NCBI RefSeq assembly: GCF_009834535.1
Contig: NC_045696.1
Span: 36,520,001 to 36,584,000 of the forward strand
Length of the DNA stretch: 64,000 nt
Source of the DNA: Camelus ferus
Taxonomy: Eukaryota
Reading direction: 5' to 3'
In this document: one piece after another, positions 1-64,000 of the stretch
How positions within the stretch are numbered: position 1 is the stretch's first letter
Layout of the letters: every line of letters begins with the position of its first letter
The notes under the pieces: generated by a model
Database searches by the model: none
What the model saw: only the letters and a program-made list of their open reading frames with translations
Told to the model about the DNA's origin: nothing
Position numbers and translations under genes: made by a program

Positions 1-622
1 TGCAAATGGAAGATTAACTGTACTTTATTTGTAATTGTTCCAAATGTGATGATGGTGAAAAGCAATGATACAAATACCAACTTTTTTTTTCCTACCAATG
101 TTTCTGTGTGAAGATTAAGAGTGTCTGTGACTAGTTCTAGAGTGATAATTTCAGTTGGCTCAAGTCCATTAACTGCAGGGAAAAACACCTGGCAAGGCGG
201 TTGGTAGCAGCCCGTTCTTGTTAACCTTTCAGCCTTCACAATAACTATCAGCAGGCACAGAGTCAGGGCCTCTAATTAACTGGCATTAAAGCTTCTGACA
301 GCTAATAACTTTTTATCGGTTTCCAGGACTGAGTGAAAGAAAATGTTCTGATTAATTAGAATCAAGGAATTTTTAAATTCCATAATCCTAGAATTGAACA
401 ATTTTTAGGCATAGAAAATAAATCAGTGTGGTTACTCAGATGACATTTTCTTAAAAACAAAATAGAGTTTCAAAGTACATTATTTTAGTTGCTTTAATCC
501 AGTTTAATTTTCACCTACTGTACTCTTATTTTTAGTAAAAAGGAAAATAGCTAAGAAATGGAAAACTTAGAGGATCAACTCCAGACCTAAAGTTTTAACT
601 GGATTCTTCTCACCTGTGAAAT

Positions 623-1220
623 TGTTACCAGGAATGGGAGAAAAAAGTTACCTCTGTTCTTCGTCACCTGAAAAAAATGAATTTTTAATGAGAGACAGAA
701 AGTGTAATATAAACAGAAGATTTTATTAGTAAAGTTAAGGTCGTAAAATACAGTACACCCCCAAGGACTGGGGACGGGCCAATCCAAGAGAGGAAGAATG
801 GCGCTGCTCCTTTGTTTTTCCTGCTCTCATATCCTGGCTTAGGGGCGTTTTCGTGATTGATTGATTGATGGCTCCTTGTGCTCAGGCTGATTGACAGCTC
901 AGTTTCCTTGTGCTCAGGCACGCCCATCCCTTTTGTGCATGTTCTTACCCATGATGCACACAGAGAAACCTATAGGGGGAGCTCAAACTGCAACGTTAAT
1001 TACATTATAATGAGCATTGGTTCAAGTTAAGCCTGGTCCTTCTCTCTACTGCATAGCTGCAGGGTTCGGTTCTAGCCCACTTCTTTGCTGGCTCTTATTT
1101 AGAGAAAGTATGTTTTTGGAGCCCCTTATCCTGAATGCAGGCGTACTGTTACTTTTTAGGTTGCTCCTTCCCCCTTTCTCTCCCCCTGCCCGGTACTCAT
1201 TTCTGTCTAACTGTCTAACA
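623..1220 (-). mobile_element. ERV1-type solo LTR (~598 bp)
   Basis: Termini TGTTA...TAACA; exact 4-bp TSD AAAT (619-622, 1221-1224); AATAAA on - strand (ttttatt 721-727); 15-bp internal direct repeat tccttgtgctcaggc (873-887, 905-919). Confidence 0.85.
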
Positions 1221-1389
1221 AAATAATTTCTGCTAGTGAATTATAGAAGCTCTTTAATCCTCAGTAAATGTGAGGGATTAAACCTCAGTCCTGCAGGGGA
1301 TCCATTTTAAGGAAAATACTGAAAAGCTTCACTGATGCCCTTCTTTTTGTCTTGTTTATAAGAAAAACAGATAATTTGTAGATGGCCTG

Positions 1390-2290
1390 TATCTATAAAG
1401 AGAACATGCTCATCATTGGTTATACAGAAGCTAAGGTGGACTTGAGGAGAAAGCTGAGCTGAAGCTCAGGTGCTAGGCACAATCCTATTAGGAGAAGGCA
1501 TGGATAAAGATTGAGGTGGGAGCCAGCGCACATCATTGCTGACTTACGGCAAAGATAGTTGAGAACCATTTTTGTACCAGAGTGAGTTTTCTTAGAGGCA
1601 AGTCTCAGCTAACTGTGGTGGCAGGAATGTAGTGAAGTTATATCTAGACTGTTGGCCCAAGTCCTTGGGGTACAAGGGAATAAAAATAATTTAATTATTC
1701 ATTTTTTTGTGGAGAAGCTCCCGAGACAGTAAGTGGAGAGTGAGTACCAGAGCAAGTCCCAAGATTCAGACCTTCCCCTTGTTGCCACTGTTGTGTGGAG
1801 GCAAAAGGCAGGCAGGGTGGCATGTCTAGGATAACAGAGCAGTCTCAGGATTTCTCACAACCTGCAGCAGCGAGGGAGGGCAGCTGGTTGTTCCCCGTGC
1901 CTCTGAGAGTCTGTATAAGTAACGGAGAGAGCTCCAGGCTTGAAGAGTTCCTACAGGAAGGGGCAGGATTAAAATCCAGAGGCAACCTGCTTTGGTCAGT
2001 GACTGAGGATTAGGTGGGAACATGCTTGTCTCAGTGGATGCAGACAGGAAGAGCTCATGAGTAAGAACCAAAACCATCCCCTCTTTCCTTGAGGCTGAGG
2101 CATTCATTACCTAAGAACCCTAGGTTTATGACAAAACCCCTGGAATAAAGGAAATGGTCTTGACTTGATTAAGATTTTATTTTTATGCTTTGGTCAAATG
2201 GGCACTCAAAATACAAAATCAAGTTGAAGTACAGAAAAATACACCAATTTACACTTCTTGCTCACCTGATCTTTTAGTATTCCATTGTAC
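1390..2290 (+). mobile_element. Possible ancient Gypsy-like mammalian LTR (MamGypLTR-like), very diverged
   Basis: Purine-rich body ending in aagttgaagtacagaaaaatacaccaatttacacttcttgctcacctga, resembling recalled MamGypLTR 3' ends; termini not resolved. Confidence 0.3.
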
Positions 2291-2329
2291 ATATGCATCA
2301 TATCTTCTTTATCCCAGATACTTTTACTC

Positions 2330-3625
2330 TTTCAGTGAGTCTTCAAACATAACCAGCTGTAGTTGAACGTCAGCTAATCCAAAGACTTCATGAAAGAGAA
2401 GCAAATCAGAAAATCCTAACAACTTGAGCATAGATACCCAGTCTCAGTATCTGTTGTCTCTCCACTTCTTGAAGTACTGTCTTCACTTGATTTCTAACAC
2501 ACAACTCATTCTGGCCTTCCCTCTACCTTTTTGTTCACTCCTACACGATTTTTTTTTTCTTTGCTTGTTTCTCCTTTGTTAATCTTGTTCGGTCTCCAGG
2601 CTATAAATTCCACCTGTGTACTGATGATCCACACATTTATATATCTGGCCCATATTCCTCTCCCAAGCTCCGACGGCCCCCTTGGCCTCTGCATCTATGT
2701 GGTTACTGGCTTCTAAAACTTAACATGTCTAAAGCTGAGCTCCTGATGCAATCCTCCAAGCCAACTCCTCCAACAATTTGTTGCCATCTCCGTAAATGAC
2801 GATCTTCTATTTCCAGGTTCTTAGTCCAAAAACCTGGTGCCACCCCTGATGACTCCTTTTCTCTTGAACCGCACATCTAAGTCCAGAGAGTCCACTTGGC
2901 TGTGCCTTTAAAAGCGTCCAGAATCTGACCATTCTCATCATAGCTACCGCTGTCACACAAGTCCAGGCCACCATCATCTCTTACCTGGTTATTGTAACAG
3001 GCTCCCAGCTGGCCTCTCTGTTTCTAACCCTGTCTTCCTATAGCCTATTATCAACACAGTGGTGAATGATCCTATTAAATAATCATAGATTAGGTCACTT
3101 CTCTGCACCAAATTTTTCCATGGTTTTCCAACTCAAAAAGCCCAAAGCCCAAATCCTGACTGTGACTCTCTCCATGTGATCTGATCCCACATGACCTCAG
3201 CCTTCATTTCTCCCTCTTGGGACCTCATCAACTCTGGCTGCCCTGCCCTTTCTCAGACACGTCAGACGTATTTTCAGGACGGGTCCTCTGTGCTGGCTGC
3301 TCTTGCAGCATAGTGTGCTTCCCTATTACATCAGCATGGTTAGCTCCCTCACTTCCTTCATATTTTATTCAAAAGTCATTTTTACTATGAGTTCCCTGGC
3401 CACTCTGTCTAAAATTTCAAAGGCTAACTTCATATTTCATAGAATCTTTTCCTGTTTTATAATTTCTTCTTAGAACACACCATTTATTCACATATGAATT
3501 TTGCTTTGTTTATCTTGTTTATTCTGTTTCCTGCTTGACACTGTTTTGTTTACTACATGATGTCTGGCCCTGCAGTAGTGCTTGGCATGTGGTGAATACT
3601 CAATAAATATTTGTCGAATGATGAT
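2330..3625 (+). mobile_element. L2 LINE 3' portion
   Basis: L2-type motifs (aaacttaacatgtctaaagctgagctcctgat; gtccaggccaccatcatctcttacctgg) and 3' end gtgcttggcatgtggtgaatactcaataaatatttgtcgaatga. Confidence 0.8.
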
Positions 3626-4797
3626 TTAGTAAATAAATCTTTACTAAACTACCGCCAGATTCCTTTTTTACTTTTATTAGTCTGCGGCCATGTGAAAGGA
3701 AACTGTCTCACTAACAAAAATTTTCAGCATGGGTTTTATTCTATTTCATTACAAAACCCAGTATTAAAAGTGCTTCTGTAACACTCGTTTGCATATGATA
3801 TAAAATGTTACTTTTCTCCTAGTAAGTGTACTTTCTGACCACAGTGCTATCTGGAAAAAGGTCTGTTAGTAATTAACATAAAGGTGATTTTTGCCTCATT
3901 ATATTGTTTCTTTATCCTAGGATGACTTCTGGACCAAATCATAAAATCAGCATAATACTTTGGAATGAAAGCTGTGTGTTTGCTGACAATCTTTGGTTTG
4001 CTTTCTTCTTTGCTGATACTGTTCTCTTTTATTAGAATTTTCAACCTTCTCATTTCTGTCCAAGGAAACCCTGAATATTAAAGGTATAATATTTTTAATA
4101 TTTGCTAAATTATTTTCCTTATTAATAAATGGATTTTGTTCCTGCAAGCTGTCCACTAGTTGGCATCAGGGAAGGAGAGAAGGACAATACTCTCTCTGAA
4201 AGGAGAAGAATGTGATGTTGGGGCAAAAGTGATGGATTTTAATCTACTTCCAATGCTTTAAAGCCCCAGAGTGGGGAGAAAGTTTACTGCACATGTGAAC
4301 AGGAAAACCAAGAGCAGAAGGGCTATAGCCTTGGTCATCATTTGTTTCTCCAGTAGGAAACTCCAGAGCTCTTTTGGCCAACATAGAGTGAGTAGCTCGG
4401 CAGTCAAAAGGATGAGTGGTTTGGTTTGGTGGAGAGAGGGTCTCAGTGACACGTGCTTGCTTCCTCCAATTGCAGAGTGTGTGGACACTGGTTTGAGGCC
4501 TACGAAAGAACCTAGCATGGTGGGAGCAATGTCGGTCAGAGGATAAGATGAAGGATGTAGCAATGACTCAGACAGGTCTGCAGAGTCAGGGAGTAGAGGG
4601 AAGCTGCGTCAGCTTGGAGGGGTAAGAACTGACAAAGCTGAGAAATTTAGGATCATGTGGGTACAGCCATAGAACAATTAGGCTAACTTTGGGGAAGTGG
4701 TCATGGGCTAACACACCCAAGGATTAGCTCAAGAGAAGAGAGCCTCCCTCTCTCAGTGCCTAAGGTCACAAGCTGCCCAAACTCACTATGCAGTTAC

Positions 4798-5125
4798 TAG
4801 GGGTCAGCAAACTGTAGCCATAGGCCAATATTTCCTGTTGCCTAATTTTTTATGTCCTGTAAACTAAGAATAGTTTTTACATTTTTAAATGGTTACAAAA
4901 ATCAATATTTTATAACACTTGAATATTATATGAAAGTAAAATTTCATATAATGTATCCGTAAATAAAGTTTGATTGGAACACAGCCATATCCATTAATTT
5001 CAGTCTTGTCTATGGTTGCTTTCCTGCTGCAGGGGCAGAGTTGAGTAGCTGCAATAGAGACTAGATGGCCAATAAGCCTAAAATATACTGTCTGGCCATT
5101 TACAGATAAAGTTGGCCCACCCTTG
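4798..5125 (+). mobile_element. MER58B-like hAT-Charlie MITE
   Basis: TIR-like ends taggggtcagcaaact...aagttggcccacccttg; internal aaataaagtttgattggaacacagcca and cagagttgagtagctgcaatagagac. Confidence 0.85.
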
Positions 5126-6129
5126 CAATATGCCATCTCAGGAAGTAGACTAGGAGAGAGAGAGAAATCTGAGGAACTAAGCTATAACCTTAGAGAGACT
5201 GAATTAACCACTAAGAGACCACTGAATTATAGGATTCACTAAATTTAATTAGATTAGACAAAAAATTAAGATTAGCGAGAAATTCCCGGAGATGCCAGTT
5301 CTTCTCCATGTTCCTAAATGGCTCAGTGGGCATCCCAGTTATGAAGTATCTCATACAGAGGGTGTCTCTAGACCCTCAGTAGACTCAGTGCAGATTTACT
5401 CACAGCTTATGAGCAAGTATCACACATAAAGATCCTATTAGAATCCAAGCTTGTGAAACCTCTAGGTAAAACTGTGAAATAGCCCCCCCCCCCCAATTTT
5501 CCTTTTTCCCTTTTCAAGTCTATTGGCAGTCCTATTTTCCTACTTGCTAAGGTACCAACCTTACTCAAGCTGTTTTATTGAGGTCTTGTGTCATTCCCAG
5601 ATGTCCTCCCCCTATTCTCCCCAAAACAATAGAAACACCTCATTTGTTTACATTGATACATGAATGTCTGACTGTTATGAAATTATCTCCCAGATATTTT
5701 GAAAACAATGGTTTATTAACACAAAGGAATAAATTCCTAATGGAAGAACATTAGTGATAACATTTGGTTATATACTTTAAAAATTTAAGTTGTGATTTCA
5801 TGCTAACACAACAGGCCAATTTTATAAGGAATTACATATATGTATGTATATATATGTGCTATTTTCCTTTCTTTGCTTTTCAAAATTTACATTAATTACT
5901 GAAAATTTAAAGGAGATGAAATAGAAATAGATAAGAATAGATGTTGGTTAAAGACACATCTGGATTTATAAGCCAAGTGGAAAGGAATATGGAAATAACC
6001 ACCTATTCCTTAAACTTAATCTTCAACTTAAACATTCCTATTGATTAGAGGTTATCGTTTCTCTGATTAGTTACAGAACAACCATTCCATTATTAAGAGT
6101 TACCTATTTCTTAAATATTTTTAGTGTTA

Positions 6130-6310
6130 GGTAAAGTCTTTTGATTTTACTCAATTCCTAGAAACAGATCTGTGAATAGGTATTTCAAAATCCATTTTAC
6201 AGATGAGGATACTAGTACTAATAAATTTAATCATTTTCCTTCCTGTAGGTTATGTAGCCTATAAGTAACAAGACCAGGAGTTAAGCTCAAGTCTTATAAC
6301 TTTGAAGACT
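6130..6310 (-). mobile_element. MIR SINE
   Basis: Core ccattttacagatgagga (reverse complement of the MIR core). Confidence 0.6.
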
Positions 6311-7190
6311 GTACTAAAATTGAGAATAAGTTAAAAATCCTTGGCCCTACTTACTAATGTTTGAAATATATTTTTGTAAATGACTTAGTTTTTAAAAAAT
6401 AATTGTTGAGTTTTTTATATATATATATATTCTTAAAGGCTTCAACAGCCTACTTTGTTTCTCTGACCCTCAAGGTTAAATGGCCCAGTTTAGCTATGCC
6501 AGTGCTCTTCTTAGTAAAGGAGATGTGGCAAGCCAGCAACTCATTTTAGAGAGTTAACCTTGAAGTTATTTAATATTAAATCAATTTTACTTAGGGATGT
6601 TTTTTCACCCCCACAAGGTCCTTTTTATTCTGTCATGCAATTTGCTGTCAAACTAAATGATGCATTTAAATAAAATGACCAAAGATAATGACTGTAACAA
6701 GGGAGAGACCAGAACAATTGCTGTTGTAATGTCATTCTGATCTGAGTGACCCTGTTATGTTGGAGTCATGATACAAGGAGTGTCAAGCCATGGAAATCTG
6801 TCACTTTTTCTTAGCCAAATAGTGGAAGTTTCTAGTGGGCAGGCATTTAAAGAAAAGTTATCCAAAGTGTAAATATCTGTTATAAGGCAAACTCAGAAAC
6901 AATCACAATACTAACTAGAAGTAGAATGTAAGAACAGTGCACTCAAGTTGATCTTGAAATGGAATGGCATTAAAATCTGTTTCTTACTGGAGCTTATAGA
7001 GCATGATCAAATAATGGGGAAGAACTGTTGTGGTCACCAAATTGGCTTGGCTACACTGTGAAATAGGAAGATAATTGACAAGATGTCTTTCAAAGACAAT
7101 TGGGTTTGTGAACTTAAGAGTTGAATTTTTGTGATGGAAAAAAAGCAACGGCAGAGCTTCTAGGCTACCTGACAGTCTAGCAGAATAGTA

Positions 7191-7342
7191 TTCCTCCTTC
7201 CTTCCTTCCTTCCTTCCCTCCTTCCCTCTTTCTCGCCTTCCTTTCTTCCCTCCTTCCCTCCTTCCTTCCTTCCTTCCCTCCTTCCCTCTTTCCCACCTTC
7301 CTTTCTCCCCTCCTTCCCTCTTTCCTTCCTTCCTTCCTTCCT
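7191..7342. repeat. (TTCC)n-derived polypyrimidine tract containing a 60-bp tandem duplication
   Basis: 7201-7260 and 7261-7320 match at 57/60 positions. Confidence 0.95.
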
Positions 7343-7967
7343 TGACTAAGGTGAGACAATCCTAGAGGTGATTACTTGGCTCACTTGCACATAAGGAGCT
7401 CTTACAATTTGTTTTTACCTTTCAGGTTTCAGTCATATAAATTTAGCACCTATATATACTTGATTTAAATTAATTAATCTCCAAAAGAAATGGAACACAT
7501 TTTACAGCTACTCTCTGTCACCTTTTTCATGCATCATTGACCAGGCTTTTTTTGTTTCATAAGCCACTAGAGAGAGACCAGAAGGTTTTGTTTCTTAGAA
7601 ATTTGCTCAGTGACATCTTATACATTTTCTTAATTTATTTCTAAGTTGAAATTCTCATAATTTTCCTTGTAACTAATTTTTTTCACATTTAATACATGAT
7701 CCGTTCCTAATGCTCTAGTTTGTGGATTCACGCCATGAACACGGAGTCTATTGAGACTAGATTTTTATTCAGTCTTGGATTTTTTTTCTCTTAAAAACAA
7801 CATTTTTGTTTTATAATCAGAAGCCAAACTCAAAGTACATCATCTTTCTTTCTATCAAAACTCATCAAATAACCAGTTTGCATGTTCTTATGTTAATCAT
7901 ACATTCATTTCTCAATAATAGAATATGTAATTTTCTGCTACTTATCTGTAGTATTAATCCTACCTTC

Positions 7968-8461
7968 TGTAGGGGAGGAAAATATAATTTTCCCTCTACT
8001 TTTTTAACTTCTCTGCTGGGGCCCCTATAACAAAAGATTAGCAAGAGTAAACAAACAGGAGTTTATTAACATGTATAACTCACGTATACAAGGGAGATAC
8101 CAAGGAAAAAGTGAGGATCTCTCATATATGGCTTAAAATTCAGGCTTACATATCATCTTCAGCTAAAGACAAAAGGGTGTTGGGGAGGCTGGTTATAGAG
8201 AGGTGACCAGGAAAAGTATGGTAAATAAGAGTAAGGCTTGTGATACAGATTTAAGTTTGTGCTCTCTCCAATGATAGGAGTTTCTAGTAAGTCCTCTTCT
8301 TGGTACACCCTCACAAATGGAGCCTTCCTTTGTAAGTGTAAATTTTCCTTGTAAGAAGTTCACTTCTACTGTATTTTCAGAGGTTCTCCTGTGTCTGTTT
8401 CTCAAAATAATCCTTATGTCAAAGAGACGTATTTTCTGGTGGCATATTCTACCATTCTTCA
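7968..8461 (-). mobile_element. MER34-family ERV1 solo LTR
   Basis: TG...CA termini; - strand begins tgaagaatggtagaatatgccaccagaaaatacgtctctttgacataaggattattttgag as in MER34-type LTRs; AATAAA on - strand near 8062; TSD imperfect. Confidence 0.8.
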
Positions 8462-8749
8462 TTCCTTTTTGGGTTTGATATTTGTAATACTTATTTTTAT
8501 GTTTAAAGGGAAAATAATTTTGAAGTATTTTAAACAGAACTTAAAAACAGTTTATGAGAAAAATCTCTCTGTATAGGACATTTGAAGAAGTGTACTTAAA
8601 TCTTTAAAAGTAGCTAGTGAATTGCAACTAAATGTCAGAAAACAAACAAGAAAATATTCAACTCTTTCTTCTTGTATTTGGTGACTTCTCATTGCCTTTG
8701 GTGGGATTTCAGTGTTGCTTAAAGCACTAAAGTAAAACTCAGCCTAACT

Positions 8750-9880
8750 TTTCATTTTAATTTTGGCACTGCTGACTGTCTCTAGTTTCTGAAATGCTCC
8801 CACTCTTCCTCACAGCACACAGTTCTTGATCCTCTTCCTAGCTCTCTGAGTTCTTTCATGTCTTTGTCTTCTTCCTTAAATCAGTGTTTCTCCAAGTAAG
8901 ATCCTTGGTTTATCTGCATGCATGATAATCATTATAAAATGATTCCTACTAAAAATGCAGCTTTGATTCAAGACTTGGCCTCCCAAAGAGAAATCTCCTA
9001 GTGGTAGAGCCCAAGAATCTGCCTTGTAGCAAGTTTCTCTGAGTTCATCTTACACACAGTCAAGTTTGAGATCTACTACCTTAAAATGACAGGCCATTTC
9101 AGGGTTATTCCATGTCTCTGCCTCAATCACACCAGCATTCACCCTGTTATCTGAAAGTGCATGGACCCTCCTCTGGCCTTGATACTGGTCTCATTCCTGA
9201 GTCTCAGAGTCCTCTCTCTCCTTGGAGAGCTCAGAAAACCCTCAACTTCCCTTAAACCTGGTCTTCTTCCTCCCTCCCTTTTCAGTGATTTATATCGTCC
9301 ACATCTACATAGCTGCCAGAGCCAGAAACTAGGAGACAACCCTAATTTTTGTCTTTTTCCTTTAGATTCATTCATTTACAGGGCCCTTTTTATTCTGCCT
9401 TCTAAATATTTGTACATTTAATCCAACTGTCTCCAGTACCATTTTTACTACTTACTCTGGCCTGTGTTATCCCTCATCAAAAATATTACAACAGTAATTT
9501 TTATGTTTCTCCAATCCCTAATAAATTCCCACATATTTCCCTTCTAAGATCTTAATCTAATCCTGTCACTTCTCTGATTAAAAGCTTTCAATAGCTCTCA
9601 TTTGCTTTTAGTGTAAAATATAAACGCCCTAGTGTGGCTTACAGTGCCCTTCACGATCTGATCATTCTCTATCTGTCCAATTTATTTCTTACCACTCACA
9701 GTCTCATGCTTTATAATTTGTTGTATTAAATTTCCTACATGTTCTTCAAGTTTCCGTGATGCTTCTTGTCTCTAGGCATGTATACTGAGTTCTCTTTCTT
9801 TGTGGAGCTCTGTTCCTTACCCTCTTTACTCTGATAATTTCCACCTAACGTTTAGGTCTCACTTCCTCTGGAATGCCCTT
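8750..9880 (+). mobile_element. Diverged L2 LINE interrupted by a MER5-type MITE
   Basis: L2 motifs gccagaaactaggagacaaccc and cctagtgtggcttacagtgcccttcacgatctg. Confidence 0.6.
8882..9080. mobile_element. MER5-like hAT-Charlie MITE
   Basis: cagtgtttctccaag...gagcccaagaatctgc...aagtttgagatctact. Confidence 0.55.
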
Positions 9881-9899
9881 CTCCTTACCTCTTGGTTGT

Positions 9900-10170
9900 G
9901 GGCACAGCATCACAGCAGTGCTCCAAAAAAGAAGGAAGAAGAAGGGGGTGGCACCAGCCAGCACAGCTCTAACATTTTATTTGTCTCATAATATTGTCCA
10001 GAATCAGGTCAGATAGTCACCTGTAGCTGCAAGGGAGGCTAGGAATGAAAGTATCTTTCAAAGGGAGACATCAGGATTAGTTCAGATGGATCATGATGCA
10101 TTACTCAGACTGGACATACTGCTGTTGGGAACAAAATTTGGACTCTGTTTTCCAGAAAGAAAGGGAACGG
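9900..10170 (-). mobile_element. MLT1J/K-like MaLR LTR fragment
   Basis: agtcacctgtagctgcaagggaggctaggaa and aacaaaatttggactctgtt motifs. Confidence 0.5.
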
Positions 10171-10929
10171 CCTGAGGGAAGGTGTTTACCAGGCTCTCCC
10201 TTACAGATTGACACCTCAGGGAGCTGGGGTGGGTACCCAGCAGGCCTACTCCTTTATCTAACCCTAGTTATTTCCCTCCTTCTCCTCAAAACCTCAGGGC
10301 TATTTCCAGAGTGAGAAGCAAATGCCTGCAGGCCTCTCCCAGTCAAGGTTAATGTCTAGGCATCTTGTGTTTGCTGCCTCTTAAGGGAGTCGTTAGCTAG
10401 TTTGCATGCTACTTGTTTCTGGAGCTGAAGAAACACCGCTTAAAAGGATTAATTTGGCTGGTGCTCCAGAGAATTTGGAAAGTAAACAACTGTTTCTTTT
10501 TTGTCAATATGGCAATTAAGAACAGGGAGATTAAAGAAAGAAAAGTAACTGCAGCTTTTATTTCTACAGTAGACTGATAGGCTAGTGAGTCACTGAATAG
10601 GTAATGAGCACCAGCATAATTTTAGATGAACAAATCCAGTTCAGGGACAAAGTCTCTCTTTCCTCGACTGCTTTCACCTCAAAGTCCCCAAATAGAACAC
10701 AGACCAAAGCCTGCCAATGTTGAACTGGGAGTTTGTGTTCACTTGATTGTGTATAAAAATGTTTCTATGCTACAGACACAAATCTGGGTGAAAATTTGGT
10801 TTCAAGTAAAAGCAGATTTTTCTGCAGCCAGAAGTGTTACTTTTGATTTTATTATGGATGAGGAAATTATAAATATACAGTCACGTTACTAGACCAAATG
10901 ATCCAATTGGAGTGTCAGTAGTTGACATG

Positions 10930-11152
10930 AAATCAGAGTCTCACAGAGTGAATACTGGTTCTAGTTCTGTTACCAACTTACCTATCAGTTACCTTGGCAA
11001 ATCACTTAATCTTTGTGAAACTATTTCCTTATATATTTAAAGATGCCTCCTTCACCACTGCTTGTAGAGGGCCCTTACACTTCATTGTACCCCCTGTTCC
11101 TAGTTTAGTGCCTGACACATGATAAACACTCAGTAAATACTTATTAAATAGA
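10930..11152 (+). mobile_element. MIR fragment followed by an L2/MIR-type 3' tail
   Basis: accttggcaaatcacttaatct; agtgcctgacacatgataaacactcagtaaata. Confidence 0.55.
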
Positions 11153-11911
11153 CTACACAACTAAAAATCAAATGAAGTATATATGTGCAAGTGTTATGAA
11201 TGCTTATATAAATATAAGTATTATTATTTTTATTTTCTTCCATAATATATATTGTTTCAAAACCTACTGCAGAAATTAAGGGATAAACTATAACCACATA
11301 TAAACATTTAATTTGCAGTACTTTCAGGATTCCATTTGTCAGTCTGTTGAGATTGACTTTATCCACAAATCTTCAGAATTATTTATAGGAATACATTTTA
11401 TTTATAAACCACTGAAGCCATTTAAAAGGCAATTTCATAATCTTATATTTTTTTCAAGCACCATTCCACTGGGTAAAGGAACAAATGGAGTAGCTTTTGG
11501 TGTACAGTGACTTTTATTATCAGTCATTAACAGCTAAATTAATCAAAAGCCAAAGTTGCTGAAGGGTAGCCATGAAGAAGGGAATGCACTTATTAGGAAC
11601 ATAATTTCAGGACAAAATCATGATAGGGTTTCCCTTGACTATTTCAATTCCTGGAAGATGTGAGATAATGTGGCCCTTGAGAGTTGGTGGAGAGTATTGC
11701 TGAGGGGAAAGCCCCATGGCAGCTGCTGCCTGTCCAGCTGAGAATTCCCGAACATCCACCCTCAAGTACCTGTCTGATGCTTGCATACCAGTTATCTCAT
11801 GGTGAAACCTGTGGGAAAAGCAGCGAGGGCAATGAATCCAAAGAGGAGAAAGGACATGTTTCAGGGGACTTTTTGTTTTAGAAATCCCTTTAAAGGAAAG
11901 GGAGAAAACCT

Positions 11912-12268
11912 TGTTAAGTTAGCTAAACAAGGAGGCCGTTAGGCTGAGGTGGCTTTATTACCTGAGTAGCTTGCATAAGCAAACTGGATCCTAAGCCTCT
12001 AATGCCTCAAGGTTCAGAAATTGAAACGTAAGGACAATCAATCTCAAACAGCCAGCTAGGCTTTCCCAAATGAGGCAACCACTTAAGCTACAGTCAATCA
12101 AATAATTTCCTTGCTTTGCTTCCTCCTCTTTTCTTTTTATAAAAGTCTATCCCCTAGCTCCTGCCAGTAGAGGACTCCTAATCACTTCCGGGTTGGCACT
12201 GCCTGATTCAAATAAATTTTTAGTCAAAAAACTCTTGATTTTTATTATGCCCAGCTTATCTTTTAACA
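11912..12268 (+). mobile_element. ERV1-type solo LTR (357 bp)
   Basis: Inverted termini TGTTAA...TTAACA; exact 4-bp TSD ACCT (11908-11911, 12269-12272); TATAAAA near 12138 and AATAAA near 12211. Confidence 0.9.
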
Positions 12269-12960
12269 ACCTTAAATGCAAAATGTTATTTTAGTGGTCA
12301 CTGTTGCTTCTCTCTTCTGCTCTTGGAGAGCAGCAACAGCCAAATTTAATTGATGTTAGGCATCAATATACAATAAGGACTGTAAATTACCGTGAAGATG
12401 TCTGATGGTAACCAAATGGTGAACTCATGCCCACAAAAGAGTTAGTGTCAACATTGTAACACCTGTAAACATGGGTATTGTCACTCTCCAGAGACAGTCA
12501 CTTGTATATAGAAGTGAAAATGGATTACATTTTGAAATACTGCCCACTTTGTTTTTCCTTCTTGGTCCTTGTCTTTTAACTCTATGGCTCTCATGATTAA
12601 ACTATACATGAGTGTGAGGGCTGCTGCCCTAAGGAAAAAAGGAAAAAAAGAACTCAGAAAGAGAGTCAAATTCCTGACTTTATAGTTCCTAAGTAGACTT
12701 TTATAATTTTCTATTGGAGATGTTAGTCTAAAAGCTGAAGAATGTTTGAAAAGCAAAAGCTATGCACTATTCCAAGAAAAGAAGTTTGTAATGGAATAGG
12801 AGACGTTGGACTTGCATATATATACCAAGAAGACTGGAGCACTCAAAGCATGGAATCCACACTCAAAACTGCAGGGTTGGGAAGAATAAACAGTGAGCCA
12901 TTTTCCCTTAAAGAACGCATATGTCAGCTAGCTGAACTGAGAAAGATACTTGAATTACAC

Positions 12961-13261
12961 CTTTTTTTAATTTTTAAATTTGAAAAAATTTTTATTGAGG
13001 TATAGTTGATGTACAATATTACATAAATTTCAAGTGTACAGCACAGTGATTCACAATTTTTAAAGGTTATATTCCATTTGTGGCTATTAGAAAATATTGG
13101 CTGTATTCCCTGTGTTGTACAGTGTATCTTTGTAGCTTATTTACTTCATACATAGTAGTTCTAACCTCTTAGGTTATTCCCTGCCGCTATCTTGCCCCTT
13201 CCCTCTTCCCTCTCTCCACTGGTAGCCACTAGTTTGTTTTCTATATCTGTGAGTCTGGATC

Positions 13262-13312
<51 letters not shown>

Positions 13313-13913
13313 GTTATTATTGTTATTATTGTTATTATTATTATATTCACTAGTTTGTTTTAGACTTTATATTCCACATGTAAGTAATACACAGTATTTG
13401 TCTTTCTCTGCTTGACTTATTTCACTTAGAATAATACACTCCTAGTCCATCCATGTAGTTACAAGTGGCAAAATTTCATTCTTTTTTATGTTTGAATAGT
13501 ATTCCATTGTTATATATACACTACATCTTCTTTATCCATTCATCTATTGATGGACACTTAGGTTGCTTCCATATCCTAGCAATTATAAATAATGCTTCTG
13601 TAAACATTGGTTTGCATGTATCTTTTCAAATTAGTATTTTTCTTTTTTTCAGATATATACCCAGGACTGGAATTGCCACGTTCTATTTTTGTAGTTCTAT
13701 TTTTAGTTTTTTGAGAAATCTCCGTACTGTTTTCCACAGTGGCTGCACCAATTTCCATTCCCATGAATAGTGTATTAGGGTTTTCTTTTCTCCACATCCT
13801 TTCCAATGTTTGTTATTTGTTTTCGTTTTGATGACAGCCATTCTGATTGGTGTGAAGTGATACCTCATTGTGGTTTTAATCTGCATTTCTCAGATGATTA
13901 CTGATGTTGAGCA
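12961..13913 (-). mobile_element. 5'-truncated L1 (ORF2 C-terminus and 3'UTR)
   Basis: ORF 13683-13886 [20 protein letters not shown]...[13 protein letters not shown] is the L1 ORF2 C-terminal region; T-rich tail on the left. Confidence 0.95.
13263..13343. repeat. (TAT)n microsatellite inside the L1 3'UTR
   Basis: Directly visible TAT run with a few TGT variants. Confidence 0.95.
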
Positions 13914-14633
13914 AGAAAAAAGGTAATTGAATTTGATGTGACTGGAGTATAGATGCTGATGGGAACGGAAAAAGGCCATTCCCACAAACCCCTGAGAAGA
14001 TAATAGGAGTTTTCATAAACCTCTAAGTACTAGCTTTGCTTGTTTTTTTTTTTTTTTGACTTAAAAAAGTTATTATCAAACAAAGAAAAAGCCATCCGTA
14101 ATTTCGTTAACCTGCTAGTATATATATTCAATGCTTATTCTGCTAGTAATTTTTATTTGTACATATTTATATATATATGTCTATAGCTGAATCTTTTCCT
14201 GTAGTTGAAACTTTGTTTGCATTTAAATCTGTATCTGTAGTGATATCGATACCTATATCTGTATCTAAAAGTAGTATATCTTGGGAAATTCTGGGAATAT
14301 GGTGACAACTGGAAGGCAAAAAAACTCATAGTCAAGCTTTATAACAAAACTAGTTCATGAGTTATTCCTTTGAATTTCAAAATATAAGAGGTGGGGTCCA
14401 ATCACCAACAGCCACAAAACGTGCATAGTAATAACATCTTTATCAGAAGAAGCAAAAGGAAGTAATGGGGACTGAAGGACCTGAGATAGGTACTCATAAA
14501 ATAGCCATAGTACTCACTGAAAAGTGTGGTGTGTGGATTAGAGAAAAACAGCTAGATGTGGAAGGGTTTCTCCTGTTCCCATAGTGGGTGAGTAGGTTTA
14601 AGGATCTGGGCTTGGCCAACCCCCATGAACCTT

Positions 14634-14790
14634 CTTTTTTTTTTTTTTTTTTAAACATCTTTATTGTGGTATAATTCCTGTACAATAAACTACACATATT
14701 TCAGATGTACAATTTGGTGAGTTTTGACAGATGCATACACCAATGAAACCACCAACACAATCAAGATATCTACCGTTTCCATCACTCCCC
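14634..14790 (-). mobile_element. L1MB-like 3' end fragment
   Basis: Poly-T followed by ctttattgtggtataattc...gtacaatttggtgagttttgacagatgcatacac. Confidence 0.8.
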
Positions 14791-14799
14791 ATGAGGTGC

Positions 14800-14990
14800 A
14801 AAATATCAACATCTTGGGAAATGGATTATAAAGGGAAAGAATAAGGCATTTGTGTTGCCCTCTTGAACTGTACCACTGGCTGACCAAATGGTAGAAAAGG
14901 GAAGTATCTCTTTATAAAATTATTGCAGCTAATTGAAAATATGATAGAATTAGAGTATCATTATTTTTCAGAATAAAATGCTCTAATGTG
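14800..14990 (+). mobile_element. L1MC-like 3'UTR fragment
   Basis: aaagggaaagaataaggcatttg...gtaccactggctgaccaaat...gatagaattagagtatcatt. Confidence 0.45.
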
Positions 14991-17299
14991 AATTATTTCC
15001 ACCCACAATATGAAGTGACTGATAGTGTCTCTCACGAAAGCTTGCCAAACTAGACCCATTCTCCGTGCGTATATAAAATACATAATGCTATTTATAAGAA
15101 TGGAATAATACTGTAATATAAAATATAACATATATAAATATACAAAATAAAATGTATAACATATAAATGTATAATGTGTAAAACTATAATAATAATGTTT
15201 TCTTAGCTTTTAAAGTAATTTAAAAGGATATCATAAATATTTTCCCTCTTTTAGCATATTAAACAGCATTTCCCTCATTTTGCATAATCGTCCAGTATAT
15301 GGCTATATGATATCAGGCTCATAATTTAAGTAATATGCTATTTTTATTGGATATTTATTTATTTTTTTATTTATTTTCTATTATGAATATGCATTCAAGA
15401 AAACCTCTTGTAGTAGAATGTTTTCTGTAGCCTATAATTATTTTCTTAGGAAAGTAGAATTTTTAATCAAATATATTTTTAATGATTTTGATTCAAATTG
15501 TCAAATTTTCCTCCAGAAAAATTTACTAGTTTACACATCCACCAGTAGAGCATGATACCCCTATCCCTGCCTTATCCCTTTACGTATGTTTGTAAAAGTT
15601 TGCAGCAGTAGCAAGGATACATTACATTATTATTCAGGGATAACATTTTTTTTTATTTGAACACAATTTTAGGAAACAAGATTTAATTTACAGACGTTCA
15701 TTTAATCTGCAACTTTTATGTAAGGTCTAAAGTCTCAGGTATTTTTTTTTTTAATGCCTCTAAATTAAACCTTAAATGACTGTTTTCACTATTTTAAATA
15801 TTATGAAAGCTGGTAAAACAAAAATTAAAAAATAAATATGGACTTAGTAAAATAAAGTGTCTTATCTGGCCTTCTTTATTTGGTTAAAAAAAAAAAACTT
15901 GTCAGTAAAAAGGCCAATTAGCTATTTCAAAGTTTTCTATAAATGAATCAGTACTGTGTTTAACAAAGCTATGAGGTTAACCTGCAATGCATTTATTTAT
16001 CATTTACAATTTATTCTGATGAATTAGTCCAATTAGTCTCTTTATCTGCTTCTGCCATTAACAATTAGAAGCTAAGGAAAAATCCAGATTTAGGTTAACA
16101 TTTTTCTGTAAATTACTGAACATAGTTGAGAATAGATGGTAGACCCCCCCCCCCCCTTGAAACCATCTTTCACATATGATCAAAGTGAGCTTTGTAACTG
16201 CTGAAGATTGAGAGATTTCTAAAATGCAGGCCCTGATGTCGAGGTCTCCAATGGTCTGCGGTGGCGCTGGGCTTAGACAACCATCCATCTTCCTGGCAGA
16301 GATTCTTTCAAGTGACTCCTAAGCACTTGAGTATTGAATTTAGCCCAGCCTCTTCGGTATGAGAAAATCTCCTTAAAGGACCTAGGTGTGTGTTATCTAT
16401 TTTTTAAAAGAATTAAATGGTCATTTTTAATAATGGCAGAGCTCTGATGGTCTCTTGTTAATATTTGCTGGATATTTCCCAATAGATCTCTGTTTTTGCC
16501 TAACAATTTTCTTAAAACAATGTTGTTTTCAGAATAATGTTGCTCTTCCCTGGGGCAGTAGAGCTGAGCATCCAAGGTTATATTTCCTGTCTCTTATCAC
16601 GTGTCTGGAATCTCTCCACAATAAAGTATTTTGAACTTCATACGTACATCCTTCTTGATATGTATGTGAGATCTATAGTTTGTCATATTATTCTTCATCT
16701 TGCAGCTTTCACTCCTTTAATCAGAGCCATCTTTGTATAATTAGGAAGTGAATTAGTAAAAACAATATTTCAGGAATATTTTAGAATATATATCAAGTCA
16801 GGAGAGTGCCTTAGAGATTTCGTCAGCCCCTACAGGTTATAACAGAGGAAAGAGCTGAGACCAGAGAAGTTATGACTTTCCAGTGTTCACAAAGCAAGTT
16901 CACAGCTATTACTTTTTTAACTCTACTCAGAATATGAGTTAATTTATATTGCAATCCATGTAACAGCAATGAAAAAAATTATTGGTTTATTAATGGCTTC
17001 AAAAAGATTGAGTTACCAATATGGATCCTTTGAAGTTATATGCAGGAAATACATATTACTGTTTGTCTAGCTGATTTTTTAGAGTCATAGATACAGTACC
17101 AAATAAGCTGAAACATGTTAATATTGTTGCATTGATTTTTGTTCCATAATAAATTCATGTTGCTTTGCATTACTTTTATTCTATGGTACTTCAGAAATAC
17201 TGGGAAAAACAGATGATACCAATTTATAAGAGAGCTTTAAATAAATATTAAAATTAAATAGTAATGAGTATTTGATTACCAAAATGGACTTCAGTTGTG

Positions 17300-18257
17300 A
17301 TAAAGTAGCACACTTTCTTCCTGACCCCTTGGCAGCCTTGCCATGCTGGCTCATTATTTCTTGGAAAGGCGAACTTTCTCTGTCTTAATGGCATATGCTA
17401 CTCTGGTTTTCCCTTACATCTTGTGGACTTTTTGCTCTCTTTTAATCCTTTTTCTTAAAGTTAGTAATCTCTGAGCTTCTTTTCTTGATTCTTTTACATC
17501 CCCATTCAGTTTTTTAAAATTGAAGTATATTTGATTTACAATGTTGTGTTGGTTTCTGGTATACAGCATACTGATTCAGTTATACATTATACATTATATA
17601 TATATATATGTATGTGTATATATATATTCATATATAAAAAGTATATATTCATATTCTTTTCATTATAGATTATTATGTATATAGATTATTGTAGATTATC
17701 ATTATAGATTATATATAGATTATAGATTATCATTATAGATTATTGTATATAAATATATATTATATTTATTATATTTATTATAATTATTATATTTATTTAA
17801 TTATATAATTTACATATTATATACTTTATTATTTATATATTATATTATATTTATTTATTTTTATTATATATATTTAATCATATATAAATATATATATTTA
17901 TTCATTCTTTTTCATTATAGATTATTACAATCTATTACATATACTTCTGGGTGCTATGCAATAGGACCTTGTTGTTAATCTATTTGTATATAGTAGTTTG
18001 TATCTGTTAATCCCAAACTCCTAATTTACCCCTCCCCAACTCCTTTCCTCTTTGATACCCGTAAGTTTGTTTCCTGTGTCTGTGAGTCTGTCTTTGCTTT
18101 GTAAATAATTACATTTGTGTCATTGTTTTAGATTCCACATATAAGTGATATTATATGATATTTGTCTTTCTCCGACTTAGTACAATGATCTCCAGGGCCA
18201 TCCATATTGCTGCAAATGACATTATTTCATTCTTTTTTAAGCTGAGTAGTATTCCAT

Positions 18258-18293
<36 letters not shown>

Positions 18294-19670
18294 CACCACA
18301 TCTTCTTTATCTGATCATCTGTCAGTGGACGTTTAGACTGCCTCCATGTCTTGGTTAATATAAATAGTTGCTGCCATGAACACTGGGGTGCATGTATCTT
18401 TTCAAATTAGAGTTTTCTCCTGATAATATGCCCGGGAGTGGGATTACTGGATCATAGGGTAAGTCTATTTTCACTTTTTAAAGGAATCTCCATACTGTTT
18501 TCCATAGCGGCTGCACCAATTTATATTCCCACCAACTCTGAATGTTCCCTTTTCTCCACACCCTCTCCAGCATTTACTGTTTGTGGATTCCCTATATTTT
18601 TTGTGTTTTCAAATATTTCCACGTTTCCACCAATCATCTCTGCATACATGATTTCTATTATTTTCAGCTTTTTCCAGCTACTGAAACTGCATTTCTAACT
18701 GCCTGTTAAATAGGCTCATTTTGATGTTTGCTGATATATCAGGTTTAATTTGTCCAAATCTGAATTCATTATTTCCTCAACACCCTAAACCAGCTTGCCC
18801 TCCTTATTCCTCTTTCTGTTAATGTCACTTCTTTTTCCCAGTTGTTTAGGTTCAAAGCCTAGGAATAAATTTTCCTTATCGTATATCATTCCTTTGACAT
18901 TATGACACTCAAAGAATTGTCAAGACTTGCATATTTTACTTCTGAAATATTCTCTCATCCATCTTCAGTTTTGCATTTTTCTTCTACAATCATAATTCAT
19001 CTCTTCTCATACCATTGCAAGAGTGAACTGTTGGTCTCTCTACATCTGAAAGTCTTTGTAAGTTACACTGCAAATACATGTTATGTTAATCTGCTTAAAG
19101 CATAGCTCTGGCTCACATGTTCAAAGGCTACCAATGGTCCCTACTGGCTAACAGTGTTTTTTTTTTTTTTTTTTAATTTTGATTAAAGCATAATACTTTC
19201 TCTAGGAAATGGCTCCCTACTACCTTGCTATCATCTTTTCTCTCACTTTGCTGCAGGTGCCCTATCCAAGTGCTTCTCAGATTTAACATGTGTACTAATC
19301 AAATGCAGATCATGTGCTTCTCTCTGGAAGTACTATCTGATTTCTTGGTTTTGTGCTATTCACGGACTGTAATACCTTGTCTCTCATCTTCCTCTATTAT
19401 AATCCTATTCCTCCTTGAAAGCACATCTTGAAAGCCACCGTATCCATGAGATCTTATTTGCATGAATTTTATGTCCTCTCTCAAATTCTCAAACATCTAT
19501 TTGTATATTGTTCATAACACCTAAACTAGATGACCTCGAATGATATTTTCCCAAATAGAAGGTTAGAAGTATGAAGATGGGCTTTGCTTTATTTCACTCT
19601 AAATCCCCTATAGACTTTGCACAACACTTCGCATGCATTAGGTGCTCAGTAACTATTGTTTGAATGGGAT
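17300..19670 (+). mobile_element. L2 LINE remnant split by a younger L1
   Basis: L2 motifs on both sides of the L1 (tgtccaaatctgaattcattatttcc; gcacaacacttcgcatgcattaggtgctcagtaactattgtttgaatg). Confidence 0.65.
17509..18590 (-). mobile_element. 5'-truncated L1 3' end with an internal AT-rich expansion and (TG)n
   Basis: ttgaagtatatttgatttacaatgttgtgtt 3'UTR; ggctgcaccaatttatattcccaccaac ORF2-end motif. Confidence 0.9.
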
Positions 19671-20149
19671 TATTCCACATGTGACCACACTGGTAGAATA
19701 AACTAGCAAACAGACTTCAGTTCATAATTAATGTTTGTGATATTTCCTGTAAACTGGAAAGCTTAGATTCTCTTTAGCTGTGGCCTTTTCAGAAATGTCT
19801 GTATAAATTCCAAATATCAAACTCTGCCCTATTGTTAAAACAACAGCAGATTTCAAATCAACTTGATGTTTGAAATTAAAAAGGAAAATGCTAAGTAGTA
19901 ATGAATATGAAGAAGGTTAAACCTTTTATTTATTTATTTATTTTAAGGAAAACTTAAATTGGTGCATTAAGTAGGAACAGGGTATTCCTGTGGCTGAACT
20001 GGATTCTTTTACCAAGCTGTTCAACATACTGTTTAAGAATTGCTGAGCATTCTCAGTGGTTGTCCTAATTTGTCACCACCCAGGCAGAGGGAGAATTGTG
20101 TCCATTGTTAAGTGAGAATTGCTAGAGCTTTAGACTTAAAGGAAAAATG

Positions 20150-20340
20150 TACCTGGGGTGCTCATTCAGCCATTCGTATTTCTTGTGCTATTAATTTGTG
20201 CCAAGCAACGTGTGACAGATGCAGAATTCAGAGCCATAATCTTCTTATAATCAGCCAAAAACCTAGTGGGAGAGACGGAAAAATAAACTCACTAACACAA
20301 TAGTGTGACAAGTGGTTAAAAAATTGGGAAGCTATAGAGT
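20150..20340 (-). mobile_element. L2 3' end fragment
   Basis: cattcagccattcgtatttcttgtgctattaatttgtgccaagca. Confidence 0.45.
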
Positions 20341-20408
20341 CTAAAAAAAACCAGAATTCCTTTGATAGAACAGGCAGGGGTGGACATTTCATAGTGAGCG
20401 GCATTCCA

Positions 20409-20625
20409 CAGTCTTTTTTTTTTTTAATTATCACCCTCCTAAGGAGCCTTTTTAGACCTAGACCCACCCCCATGAAATAAATACCACAGATATATTGTAT
20501 GTCCCTTTATGTTCTGTGGTGTGTTGGAGAGTCATAAATCATTATTTAATCCTTACACTTTTTGTCCTCCCTAAGAGCCAATTTTCACCCCTTTGGGGCA
20601 ATATCACCCCCTTTGAAAATGCCTG
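20409..20625 (+). mobile_element. MER112-like hAT-Charlie MITE
   Basis: taaggagcctttttagac, ataccacagatata and ccaattttcacccctttggggcaatatcaccccc motifs. Confidence 0.65.
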
Positions 20626-20799
20626 GCATGGAGGGACCAACTGCCTAGACCTAGTCAGTTAATTTGAATACCCTGGGGTCAACCTTGAGAAAACTTTTGG
20701 TGTCCTACTGCCCTCAGATTGTTGTCTCTACCTTGCTGTCAACAATTTTCAATTGATTATAGCTTAAATATTGCAGCTAGCTGGCTTTTGGGGTAACCT

Positions 20800-21280
20800 T
20801 CTCCTCATTTAGTAGGTTGAGATTCTGCTGTAACAGAAAAATGAGAACTAACCATGGTTTTTGCAGGGTAGTTTATTGCTCATTCTCTTTAAAATAGAGA
20901 AAGTCCAGAGATGAAGAAACCAGGACTGGGAGTACGACTCTGCTCTGCGGTGTCTGGAAGGACCCAGGCCCCTTCCAGTGCATGCTGCTTTGTCACTGTA
21001 CACTGGCCCTTGTCTGAGTTGGCATCTACAACCTAGTAACAGGAGAAGGGAACACAGAAGTAGGGGGAAGGCCATGTGACAGTCGTCTGTTAAGATAGGA
21101 TTCAGGAAGCTGCCACAGAGTATTCCTGCTCATAGCACATTGGCTAGGACTTAGTCACATGCCCTCACCTGGCTATGCAGGAGGCTGGGACTGCTGCCTT
21201 TATTCTGGTGTCTTATGCCCAGATAAAATTTTTATGAAAAATGAGAATGGATAGTGAGGGAGCACCATGGCTTTTGTTAT
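20800..21280 (-). mobile_element. MLT1K-like MaLR LTR
   Basis: cattggctaggacttagtcacatgccctcacctggctatgcaggaggctggga...gagaatggata. Confidence 0.65.
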
Positions 21281-21399
21281 TTCCTGACAGGAATTTTTAC
21301 TTTGAAGAAATTATTTTTGCTAGATAAGTAAAATTGCAGCATTGATTAGGTCAAGATACAATGCATTAAAATAACCCACAGTTAAATATTTAACAAATC

Positions 21400-22440
21400 A
21401 AACTCCTTTGTATATTCATTCTTCCCAATATAGTTCTCAATCTAGGCATGGTTTTTGTATTTTTATACTTAGTAGACAGATATAATTATTTCTTTTTCAT
21501 TTAGTGTTATAAATAAGTATTTTTCCATGTTGTTATGAAATCCTCATAATTTTAGTGGCTTTATATTTGTTACAATGAAAATTTTTATGTATGTTAAATT
21601 TTCCTCACTTTCTCTTATCATTTTATTTATTTCCTTTTTCTATCCCCCTACCAAAAGTGAGATAATTGGGTTAAAGAATACAATCATTTTATGTCTTAAT
21701 GTATACTGAAAAATAATTTTTCCAAAAGAAATTTGCCAATTTATTATGCTATATATGAGAATGTCTGCTTGATTACCAAATTCCCTCATTTTATTGGTTT
21801 AAAAAGGCTCATTACTTTTATTTCAGTGCAATCTTTTGATAACTAGCAGAGTTGAACAGTTTTACGTAGATTTATTTTATTTTACTAATTTTAATTCAGA
21901 TTGTTCATATTCTTTTCTTTCATTTTAGTGTTATTTTTCATACCAATTTTCCTGTGCTTTTTATGTAGTATAGTTACTGCTTTTTATATGTAACATTTGC
22001 TGCAAACATTTTTCTGGATCTGTTTTCTATCTTTAAAATCATTATTATATCTTTTTTTTATTATTAAAAATTTTGTATAATGTAAAATAGCCATTTTATG
22101 CATATTGAGTTTATATATTATATAATAAGTTTATATTTGGTTTCTATTTATTTCTCCAAATTCCTCAGCACTTATTACACTCCATTTTAGAATAGCTCCT
22201 CCCTTTACATCTGTGATGTGGCATTTATAATAAGTAAACATAATATACATGTGCATGCAAGTATATATGGATATGGATGTAATTGGAATTATTATTTCAT
22301 TTTGTTTGTTTTCCACAATAATTTCCACTGGTTTAATGATGTTTTAAAATATGCTTGACAGTGACGAATAATGTTAGCTCTCATTTTACCTGTCATAAAC
22401 TTTCTTTTAAATAATATCTTTCAGAGATTTAGCCTTTTTT
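21400..22440 (-). mobile_element. Old L1 (L1ME-like) fragments
   Basis: T-rich diverged L1 motifs (ttttccaaaagaaatttgccaattta; tttgctgcaaacatttttct). Confidence 0.4.
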
Positions 22441-23476
22441 AAAAGATATTTTTTAATGGAGTATCATTGAAGAGGACAAATCCTACTGATAAAACTGGCT
22501 GTGGACATTGGGGCTAAGTTTTGACAGTTGGCAGTGAATACTGAGGAGTGAAGCAGCCCCCTCGAAACTCCTCCCAACCCCGACCCCAAGCAGTAGTACC
22601 TGTGGAGAATACTTGGAGAGTATTTGGGCTCACAGGTGTTGGAGGGAGGCACAAGCTCAAATGTCTGTCCTATATCCTGAGGCTAAGTTCTAGGTCACCT
22701 GATTACTTCTCATCAATCATCTTTCTAGGTAAGTGACATTTAGAGATAACATTTGTCTCCAACTCCCCGAAGAAACATTGCCTTCCTTATGTTGGCATAC
22801 GGCCTGGCAAACAACCACTAGTATCTTTCCAATCCCTGTTCTAGAGCCTGAGAGAAGACCAAGGAATAAGAGAAGGGAGGAGGGATCTTTAGCAGAGAAA
22901 CTGACCTAAAGATGCATGTTGGGGTGAGGGGAGAAATAATTAAGAGGGAATGACTGGGGTGATTCAGCTATGGGCAGTTCTCTTTAGTTTCTCTTCACAC
23001 TTAAATATATGTGAGCATTTGATATTTGTTCCTTTGAGTTATTCTAACATCTCATGGCCTACACCAAAGTAGAACACTATTGTCTAACTTAAAATTATAT
23101 GCAAGTTTAACTCCTTTACATGCAAGTTTTTCCTCTTTGTTATAAGAACAAATATAAAACCACAGGAAGGGACTGATTTACATACATTTACATACTTTAG
23201 GCAGTCATAGCTTGAGATGAGTTTCTTTGAAGATGCAAGTTGAGGTTTTATTCACTAAATCATCCAGGTTTGCCACTTACATCAAATAGTTCTTGAGCTC
23301 CACAGTTTCCATTGTACATATATAAGCTCAGTAGGAGGAATGACATTATATTGGTGCTAAACTATGTATCTTATTTTCTTATATAATTTTTATAAAAAAA
23401 TAAGTAGGGAAGGTTGACTATTTTGGTCACTGATTCCTAAATCTGTCCAAAAGGAGGAACAAATAAAGACTTGATT

Positions 23477-24083
23477 TGTTACAGCAGGGAGATAGCCACG
23501 TATGAGCAGAGAAAGGGGGATGCAGGCCAAGTGACAGGAAACCATACATCATGTAAACAACAGGGGTCCCTGGGCAGCCAGAGAAAAGCAGGAACCTCTG
23601 GGCTGATAAGCAGTCACACATTTTGGGTGACAAGTGCCCTGGAGTCTGACAAAGAAAGGTGGGAAAAGGCAGGAATCTCCAGTGTCTCCAGTGTCTAACC
23701 GTTTGCTCATTATGCCCTCATTTCAATAAAATTAGCCTTTGGGATTAGAAGTACCCATCATGCACTGACGCCATGACCCTTTGGATCCAGGCTAAATAAG
23801 GATAATAATCCCACTTCCCTTCAGGAAGGTGGAGTTGGGATGAAAATCAGGGAATATGACCCCAAACCCTTCCTTTCCTAGTGAATATTCTGCCTATTCA
23901 TTTTTACACCGTATGCAATCAACTTGCCAAAGAAACTCAGGGCAGCCGCTCACCTGAGCCTGCCTGCTCTCTCCTTGAGAGTGCACTTTCCATCCTTTAA
24001 TAAATCCTCACTTTACTTTCTTAATCTCCATCTAATCTCTGAATTCTTTCTGTGACAAGACAAGAACCTAATCACCGGCAACA
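23477..24083 (+). mobile_element. ERV1-type solo LTR (607 bp)
   Basis: Termini TGTT...AACA; exact 4-bp TSD GATT (23473-23476, 24084-24087); AATAAA at 23999-24004 followed by a U5-like tail gaattctttctgtgacaagacaagaacc. Confidence 0.9.
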
Positions 24084-25154
24084 GATTTATTATAAAATTT
24101 CACAAAATTCAGCTGACAAATTCCACCAACCTTTCTTCCCTCATAGTCTCCATCAAAATGAATTCTTTAGAGAAATAAAAATGTAAAGGAATAGTCAAAA
24201 TACATGTCAAATGTCAATGAAAAGCAAATGTTACAGCAGACCTCTCTCAGCCAAGGAAACATTCATTTTAACAAGTATTCCTGTCTGTCTAATTTTTCTC
24301 TTGAATACTGCTAAGGTAAATACCCACACTAAACCAACCTTCAGGGTTTTTTTGACTATTTGCTGTGCTTCTGTGGTTCAATCCATTAGAAAACTAGCAG
24401 TACATAGCGCTTCCCACACTCCACTCAAAGAATCACAATTTCACAGTTTGGCTCCCACCACTGCCTTGCAGGGCTGCTATCATAATGAGTTTCTGGCTCT
24501 AGATACGCAGGCAGACGTCTCTTATGTTGGCCTCTCAAAAGGGAAGGAGAGAAACACTAGAGGAAACAGCAATTATATCAATATATAATAACAAAAATGC
24601 TATAGAGTGTTCCCAATACTTATCAGTATGTTACTGAAGTAGTGTCTCTCTGTCCCTCAGACAATAATTTATTTTTTTCAAGAAGACAGATGCAGATTTG
24701 TACAAGCTAAAATCTAGGAAGAAGCCTGAGAAGCTTTATGCATTGTTTATTCAGAGCATTATTTAACTGAGGTTTTATCTGTGTCTGTCTGTCTGTCTAT
24801 CTATTTATTTAAACCAGAAGAAAAGAAATGACCAAATCCAAGAATTTAATCAAATTTAAAATTGATTAAATCAGAATTTAAAATTTCTGATACAAAAAAC
24901 TTTTAATGATAAGGTGTTTATTTTTTTAAAATCTGTGTTATTAAAATATTATGAAAATAGATCAGTTTGAGGACATACTTTCATCACATACAGGACGATA
25001 GGGCATAATCAATATATGTTTTGTAGTACTTTTCTAAAAAACAAGGTCGTTGAGCAATCAGAAGAATCTAAAGTTGTTTTAGCATGTGCTACTCCAGTGC
25101 TCTGGAGACATATGGCATTGGACTCCTCACTGGCACTCCTTCTCACCAGGGGCA

Positions 25155-25402
25155 ATGTGATATATGAGAAATTGTACTGGCCTTGAAGTCAGCTAAACTT
25201 GGGGACACATTACAGCCTCTCACATACTCCTGTGGCTCTGGATAAGTTTCTTAACCTTTCTGTCTCTCCCTTTTGCAAGATTTTAAAAAGTGATACAAAT
25301 ATCTATCCTGCAGGGTCTTTGTGAACACCTCTGATAATGTATATACAGTATCCACTGTAGTGGCTGTAACACCACCAGGATTCAATAACTAGAAGCTATT
25401 AT
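25155..25402 (+). mobile_element. MIR SINE, near full length
   Basis: gaagtcagctaaacttgg...ggataagtttcttaacctttctg...ttcaataactagaagctattatt. Confidence 0.7.
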
Positions 25403-26613
25403 TCTTCCTTCTCTTATCTAGCCTGCATTGTTTCCTAGGGCATGTGTGGCAAATATATCTTAATTGTACTTGCATTTCCACCCTCATCCTCTTCCCACAC
25501 CCCTGGAAGACACTGTAAATTGATAATGGCTCCGTATTATACTGTGTTTGGACAGTTTTAGAATCTAATTATCTTACAAATTTGCTAGGGAGATACTGTG
25601 TTACGTACTTTTTTTGAGGGTAGGTGTTACAATTTCAAGTACACATTGCATGCAATAAAAGATAGATTTGCTACATCATTTCTCCGTTTTGTTATTTGAA
25701 TTTATTATAGTTTAGCGGTCTTTGTTTTATTTGTTTGTTTTGCGGTACTAATGGCCTTTATTGTTTGCAACGGGAAGTGGCAGAGAAGGGGATACGACAG
25801 CTTCTGCTCCCGGGCTGGTTCCATGGATTCAGTTGCCACCCTTCAGTTTAGTTTTGTGCAATCCTGGAAGAATTAAGTAAGTGGGGACTATTTTGTGCCA
25901 TCCGTGTTTTGAAAGTAATTTTCTTTAGGACTGATGCTGAATAGAGTCAGGTTTTATTATGAACAGGTATCTAACTCCCACCTGATTAATCTCTACTCAT
26001 TTCAGGAAGAGATCCAGAAATCAAAAGGCAAAGAGGCAAAAAATCCCCCACACTCAATTTTTCCTTTCTTATGTTGAAAAAGTCCAGAACCAGGTATGCT
26101 TATGGGAACTAAACCTTTATAGAATGGGGAAACCTAGTGATGCCCCAAAGAGGAACAACACTTAGTGCCAGCCCAAAGCAAAAAGTTCCCAAGGACTACT
26201 GCATCAAGACAGGTGGGGAGAGTTATGATAGAGAGCTGTAGGAATTGCTTTTATTTCCCTGTTATCTTTTTTTTTTTTTCAGTTTTATTGAATACCACGA
26301 GTTAGATCTCTGTGTAGACTAATAAGACCTCTCTGCAATTATATTTTTCCCTTAACTCTGCCTTAGGAGGGTCCCAACAGTTTTCAATGGTGTTGCTTTT
26401 TTCAATAAATTTTAAACTTCTAGCTGTTTTTTAAAGACATTGTTCTTTTAAAATGGAGGACTTCAATAAAAAATGTAAAACAATGTATGTATGTAAGTAT
26501 GTATGTATGTATGTATTTAGAGATGAGAACATACTTATTAAGTAAATAGTGAGCAAAACTCCATTTTAGAGACAAAAGAAAAATATTTAAATTTAGGGTG
26601 ATGGCTTTCTTGA

Positions 26614-27248
26614 TGTGTTATGCAGGATTCTGAGATGGCCCTCCAAATTCCTGTGTCCTGGAGTATGTGCTTGGTATTATCCCCGCCCCATGGGTGTGGA
26701 AAGAACCTGTGAATAAAATGGCTGTCACGCCTGTGTATTATATGTTAAAGGTGAAGGGATTTTGAAATGAAATTAAGGTTGCAAATCAGTTTGACTTTGA
26801 GTTAATCTCAAGAGAAGTGATCCTGGGTGGGTCTGATCTAATCAGGCAGGCCTTTGAAAGAGACCAGAGCCATCCTGATGTTGGAGAGATTTGAAACATA
26901 TTCTCTCATTGGCTTTGGGGAAGCACTTGTCATCTTGTGGAGAGGGCCACATGAAAGGGACAGCAGATGGCTTGTAGGCATAACAGCTGGCCAATAGCCA
27001 GTAATAAACCAGGGACTTCAGTCCCACAGCTGCGGGGAACTGAATTCTGCCAAAAACCAGAAGAGGACCCTGAGCCTCAGATGAGAACAGAGGTGCAGCC
27101 CATACCTTGATTTCACTCTGTCAGGCTCTGAGATGACTTAGGTAACCAGTGACCAGCCCATGAAAACTGTGAGATAAGAAATTAGTGTAATTGTACACAG
27201 CTTACTTTGTACTGATTTTTTAAACATAGCAATAGAAAAACTAATACA
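26614..27248 (+). mobile_element. MLT1E-like MaLR solo LTR
   Basis: Starts tgtgttatgcaggattctgagatggccc; internal ttaaggttgcaaatcagtttgactttgagttaat; ends gcaatagaaaaactaataca. Confidence 0.85.
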
Positions 27249-27399
27249 CTTAGGTGAGAAGAAATTTGAATCCATCATTTTCTTCATATGAAGAAAAAAA
27301 GTACTTTCTCCTTTACATTTAATTATTTCGCTTGGAGGTATTTTGATTCCATCCTGAATCTTCAAAGTCATTCTGTACTCATACCTCTAATGAACATTT

Positions 27400-28745
27400 A
27401 ACCATGGCAAGTCTCTCCCTCCTTAAGGCAGTCATATCTATTCTATGCCCCTCTCTAAATATCTCCCAAACTCTATCTAAAAGTGTTGTCTGTAATTACT
27501 TTCTGGAATTTACTTTCTCTCATTCACTGTAAACTAGCTTGACCCCAGTGATACACAGATACATTCTTCCTATGTCTGACCGTAGCATCCCTGCTAGTGA
27601 GTCACGTAGATACTTTTCGGTTCTTACCATCCTTGACGTCTCAGCAGCATTAGTATGTTGTCTTTTCAAAACACTTCTTTAGGCTTTCATCGTATTTCAC
27701 TCTTCTCATTTTCCTGTTTCATCCCTATTTTTTTTTCATTAAATATTGGAATTACCTAAGGCTCCATCCTCTGCCTTTTCCTTTTGTCAATCTAATAGTA
27801 TCCCTGAACAATCTTATCTGCTTTCTTTATTTCAGTTGCCATGTATGTGCTGATGATCAATCTCTGGACCAGATCTTTCTTCTTTGCTTCAAATCTGTGT
27901 GTTCAGTGGCCTATAGGATGTCTCCATTTGGATGGCTTAGACATCTTTGGTTCAATATACATAAAGTTCAATTATTATCTTCCATCCCATATTTGGTCTT
28001 TTCCTGCCTACTCTGTTTTACTGAATACTACCACCATGTTTCTTGTTACCCAATCTAAGGATCTGGATACTATCTTAGATCTCTTTTCTCCTTATCGTCC
28101 ACATTTACTCATTTACCAAATTCTTCTGTGTCTTAGTATATCTTCTTTATATACAACTTTAACTATTTTAATTGGAGCAGCTAGTATCTCTGTTCATATT
28201 CTTTGATATTTTCAAAGCCAGTCTTTCATTTTAATCCAGTCAGTTTGTTTCTCTGCATTCCTCCTGAAGTGATGTTTATAACACATACATGTGTTTGTGT
28301 TTCTGCTACAAGATTTAATGATTCATTTTCTTCTGGGTAAAATCCCAGATTCTGTCACAGGGCACACAGGCCTCTCATTGACCTCCTTTCCTTCATTTAC
28401 AATCCTCTCTCTTACTACCATCCACAGCTCTTTCTGCTCTCCAGCTTTTTGCCTCTGGGTTTCCTCACTGCCATCTCCCCTGCTGGGAAACTCTTCCATT
28501 TCGGCCTCATTTCTTTTAGTTGGTCTAGTTATCCCTTACTATCAGGTTAAAGACGCCTTCTTTGATCTATCAAACCTACAGTAAGTGTCCATCTTTTTGT
28601 CCTGAACTCTCAAACTGTTTTATAGTTAAATGGCTCTTTTACCTTTTTAGATAATAACTTTCTTTGAAGTGGACCTGCTGCCTGTCACTGCTGACATCTC
28701 TAATCCTAACACACAGTGTGTAACACAGCATAAATATTTTAGGAA
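27400..28745 (+). mobile_element. L2 LINE remnant
   Basis: ccttgacgtctcagcagcatt; ctaaggctccatcctctgcc; gatgtctccatttggatg. Confidence 0.7.
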
Positions 28746-29752
28746 AAAGTTATTGATCATCCAAACTATAGCTACCTTTTATCATGTTATTAAAATATAC
28801 AAATAATTGTACAATATTTTTTATCTCAATGAATTTTTGTTTCAATGACAGATGTCCTATATATAAAACTACATTAAAGATTTTATATGTATAATATTGC
28901 CTAAAAACTGAAATTATATAAGCAAATTTAGGCAAAAGGTTTTTTGAGGAATATTTCTTATGTAGTTTGCTTATATCTCAGCTCAGCTCCTATGGTTTTT
29001 TATCTTATTTGCTAATGCAGGGTTAGTGAAGCAAAGCCAATAACATGCATATTTCTTTATTTTATTTGCATAACTGTATCTTAAAAGTATAAATCAATTA
29101 TTTTAATAAAACTTAATAACTGTAGAAATAACTTCTGTTATGATATTGCTTTGTTTTCAATTTACATATGTGTTTCATAATGTAATCCATTCATATTATC
29201 TTAAAGACTATGAGATGATAGTAGATAGAAAGTAGATAATTGAAGCAATTATCTAGATAGATCATGATCTGAAGCAAACCTTTTAAACTCTGAGTTAAAA
29301 TGGAGAAAATATCCATTTATACATATAACTTTTCAATTTTGCATATTTTTTGGAAAAATATTCTGTTTTCTTAGGTCACCTAAACTTGAAACCCCAGAAC
29401 CAGTTTTGAGTTCCCTCTCCTACACCTCCTGCTTATCTCTGTGCCTAAACTTTTCATCCAAGTTATTACCAAGTCCTGTAGTTTCTATCACCATCTGATT
29501 TGTCCTTGGCTTTCTCTTCCTCTGTATCTCCAAGACAGATCTTCCATAGTAACTTTCTAGGCTAATCATTATGCAAATCCATCATATACAAAGACTAGTT
29601 ATGCCATTTCTTTACTCTAATACATTTAAAGATTTTCCATTGTTGAATCAGGAAAATGGTCCTTAGCTTGCTAGCCAGATGCCTCTATAACACGGCTCCC
29701 TACTGCTTCATTAGCTGCTCCTCCACTTCTTGCTTTTTTTTTTTTTTTTTTT

Positions 29753-30241
29753 GAGTGAAGGTAGATTTATTCAGAGATACACTGAAAGGCAAGGGAGAGG
29801 CCACGAGGTGTGGGGGTTGGGTGCTCAGATTAAAAGTAGGTACACACTCTGTAGACAGAATATGGGCCGTCTCCAAAGAGGGAGAGGGAGGGGTGGCCAC
29901 AAGGTGCTATGTTGCTGGTTTTTATGGGCTTGGTGGCTTCATATGCTAATAAGTAGAAGGACCAGTCTAAGGGGAAGGGGCTAGGATTCCCAGGAAGTTG
30001 GCCATTTCCCACCCTTTGACCTTTTGTGGCTAGCCTCGGGACTGCCATGGTGCCTGTGGGCATGTTATTCACCATGTTAATATATTACAGTGGGCTTGTA
30101 ATGAAGCTCAAGATCTACTAGAAGTTAAATCTCTCATCATCCTGAGCCTCAAGGCCTACTGGGGGTTGAATCTTTCATCATTTTGATGTTAACTGCTGTG
30201 GCATTCCTTGAATGGCTGTGCCCTGCCCCCTTCCTGTCTCA
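29753..30241 (-). mobile_element. 3' LTR U3+R only (no U5)
   Basis: Begins TGAGACAGG directly after the PPT; TATA-like CATAAAAA near 29919-29926; AATAAA at 29771-29766, 13 nt before the poly(A). Confidence 0.88.
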
Positions 30242-30251
30242 TTCTCCCCTC
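30242..30251 (-). other. Retroviral polypurine tract (GAGGGGAGAA)
   Basis: All-purine 10-mer directly abutting the TG start of the LTR. Confidence 0.85.
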
Positions 30252-30289
30252 AGAGATTCTACTCCCATAATCTCATGGGGTTGCAGAGG

Positions 30290-30600
30290 GTCGAAGATCC
30301 GTCTTCTGAAACTGCTTCCAGGCTGAGTAGGGGCGTTGACCCTACCTATCAGGGAGTAAAAAATCTCTGAATGCCTTATCTAGGGGCCCCAGGGGCAGGA
30401 CAGCCTTTTGTTTTCGCATCCAAGGGCTGAGGGTGTGGGCCGGAAACCTCGCACAGCCATCATCTGATGTGGGGCTGCTGTAACCCACTGTTTCCATTGA
30501 CTTCTGATGAATTTTCTTAAAGATGAAGCACCTTTGTAACAACAGTTTGACAGTCTGTAACAACAAAAAGACTTAAAAGGCATGGTTAAACATTTGTAAT
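30290..30600 (-). pseudogene. env: Probable env 3'-end remnant
   Basis: Only ~380 bp lie between the IN stop and the PPT; fragments QMMAVRGFRP and LGPLD resemble class I Env cytoplasmic tails; no SU/TM ectodomain. Confidence 0.45.
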
Positions 30601-30628
30601 CACCGCTACATGATATTATTTGTTTTTC

Positions 30629-32316
30629 TTAAACAAGTACCTGAGGTCTTGTATTGCCTCGCCAAGTGTAGGTCTCTCCTGGCTCCTGTTGGGGCTTATA
30701 AGTTACAAGTTTTATCCTGGACAGACGTACCCAACTAGCAATTCCTCGTAGCTTAACGTCAGTTGGGGTGCTCAGTAGTACCTGATACGGTCCCTTCCAT
30801 TTTGGCTGTAGCTGGTCTTCAGGGGACCCCTCCTTCCAAGTTTTTAGTAAGGCAAATTCCCCTGATTGGACAGGGACTTCAGACTTTTCCTCTGTGGGAA
30901 AGGGCAACACTTTGTTTCCATATTCTTGGAGAGCATTTTGAACTTGACTTAAGCTAACAATGTGGGAAACTAATCTGTGAGTTTCCTCATCAAACAGGAA
31001 ATCTGCAGTTAAAAAGGGCCTCCCATAAATCATTTCAAATAGGCTGTTTTAAAATTCCCTTAGGGGCCGTCCTTATTCTTAGAAGGGCTATAGGTAGGAG
31101 GGGGACCCAGGTTTCTGAAGTCTCCTGACATAGCTTAGCAAGTGTTCTCTTTAGAACATGATTTGCTTTTTCTACCTTGCCTGAGGATTGAGGCCTCCAG
31201 GAAGAGTGGAGGCGATAGTTAATATCCAGAGCGGAGGAAACCTATTGAGTCACCTTGGCAGTGAAGGAGGGTCCATTATCACTTTGTAAGCTTTTTGGTA
31301 GCCCAAATCTTGGGATTATTTCTTTGAGCAGAAATTTTGACACTTCTATTGCTTTTTCCGTTCTGGTGGGGAAAGCTTCTACCCATCCTGTAAAAGTGTC
31401 TATGAATACCAACACGTATTTCCCTCCCTTACAAGAGGGCATCTGGGGAAAGTCCATTTGCCAATCTTCCCCTTTATAAGTTCCCCGATGTTGTGTGGGC
31501 CGGAGTAGGGGTAGGGGTATAGGGTGACTTCCTGGGTCATTGCGGGCACAAAGTTCACAGGCCCTAGTGACTTCCTTAATCGTTTGGGACAGCCCCTTGC
31601 CTAGGAACACTTGAGAAATTAGTCTGAGCATGGAGTCCCGCCCTAGGTGGGTGGACTCATGGAGATGCTTAATTATTTTCCATTGTTTGTCCCCAGGAAT
31701 GAGAAGCTTACTATCTTTTGTCAGCCACTCCAAGAGATTCTTCTCTAGCCCCCTATGTTTAGCCCATTCAACCTCTTCAGGTGTATAGGATGGTGCCGTT
31801 GGGAGAGGCTGGTCCTCAGGTTGGAGAACTGCGGCTTGTAAGACCGGCTGTTCTCTGGCTGCAGCTTTGGCAGCCTTGGCTGTGAGGGCATTTCCCTTTA
31901 CAAGGGAAGAATCACACTTTTGGTGACCCCTGCAGTGTATGGCTGCACCCTCTTTAGGAAGCTGGACTGCTTCTAGGAGTTTTAGAATTTTTGCCTGGAA
32001 TTTAGTGATTAAATCCCTTCCCAACAAGGGGATGAGGCACTCAGGCATGAGCAAAAGCTGATGTGCAAAGGTAAAATTTTTTAGCAGGCAGCTAAGGGGG
32101 GCTGTAAATCGCTTGGTTTGGGGCTTTCTGTCAATCCCCTGTTACTACACAGGATTGGGAGGACCAGGGTCCAGGGAAATTAGTCAGCACAGAGTAGGCG
32201 GCTCCTGTATATAATAAGAAAACAACTTTTCTACCTGCCACGTTAAGGGTTACCCGAAGCTCCTCCAGAGAAATGAGCAGGTGTCCTGTGGGAGCCGTGG
32301 AGGGCCTTGGGCCCCA
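30629..32316 (-). pseudogene. pol: Disrupted gammaretrovirus-like pro-pol: protease, RNase H C-terminus and integrase; RT absent
   Basis: Protease FLL(Y)TGAAYSVL and PLLGRDL; RNase H tail IHCRGHQK...GN; IN HLHESTH...CELC, WQMDF, DTFTGWVEAFP, SDNG, GKVEKAN, KWKGPYQVLL; TAG at 31244-31242 and frameshifts near 31045 and 32090-32140. Confidence 0.95.
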
Positions 32317-34164
32317 TCAGTCTTCAGCACTTCTTCCTTATATGAACCCAACAGGAAGCCACACAGACAGTTCAGCCAGACACATTCTATGCTTTCCAAC
32401 TTTTGTATTTTTGTTGTAGTTTTTGCTAAATCTTCTTAATTTTTAAATCTTACACAGCTTTGGGGTCCCATTCATAAAGGATCTACTCCAGAAATCAGTC
32501 TTTGATTTCCCAACCTGATGACTTCACTCCTTTGAACCACATTAACATTTTCTACCCTCTTACATCACTTACATCCTGATTGTTACTATAGATATTTGTA
32601 AGGTTATTTAACCCTCTCCCAACTCCATAGATATTAGATCACAATTATCTTGAGAGTTTAGTTTCTTGTTTATAATTTTACCTCTCACAGAGCCTAATTT
32701 TGCATCTTATGACTAATATTATTTACTGTTTTTGTTTTTGTGGAAACAGAATTAAATTTTCATTTCTTGACATACATTAAAAGAAAGCATTCCATTTATA
32801 AAATGAAGTACAGAGTTAAGGAGTAGAAGAGCTATTTAGTTAGGATCAGGTATATTAAGAAAATTTAGTGCTTAGCCTTTTAATTTACTGAAGTTCTGTT
32901 TTAGTTAGATTCATTTTTCTTTTTTAACCTTTTTCCCCTTTTTTCTTCACCTTTTATCTTTCTTTGCTGTATGTGTCTTCATATAGATATAGCAATAACT
33001 ATTTCTCATCCCCAGTGTCAAAGAATTCTTCCTCTATTTGATTTTCCCTAAGGGTAGGCAGAGTGATTTAGAATAAACTACATTTGACTTGAATTCTTAC
33101 AAATTTCTGAAAATGTCAAAGTTTTAAATTGCAAACCTTTGTATAGGATTTGTGAAATCTTGACTTACTTCCAGATTCTGCTTTGAGCAACAAAACACAC
33201 CATGCTTAAAGTCGAGCTTATTTGAAGAACACAAAGTGATGTCTGAAAGAAATATTATTCAGAGTATCACTCCCTCTCAGAAATAGCTCAATATGCTCAA
33301 CACACCCATCTGCACAGCAGTAAACTTCTACGCCAAGCAAGCAAATCAAATCGATATTAGTCAATGACTTCCCTTTGGGAAGAAGGGTGTCAGTGTTAAT
33401 GGAGGGTAAATGCTACATGAGGTCTGTCTTTATATGTTTGTGGGCTACTTTCAGCAGCTGTACTTTCAGAAAGTCATTTCATTTATGGCTTTTTTGGAGC
33501 GATGTTTGCATAAAATACTAACCTGAATACATTTAATCTTTACATTTTTAAGAAAAAGCTGCTCAATTTGGAGCATATTCACTTCTGCTGAAATGTTGCT
33601 GTTTGAAGCTGCATGTAGATCTTTTGAGAGGCCACATGCTTGAGTCTCTATTTTTAAATTTTCATGACAGCTTTTACACTCTCCTGAACATGCAGAATCT
33701 AAGCTTCTACTGAAGCGTGTAATTACTAGTGATGACTTAGCACCTGCCATGTGGTGCCAAGCAATGGCAATTGGAAGCAATGTCAATAAGAAAACTGGCA
33801 AACTGGAGATAGCCAAGTGAGAGATAACTCAGAGAATCACGTGCTCTGGCAAACACTCCCACTATTGTTAGTAAAAAATATGAACTTTATTTACAAGAAA
33901 TTTTATGTAATCTCTAAGGTGCCCACATCAGAGGAAATGAAAGGGCTGCTTTGTTGTTTAGAATGAAGACATGGCTTCATGGATGATTTGAGTGTCCTAC
34001 TCCTCTAAAATGATTTTTCACCTAACCTGTCATTTTATCTTCTGCCTCCGCTATTTGATTTGCTTCTTTGGATTAGGGCAGTATCCGTAAAGACCAAGTC
34101 TAAAAGCCCAGAGCTATGACATGGAAGACCTAGGGATGGGGTTGAAGAGAACCTGTAACTTAGG

Positions 34165-34525
34165 CTTTATGGTATGTAGGACCATGTGGGGAGGTTATTA
34201 AAACTGCAAATTCCTGGGCTCATTCCACAGAGATTCAGATTCAGTAGGTCTGCAATTGAGCCAGGCAATCTTCATTTTTCTGAAGCACTGAGTACTTGAA
34301 CTAGACTGGAAAGACACTGCCCTAACTTGAAAAAAAAAGCTAAGTTTCAGCTTCTTTTACTCAAAATGTGATCTTTGGATCAAAATCCTAGCATCACCTG
34401 GGAGCATTATAGAACTGCAAAATCACAGGCCAGACAGAACTGCACCATCACTTATTGAATCAGAATTTGGATTTTGACAATTTCCCAGATGATCCATATA
34501 CATATTAGAGTGTGAGAAGCATTGC
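34165..34525. mobile_element. Two adjacent MER5-type MITEs
   Basis: cagagattcagattcagtaggtctg; agcatcacctgggagc...ttgaatcagaatttggattttgacaa...gagaagcattg. Confidence 0.7.
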
Positions 34526-35939
34526 TTTAACAAACACATTGGATTTAGTTACAGTGCTTATTAGTTAATTAGATTAGCTGTCACCCCGAAGAGAGAAAGG
34601 AGAGCAGGATACAGGAGAGGAATGTTTAGATGGAAGGGTGGGCTGCAACAGTTGGGGGGTTAGGTTGGAAGACGGTGATGGAAGGCTTGAGGCATTTTGG
34701 TGGGAACAAGCTGGGGATAGAACTGGCCGTGAAGGTGAGCAGGGCAGATTTCACCATGATTCCAGGGGCCCTTCAGCCCAATATTAAAAAGTGCTAAACT
34801 ATATCGCTCCTCCTTTGGTTAAAAATATCCTATCTATGTAATTCATTTATACTCTGTATTTTGAATGAAGCAATTTTGATACATTATTATTATGGTCTGT
34901 TCATTATGCTTTAATGTTTGATGGCTAGAACAGATAGACATTTTCAGAGCCCTCCCTATTTTGAAATTTATACAGATTGACATACTTACAGTTGTTGAAT
35001 AATTTATGGGGAAAATATCCAATATTCTTTAGATAGCCATGATCTTTAAGTCAGGCTACAGATGCATTTTCTCTGAGTCAAATGATCTCAATTAAAATTA
35101 AAATTTCAAGCAAAACAGAAGCTTTACTCTCTGAATGAGTCATAAATCTGGTGAAATGAATTCAGCTGTTTTAAGCATCTATAAAGCAGAATAAATTTTA
35201 TAATAATAAATTAAATCACATAACCTAATGAATGTACTTCTTGTCACTTAGCGAGATAACCGTTATAAGCTAAATATTAAAACTGTGTATTTAATTGATA
35301 AAAGCACATTTATTGCATTAGAGATACATAAAGTTACCCTGTAATGTCACTACCACACAGAATTCTGTCTCATTAATTCCAAAGAGACGTTGTGCACATT
35401 TTATGGTAATTTTGACAAATTAAATTTCTTGGTGTTTTAATTTGGATTTTGTAATCTTTTTTGCCAAATAATTATTTAACCTCACAATTACTAACTTTCT
35501 AATAATGAATTGGTATTTAATTATCATATCACCAGTGAAGTTATAATCTCTAAATGAAATTTTATTTCATTTAAAATAAATGTCCATTTTAATTTAAAAT
35601 TTTTTTCATAGTAGTAGTGGGAATTTTTATGCTTGGGATGGTGGACTTGGTCATCTTCCCAAATGAGCAAGCTAGGTTTAACCTTTTAAGATTAGCAAGG
35701 AATTTAGGATTCATTCTTGCTGAAAACTGCTGGGAAGTTTCACTTTCTTTCTGAAACATATATGCTAATCACATACTTTCTTCCCTTGGGAATCTAAATA
35801 GAATTATCAGTTGTTTTATGACATTATAATTAATGAGTATAGAGGTAAGAAAATGGTGAAGACTAAGAGGTATTATTCTAGTTTCAGTGCACTGATCTAG
35901 ACAGTATTCTTGTCCCTCAATGAAAAGTAGCAAGGATCA

Positions 35940-36125
35940 TACACCATTTCTTAAATTTCCATAATGAGAAGAATCAGCTGGGGTGCTTGTTTAAAAAAAA
36001 AGTACTACTTCCTGGGGCTTTCTTGGAGATCCTTATTTACTAGGACTGGAATGGGGTCATAGAATTTGTATTTTATCAAGGACCTAAATAACTTAACTTA
36101 CCAGGGAAGACTGGGAAACACTGTT
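35940..36125. mobile_element. MER5-type MITE
   Basis: gaatcagctggggtgcttgttt...ggactggaatggggtc...ctgggaaacactg. Confidence 0.6.
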
Positions 36126-36149
36126 CTCATATTAAGATCCAGAAAGAGG

Positions 36150-36271
36150 GAAGGGAAGAATATAGCTCAGTGGTAGAGTACATGCTTATTAGCAAGCATG
36201 AGGTCCTGGATTCAATCCTCAGTACCTCCATTAAAAATAAATAAATAAAAAAGCCTAATTACCTCCCCCAC

Positions 36272-36302
<31 letters not shown>
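36150..36302 (+). mobile_element. Camelid vic-1-type tRNA-derived SINE
   Basis: A box TAGCTCAGTGG, B box GGATTCAATCC, tail aaataaataaa...cctaattacctccccc, 31-A run (36274-36304); exact 16-bp TSD AAGATCCAGAAAGAGG (36134-36149, 36303-36318) at a TT/AAGA site. Confidence 0.9.
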
Positions 36303-36306
<4 letters not shown>

Positions 36307-36351
36307 TCCAGAAAGAGGAAATTCAGAATCATTTGTGCCAAGAGTACAGAT

Positions 36352-36790
36352 CAGTGCTCTCAACCTTGGTTGCACATTAGAAACCCTCTTTTAAAAATCT
36401 CAATGGCCAAGGCACACCCAGACCAATTAAATCATGATCTCTAAAGTGGGATCCAAAGGTCAGAATGAGTAATTGGGGAACTTACCTCATAAGAGAAAAA
36501 TAATGCATAATTTTCAAGGTGATAAAGTTACAGGGCTACTGCCTGTTTACAAAGAGAATATTATTTTTAAAAAATTATTGAATTAGGAATCTATGGTTTT
36601 AGAACCTTGAGCTTGTATCAGAATCACATGGAAGGCTATTTAAAACAGATTGATGGGTCCCCCTCCCCACCTCCCACCCCGGAGTTTCTGATCAGCAGGT
36701 CTGGGATGGAGCCCAAGAGCTTGCATTTCTCTTAAGTTCTAGGTGAAGCTGATGCAGTTGACCCTGGGACTACATTTGAGAACCTATGTT
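36352..36790. mobile_element. MER5A-type MITEs (partial 36352-36460; 36590-36790)
   Basis: cagtgctctcaaccttggttgcacattagaa; ggagtttctgatcagcaggtctgggatggagcccaagagcttgcatttct...tttgagaacc. Confidence 0.75.
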
Positions 36791-36914
36791 CTAAGAGAAT
36801 AATGAGAGATATCAAATGGGAGCAATATGGAATGAAATTACATTGCGCCCAAGCTTGGTTAAGATGTTCATCTGATAGAATACCTCCTGCATGAGATTAT
36901 AGCTATTACAAATG

Positions 36915-37155
36915 GCTAACTGTTATAGTGTCTACTATGTGTGAGATGTTGTTCCATTTTATATATTAAGTCATTTAAACCTTAAAATAATCCTACATGA
37001 CAGATGTGCTACATCTGTTTTTACATCAGCGAAGTTAAGGTACAGGGAGGTTAAGTAAATTATCCAAGGCAATGCAGTTGGTAAATTTTAGAGCTGGAAG
37101 TTGGAATCTAGGTGATCTGGCTCCAAGGGCCATACAGTTAACCACTGCTATGCTT
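36915..37155 (-). mobile_element. MIR SINE
   Basis: gaggttaagtaaattatccaagg...tctggctccaagggccatacagttaaccactgctatgct. Confidence 0.75.
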
Positions 37156-37638
37156 AGGGAGGTGAAGCTGGAGAAGATTTGTTCAAACAATGGGTGATTT
37201 TAGCAGACCTAGAGATCACTCACTTTATCCCTTTCCCTATCCTCACAGAGAAAATCTAAAGAAGTATGTTAGGGAAATAAATATCTGGATCAGAAATCAA
37301 AGTAAAAAGGAAAGAAGGTATTCAAATCTAGAAGCAACCTAACATGTGTAAAAGGGAGAAGAGGTCCAATTTAAAGAGGAGTTTTTAAATATTATAGCTC
37401 AGTTATGCCATCCTAAATGAGTGTGGAAATAGTAAAATGTATATAAGCCACTAGGAGCATATCACAGCACTGGAGAAAAAAAAATGTAGCATAAAGAAGT
37501 ATTATACAAGGGCTGAAATATGCATACACAGAGAAATAACTGCATCTGGAGAGGTTTTGGTTTTCATTGGACCAGGAGGAGTAGGCTTTGGTAACATCTA
37601 TAGCAGATTTTTTTTCTTCTTTAGAAAAATGTGCATTC

Positions 37639-40600
37639 TTTTTTTTTATTGAAGTGTAGCCAGTTTACAATGTTGTGTCAATTTCTGGTGTATAGCATAA
37701 TGTTTCAGTCTTGCATATACATACACATATTCCTTTTCATATTTTTCATTATAGATTACTAAAAGATATTGAATATAGTTGCCTGTGCTATACCATATAA
37801 ACTTGTTGTTTGTATCTGTTTCATTTATAGTAGTTAGTATCTGCAAATCCCGAACTCCCAGTTTCTCCTTTCCCAGTCCTTTTCCCCGCTGGTAACCATA
37901 AGTTTGTTCTCTATGTCTGTGAGTCTGTTTCTGTTTTGTAAATAAGTTCATTTGTATCTTTCTTTTTTTTATATATATTCCATATATGAGTGATATCATA
38001 TGGTATTTTTCTTTCTCTTTCTGGATTACTTCATTAAGAGTGACAGTCTCCAGTTCCATCCATGTTGCTGCAAATGGCATTATTTTATTCATTTTTATGT
38101 CTGAGTAGTATCCCATTGTTTATATGTACCACAGCTTCTTTATCCAGTCATCTGTCAATGGACATTTAGGTTGTTTCCATATCTTGGCTATTATAAATAA
38201 TACTGCTGTGAACATTGGCATGCATTGTCTTTTTGAATTATAGTTTTCTCTGGGTATATGCCCAAGAGTGGGATTGCTGGATCATATGGTAAGTCTATTT
38301 TTAGTTTTTTAAGGAACTTCCATACTGTCCTCCATAGTGGCAGTACCAATTTACATTCCTACCACCAGTGTAGGTGGGTTCCTTTTTCTCCACATTCTCT
38401 CCAGTGTTCATCATTTGTAGATTTTGAATGATGGTCTTTCTGATTGGTGTGAGGTGATACCTCATTGTAGTTTTGACTTGCATTTCTCTGACAATTAGTG
38501 ATGTTGAGCATCTTTCCATCTGGATGTCTTCTTTGAAGAGATGTTTAGGTCTTCTGCCCATTTTTTGAGGTTGCTTTTTTTTTTTTTTGATATTAAGCTG
38601 CATAAGCTGCTGTTTGTATATTTTGGAAATTAGTCCCTTGTCGGTTGCATCATTTGCAAATATTTTCTGTCATTTTGTAAGTGATCTTTTCATTTGTTGA
38701 TGGTATCCTTAGCTGTGCAAAAGCTTTTAAATTTAATTAAACCCCATTTGTTTATTTTTTATTTTATTTCCATTACTCCAGGAGCTGGTTCAAAAAATAT
38801 TGCTGTGATTTTTGTCAAAGAGTGTTCTGTCTGTTTTGCTCTAGGAGTTTTATAGTATCTAGTCTTATGTTTAGGTTTTTAATCCACTTTGAATTTATTT
38901 TTATATATGGTGTTAGATAATGTTCTAATTTCATTCTTTTACTGTCCAGTTTTCCCAGCACCACTTATTGATGAGACTCTCTTTCCTCCATTATATATTT
39001 TTCCTCCTTTGTCATAGATTAATTGACCATAAGTGTGTGGGTTTATTTCTGGACTTTCTATCCTGTTCATTGATTTATGTGTCTCTTTTTGTGTTAGTGC
39101 TATACTGTTTTGATTACTGTAACTTTGTAGGGTAGTCTGAAGTCAGGGAGCATGATTCCCCCACCTCTGTTCTTCTTTCTCAAGATTGTTTTGGCTATTT
39201 GGGGTCTTCTGTGTTTCCATACAAATCTTAACATTTTTGTTCCAGTTCTGTGAAAAATGTCATTGGTAATTTGATAGGAATTGCATTTAATCTGTGTATT
39301 TTCTTGGGTAGTATGGCCAGTTTAACAGTACTGATTCTTCCAATCCAAGAACACAGTATACCTTTCTGTCTGTGTTGTCTTCAATTTCTTTCATCAGTGT
39401 CTTATTGGTTTCAGAATATAGTTCCTTTGCCTCCTTAGGTAGGTTTATTCTTAGTTATTTTATTCTTTTTTTTAACTTTTTTTTTTGAGTTATAGTCATT
39501 TTACAATGTTGTGTCAAATTCCAGTGTAGAGCACAAATTTTCAGTTATACATGAACATACATACATTCATTGTCACATTCTCTTTCTCTATGAGCCACCA
39601 CAAGATCCTGTATATATTTCCCTATGCTACACAGTACAATCTTGTTTATCTAGTCTACATTTTGAAATCCCAGTCTGTCCCTTCCCATCCCCCACCCCCC
39701 TGGCAACCACAAGTTTGTATTCTTTGTCTATGAGTCTGTTTCTGTTTTGTATTTATGTTTATTTTATTCTTTTTGATGAGATGTTAAATGGGATTGTTTC
39801 CTTAATTTATCTTTCCTGGTATTTCATTGTTAGTGTATAGAAATGCAGTTGATTTCTGTATATTAATTTTGTATCCTACAATTTTACCAAATTCATTGAT
39901 GAGCTCTAGTAGTTTTCTGGTAGTGTCTTTAGGGTTTTCTATGTATAGTTTCATGTCATCTGCAGGCTGTGACAGTTTTACTTCTTTTGCAATTGAGATT
40001 CCTTTTATTTCTTTTTCTTCTGTGATTCCTGTGGCTAGGACTTCCAAAAGTGTGTTGAATAAAAGTGGTGAGAGGGAGCATCCTTGTCTTGTTCTTGATC
40101 TTAGAGGAAGTGCTTTCAGCTTTTCACCATTAAGTATGATGTTACCTGTGGTTTGTCATATATGACCTTTGTTATGTTGAGGTATGTTCCCTCTATGCCC
40201 ATTTTCTGGAGAGTTTTTATCATAAATGGATGTTGAATTTTATTAAAAGCTTTTTCTGCATCTGTTGAGATGATTATATGGTTTTTATTCTTCAATTTGT
40301 TAATGTGATATATCACACTGATTGATTTGTAGATATTGAAAAATCCTTGCATCCTTGGGATAAGTCCCACTTGATCATGGTGTATGACCCTTTTAATGCA
40401 TTGTTGGAGTCAATCTGCTAGTATTTTGTTGAGGATTTTTGCATTTATATTCATAAGTGATTTTGGCCTGTATTTTTCTTTTTTGTGATATCTTTGTCTG
40501 GTTTTGGTATCAAGGTGATAGTGGCCTCTTCCTTCCTCTGCAATTTTTGGGAATCGTTTCAGAGGATAGGCATTAACTCTTTTCTAAGGAATTGGTAGAA

Positions 40601-42370
40601 TTTGCCTGTGAAACCATCTTCTACTGGACTTTTGTTTGTTGGGAGTTTTAAAATTACTGATTCGATTTCAGTACTGGTAATTGGTCTATTCATATTTTCT
40701 ATTTCTCCCTGGTTCAGTCTTGACAAATTGTACCTGTCTAAGACATTGTCCGTTTCTTCTGCATTGTCATTTCTGTTGGCATATAGTTGCTTATAGTAGC
40801 TTCTTATGATCCTTTGTATTTCTGTGATGTTGGTTGTGATTTCTCCTTTTTCATTTCTGATTTTATTAATTTGGGCCCTCTCCCTTTTTTCCTTGATGAG
40901 TTTGACTAAGGGGTTATCCATTTTGTTTATCTTTTCACAGAACCAGCTTTTATTTTCATTGATCTTTTCTATTTTTTAAGTCTCTATTTTGTTTATTTCT
41001 GCTCTAATCTTTATGATATCTTTCCTTCTACTAAATTTGGGTTCTGTTTGTCGTTATTCCTCTAGTTGCTTTAGGTATAAGGTTAGGTTGTTTATTTGAG
41101 ATTTTTCTTGTTTCCTGAGATAAGCTTGCATCACTATAAAATTTCCTCTTAGAACTGCTTTGGCTGTGTCCCAGAGGTTTTGGATCATCATGTTTTTGTT
41201 TTCATTTGTCTCTAAGTATTTCTTTATTTCCTCTTTGATTTCCTCGGTGATCCATTAGTTGCTTAGTAGCATATTATTTAGCCTCCACATGTTTGTGGTT
41301 TTTGTAGATTTTTTTCATGTAGTTGATTTCTAATTTCATAGCATTGTGGTTGGAAAAGATGCTTAAATGACTTCAGTTTTCTTAAATCTGCTTTGTGGTT
41401 CAGCATGTGATCTATTCTGGAGGATGTTCTATGTGCAGTTGAATGTGTATTCTGTTGCTTTTGGATGAAATGCTCTATAAATACCAATTAAGTCCATCTG
41501 GTCTAATGCATCACTTAAGGCCTGTATTTCCTTACTGATTTTCTATCTGGATGATCTGTCTATTGATGTAAGTGGGACATTAAGGTCCTCCACTATTACT
41601 GTGTTTTTGTCAATTTCTCCTTTTTTGGGGTCAATTTCTCCTTTTACTTCTATTAACAGTTGCCTTATATATTGAGGTGTTCCTATGTTGGGTGCATATA
41701 TATTTACAATTGTTACATCTTCTTGGAGTGATCCCTTGAGCATTATGTAGTTCTTCTTTGTCTTCTTTGTCTTCTTTGTCTCTTGTAACAGTTTTTATTT
41801 TAAAGTCTATTTTGTCTAATATAAGTATTGCTACTCCAGCTTTCTTTTGGTTTCCATTTTCATGGAATATCTTTTTCCATCCCCTCACTTTCAGCCTGTA
41901 TGTGTCTCTAGCTCTGAAGTGGATCTCCTGTAGACAGCTTATATACAGGTCTTGTTTTTTTGTATCCATTCAGCCAGTCTGTGTCTTTTGGTTGCAGCAT
42001 TTAATCCATCTACTTTTGAGGTAATTATCAATATGCATATTCTTATTGTCATTTTGTTGATTGTTTTGGATTTGTTTTTGTAAGTTTTTTTTTCTCTTCC
42101 TTCCTTTTGTTCTCTTCTCTTGTGGTTTGATGACTATAATGTTGCATTTGGATTCCTTTTTCTTTTATGTATGTATATCTATTACAGATTTTTGGTTTGT
42201 GGTTACCATGAGGTTTTGCTATAGAAATATATATATATTTCTTTTAACTTGCTGATCTCTTAATTTTAAGTGCATTTTTGATAACCTGCATTTGTACTCT
42301 CCTTCCCTCACAATTATTGGTTTTGATATCATATTTTACATCTAATTATTTTGTATATACTCTAACTTAT
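37639..42370 (-). mobile_element. ~4.4-kb L1: complete but disrupted ORF2, 3'UTR and part of the inter-ORF spacer; ORF1 and 5'UTR absent
   Basis: EN (CLQEIHF, KKAGVAILI, NIYAPN, SRIDHML), RT ([27 protein letters not shown]) and C-terminal (MRYHLTP) fragments across ORFs 37646-41969; many stops and frameshifts. Confidence 0.97.
39471..39758 (-). mobile_element. Younger L1 3'UTR fragment nested in the ORF2 of the long L1
   Basis: 16-bp TSD TTATTTTATTCTTTTT (39455-39470, 39759-39774); 3'UTR variant differs from the host element's. Confidence 0.9.
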
Positions 42371-43179
42371 TGCAGTTTTAAGTCATAAATCTTTAAAGGT
42401 GATTTTCAGTTAGAAAAATTCCTGCAGTTAATTTTTTTGTTCAGCTATCAGCTATTTATCTGCTAGATGCTAGGCAAAGTCCTGATTTTGGATGTTTTTG
42501 AAGAAAATAAAGTAGGATAAGGGAGATAGAGCATTCTGGAAATGGTGGCAGTGTGTGTGAAATGGTAGATGAGAATAATGTTTGCTCATATAAAGTAGAG
42601 ATGTCTGCGATAAGTTGATAATTTTTTAAAAATCTTAAATAAATGAAATATGAGGGAAAAGGATAAATGAGACCTTAGTCAGAGCCCTAGAACTAGCCAC
42701 CTGGTGTCATAAAATGAAACACAGTTACCCTTGTTGTGCATGATCAGGTCCATTGACAATACATTTCCTTTGCACCTGAAGAGACCAATGTCCATAGGAC
42801 AGAAATCACGCAAACATGATTATAGGCAGAATTTCCTGAAGACAAGTTCTACCTTCCTTATAGCTGGGAAGCAGATTACATGGATTTCTTACCAATGTAA
42901 TTTCTATGGGCTATGAATGGGGGCTAACTGGAATCAATATATGAGTATGTATTCTGAGCTTTGCTTATCCTTTAAGAGAAGGAACTGTAGAGAAGCATTA
43001 AAAGTTTTGAACAGAAAATTCTCTTATCAGTTTGAGTGGGGATCTCTATGTCATTGGCATTTTCATTATTTGCATGTTGTTAAGTATTTATTTACTCTAG
43101 AGTTTAGCAAAATTTTTCTATAAAGAGCAAGATAGTAGTATTTTAGGTTTTGAGGATCATGCATTTTTGGTTATGTCTA

Positions 43180-43868
43180 CACTTAGGATGTTTCAACTTA
43201 CTATTTTTCAACTTTCAATGGTGTGAAAGCAATAAGCACTCACTAGAACCTGTACTTTGAATTTTGAATTCTGTCTTTTTCAGGGCTAAGGATATGACAT
43301 TAGATCCTGTCTCATGATGCTAGGTGGTGACATCAAGCCGCAGCTCCCAGTCAGTCATGTGATCACAAGAGTAAACAACTGATACACTTACAAACATTCT
43401 ATATCCACACAACCATTATGTTTTTTAACTTTCAGTGCTGTATTCAATAAATTACATGAAATATTCAACACTGTATTACAAAATGGGCTTTGTGATAGAT
43501 GATTTTACCCAACTATAGGCTAATGTAAGTGTTCTGAGTCTGTTTAAGGTAGGCTAGGCTAAGCTGTAATGTTCAGTAGATTAGGGGTATTAAATGCATA
43601 TTTTTATTTTGTATTTTCTTATTTCTAATTTGTTATTGAAGTGTAGTTGATTTACAATGTTAGTTTCAGATGTACAGCTGATTCAGTTATACATATATAT
43701 ATATATATTTTTTTGGTTTCTTTTCCATTACTGTTGATTACAAGAAACTGAATATAGTTCCCTATGCTGTAAGTAGGTCCTTGTTTAAATGCATTTTTAA
43801 TTTATGATATTTTCATGGTACAATGGGTTTATTGGGACATAACCCCATTATTAGTCAAGGAAGATCTC
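43180..43868 (-). mobile_element. MER47/Tigger5-derived TcMar MITE
   Basis: TA at both ends (43178-43179, 43869-43870); ggctaatgtaagtgttctgag...aaggtaggctaggctaagct; gggtttattgggacataacccc. Confidence 0.8.
43600..43784 (-). mobile_element. Short L1 3' end nested in the MER47-like element
   Basis: TSD TTAAATGCAT (43590-43599, 43785-43794); ttgaagtgtagttgatttacaatgtt. Confidence 0.85.
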
Positions 43869-45919
43869 TATTCAAATCTGTCATATGCAGTCATATAGAC
43901 AATATATAAATGAATGGGCACAGCCAGATTTGGCCTAGGGGCTATAGTTTGCCATTCCTTGGATCTCATCACATATTCTGTGATAAATTTTATTAGGCAA
44001 AAGAATTGGACATAGTGGAACTGAGAAATCAAAGAGGGAATTAATTTTCTTTAAAGAGTTCATCAGTAGGTATTTTAAATTCTGTATCTTATATTTACAT
44101 CTTCTGAAGTCACTGTGAAGCCTAAAACTGTTTTTTTTTCCAACTGACTTTTACTCATGACAGCTTCTTTCTTTGTTTATTTGGTAAGTTTTAATTGTGA
44201 ACTATACTTAATTTGTAGGAATTTGTGGCTCAGATTGAAGATAGATTTCCAAAGAGGATTTGCATTAGATTCTGCTGGGTACCAGTGTATGTAAAGAATG
44301 TGAGAAGATTTAAAATTTTTAGTTTGAGGTTTTTCCCAACTATGGTGCTGATGAACCCCAGGGTAAGGGTAGATTTATGCTGGCATATATCCAGGGGACA
44401 TTTTATTATTAGTATTTTTATTGTTATTATCATCATCATCATTAATCTTTTCCATCCAGGGCCCTGGCAAATATAGGTAAATTACCATATTTTCCCTTTA
44501 TTGCTAGATGGACTTTTTCCGGCCATTCCTTCACTAAATGGACTCAAGTTCAGGACCTCCATTTTGCACAGTTTCAAAGCCTAGTCCTTTGATCGCCATG
44601 CAGCTCTTAATTTCCGTATTCTCCAGACAACTTATTAGTAAAAAGTTGGGAGTGTCCGTCTACCTAATTCCTGTGTCTGTCTGTTGGTTGCTTCTGAACT
44701 TAAATGTGAAATATCAGAGTAATTTATTAGGCCTCTTAAAACTTCAACACTATTAAAATGATAAACTCCCTCACAATAAAAAATGTTCATATGTCATATA
44801 TATATGTGCACTTGCATGGAATCACAGATGGTGCACAGGTCTTCTGGAGACAGTCCCTGGACTCCTTAGAGTCAGGCTTTAAGGCTTCTACTAATTATTT
44901 GTTTATTTAAAGTTTGAGTGAGCTTTTTGGTGAAAGTCGAATTCAAAACTAAATTTCAGTACAATAATTATAGTTTCTAAATGTTGCTGCATAGAAAACT
45001 ATATTGGTTCTTTAATACATAAATGGCCTCTTGTGGGTACATTGGGATGGAGAAATATAAGTAGTAATTAGAGGTTTTCCACTTAAAAGTGGCATTATTG
45101 GCAATAAGCAAAATATTCTGGTTGCCTTGCTAGTTATGTGGTGTTATTTCCTGCTTTAGGTAAGTTGATGGTTTGAAAGAACATTATCAAGGAAAGGTTT
45201 ATACGATGTGGTTCCTTTTTCCATTTTTAACACTGGGTTTTTGGATTATACAGAAATGAAGTAAGGGTTTATATGAGCATCCTAAGTCAGAAGAGAAATC
45301 TTTCAACTGAATCAATAGGTTTAATAAAATATTTACGATTTTGTATTATATGTTTAAACTATCTACAAGTATTTTCTCTATTAAGCAGTCTCTTGGGGCC
45401 CATACCTATAAAAAGATTTTAAATGACATTAATTAGGGCAGCATTTCAAAATGTATTCATAGTAAATTTGAAAAAAGAATTTTGTGGTTAAATGAATTGG
45501 CAACATCCTGGGTTAGATTTAGTGAAACAGGTTTCTTTATAGCATAATTTTTCAGAACCTTTAAAATGCAAAATAGTATTGTGAATTTTTAAATAAGGTA
45601 TAACAAGCTGCATTTTGTGCTCTCGTTTAAACATGAAATCCTTCTCTCTTGTTTCTTCTCCTGGGACAATAGATCCAGAACACATCTGTCCTATGTATAC
45701 TGCTTTTCTTTCTACTTAAATATGAAGGGAAATTTATACATACATGTTATGAATATTCTTTTTCTTCATTGGGTATATAGAAATTTAAATAATTAGTGCT
45801 TAAAGTGGAAACTGTATACAGAACATAGGAAGAGTAAATTGGTTTTTTTTTTTATTTCTTCATGGTTTTTATTTAATTGCTATGAGTATAGTTTCACAAT
45901 AAAGCAAATGTCTGGCAGA

Positions 45920-46060
45920 ATCAGGCAGCAGTTACAATCTCAGGCTTCGAATAAGGATTTCTATTGAAATTTTGGCCCTGCCTGCTATTAGTTGTGTGTC
46001 CTTCTACAAGTTGACCTAACATCACTAAATCTGTTTCCTCATATGCAAATTTAGAATAAT
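45920..46060 (+). mobile_element. MIR fragment
   Basis: tattagttgtgtgtccttctacaagttgacctaacatcactaaatctgtttcctcatatgcaaa. Confidence 0.6.
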
Positions 46061-46526
46061 ATTTTTTAATTTTTCTGTTTTTTTAAAAAATATCTATTTC
46101 TTGAAGTATAGTCAGTTTACAATGTTGTGTCCGTTGCTGGTGTATAGCATAATGGTTCAGTCATACATGAACACACATATATTCATTTTCATATTCTTTT
46201 TCACCATAAGGTACTATAAGATATTGAATATAGTTCCCTGTGGAATACAGTATAAACTTGTTGTTTATCTATTTTATATATATTAGTTAGTGTCTGTGAA
46301 TCTCAAATTACCAATTTATCTCTTCCCACCCTCTTTCCCTCTGGTAACCATTAGTTTGTTTTCTATGTCTGTGAGTCTGTTTATGTTTTGTAAATTAGTT
46401 CATTTGTCTTTTTTTTTTTTTTTTAGATGCCACATATTAGTGATATCATATGGTATTTTTCTTTCTGTTTGTGGCTTCGCTTAGAATGACAATCTCCAGG
46501 TCCATCCATGTGGCTGCAAATGGCAT
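46061..46526 (-). mobile_element. L1 3'UTR fragment
   Basis: ttgaagtatagtcagtttacaatgttgtgtc...tccatccatgtggctgcaaatggcat; same family as the 37.6-kb and 61.7-kb copies. Confidence 0.9.
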
Positions 46527-49339
46527 AAATCTAAATACTCAAGATGAGTGATGTAATAAGTAGAATTTGTCATAGCATACCTTCTCATTACTGTTCATCC
46601 TAACTCTCCTCAGACAAAATGATGTATAGCAGACACCAGGACCAAAATGCTCATGGTCAAATCCCCTAATGCCTAGAAACGTTACTGCCTAAAACCTAGA
46701 TGTAAGTGTGAATAACATGTTTTCCTCTATGGGTTGGATTGAGTAGGTGAAAACTGAGGTCTAAGACGCTAACTACATATGCCAAAACTACGTCTTCTTC
46801 AGTAACAAAGTGTCATTTGTTACCTGTGAAGAACTTATAATTAGGTTTAACAAAACCCAATAATTAATTAATTAAAAATTAAATAAGATCTTAAATATTT
46901 TAAATCACATTACAAAAATCTTTGAAAATTCTCTATTCTTTATACTGGCTGTCAGGCAGCCACCAGGTAATCAAGAGAGCTAAGAAAGGCTATATGTACT
47001 TTTCCTGTTAAAATAACTTTTACTTCATTAAAAATAAGACTAGTACACTTGTTTTTAGCTGTTGTTATTTTCTTAATGCAGTGATATCCCCCAAATCTGT
47101 AAGTAGCTTACTGAATAAGAGTGTTTGCCTTCCAGTGACTTCACATTAATATACTGTGTGTATCTTTTGAAAATGAAGTCTATATCTAGGAATGAGTTAT
47201 AAAAAATATATATTAACATTCTAGCAACAATTAAAAAAAAACATTGTTCATAGAGAATTATTATCAAATTAAATCTTCCCAGCCAGTGTTTTCAATCAAT
47301 TTTACTTAACTAAAACTCCACCCCACCGACTGAGATCACATCAGTGATAATGGGAAGGAAGAACGGCCAACCACATCATCAGCATCAGCTCCAGGAAGGT
47401 CAAGATACCAACCTTGGATTAATACGAGGAGGCCTTCATAACTTAAGAGACTCGAGAAAACATGCAAGTTGCCTGATGGTCCTAACTCTGATGAAAATCA
47501 TCCACTGAAGTGGGTATTATTGTAAATCTTTGTCTACATGACAGATTTACATCTCCTTACCTCCATAAAATTCACCGTTAATGGCACAACACCTATTAAG
47601 CTGAGATATTTCTAGGTGTAGTACGTCATGGTATTTTCCTGTATAGTTTACATTATTCTTGGCATTTCACTGCCTGTCTCATGAGATGGCTAAGAAGGAA
47701 AATATAGTAACTTGCACTCACTTCTCAAGGACAAAATGCCACATCTTACCAGAGGAAACATTCAGAAAGTGAAAAGCAAATATTGAGAATAATAAGGCTG
47801 AAATACGTGGTGAAGGGAAATCTGGAGACTTAAGGGGAAAACATTTTGTTTTGTGGAATACAATGCTAATACATTACCAAGTTCCCAGTTTTTAGGGTTT
47901 TTCAAAAAGGGACAAATACACATTTACAAAAGCTCATACTTAGAGCTGGGTACGTACAAGGGAGAAAACGTGATCTTTGGCATAAACCTAGTCTTAGAGC
48001 TTAAGTTCCCATTTGTGTGTGTTTGTAGGGAAACCCTGGGGCCTCACAAACATTTGGGTAAAACCACTGTCACACTTTCTGACAATACAAGCTGAGCAGA
48101 CTTTGTGGAACAGAGGCAATTAAAATGTCCAGGCTCTCCTTTGAGATATGTCAGCACATTGAGAACCTGGGATACTGAATAAGTTAACTCTTATTCACAT
48201 ACAGCCTGAGAAGGAAATAATTTCAACTCTTACCATACAGTCTTTCTATTTTCTCTCTTTAAAGAAACAATTAAACAGTTTAAAGCATGTATTAAACTTC
48301 TGATATATTGTTATAAAGTTTTGGGTCATAATGTAGGGTAGGAAATTCTACAAGCTACTGTCACTGCATCTTACACAGGCCAAACATAGATTTCAAAAAC
48401 CAGATTGTAGCTTTACACAGCTGAAAGCAATTTGTGGTATTTTCTCATTCAAAGCCCTGATTTTTGTATATAAGAGAACTGCAGAATGGCTAACCCAAGT
48501 TCATATTATTAACTCATGGTAGAACGAGAACTCAAGAAACAGGTGTTCTCTAGAGAATCTTCTCTGCAACCCAGACAAAGTATAACCATGTTTGCTTCTC
48601 GTGAAGCCGGCTTTGGGGAACATTCTACAGTAGAAAAGTCTTTGTGCTTTTCACCGTGGGAAAGGAAAAACAGAGAAGATGAAATTATTGACATTTTAAG
48701 CAAATTGTTAAAAGGAGAACTTACACTTCTTTTGAATGTCGCATATAGTGCTGCTGAATCCATTTCTTTCCTTGCAGCAACATCCCTTTTATTTTATATT
48801 AGTAATAAAGTGCACAGTAGAAAAACCTCACGTGCCACAATGTGATCATTATACAAAGCTTTGGATGTATGGTGTTTATTGTTGGAAATAACCATATAGA
48901 TCTTGTGGGAGAGCCCTTTTATAATGGCTAGTAATGGTTTCATGTAATAGGGGCTCAGAAAATATTTATTTGATTTCCTTCTTTTGTGGGTATTTTTTTG
49001 TTGAACTTATATCTAAGATAACCTAGTCTGAAACACGAATGACCTAAAAAAATTAATATACTGGAATGTTCAACATTCATCATGAGTTTATAGGTTTTTT
49101 ATAAAAGGATTTTCTTGAGACTGTGCTGAATAGTTTTACCATCTCCACAAAGCTGGGTGGGAAAGTTCCCATAATCCTAAGTACTCTGTGCTTCCTTTTG
49201 ACTTACAGGGAAAGTGCCAGAGTATATTCAGGTTAAAGTATTGTCCATGTGACAACTTCTCAGCTGCCAGTTAAGTCATATGGAACTCACTGTGCAGAGA
49301 CCATTTGGCTCTGGTGGATAGAACATTACTCTTATCAAC

Positions 49340-49707
49340 TAATAATAATTGTATTTCCCACCTCTCCCCAAATTCACATGTTGAAGCCCCAATTCCCAAT
49401 GTGACTGTATTTGGAGATGGGGCCTTTCTGGAGGTAATTAAAGTTAATGAGGTCACAAAGGATGAAGCCCTAATTCAATAGGATTAGTGTCCTCATATGA
49501 AGAGACACCAGTGAGCTTTCTCTCTCTGTCTTCTTGTGAGGGCACAGTAAGGAGGTGGCCATCTGCAAACTAGGAAGCATCTTCACCAGAAACTGACTTC
49601 ACCTAACTTTATCTCAGACAACCTCCAGAACTATGAGAAATGTATTTCTGAGTTTAAGCCACCCAGTTTATGATACCACATTATGTTAGTCAGAGCTGAC
49701 TAATACA
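49340..49707 (+). mobile_element. MLT1A0-like MaLR LTR
   Basis: aattcacatgttgaagcccc...gtgactgtatttggagatggggcc...ctgactaataca. Confidence 0.85.
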
Positions 49708-51110
49708 ATTACTATTTAAAACAAAGACATGATTGGTCTACAAATAAGCACTTTTGGAAAATTACTATATGTTTAAAGCTTTCAAAAATTACATTGTTGT
49801 TTTTTCTCTTCTTTCTTCTTCTGTATCTTACGGTTTTTTACTTATCCCATTCTTAGCTCATTAAGAGAGCAAGCTATCCTTGGGAAATTAAAAATATACA
49901 CACGCACACACAAACTTATAAAAACAGGTGCATTGCAATCTACTAGCCCAGTTCTTTTGTAGATCAACTAAAAAAGAAGAGAGAAGTTTTAAATGGAGTT
50001 CAGTTATTTAAGTACCTGCTGTGTCATGTGACTTCTAGTCTCCTCACTCAGATTTGTTTTTAGTTTGCCCTTGACCAAGCATGTCATCCCTGAGGGCTTC
50101 ATGAACAGCTTCTACCTCCATTAGAGCTGTTTGGAGTCAGAAATGCTGTTTTTCCAAGATGATAAATTATGTTTGCATAGCAAAAACTATAAGTTTAAGT
50201 CAGAAATATGTTGGAAAATGTCATTTCCTTTGCAACCCAAACAAATTAGGAGGAAGGAAAATATCACTTAGTAGAATTCAGAACTTATGAAATTTTGAAA
50301 GAGTTCCAGAAATTTGACAAAACGTAAAATATTACTTGGCATTTTTGCCCAGGGAAGAGTATTTTAGGAGTCCAAATTAAACTTGTTGACAGAGATATAC
50401 TGAGAATGTGCTAACGAATTGCTGTTTTTGTTTCTTGCTATAAGTACTGTCCTATGAGCTGAGGATTTGTTCCACGTATAACCTGTTCAAGTTACTATGT
50501 GTACTTGAATATATTTACTACATATTTTTAAATCATGCTTATATGCCCATAGGACAGAACATTCCAAAATGCTTATAAAACTAAACATAGAAAACCAAAA
50601 TGAACAGATTTCAAGGTTACCACTATGCTATATATCATCTACTAATTGAAGAGAAAGTGGCAGATCCCATGGAAGTTAAAATTCAAGAAGAATATTGAAA
50701 AGCTCTGACTGCTTTCATTTTGTAAATGGTATGTGCATTTTGATGCTGTGTATGGTTGCCTTGAGCCACTGTTACACTTAGCTATACATCTCCATTTTAG
50801 CCAGCTTGGACCACTGGGTTGCATTAGTATTTCAATTTTACATGAGGCATTGGAAAAGTCAAGTTGCAGCTCAGGCAAAATGGAATTTTAAAATACATGA
50901 CAGGCTTTGTAGAGATGTTATGGAGGTAGAAATCATTACTGTTGAGAAAGAACAAGTCTAACTTTTGAAGCCAAAGTTCTAACTTTAAAACTTAAAAATA
51001 ATGTATATGTCTAGTCAAACTGTAATAATTCTACCTAATAAAACTGAAAAAGGAAAAAAAAAACCCTTAGAAAATGCTGGCATTTTGAATTCTAATGCTA
51101 TAAAGTAATC

Positions 51111-51287
51111 TTTTTTTTTTAATTGAAGTAGAGTCAGTTTACAATGTTGTGTCAATTTCTAGTGTACAGCATGTTTCAGTCATCCATATACATATATTCC
51201 TTTTCATATTCTTTTTTATTATAGATTACTACAAGATATTGAATATAGTTGCCTCTGCTATACAGTAGAAACTTGTTTGTCTATCTG
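51111..51287 (-). mobile_element. Short L1 3' end
   Basis: TSD TA(A/G)AGTAATCTT (51101-51112, 51288-51299); poly-T plus 3'UTR motif. Confidence 0.88.
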
Positions 51288-51586
51288 TAGAGTAATCTTA
51301 AACAATTTCTGAAGATTTCTCCTGTATATGTTTGCTAAGTAAAATAAAGACTGCATAACATTTAGTATAGTCTTTGCATAAATGTTATTTCTTTTTCTTC
51401 TCCTTATTAATGAAGGACTATCAGTGCAGGAGAGTAACATTTTGACCTGCTTTGACTACAGTATGGCTGTTGCTCAGCTGTCTGATTTGGAGCTTATAAA
51501 AAAGGGAGAATAGTGGAAACAATGGGCTAGTTCCAGCACCTCTGGTCTAGAAAAAAGAGCTTCTGATTTCAGAATCCTTTGGAAAA

Positions 51587-52067
51587 TGTGATCGTTAATT
51601 TTATGTGTCAACTTGACTGGGCTAAGGGATGCTCAGATAGCTGGTAAAACAGTATTTCTGGGTGTGACTGTGAAGGTGTTTCAGGAAGAGATTAGTATTT
51701 GATTCAGTGGACCCAGTAAAGAGATCTGTCTTCACCAATGTGGGTGGGCATCATCCAATTCTTTTAGGACCTGGATGGAAAAAAAGGTGAAGGAAGGGTG
51801 CATGGTCTCTCTTTTTGCTTGAGCTGGGATGTCTATCTTTTTCTGCACTTGGACATTGTAGTTTTTGGTTCTCCAGCCTTTGAACCCTGGACTTATACTA
51901 GTGGCCCTCTGGTTCTCAAGCCTTTGGCCTCGGCTAAATTACACCACCACTTTTCTGGTTCCAGATGGAAGATTGTGGGACTTCTCAGTGTCCATAATTG
52001 CACGAGCCAATTCCCATTATATATATATAGTTAAATATATCTCTATCTATCTAATCTATCTAATCTA

Positions 52068-52119
<52 letters not shown>

Positions 52120-52163
52120 ATCTCCTATTGGTTCTGTTTCTCTGGAGAATCCTGGCTAATACA
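51587..52163 (+). mobile_element. MLT2 (ERVL) solo LTR
   Basis: tgtgatcgttaattttatgtgtcaacttgactgggc...cctattggttctgtttctctggagaatcctggctaataca; 5-bp flanks GAAAA/GAGAA. Confidence 0.92.
52040..52120. repeat. (TCTA)n/(TCTG)n compound microsatellite within MLT2
   Basis: Directly visible. Confidence 0.9.
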
Positions 52164-52314
52164 GAGAACAAAGACATTGGAACTGAGACAATTTCTAGCA
52201 TACAGTAGACAATAAATACTTATTGAATGAACAAACATACATACGTAAAGATAATAAGTGCCAACATATATGTAAGTGATGACTAAATAAGCCAGAAACG
52301 AAAGATGTGGAGAG

Positions 52315-52653
52315 TATTTGTCTGTTCAGTTTGAACCACAGACTGGGTAGTTCAAACAATGGAAATTTATTTTCCGGCCATTCTGGAGGCTAGAAGTCCA
52401 AGATCAAAGTGCTATTAGGGTCAGTTTCTAGTGAAGCCTCTCTTCTTGGTTTGCAGATAGTGGCCTTCTTGAAGGAGAGAGATGTCTAGTGTCTCTCTTC
52501 TTATAAAGACATGAGTCCTATTGGATCAAGGCTTTATTTTATGACCTCATTTAACTTTAAATCTCCTTAATGGCCTCTCTCCAAAAACAGTCACATTGGG
52601 GATTAAGGATTTAACATAAAAATTTGGTGGAGAGCACAATTCAGTTCATAATG
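52315..52653 (-). mobile_element. MLT1A0-like MaLR LTR
   Basis: ttctggaggctagaagtccaagatcaaagtg...atgacctcatttaact...cagtcacattgggg. Confidence 0.85.
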
Positions 52654-54849
52654 TGGAAGAAAACTCAGTATAAGAAATGTGAACCATATACTTTAGGGAG
52701 CTGTTGTCTAGTAACCACTTTAATTATCTACACATCTTTTACCTTGAAGACTAACTTTAGAACTATGAAATCTGCCCTAATCTAGCAGAGTGGGAATATG
52801 AGGAATTTTAAATGGTTCAGTGTATCTACAATATGTTCAAAGCTTTCAGATTTAAGTATGCCAATATAAATTCTCCTGAGAATGGCCTACAGATTTTGCT
52901 TTAGTTAAATTTCTTCACAATATCTCCCCAACAACAACAACAACAACAACAACAAACAAACCAGAAAACACACTTAACTAAAATCAGTGTCAACAGAACT
53001 CATCTTATAGCTTGAACTTCATTGAATGAAATTGATTCAAAGCAGAAAAACTGGATAGCAATGAATTTTATATTCCTAGCAACTTATCTACATATTACAT
53101 AATCTAATAAATACTCACTTTTATCTAACTGACCCAGTGAAATTATAAAGCATTACACAGTGTCTTTGTTACAGTGTTTATTAACTCTCACTGTAATCTC
53201 TTTTATTTAAAAAAACAAAACAAAAAACAAACCCTGGCTGCAGGGATTTAAGCTGTGTATTTTAACAGATTAATAGGGCCACTTAATTCCATTATTATTT
53301 ACAAAACATATATTATTGGTTTAAAATGAAAGAATAAAATAGATATAGTTTTACTAATCCACATTACATTAAACTCAAAAGCCATATTCGATAAAGATGC
53401 TCATCAGTGTTATACCAAGAATATTAAAATTAGTATTTAAGGATGAGTTACAAAGATGACATTACTTCAAGTAATTTTTGGATACGTTTTGAAGAAATGG
53501 CAAGGATGCATATCTGGTATTATTTTACAATTTCATTCTGGATGTTTTATTGAATTATTATTCTATCTATAAACGTTGTAGACTAATGGTTATTGTTCTT
53601 AGACTAGTTCAAGTTGTCAGATTATTTCTAATCTAATATTGCTTGGTTTACATACAGGATTGATATTTTTATAGCAGCATATGTATTTTGTCACACAATG
53701 TGTCATAAGAGCAGCAGGCACAGTTACGTATGGGATAAAAAGAAGTCTATCTTTCTTTAACATATATATTTAATTGATTCTGTTTCTCTTTTTGCTTTTT
53801 CCTGTTTCTTTTTCTCTTCCATTAACTCTGCTAGTCACAGTTTCTTATTTCCCATTTCTTATACAACTCTCCATCAAGATCTAAAGTGTTCATATTTTGC
53901 AGAATCCTTCTGAAATCATTCACTTATAAAAATATTCCCTTTTGTCTCTTTCTTTTGCACACACAGACAAAGGAATATGTAGGAATATCTAGGTTCTTTG
54001 AAGCCATTTCCAAGTGAATTTTAAAAAATTGCAGATTGACATTTGACACGCAATACATGTGAGATGGTTTTCTTCTGTTTCAATAGGGAGTTGATGTTAG
54101 CTGAACATGAAATCTCATAGTTTCCTGACATGCATGAATCCTTTCATTTGTAGTTAGTATAATCCTCCCCTCGATACCACCTATTGATTAACCACTGAGC
54201 TTTATGGTCTTCCTGCAAGGCTGTCTGAATTACAGTTTTTGAAACAGAAATACTAGGTGGAATACTGTGTGGAAATATAATTTTTTGAGACCAGAGAAGA
54301 GTTTCTACTGCTTCTTCTTTCACTGAAGTTTGGTAGTTTTTCAAGAGATTAAATTAAAACATATGAGCATGTTGTTTTAGAGGTCATGCTACATTAAATT
54401 AAATTAATTTAAAATTATTATTATTTTTTCTGTGCATAGGTCCCCCTAGGAAGTGGTAGTTGGTCAATGACATGATGTTTTTATTTCTTTGAACTTTTTC
54501 CTATGCTTTCAGTTACAGTAATAGAAGGCGACTGAATGCAGTTCAGAATTTCTAGAAGACTGGAATTTGTAGGGGATGTGGCATAGGCAGTATCCAGAAT
54601 GTATGAATATAGTCTTGGCTTCTTTTAAAATGCTTTGCTAATTCTGCGTGACAATGATCAAAGCTAAGAAAAAAACTCCGTGAGAATTATAGAACATTTA
54701 TACCTAAAAAAGATTTGAAAAAAACAATCTTCAAAATTGTTCAGTTAGTGTTTTGTGAAAAGCCATACCCATGGGATGTTGTATTCATCACAATTCTTTG
54801 GACAATAATGGAAAGAAATCTAACTTAAGAAAAAAAAGATTGACTAGAA

Positions 54850-55291
54850 GGAAAATGATGTAATTCATCAAAGAAGGAAGGGCTGTTCTACAGATCTCAG
54901 ACATTGGACCTGGAGATTCAATGTTGCCAGGCTTCTTTCTCTTAGAATTTTGTTTCTACCTTTCTGTGGATGTAGGCTCCAGTCTTTTAAATTCTTCTAT
55001 ATTAAAAGATTTCTCCAGATCAAAGATCAGACAGGAGAGGGGAATTTTCTCCAAAATATCCATTTAGAAAAATACTAAGGAGAGACTCCTGTTGGACTAA
55101 GAGAGCCATGGAACCATCCCTGGAATAATCTCTGGGCCAGGAGGATGAGGTACAGCTATGTGGGGGTGATGTGTTCCATTCTTTGGCTAAAATAACAGGC
55201 CACTGTACTTGGCAGTTCAGTTGGAAACACAAAGGTCTACTCAGTAAGGGGAGGGGAATGTTTATAGGTAGCAAAAATAACAACCATCCAC
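54850..55291 (-). mobile_element. MLT1I/J-like MaLR LTR
   Basis: Diverged motifs ending taggtagcaaaaataacaaccatccaca. Confidence 0.45.
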
Positions 55292-55589
55292 AAGGGTCCA
55301 CTCTGAATGCACAGCACCCATATCTTTTTTTCCACATATATAACTTTTAAAAGACTTCTGTGTTATATCCAATTATTTCATGTATAATCACAAACTTTCT
55401 TACCCTTTCCCTCATGAGTGACCATCAAAGCCACTTAATTCAGCTTTAAATCTAGATTCTCTGGGCAATGGATGTCATCTCAATCAAATCCAGAAATGAC
55501 TTCTCATGAGCCAGCAACTTACGTATTGAATGATGCATTTCACTGCCTGATACAATATACAATGAAGAACCAAAAAAAATTCCATTCAG

Positions 55590-55830
55590 TGAAAGTGGGG
55601 TTTCTTAACATTGTCACTATTGACATTTGGGGTTGGATAATTCTTTCCTTTTGGGAGCTGGCTTGCACGTTCTATGATATTTAGGAGCATTCCTGGCCTC
55701 GACCCACTAGTTGTCAGTAACACCTCCCTCCCTCAACCCCCCGCCAGACCCAACATTGTGACAATCAAAAATGTCTCTAAACATTGCCAAATATCTTCTG
55801 AGGGGCAAAAACCACTAACAGTTAAGAAAC
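55590..55830 (-). mobile_element. MER20 hAT MITE whose terminus is interrupted by an L1
   Basis: cactattgacatttggggttggataattct...gtgacaatcaaaaatgtctctaaacattgccaaat; L1 joins after gttaagaaac and aagaacc resumes near 56696. Confidence 0.85.
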
Positions 55831-56697
55831 ATCAAAACTATAATGAGGTATCACCTCACACCAGTCAGAATGGCCATCATTCAAAAGTCCACAAACAGTA
55901 AATGCTGGAAAGGGTTTGGAGAAAAGGGAACCCTCCTACACTGCTAGTGGGAATGCAGTTTGGTGCAGCCATTATGGAAAACAGTATTTGAGATTCCTCA
56001 GACACTAAAAATAGACTTACCATATAATCCAGCAATCTCACTTCTGGATATATCCAGAGGGAATTCTAATTCGAAAAGATACATGCAGCCCAATGTTCAT
56101 AGTAGGACTATATAAAATAGGCAAGACATGGAAGCCACCTAAATGTGCAACAACAGATGACTGGATAAAGGAGCTATAATATATTTATACAATGAAATAC
56201 TACTAAGTCATTAAAAAAGAATAAAATAATGCCATTTGCATGAACATGGATGGACCTAGAGATCGTCATTCTAAGTGATGGAAGCCAGAAAGAGAAAGAA
56301 AAATACCATATGATATCACTCATATGTCGAATCTAAAAAAAAAAAAAAAAAAAGACACTATGAACTCATGTATGAAACAGAAACAGACTTGCAGACATAG
56401 TAAACAATCTTATGGTTACTGGGGAAAGGGGGTGGGAAGGGATAATTTTGGGAGTTTGAGAGTTACAAATGTTAGCCACTATATATAAAAATAGATTTAA
56501 AATTTTTCTTCTGTATAGCACAGGGAACTATGTTCAATATCTTGTAATAAACTTTAATGAAAACTATGAAAATGAATATATGTGTGTATATGCATGGCTG
56601 GGACATTGTGCTGCACACCAGAAATGGACACATTGTAACTGATGATACTTCAATAAAATAAATAAATAAAATTAATTTTTTTTTTAAATTAAAAAAA
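55831..56697 (+). mobile_element. 5'-truncated L1 (ORF2 C-terminus, 3'UTR, A-rich tail)
   Basis: aatgaggtatcacctcacaccagtcagaatggccatcat; ttcaataaaataaataaataaa tail. Confidence 0.95.
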
Positions 56698-56769
56698 GAA
56701 CCCTAGAACTAAGGGGAAAATGTGAAACAGCACAAGAGTCATTGAGGATCCAAACCACTGCAGTATACA

Positions 56770-57015
56770 CTCATTAGAGTAGTGGTAGTCACTGTCTATG
56801 GAGTCAAGTTCTTTGGGTTTAGATTTTGACTCTGTCACTTTCAAGTTTTCTAACTGGGACATTGGGCTTATCTGTAAGTCTGTCTTCTTTTCCTCTAAAC
56901 CAACATAATGATAGGAACAATCTCATGACGTTGTTCAGAGGATTCAATAAACCTTTAACACATTGAGTGCCTGCACATAGTAAGTGAATTTCTCGCTAAT
57001 GTTAGTTAGCTATTG
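56770..57015 (+). mobile_element. MIR SINE
   Basis: tggagtcaagttctttgggtttagattttgactctgtcactt...gtgcctgcacatagtaagtg. Confidence 0.7.
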
Positions 57016-57299
57016 TCATTATTATCTGGCTTGGCTGGAACATTAAAGTGCATTCATATTTTGACTCACTTTCCAGAAAGCAGGGTGAATTTCTTGATCA
57101 AATGTTTTGTTGTCCTGATTCTGCCCATGAGAAAAATTCCATTGTCTAAGATTTCTTATAGACATACCTTTTTAAGAGGCTTCACTACAGAATGGTTCAC
57201 CTCTGGAGAACAATTCTATCGTGACCATGTGGATTGCCTCCTCAGTTAAACAATTATGCAGCATTGTTTACTAGCTTGGGATATTTTTTCCCTAAGCAT

Positions 57300-57427
57300 T
57301 TGCCTTCCTTCCTTCTTTCCTTCCGTTCTTTCTCCTTTTCTCATCTCTTCCCACCTCCCTCCCTGCTCCTTTCCCTCTCCTCTCTCGTCTTCCTCCTCCC
57401 TTCCCCACCTCTTATTCCTCTCTCTCT
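57300..57427. repeat. CT-rich low-complexity tract
   Basis: Directly visible. Confidence 0.85.
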
Positions 57428-59278
57428 TAAACTCTACATATAGAGCCGATAATTTTCATATTATGGGAATCCTTTAACAGTAAATAAAATTAGAAATTGT
57501 GAAGTCAGAAACTTTGCATTTGAGTCTTTGCTTTGCAGTTTCTGTTTCTTATCAGCAGGTCTTACACCTTCTCAATCTCTTAGGTCTCAGCTCAGTGCTT
57601 TTGGCTTAAGCCACTGCCCAAATCAGGATAACAAGAGGCTGGAGTGGTAAGGCAGTGCCATAAACTGCATCTCCTTTGATGGTACTTTTCGGGAAAAGTT
57701 TATATCTTCACCAAGCAGGGATTTCAGAACAAGAGATGTTTGAGGATAGCCTGAATAGGACATTTTACTAGTTCTTTCTGGGTCCTGGTCTTAGCTGCTG
57801 CATTGGTTCTCCCTTCCTAAGCTTTGCAAACACAAATTTCTATGTAAGTCAGAGAATTCAACTGTTGCCAGTTTCTTACGGTGTATGAAATTACAGCTTA
57901 ATGGCCATGGGCAGAAAATGTATCTCTTAAAAAACTGTTTATACTAGCAGTAGTCTTTTTGTTTCCAGATGGAGGAGCTTAGATTAAAGCTTGTCTCTCA
58001 TATGTAGGACCTTCTTAAATCCTGGGAAAAGATGCCAGCATTCCTATGTTCCAGTATTTTTCTATCATTGAAGATTGAGTTTAGGCAGGCACATATTTCA
58101 GACAAATTATTTTAATTGCTTAATGAACTGCTTCACCGGCTTGGAGCAATTAGTTTTCCCTTCCTGGGATAGAAGTGTCTTCATTATCCTGAGTCCAACT
58201 TGAATGGCCACTTCTACATTTTCAGTCATTTAACTTTTCACTCTTTTCTTCTGGTATAATTATACTTACATATTAAAATTATTTCTTTGCAAGTGACAAA
58301 AACCTAATTCAGATAAGCTTCAGCAAAAAGAGATGTAGATTTTTTTTTTTTTGAGATGATTGCTAGAGGGTAGAGACTTGATTCTTTTATTTAGCAAACT
58401 CTAATTGAGGAAACACTATGTGCCAAACTATGAGATCAAGGTAGAGCAAAAACAGGCACTTGCTGAATTCCTAAAACTTTAAAGTCTCTTTCAACAAGAT
58501 CATCCACTTCTCTATTGGTTATTCATTCATTCTCTCGGATTCCTTTATGTGGTAGTATATACAGTCCCTAGCATCTCCTGAGTTACAGCTTTTCAGGTTC
58601 CCTACTTGAAGAAAGGATACTTTTTCTCTGATAGTTCTATTTAAGAAAATCTTGGAGGGACCCACCCCAGGATCAGTCACACTGGGATGTGTGTGTGGTA
58701 TGCTGTATGAGTCTCTTTGGATCCACGTCTCCATAGAGTAAAACTCCTGTCTTCTACTGGTGTTGAGAAGGAGCAATGGCCCATTTTTATCCCCTGCTGT
58801 TGCTCTGGAAGAGAGCTAGTACCTCTACTTCCTAACACTCGTAGGCTTGGCATTCTGCTCTCTCCAGTGATTTTCTAGCTCCCCAAATGTTGCTGCTATG
58901 GTATCCCATTGTCTTTGTCCTTGGATGTTTATGCTTTTTATTTAATTTTTAAAAAACAGTTTTCTCTCATTTTATTGCAGTCTCAGAGAGAGTATGCATA
59001 AACTGTTGTATTATCTATAAGCTTCATGTAGGTGTGCTTTATATGAAATCTCATTTGACCATTGGTCTTTAAAAATACCTACAACTGGTGCCATCCAAGT
59101 GTTTATGTACTTGCTTAGATGGAATGCCATTTGATTAGATTTTCACTTTATCATTGTTGTTCTTTAGATCAAAAGCTTTATATTTAATTTTCAGATAAAT
59201 TGATTTAATGGCTTAATTCAGGTAAAAAACAATCATTTCCTTATAAGTTTTTAATTTCCTTAAGAATCTTGATAATTT

Positions 59279-60011
59279 TGTTGCCAAAACACAGCCTCCA
59301 TACCCTGCTTACTAAATTGAGATTCTAGGACAAAGTTTTGGATAAAGTAGAAAAGACAGCTTTATTTCTTTGACAGGCAAAGGAAGTCACAATGGGCTAA
59401 TTCTTCTAAGACTATGAGCCTCCTGGGGAGAGAAGACAGTGGGGTTTATAGTAAGAGTTCAAGGGGCAGAATTAGTTTCCATAGAGACTGTATTCAGGGT
59501 AACAAATTGTTGCAAAGTTGTTCTTGTTTTTGCTGATGCAGTGGTCCCCTTCTCTCTGCTGAGTGTGAAGTTCACCTTCTGTGCTTTGGGACTCTTAATG
59601 TTCTTGTACCTAGAACAAAGAATGCATAGAAAGGAGCTCTGTGGAAAGGAGCTCTAGAGAAAAACTTGTGCAGCTTAAAGTCAGGTTGATAAATACTTTT
59701 AGCCTTTTAAGCAAGGTGAGGCCTGGGACTTTTGACTGTAGTCTGAGGCCTGCAGCTTGAACAACAGGATACAAGGAAACCATAAGGTGTCACGAGGAGG
59801 GCACTGGGGTCAAGAGCAGTGCACTGAGCACGAACTGTGCACACAGCACCACAAGGGGGTTGGGCAGACCACCTAAATCTCCTTCCTCTCCAGCTCAACC
59901 CTGGTCAGCAAAAGCATGAGAAAAACTCTACAACCATTAATTACATGGTTCAGCACCATTACAGATATCAGGTGGTCACTGATGATGACAATAGGGTCCT
60001 GCTCAGTTACA
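59279..60011 (-). mobile_element. LTR39-like ERV1 solo LTR (~733 bp)
   Basis: TG...CA termini with flanks ATTT/ATGT; aagtagaaaagacagctttatttctttgacaggcaaagg; AATAAA (59366-59361) and TATAAA (59450-59445) on - strand. Confidence 0.75.
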
Positions 60012-60481
60012 ATGTCATGTCATCCTCTCTTGATAATGGTATGACTGTCTTGACTACTGATTTATAATGGTATTAATCAGGTCTTTCTCTACTTTATTTG
60101 GTGCCTTTAACTTTGAAAGAAGGGAATCTTTTCACTAAAAGAACTATATTGTTTCCACAATAAAATATTACATCTTTAATATTAAAGAATGTCTCAGAAC
60201 TTGATAATGCTAACAAAGGGAAGTGAGAGGAGAGGAAAGATATTTGTAATTCATGTTGCTATGCAGCAACTAAACTTCTGATCCATGAGATTTTACTTTT
60301 GCAAACACTGATATGTACTGATAAAAGTCACCCTGTGGCTTCTGACTATGATACATCTAAGGATGTATACTAGCAAATGCATACTAATGAATAATAAAAT
60401 AATAGATATCTTTTAAAAATATCTAATGCCTAATACTGCTTACTTAGCATTTAAACTTAGCATTTAATTATGCCTGTATCT

Positions 60482-60647
60482 CAGTGTTTGCAAATTGGAA
60501 TTACCTATGGGGCTCTTAAAAAATATTGAGGCTCTGGCCCCAACCCAGACCAATTAAATCTGAATTTCTGAGGATGGCATCTAGACAGCAGTACTTTGTT
60601 GAGCTCTACAGGTGATTATTTTATGCAGGCAGAGTTGAAAATTACTG
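60482..60647. mobile_element. MER5A-type MITE
   Basis: cccagaccaattaaatctgaatttctgagg...caggtgatt...agttgaaaattactg. Confidence 0.7.
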
Positions 60648-61682
60648 ACGTCTCTTTATGTCCTGTGGGAACATGAAAATGAATATAAGTTTTTGCCTGA
60701 TCGATGGTGTATCTGGCTTTGACTTCCTGCTGTATCCTGACCTCAGATCTATGCAATCCCTGGGTTCTGAATATTCATCATTGTTTCGTTTAGAGCCCTA
60801 ATGACAGGATGTTCTACCATTTAAGCATATGGAGTCCTAATATATAAAAGGGATTTAAGAGAATTTAGCTCTACTACAGTATTTGAAACATAAAATCTAT
60901 TTTGGACTTTCTCTGTAACCTGGCCATAAAGCCTTTAGTTATTCAAAGTGGAATTGTTTTAGTTTATATTTAATTATTTGAATACATTTTATTAATGTAT
61001 AACCATTCTTTTATGTCACAGTATTTTCAGTACTATGTATCAAATCTTGTAATTTTTTTCCTCTCCAATATTGGCTTAGTCTCTCTGGATAAGAAGCAAG
61101 TTTTTTCTTATCTAGCATATGCCACAGGTTACTTGAGAGTGTCAGGGTATTAAAAGCGCTATTATGGGTACCATAGAGTCATGTACAGTTGAAGGTTTTA
61201 GAATCTGGATTACTTTTGGGGAGTATTGAGAATAATGAAATGTTAAAAAAGAAAGTTCCCTGAAACAGGGACTTTCTTGCTAAAAGCTGTTTTTTGTGAA
61301 ATGTTGGTTTTGGTTATGGAAGAAACAGAAGTCATTTATTAAATATTCAATTATTTATTAAAAATATTTATTTGTGCCTACTATGTGGTAGGCAATGTCT
61401 TAGGCTTTTTAAATGGGGCGCCAGATTGAACAAGATGATACAAAAACAATATGGAAATATGTATACATTAATTTGTATGTCAGAAATATTTGAATTATGC
61501 TTAAGAAGAGAATTGGCTCTATCTAATGCTATTTCCTCCTAGGATTCTTCAAGCCAGAATGGTTTCTGTCTTTTCTATGTTATCTAGGTCCCTAAAAAGT
61601 TTACAAAAATAATGAGTAGAGAAAGGATGGCCGTGGCTATTCCTAAGTGCTTGTTTCCTGAGAGTTATTCCTCCTCTTAATT

Positions 61683-62335
61683 CTTTTTTTTTAAATCTTT
61701 TTTTCCAGAATTATGTATTTACTTTTATTGAAGTATAGTCAGTTTACAATGTTGTGTCAATTTCTGGTATATAGCATAATGTTTCAGTCATACATATATA
61801 CACATTCCTTTTCATAATCTTTTTCATTTTTATTATAGGTTACTGTAAGTTATTGAATATAGTTCTCTGTCCAATATAGCATAAATTTGTTGTTCATCTA
61901 TTTTATATATAGTAGTTAGTATCTGCAAATCTTGAACTCCCATCTTAGCCCTTCCCATCCTCTCTCCCCTCAGTAACCAGAAGTTTGTTTTCTATGTCTG
62001 TGAGTCTGTTTCTGTTTTGTAAATAAGTTCATTTGTGTCTTTTTTTTTGGATTCCACACATAAGTGATATCATATGGTATTTTTCTTTCTCTTTCTGGCT
62101 TACTTCACTTAGAATGATGACCTCCAGGTCCATCCATGTTGCTGCAAATGGCATTATTTTGTTCTTTTTAATGAATGAGTAGTATATATATGTATGATTA
62201 CTACTATACTATATATATATACACCACAACTTTTTTATCCAGTTATCTTTCAAGGGACATTTAGATTTTTCCATATCCTAGCTATTGTAAATAGTGCTGC
62301 TATGTACACTTGGGTGCAGGTGTCTTCTCGAATTA
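61683..62335 (-). mobile_element. 5'-truncated L1 3' end
   Basis: TSD TCCTCTTAATT (61672-61682, 62336-62346); same 3'UTR family as the 37.6-kb copy. Confidence 0.93.
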
Positions 62336-62784
62336 TCCTCTTAATTATTGGTTTGAATTCTCTACTTACCATCACTTGTTAATTGCTCCTAAAACTTAAA
62401 CTTTGCCTTGTTTATCCTGGTTGGGTTTATGTTTTCCTCATCACTTATTTATCACATTTCTTGGATAATTCAGGCCATTTTTTTTTTACAAGATCATAAA
62501 TCCAAGACCAGAAGTGATACTTTCCTATGTTAGAATCAACTTTGGAATTACTGCAAAATAATTTTATCTCCATTTGCCCCATGATTCTCATGACCCTTAA
62601 CTTTTAGCTGTTTCCCTAACTTGCACAGATCTTAAAGATATTTCAAAATTTAACTTTGGAAACAGCTTGCTTATTATTTTTCACAAGTAATCATAATACA
62701 TTGAAAAACCAGTAATAGGTGGGAAGTTAGTTGTTATATAATATTTTTAAGCTGTAGATTAATAGTAAAATTATTTTTAAGATG

Positions 62785-62985
62785 GTGGTTTTCAGTCAGG
62801 AGCAATTCTGTCCCCCAGGGGCTGACAGTCTGTGGAGATATTGTTTTGATTGTCAAAATTAGGAGGAGCTACTGGCATCTAGTGAGTAGAGGCCAGGGAT
62901 GCTGCCACACATCCTACCATGCACAGGACAGCCTCAATGACAAAAATTATTCCAGCTCAAAATACCAGCTGTGCTGTGGTTGAAC
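62785..62985 (+). mobile_element. MER20 hAT MITE
   Basis: ctactggcatctagtgagtagaggccagggatgctgc...atgcacaggacagcc. Confidence 0.85.
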
Positions 62986-63734
62986 TTCAGATAATTCCTA
63001 GAAAAAGCTATATTGTTGAATCTTTAATGTATGCTTAAAAGCCATGGTACTATAATTTTTATCTAGGGAAAAGATAATTTAAAAGCATTTATGCTTTGGG
63101 TCTTATTTCTTTTACACATTAATGTATTCCTTGTAAAGCTCGAAATTCAGTAAATTCAGTGTTTTCCCTTCCAAAACGTTCAGCTACTTACAACCATGAG
63201 TGCTTCCCTTAAGTGCAAGTGAAGCTGTCTTCTCAAGGTTATGCCAGATTTAGTTATTAAGAAAATGAATACACTGCAGACTAAGTATGTTCCCATTTCA
63301 AAGTAAATTACACATTTAAAGGATACTGCATCAATTTTCTAAATATGTTTCTCCTGTACAAATCAAAATTCTGTTTCTGTGTTCACCATGTAGTTTCACC
63401 CTAATACCTAGGCTTGATTTCTAGATTTGCAAGGGAATGCAAATGAATGTGAACACTCATGCTCCCTGGTAAGTGTATGAGGTGCCGATATATATATCTC
63501 TGTATATTTGTGTAGAGTTTATGCATGTATCACTTCTAACCTTTACTGGAACCTAACCTGGTGCCTTTCAACAAATGACATGATATTGTGAGAAATACTT
63601 AGCTCACATCTATACTATTATAAGGAAAATATTTTATTGTTGAATGTGTCCACATGTATGTTATGACATTGTGACATATAGCCTTAATTTCTTAATTAAT
63701 TTTCTTAATGAATAAAGGAGGGTGAAACTATCCT

Positions 63735-63930
63735 TTAGAAGCCTTCTCTGGCTCCTCCAGTCTGGAGTACACCCATAGTCCTTGAGGTATTCTGCTATTA
63801 ATCCACTCCCCAGGTTGTTTCAAAATGTCTGTTTCCGTGTTGTCTCTCACAAGTGCCTGCCAGTTTTTCTTTCTACCCTGGGTCTGTGACATTGCCTGAC
63901 ATAAAGAAAAAACCTTGTTGTTTGTTGACT
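63735..63930 (+). mobile_element. L2 3' end fragment
   Basis: agccttctctggctcctccagtctgg...tgcctgacataaag. Confidence 0.4.
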
Positions 63931-64000
63931 TAAAATGCAATATGATAGTTTCTAAAACCAGACGTAAGCTCAATGTTAATGACAAGCCTTGTTTCTTTTT

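Follow-up and report, generated by a model that had tools for sequence, protein, structure and literature searches.

A class I (gamma-like) endogenous retrovirus (ERV) relic of 2.6 kb lies on the minus strand of the Camelus ferus window analyzed here (64,000 nucleotides of contig NC_045696.1), at 29724..32339 with its flanking repeats. It is most likely a 5′-truncated processed pseudogene, arising when polyadenylated RNA of a class I ERV was copied by L1 target-primed reverse transcription. This reading rests on the presence of an A19 tail after the only AATAAA of the element, the apparent lack of U5 and a 12-bp repeat placed at the viral boundary. The preliminary description had compared these marks with L1 processing of HERV-W, and they agree with the testable published definition (an apparent U3-R end, poly(A), target-site duplication of 5-15 bp): the poly(A) tail stands at the cleavage site, the duplication falls within 5-15 bp and the 5′ end is truncated. 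Its inference that L1 copied this element is supported as the most likely origin; its suggestion that the family spread partly in this way is not yet supported, given a single copy.

Anatomy of the element

From 5′ to 3′ on the minus strand, the order is gag stop, protease, RNase H end, integrase, post-pol remnant, polypurine tract, U3-R and A19. The 12-bp 5′ copy of the target-site duplication (32328..32339) reads AAGGAAGAAGTG at 32339-32328. It is followed by the truncation point (32317..32327), where eight nucleotides, presumed from their position to be the end of gag since no gag domain remains, precede a TGA stop (32319-32317) in frame with the protease downstream. The protease relic (31986..32316) occupies two frames, carries a degenerate active-site motif and matches Pfam RVP weakly, under the cut-off (E 0.047 and 0.0053). 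Its end is fused directly to the terminal portion of RNase H (31986..32003), where pol protein matches begin; those to 11 longer pol proteins start at 32003-31988, as do those to L001 and L002. The reverse transcriptase (RT) and most of RNase H are absent, and a splice product has been considered for the pro/RNase H join.

The RNase H end and integrase (30616..31990) are interrupted by stops and frameshifts. They comprise the H2C2 finger (about 31700-31536; PF17921, E 6e-12), the rve domain (about 31469-31248; PF00665, E 2e-13) and an MLV-type C-terminal domain that carries WKGPY (about 30817-30707; PF18697, E 4e-12). The post-pol remnant (30252..30615, 367 nt) stands in the env position, from which alone an env origin is presumed; it matches no Pfam family, and env is almost wholly absent. 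Beyond the polypurine tract (30242..30251) comes a single LTR of 489 nt (29753..30241), limited to U3-R, which begins TGAGACAGG at 30241 and has a TG start, a TATA-like ATAAAA at 29925 and no CA-type inverted end. The presumed R region folds with a z of −2.4 (2 of 200 shuffles). The poly(A) signal (29771-29766) is the sole AATAAA/ATTAAA of the 2.6-kb element. The A19 tail (29734..29752) shares its final two As with the 3′ copy of the duplication (29724..29735), which reads AAGCAAGAAGTG at 29735-29724 and has one mismatch. Neither a 5′ LTR, nor a primer-binding site (PBS), nor gag is present.

The class I assignment relies on gamma-like marks, namely the MLV-type C-terminal domain with its GPY/F motif, in which WKGPY agrees with the published WXnGPYXV, and the order of TGA followed by protease in the same frame, gag itself being gone. 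The closest integrase matches reach 55-70%, and named ones at most 48%. The pol end and the region before the LTR are presumably similar to those of the ERV-W/9 group.

Apart from the L2-like remnant, the features listed in the preliminary description are in place: a single LTR running from the polypurine tract through U3 and R to AATAAA and A19 with no LTR-type inverted terminus, a start eight bases before the gag stop without gag or 5′ LTR, a 12-bp direct repeat with one mismatch at the flanks, and three solo LTRs elsewhere in the window with exact 4-bp duplications. It overlooked the loss of RT and the near-total loss of env.

The presumed RNA template

A splice-acceptor-like site ends at 30555 in the post-pol remnant, and its upstream pyrimidine tract is retained. 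The bases directly after it match, in two frames, the final 39 aa of Vicugna pacos XP_072798200.1, a predicted gene model in which LANCL2-like sequence is joined to the post-pol region of this ERV family at the acceptor homologous to 30555. Going by this model, alpaca apparently splices at a homologue of the acceptor, and host RNAs can apparently terminate within this ERV family. The other three of the four matches of the post-pol remnant involve repeat-rich proteins and were dismissed as noise.

Since no non-viral bases lie between the copies of the duplication and the acceptor keeps its pyrimidine tract, the template would have been an unspliced, genomic-type ERV RNA. The same L1 chemistry might instead have acted on a host or L1 transcript that read through a provirus and used the LTR poly(A) signal, followed by 5′-truncated insertion; the element would then be an orphan 3′ transduction or a host-RNA retrocopy, uninformative on the RNA of the ERV family itself. 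The 5′ truncation would have removed the promoter evidence for such an origin, and the alpaca model joins host-like sequence at the very acceptor homologous to 30555. However, that model is itself a prediction, and a host RNA so spliced would contain ERV sequence only from 30554 on, whereas the element carries about 1.77 kb of unspliced sequence upstream of that point, with neither host nor L1 bases inside the duplication. A read-through template is improbable.

The 3′ end, the 5′ boundary and the target site

Retroviral reverse transcription restores U5, and integrase yields TG...CA ends with 4-6-bp duplications. These integrase-type marks are not found in the element. Its A19 begins 13 nt past the end of AATAAA, so that the element ends 19 nt from the start of the signal, versus 67, 68 and 85 nt from the last poly(A) signal in the three solo LTRs (623-1220, 1628-1955 and 23477-24083). 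The latter have TG...CA ends, belong to other families and gave no blastn match to the LTR of the element. Over 900 nt downstream, the LTR start has no inverted match of 6 or 7 nt, and one of 5 nt at a distance of 537 nt. U5 thus appears, from the sequence, to be missing.

The flanking repeat, which is purine-rich, agrees at 11 of 12 positions and is the longest repeat common to both junction regions. Allowed a slot of 21 offsets, such a repeat arose by chance in 36 of 200,000 random trials; the probability is 0.0005 in a 60-nt slot versus 0.057 anywhere in 7.5 kb, and the figure for its non-A 10-mer is 0.16. Being unremarkable when its position is free, the repeat is significant only for its place on the viral boundary. 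That 5′ boundary is supported separately from the repeat by the limits of tblastn matches of ERV proteins (0 of 203 outside the element), by the absence of a CCHC knuckle in the 1.5 kb upstream and by a composition change point at 32316-32380, with wide intervals. Stalling of RT at a gag-pro read-through structure was rejected, as folding there is ordinary (z −0.38).

An ordinary provirus could in principle have lost its 5′ half and U5 later, with the A-run inserted or expanded afterwards and the 12-mer present by chance. Deletions do happen, as two big ones inside the element attest; two further A-runs in the window have 11-12-nt one-mismatch partners at unrelated sites, and the flank alignments offered for L2 continuity are not significant. 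Yet three coincidences would be required: an A-run at cleavage distance from the sole AATAAA, a repeat that falls a few bases at most from the viral boundary at the other end (0.0002-0.0005), and the disappearance of gag and the 5′ LTR without trace. Such a history is very improbable.

The nick site on the bottom strand, CCTT/AT (AT/AAGG), consists of a pyrimidine run followed by A and departs from TTTT/AA at three of six positions; judged on these bases, it is a degenerate L1 endonuclease site. This degeneracy might suggest an RNA-templated insertion into a pre-existing staggered break with no L1 endonuclease nick, but endonuclease-independent insertions usually lack an intact poly(A), such a duplication and such a junction, and the tail, the 12-bp duplication and the pyrimidine-run/purine junction found here suit ordinary target-primed reverse transcription. 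Such a break-initiated route is very unlikely.

Genomic neighborhood and searches for relatives

Both flanks are purine-rich on the minus strand and presumably L2-like. The L2-like remnant proposed on both sides does not gain support within the window, where alignments across the junction are not significant and comparison of the flanks with the rest of the window by blastn, nhmmer and tile alignments gave nothing significant. Pfam matches were obtained in 2 of 78 ORFs of at least 75 aa outside the element, both of them L1 RT (39805-40409), and the region also holds a tRNA-derived SINE with A31 and a 19-bp duplication. The L1 RT fragments and this tailed, duplicated SINE indicate that L1 machinery has been active in the region.

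Exact LTR patterns matched no locus in either metagenome or viral contigs. In protein-led scans of viral contigs, none of 9 and none of 38 candidates was confirmed; in metagenomes 65 of 378 were, the best segment reaching at most 46% identity and none belonging to the family of the element. Searches with the protease and post-pol frames gave no matches. Two RNA runs contain 0.64-0.65 of the words of 28800-33300, more than the 0.59 that the element makes up; the shared words include flank, and their source may be DNA or intronic RNA. Neither these runs nor four small word shares (0.07-0.25) are counted toward expression.

Proposed origin

A provirus elsewhere, probably already devoid of RT and most of env, would have been transcribed in the germ line. 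The anatomy indicates that its RNA ended at the R/U5 boundary of the 3′ LTR, where it was cleaved 13 nt past AATAAA and then polyadenylated. On established L1 biology, ORF2p would have nicked the target at CCTT/AT and primed on the poly(A) tail, and copying of about 2.6 kb would have halted 8 nt to the 5′ side of the gag stop. Repair left the 12-bp duplication. Lacking U5, PBS, 5′ LTR and RT, the copy is incapable of replication, and it is very probably an inert relic in which stops and frameshifts have accumulated since insertion.

Comparison with known systems

The nearest counterparts are the processed pseudogenes of HERV-W and catarrhine ERV-W (PMC5016936, PMC5537654, PMC5775608, PMC6995185), with which the element shares an apparent U3-R end, the poly(A), a duplication of 5-15 bp, a gamma-like class I origin, the absence of 5′ LTR and gag that is often seen there, and large pol/env deletions. 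In the HERV-W survey, processed pseudogenes are defined by a U3-R end, poly(A), a 5-15-bp duplication and a TT/AAAA motif; they account for 135 of 213 loci, and the 5′ LTR is missing from over half of them (PMC5016936). The camel element differs in its non-primate host, its single copy and its degenerate nick site. It also retains integrase and has lost RT, whereas the survey gives the integrase part as missing in 84% of HERV-W loci and env as deleted in 85% (PMC5016936).

Sporadic L1 retrocopies with 5′ truncation, poly(A) and duplication are described for HERV-K(HML-2) rec mRNA (ERVK-30 and ERVK-31), but these stem from spliced class II RNAs, in contrast to the unspliced, internally deleted class I RNA proposed here (PMC4351823). 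Among artiodactyls, the ARTenvV retrocopy of Hippotraginae is likewise reported as an L1 copy of ERV-derived RNA, with a 14-bp duplication; its template was a spliced mRNA from a co-opted env gene, while the camel element is a pro-pol-LTR piece without an intact gene (PMC9604959). As sporadic copies of this kind occur in families that otherwise spread by other means (HML-2, ARTenvV), one locus does not yet support spread of the camel family via L1. The ERV1 clusters described for Vicugna pacos, short and probably non-autonomous, resemble the element as camelid class I sequences of reduced coding content, but were detected as two-LTR elements, and the word 'pseudogene' occurs 0 times in the main text of that study (PMC8605555). 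No report of a camelid L1-processed ERV pseudogene was found in the searchable literature.

Implications

L1 processing of ERV RNA is already known, mostly in primates; what is new is a copy without RT and with almost no env, unspliced at an acceptor-like site. One dead copy changes little, but, being a clear camelid example of unspliced RNA of genomic type, it indicates that the L1 route is not limited to primates. Such copies escape finders that require two LTRs, like those used in camelid annotation, and the element can serve as a probe with which to count copies in a genome. Reviews describe HERV-W as the sole human ERV group regularly mobilized by L1; platyrrhine ERV-W is described as having made no L1-processed copies, and the cause of the preference for HERV-W RNA is treated as open. 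It is conceivable, although rather unlikely, that the element is one of many L1 copies made from the unspliced RNA of a camelid class I subfamily that lacks RT and env and may be related to ERV-W/9. If so, this would be a second HERV-W-like case, in a non-primate, and the contrast with platyrrhine ERV-W would indicate a feature of the RNA that draws L1.

Structure of the 3′ end

The end of the minus-strand class I ERV relic at 29724..32339 looks like that of a messenger RNA. A polypurine tract (30251-30242) lies directly 5′ of an LTR of 489 nt that begins with TG at 30241, the only AATAAA/ATTAAA of the element occurs at 29771 (minus strand), and a run of 19 A starts 13 nt past it. All the sequence features listed in the preliminary description are present in a minus-strand reading of 28500-33500. 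No inverted match (6 or 7 nt) to the LTR start exists across the 900 nt further on, and neither a second LTR nor any other piece of the element is found elsewhere within the 64-kb window. The presumed R region (29753-29930, minus strand) folds somewhat above shuffled sequences (z -2.4, 2/200).

Retroviral replication restores U5 and leaves short duplications of fixed length. The three solo LTRs reported earlier (623-1220 and 1628-1955 on the minus strand, 23477-24083 on the plus strand) indeed have TG...CA ends and exact 4-bp duplications. Their last poly(A) signals lie 67, 68 and 85 nt from the LTR end, versus 19 nt in the ERV copy; since they belong to other families, they show the general rule and not the U5 of this family. 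Together, a U3-R end, a tail where cleavage occurs and a duplication of 12 bp are the marks that L1 leaves when it copies an mRNA. The element is thus most probably a clean processed pseudogene, in which the polyadenylated, unspliced RNA of the ERV itself, probably from an already deleted provirus, would have been copied by L1 at a nick, U5 being lost on the way.

Boundaries and target site

The viral boundary is established by evidence separate from the repeat. The protease frame begins 11 nt downstream of the repeat, all 203 tblastn matches of 175 ERV-related proteins lie within the element, and three frames of the 1.5 kb upstream contain no CCHC knuckle. Composition changes at 32316, 32372 and 32380, with wide intervals (32307-32470). 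Transcription reading through from the host or from L1 and ending in the LTR would also give a tailed U3-R end; such an origin is considered unlikely.

The longest sequence common to both junction regions is the 12-bp repeat AAGGAAGAAGTG (32339-32328) / AAGCAAGAAGTG (29735-29724). A 12-mer with at most one mismatch arose in a 21-offset slot in 36 of 200,000 random trials. Counts over the whole window put the probability of the repeat at 0.0005 in a 60-nt slot, but at 0.057 when 7.5 kb are allowed and at 0.16 for its 10 non-A bases. When the surroundings of all 12 A-runs in the window were searched blind, two other runs also had 11-12-nt one-mismatch partners, in unrelated places. Because of such partners and the value of 0.057, the weight of the repeat lies in its position. 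Deletions combined with a chance repeat are very improbable as the origin of the element.

A simple tRNA-derived SINE (36153-36304, plus strand; Rfam tRNA match, A31), which looks like vic-1, has a 19-bp duplication with one mismatch (36134-36152 / 36303-36321) and a nick at TCTT/AA. The ERV nick, CCTT/AT, fits the published L1 consensus TTTT/A less well than that of the SINE. Break repair without an L1 nick has the least probability of the origins weighed. SINEBase lists vic-1 among the simple SINEs and assigns it to camels. An L1 relic lies at about 37640-42000 (minus strand; RT fragments at 39805-40409), with further L1 3′-end copies near 13400, 17500-18600, 39450, 46100, 51100, 56000-56630 (plus strand) and 61700-62300. 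Long simple repeats (TCCT, TTA, AT-rich, TCTA) occupy 7195-7346, 13260-13350, 17750-17880 and 52066-52119. The L2 remnant proposed on both sides of the element goes no further than a resemblance: both flanks are purine-rich, but the alignments are without significance.

Coding content

Protease and integrase are both interrupted by stops and frameshifts. Protease gives weak Pfam matches, below the cut-off, and integrase strong ones, among them an MLV-type C-terminal domain which, with a WKGPY motif judged against a published motif criterion, places the element among class I, gamma-like ERVs. RT is missing: longer pol proteins align only from 32003-31988, where protease similarity stops. Just 367 nt, without a Pfam family, separate the pol end from the polypurine tract, so nearly all of env is lost; by its position, the remnant would be env. 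The closest integrase relatives (55-70% identity) are without names, named ones reaching 48% or less; the pol end and pre-LTR region may resemble the ERV-W/9 group. Fragments of vertebrate class I ERV pol, 38-46% identical to this integrase, occur in two metagenome contigs (L001, L002) that are probably host DNA.

An alpaca gene model

Among 1.84 billion representatives, the frame of the post-pol remnant (30252..30615, minus strand) has four matches, one being Vicugna pacos XP_072798200.1; the other three, repeat-rich proteins, were dismissed as noise. Residues 283-315 of this protein, a predicted gene model only, match at 23 of 33 positions, and the seven preceding residues match the post-pol sequence in another frame. 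Its upstream part is LANCL2-like and degenerate, and the change to ERV sequence comes precisely at the end of the acceptor-like site TTTTTGTTGTTACAG, at 30555 (minus strand), the related stretch of the family's post-pol region being 30554-30437. This suggests that a related ERV copy may donate the terminal exon of the alpaca model. At the present locus the site retains its pyrimidine tract, so the copied RNA was not spliced there.

Occurrence elsewhere

Of the words of 28800-33300, a share of 0.72-0.76 is present in 14 of 24 listed runs (three organisms, eight studies), each of about 2 billion letters of contigs, and none in four small runs. Since words from the flanks alone account for 0.41, the 14 runs must also contain half or more of those from the element, and the insertion or near-identical copies would be common to the three organisms. 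A camelid host is likely. Two RNA-seq runs labeled reproductive system metagenome contain 0.64-0.65 of these words, flanks included, perhaps through DNA carry-over or intronic transcription. No copy of the family was recovered in scans of metagenome and viral contig collections.

Relation to known cases

In HERV-W, 135 of 213 loci are processed pseudogenes; their defining marks are a U3-R end, a poly(A) tail, TT/AAAA and a TSD of 5-15 bp, and the 5′ LTR is absent from more than half (PMC5016936). HERV-W is given as the sole HERV group mobilized by L1 in a review (PMC5537654; also PMC11359688, PMC5775608), and platyrrhine ERV-W is described as having made zero processed pseudogenes (PMC6995185). 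Sporadic cases include two HML-2 rec retrocopies (PMC4351823) and an ARTenvV retrocopy in Hippotraginae (PMC9604959); L1 retrocopying in non-primates, or in artiodactyls, is therefore already known. The ARTenvV copy is described as spliced with a 14-bp TSD. Among the matches listed, the searchable literature holds no camelid report; subscription journals, Repbase, Dfam and survey supplements lie outside it and may describe the family. The word "pseudogene" is absent from the main text of two camel repeat surveys (PMC8605555, PMC6675863).

The element is a further example of an already known kind of ERV processed pseudogene. The broader proposal, that the camelid family spread at least partly through L1, is doubtful in the form of an RT-less subfamily spread largely by this route; were a genome count to bear out L1-driven spread, its significance would be considerably greater than that of a single copy.
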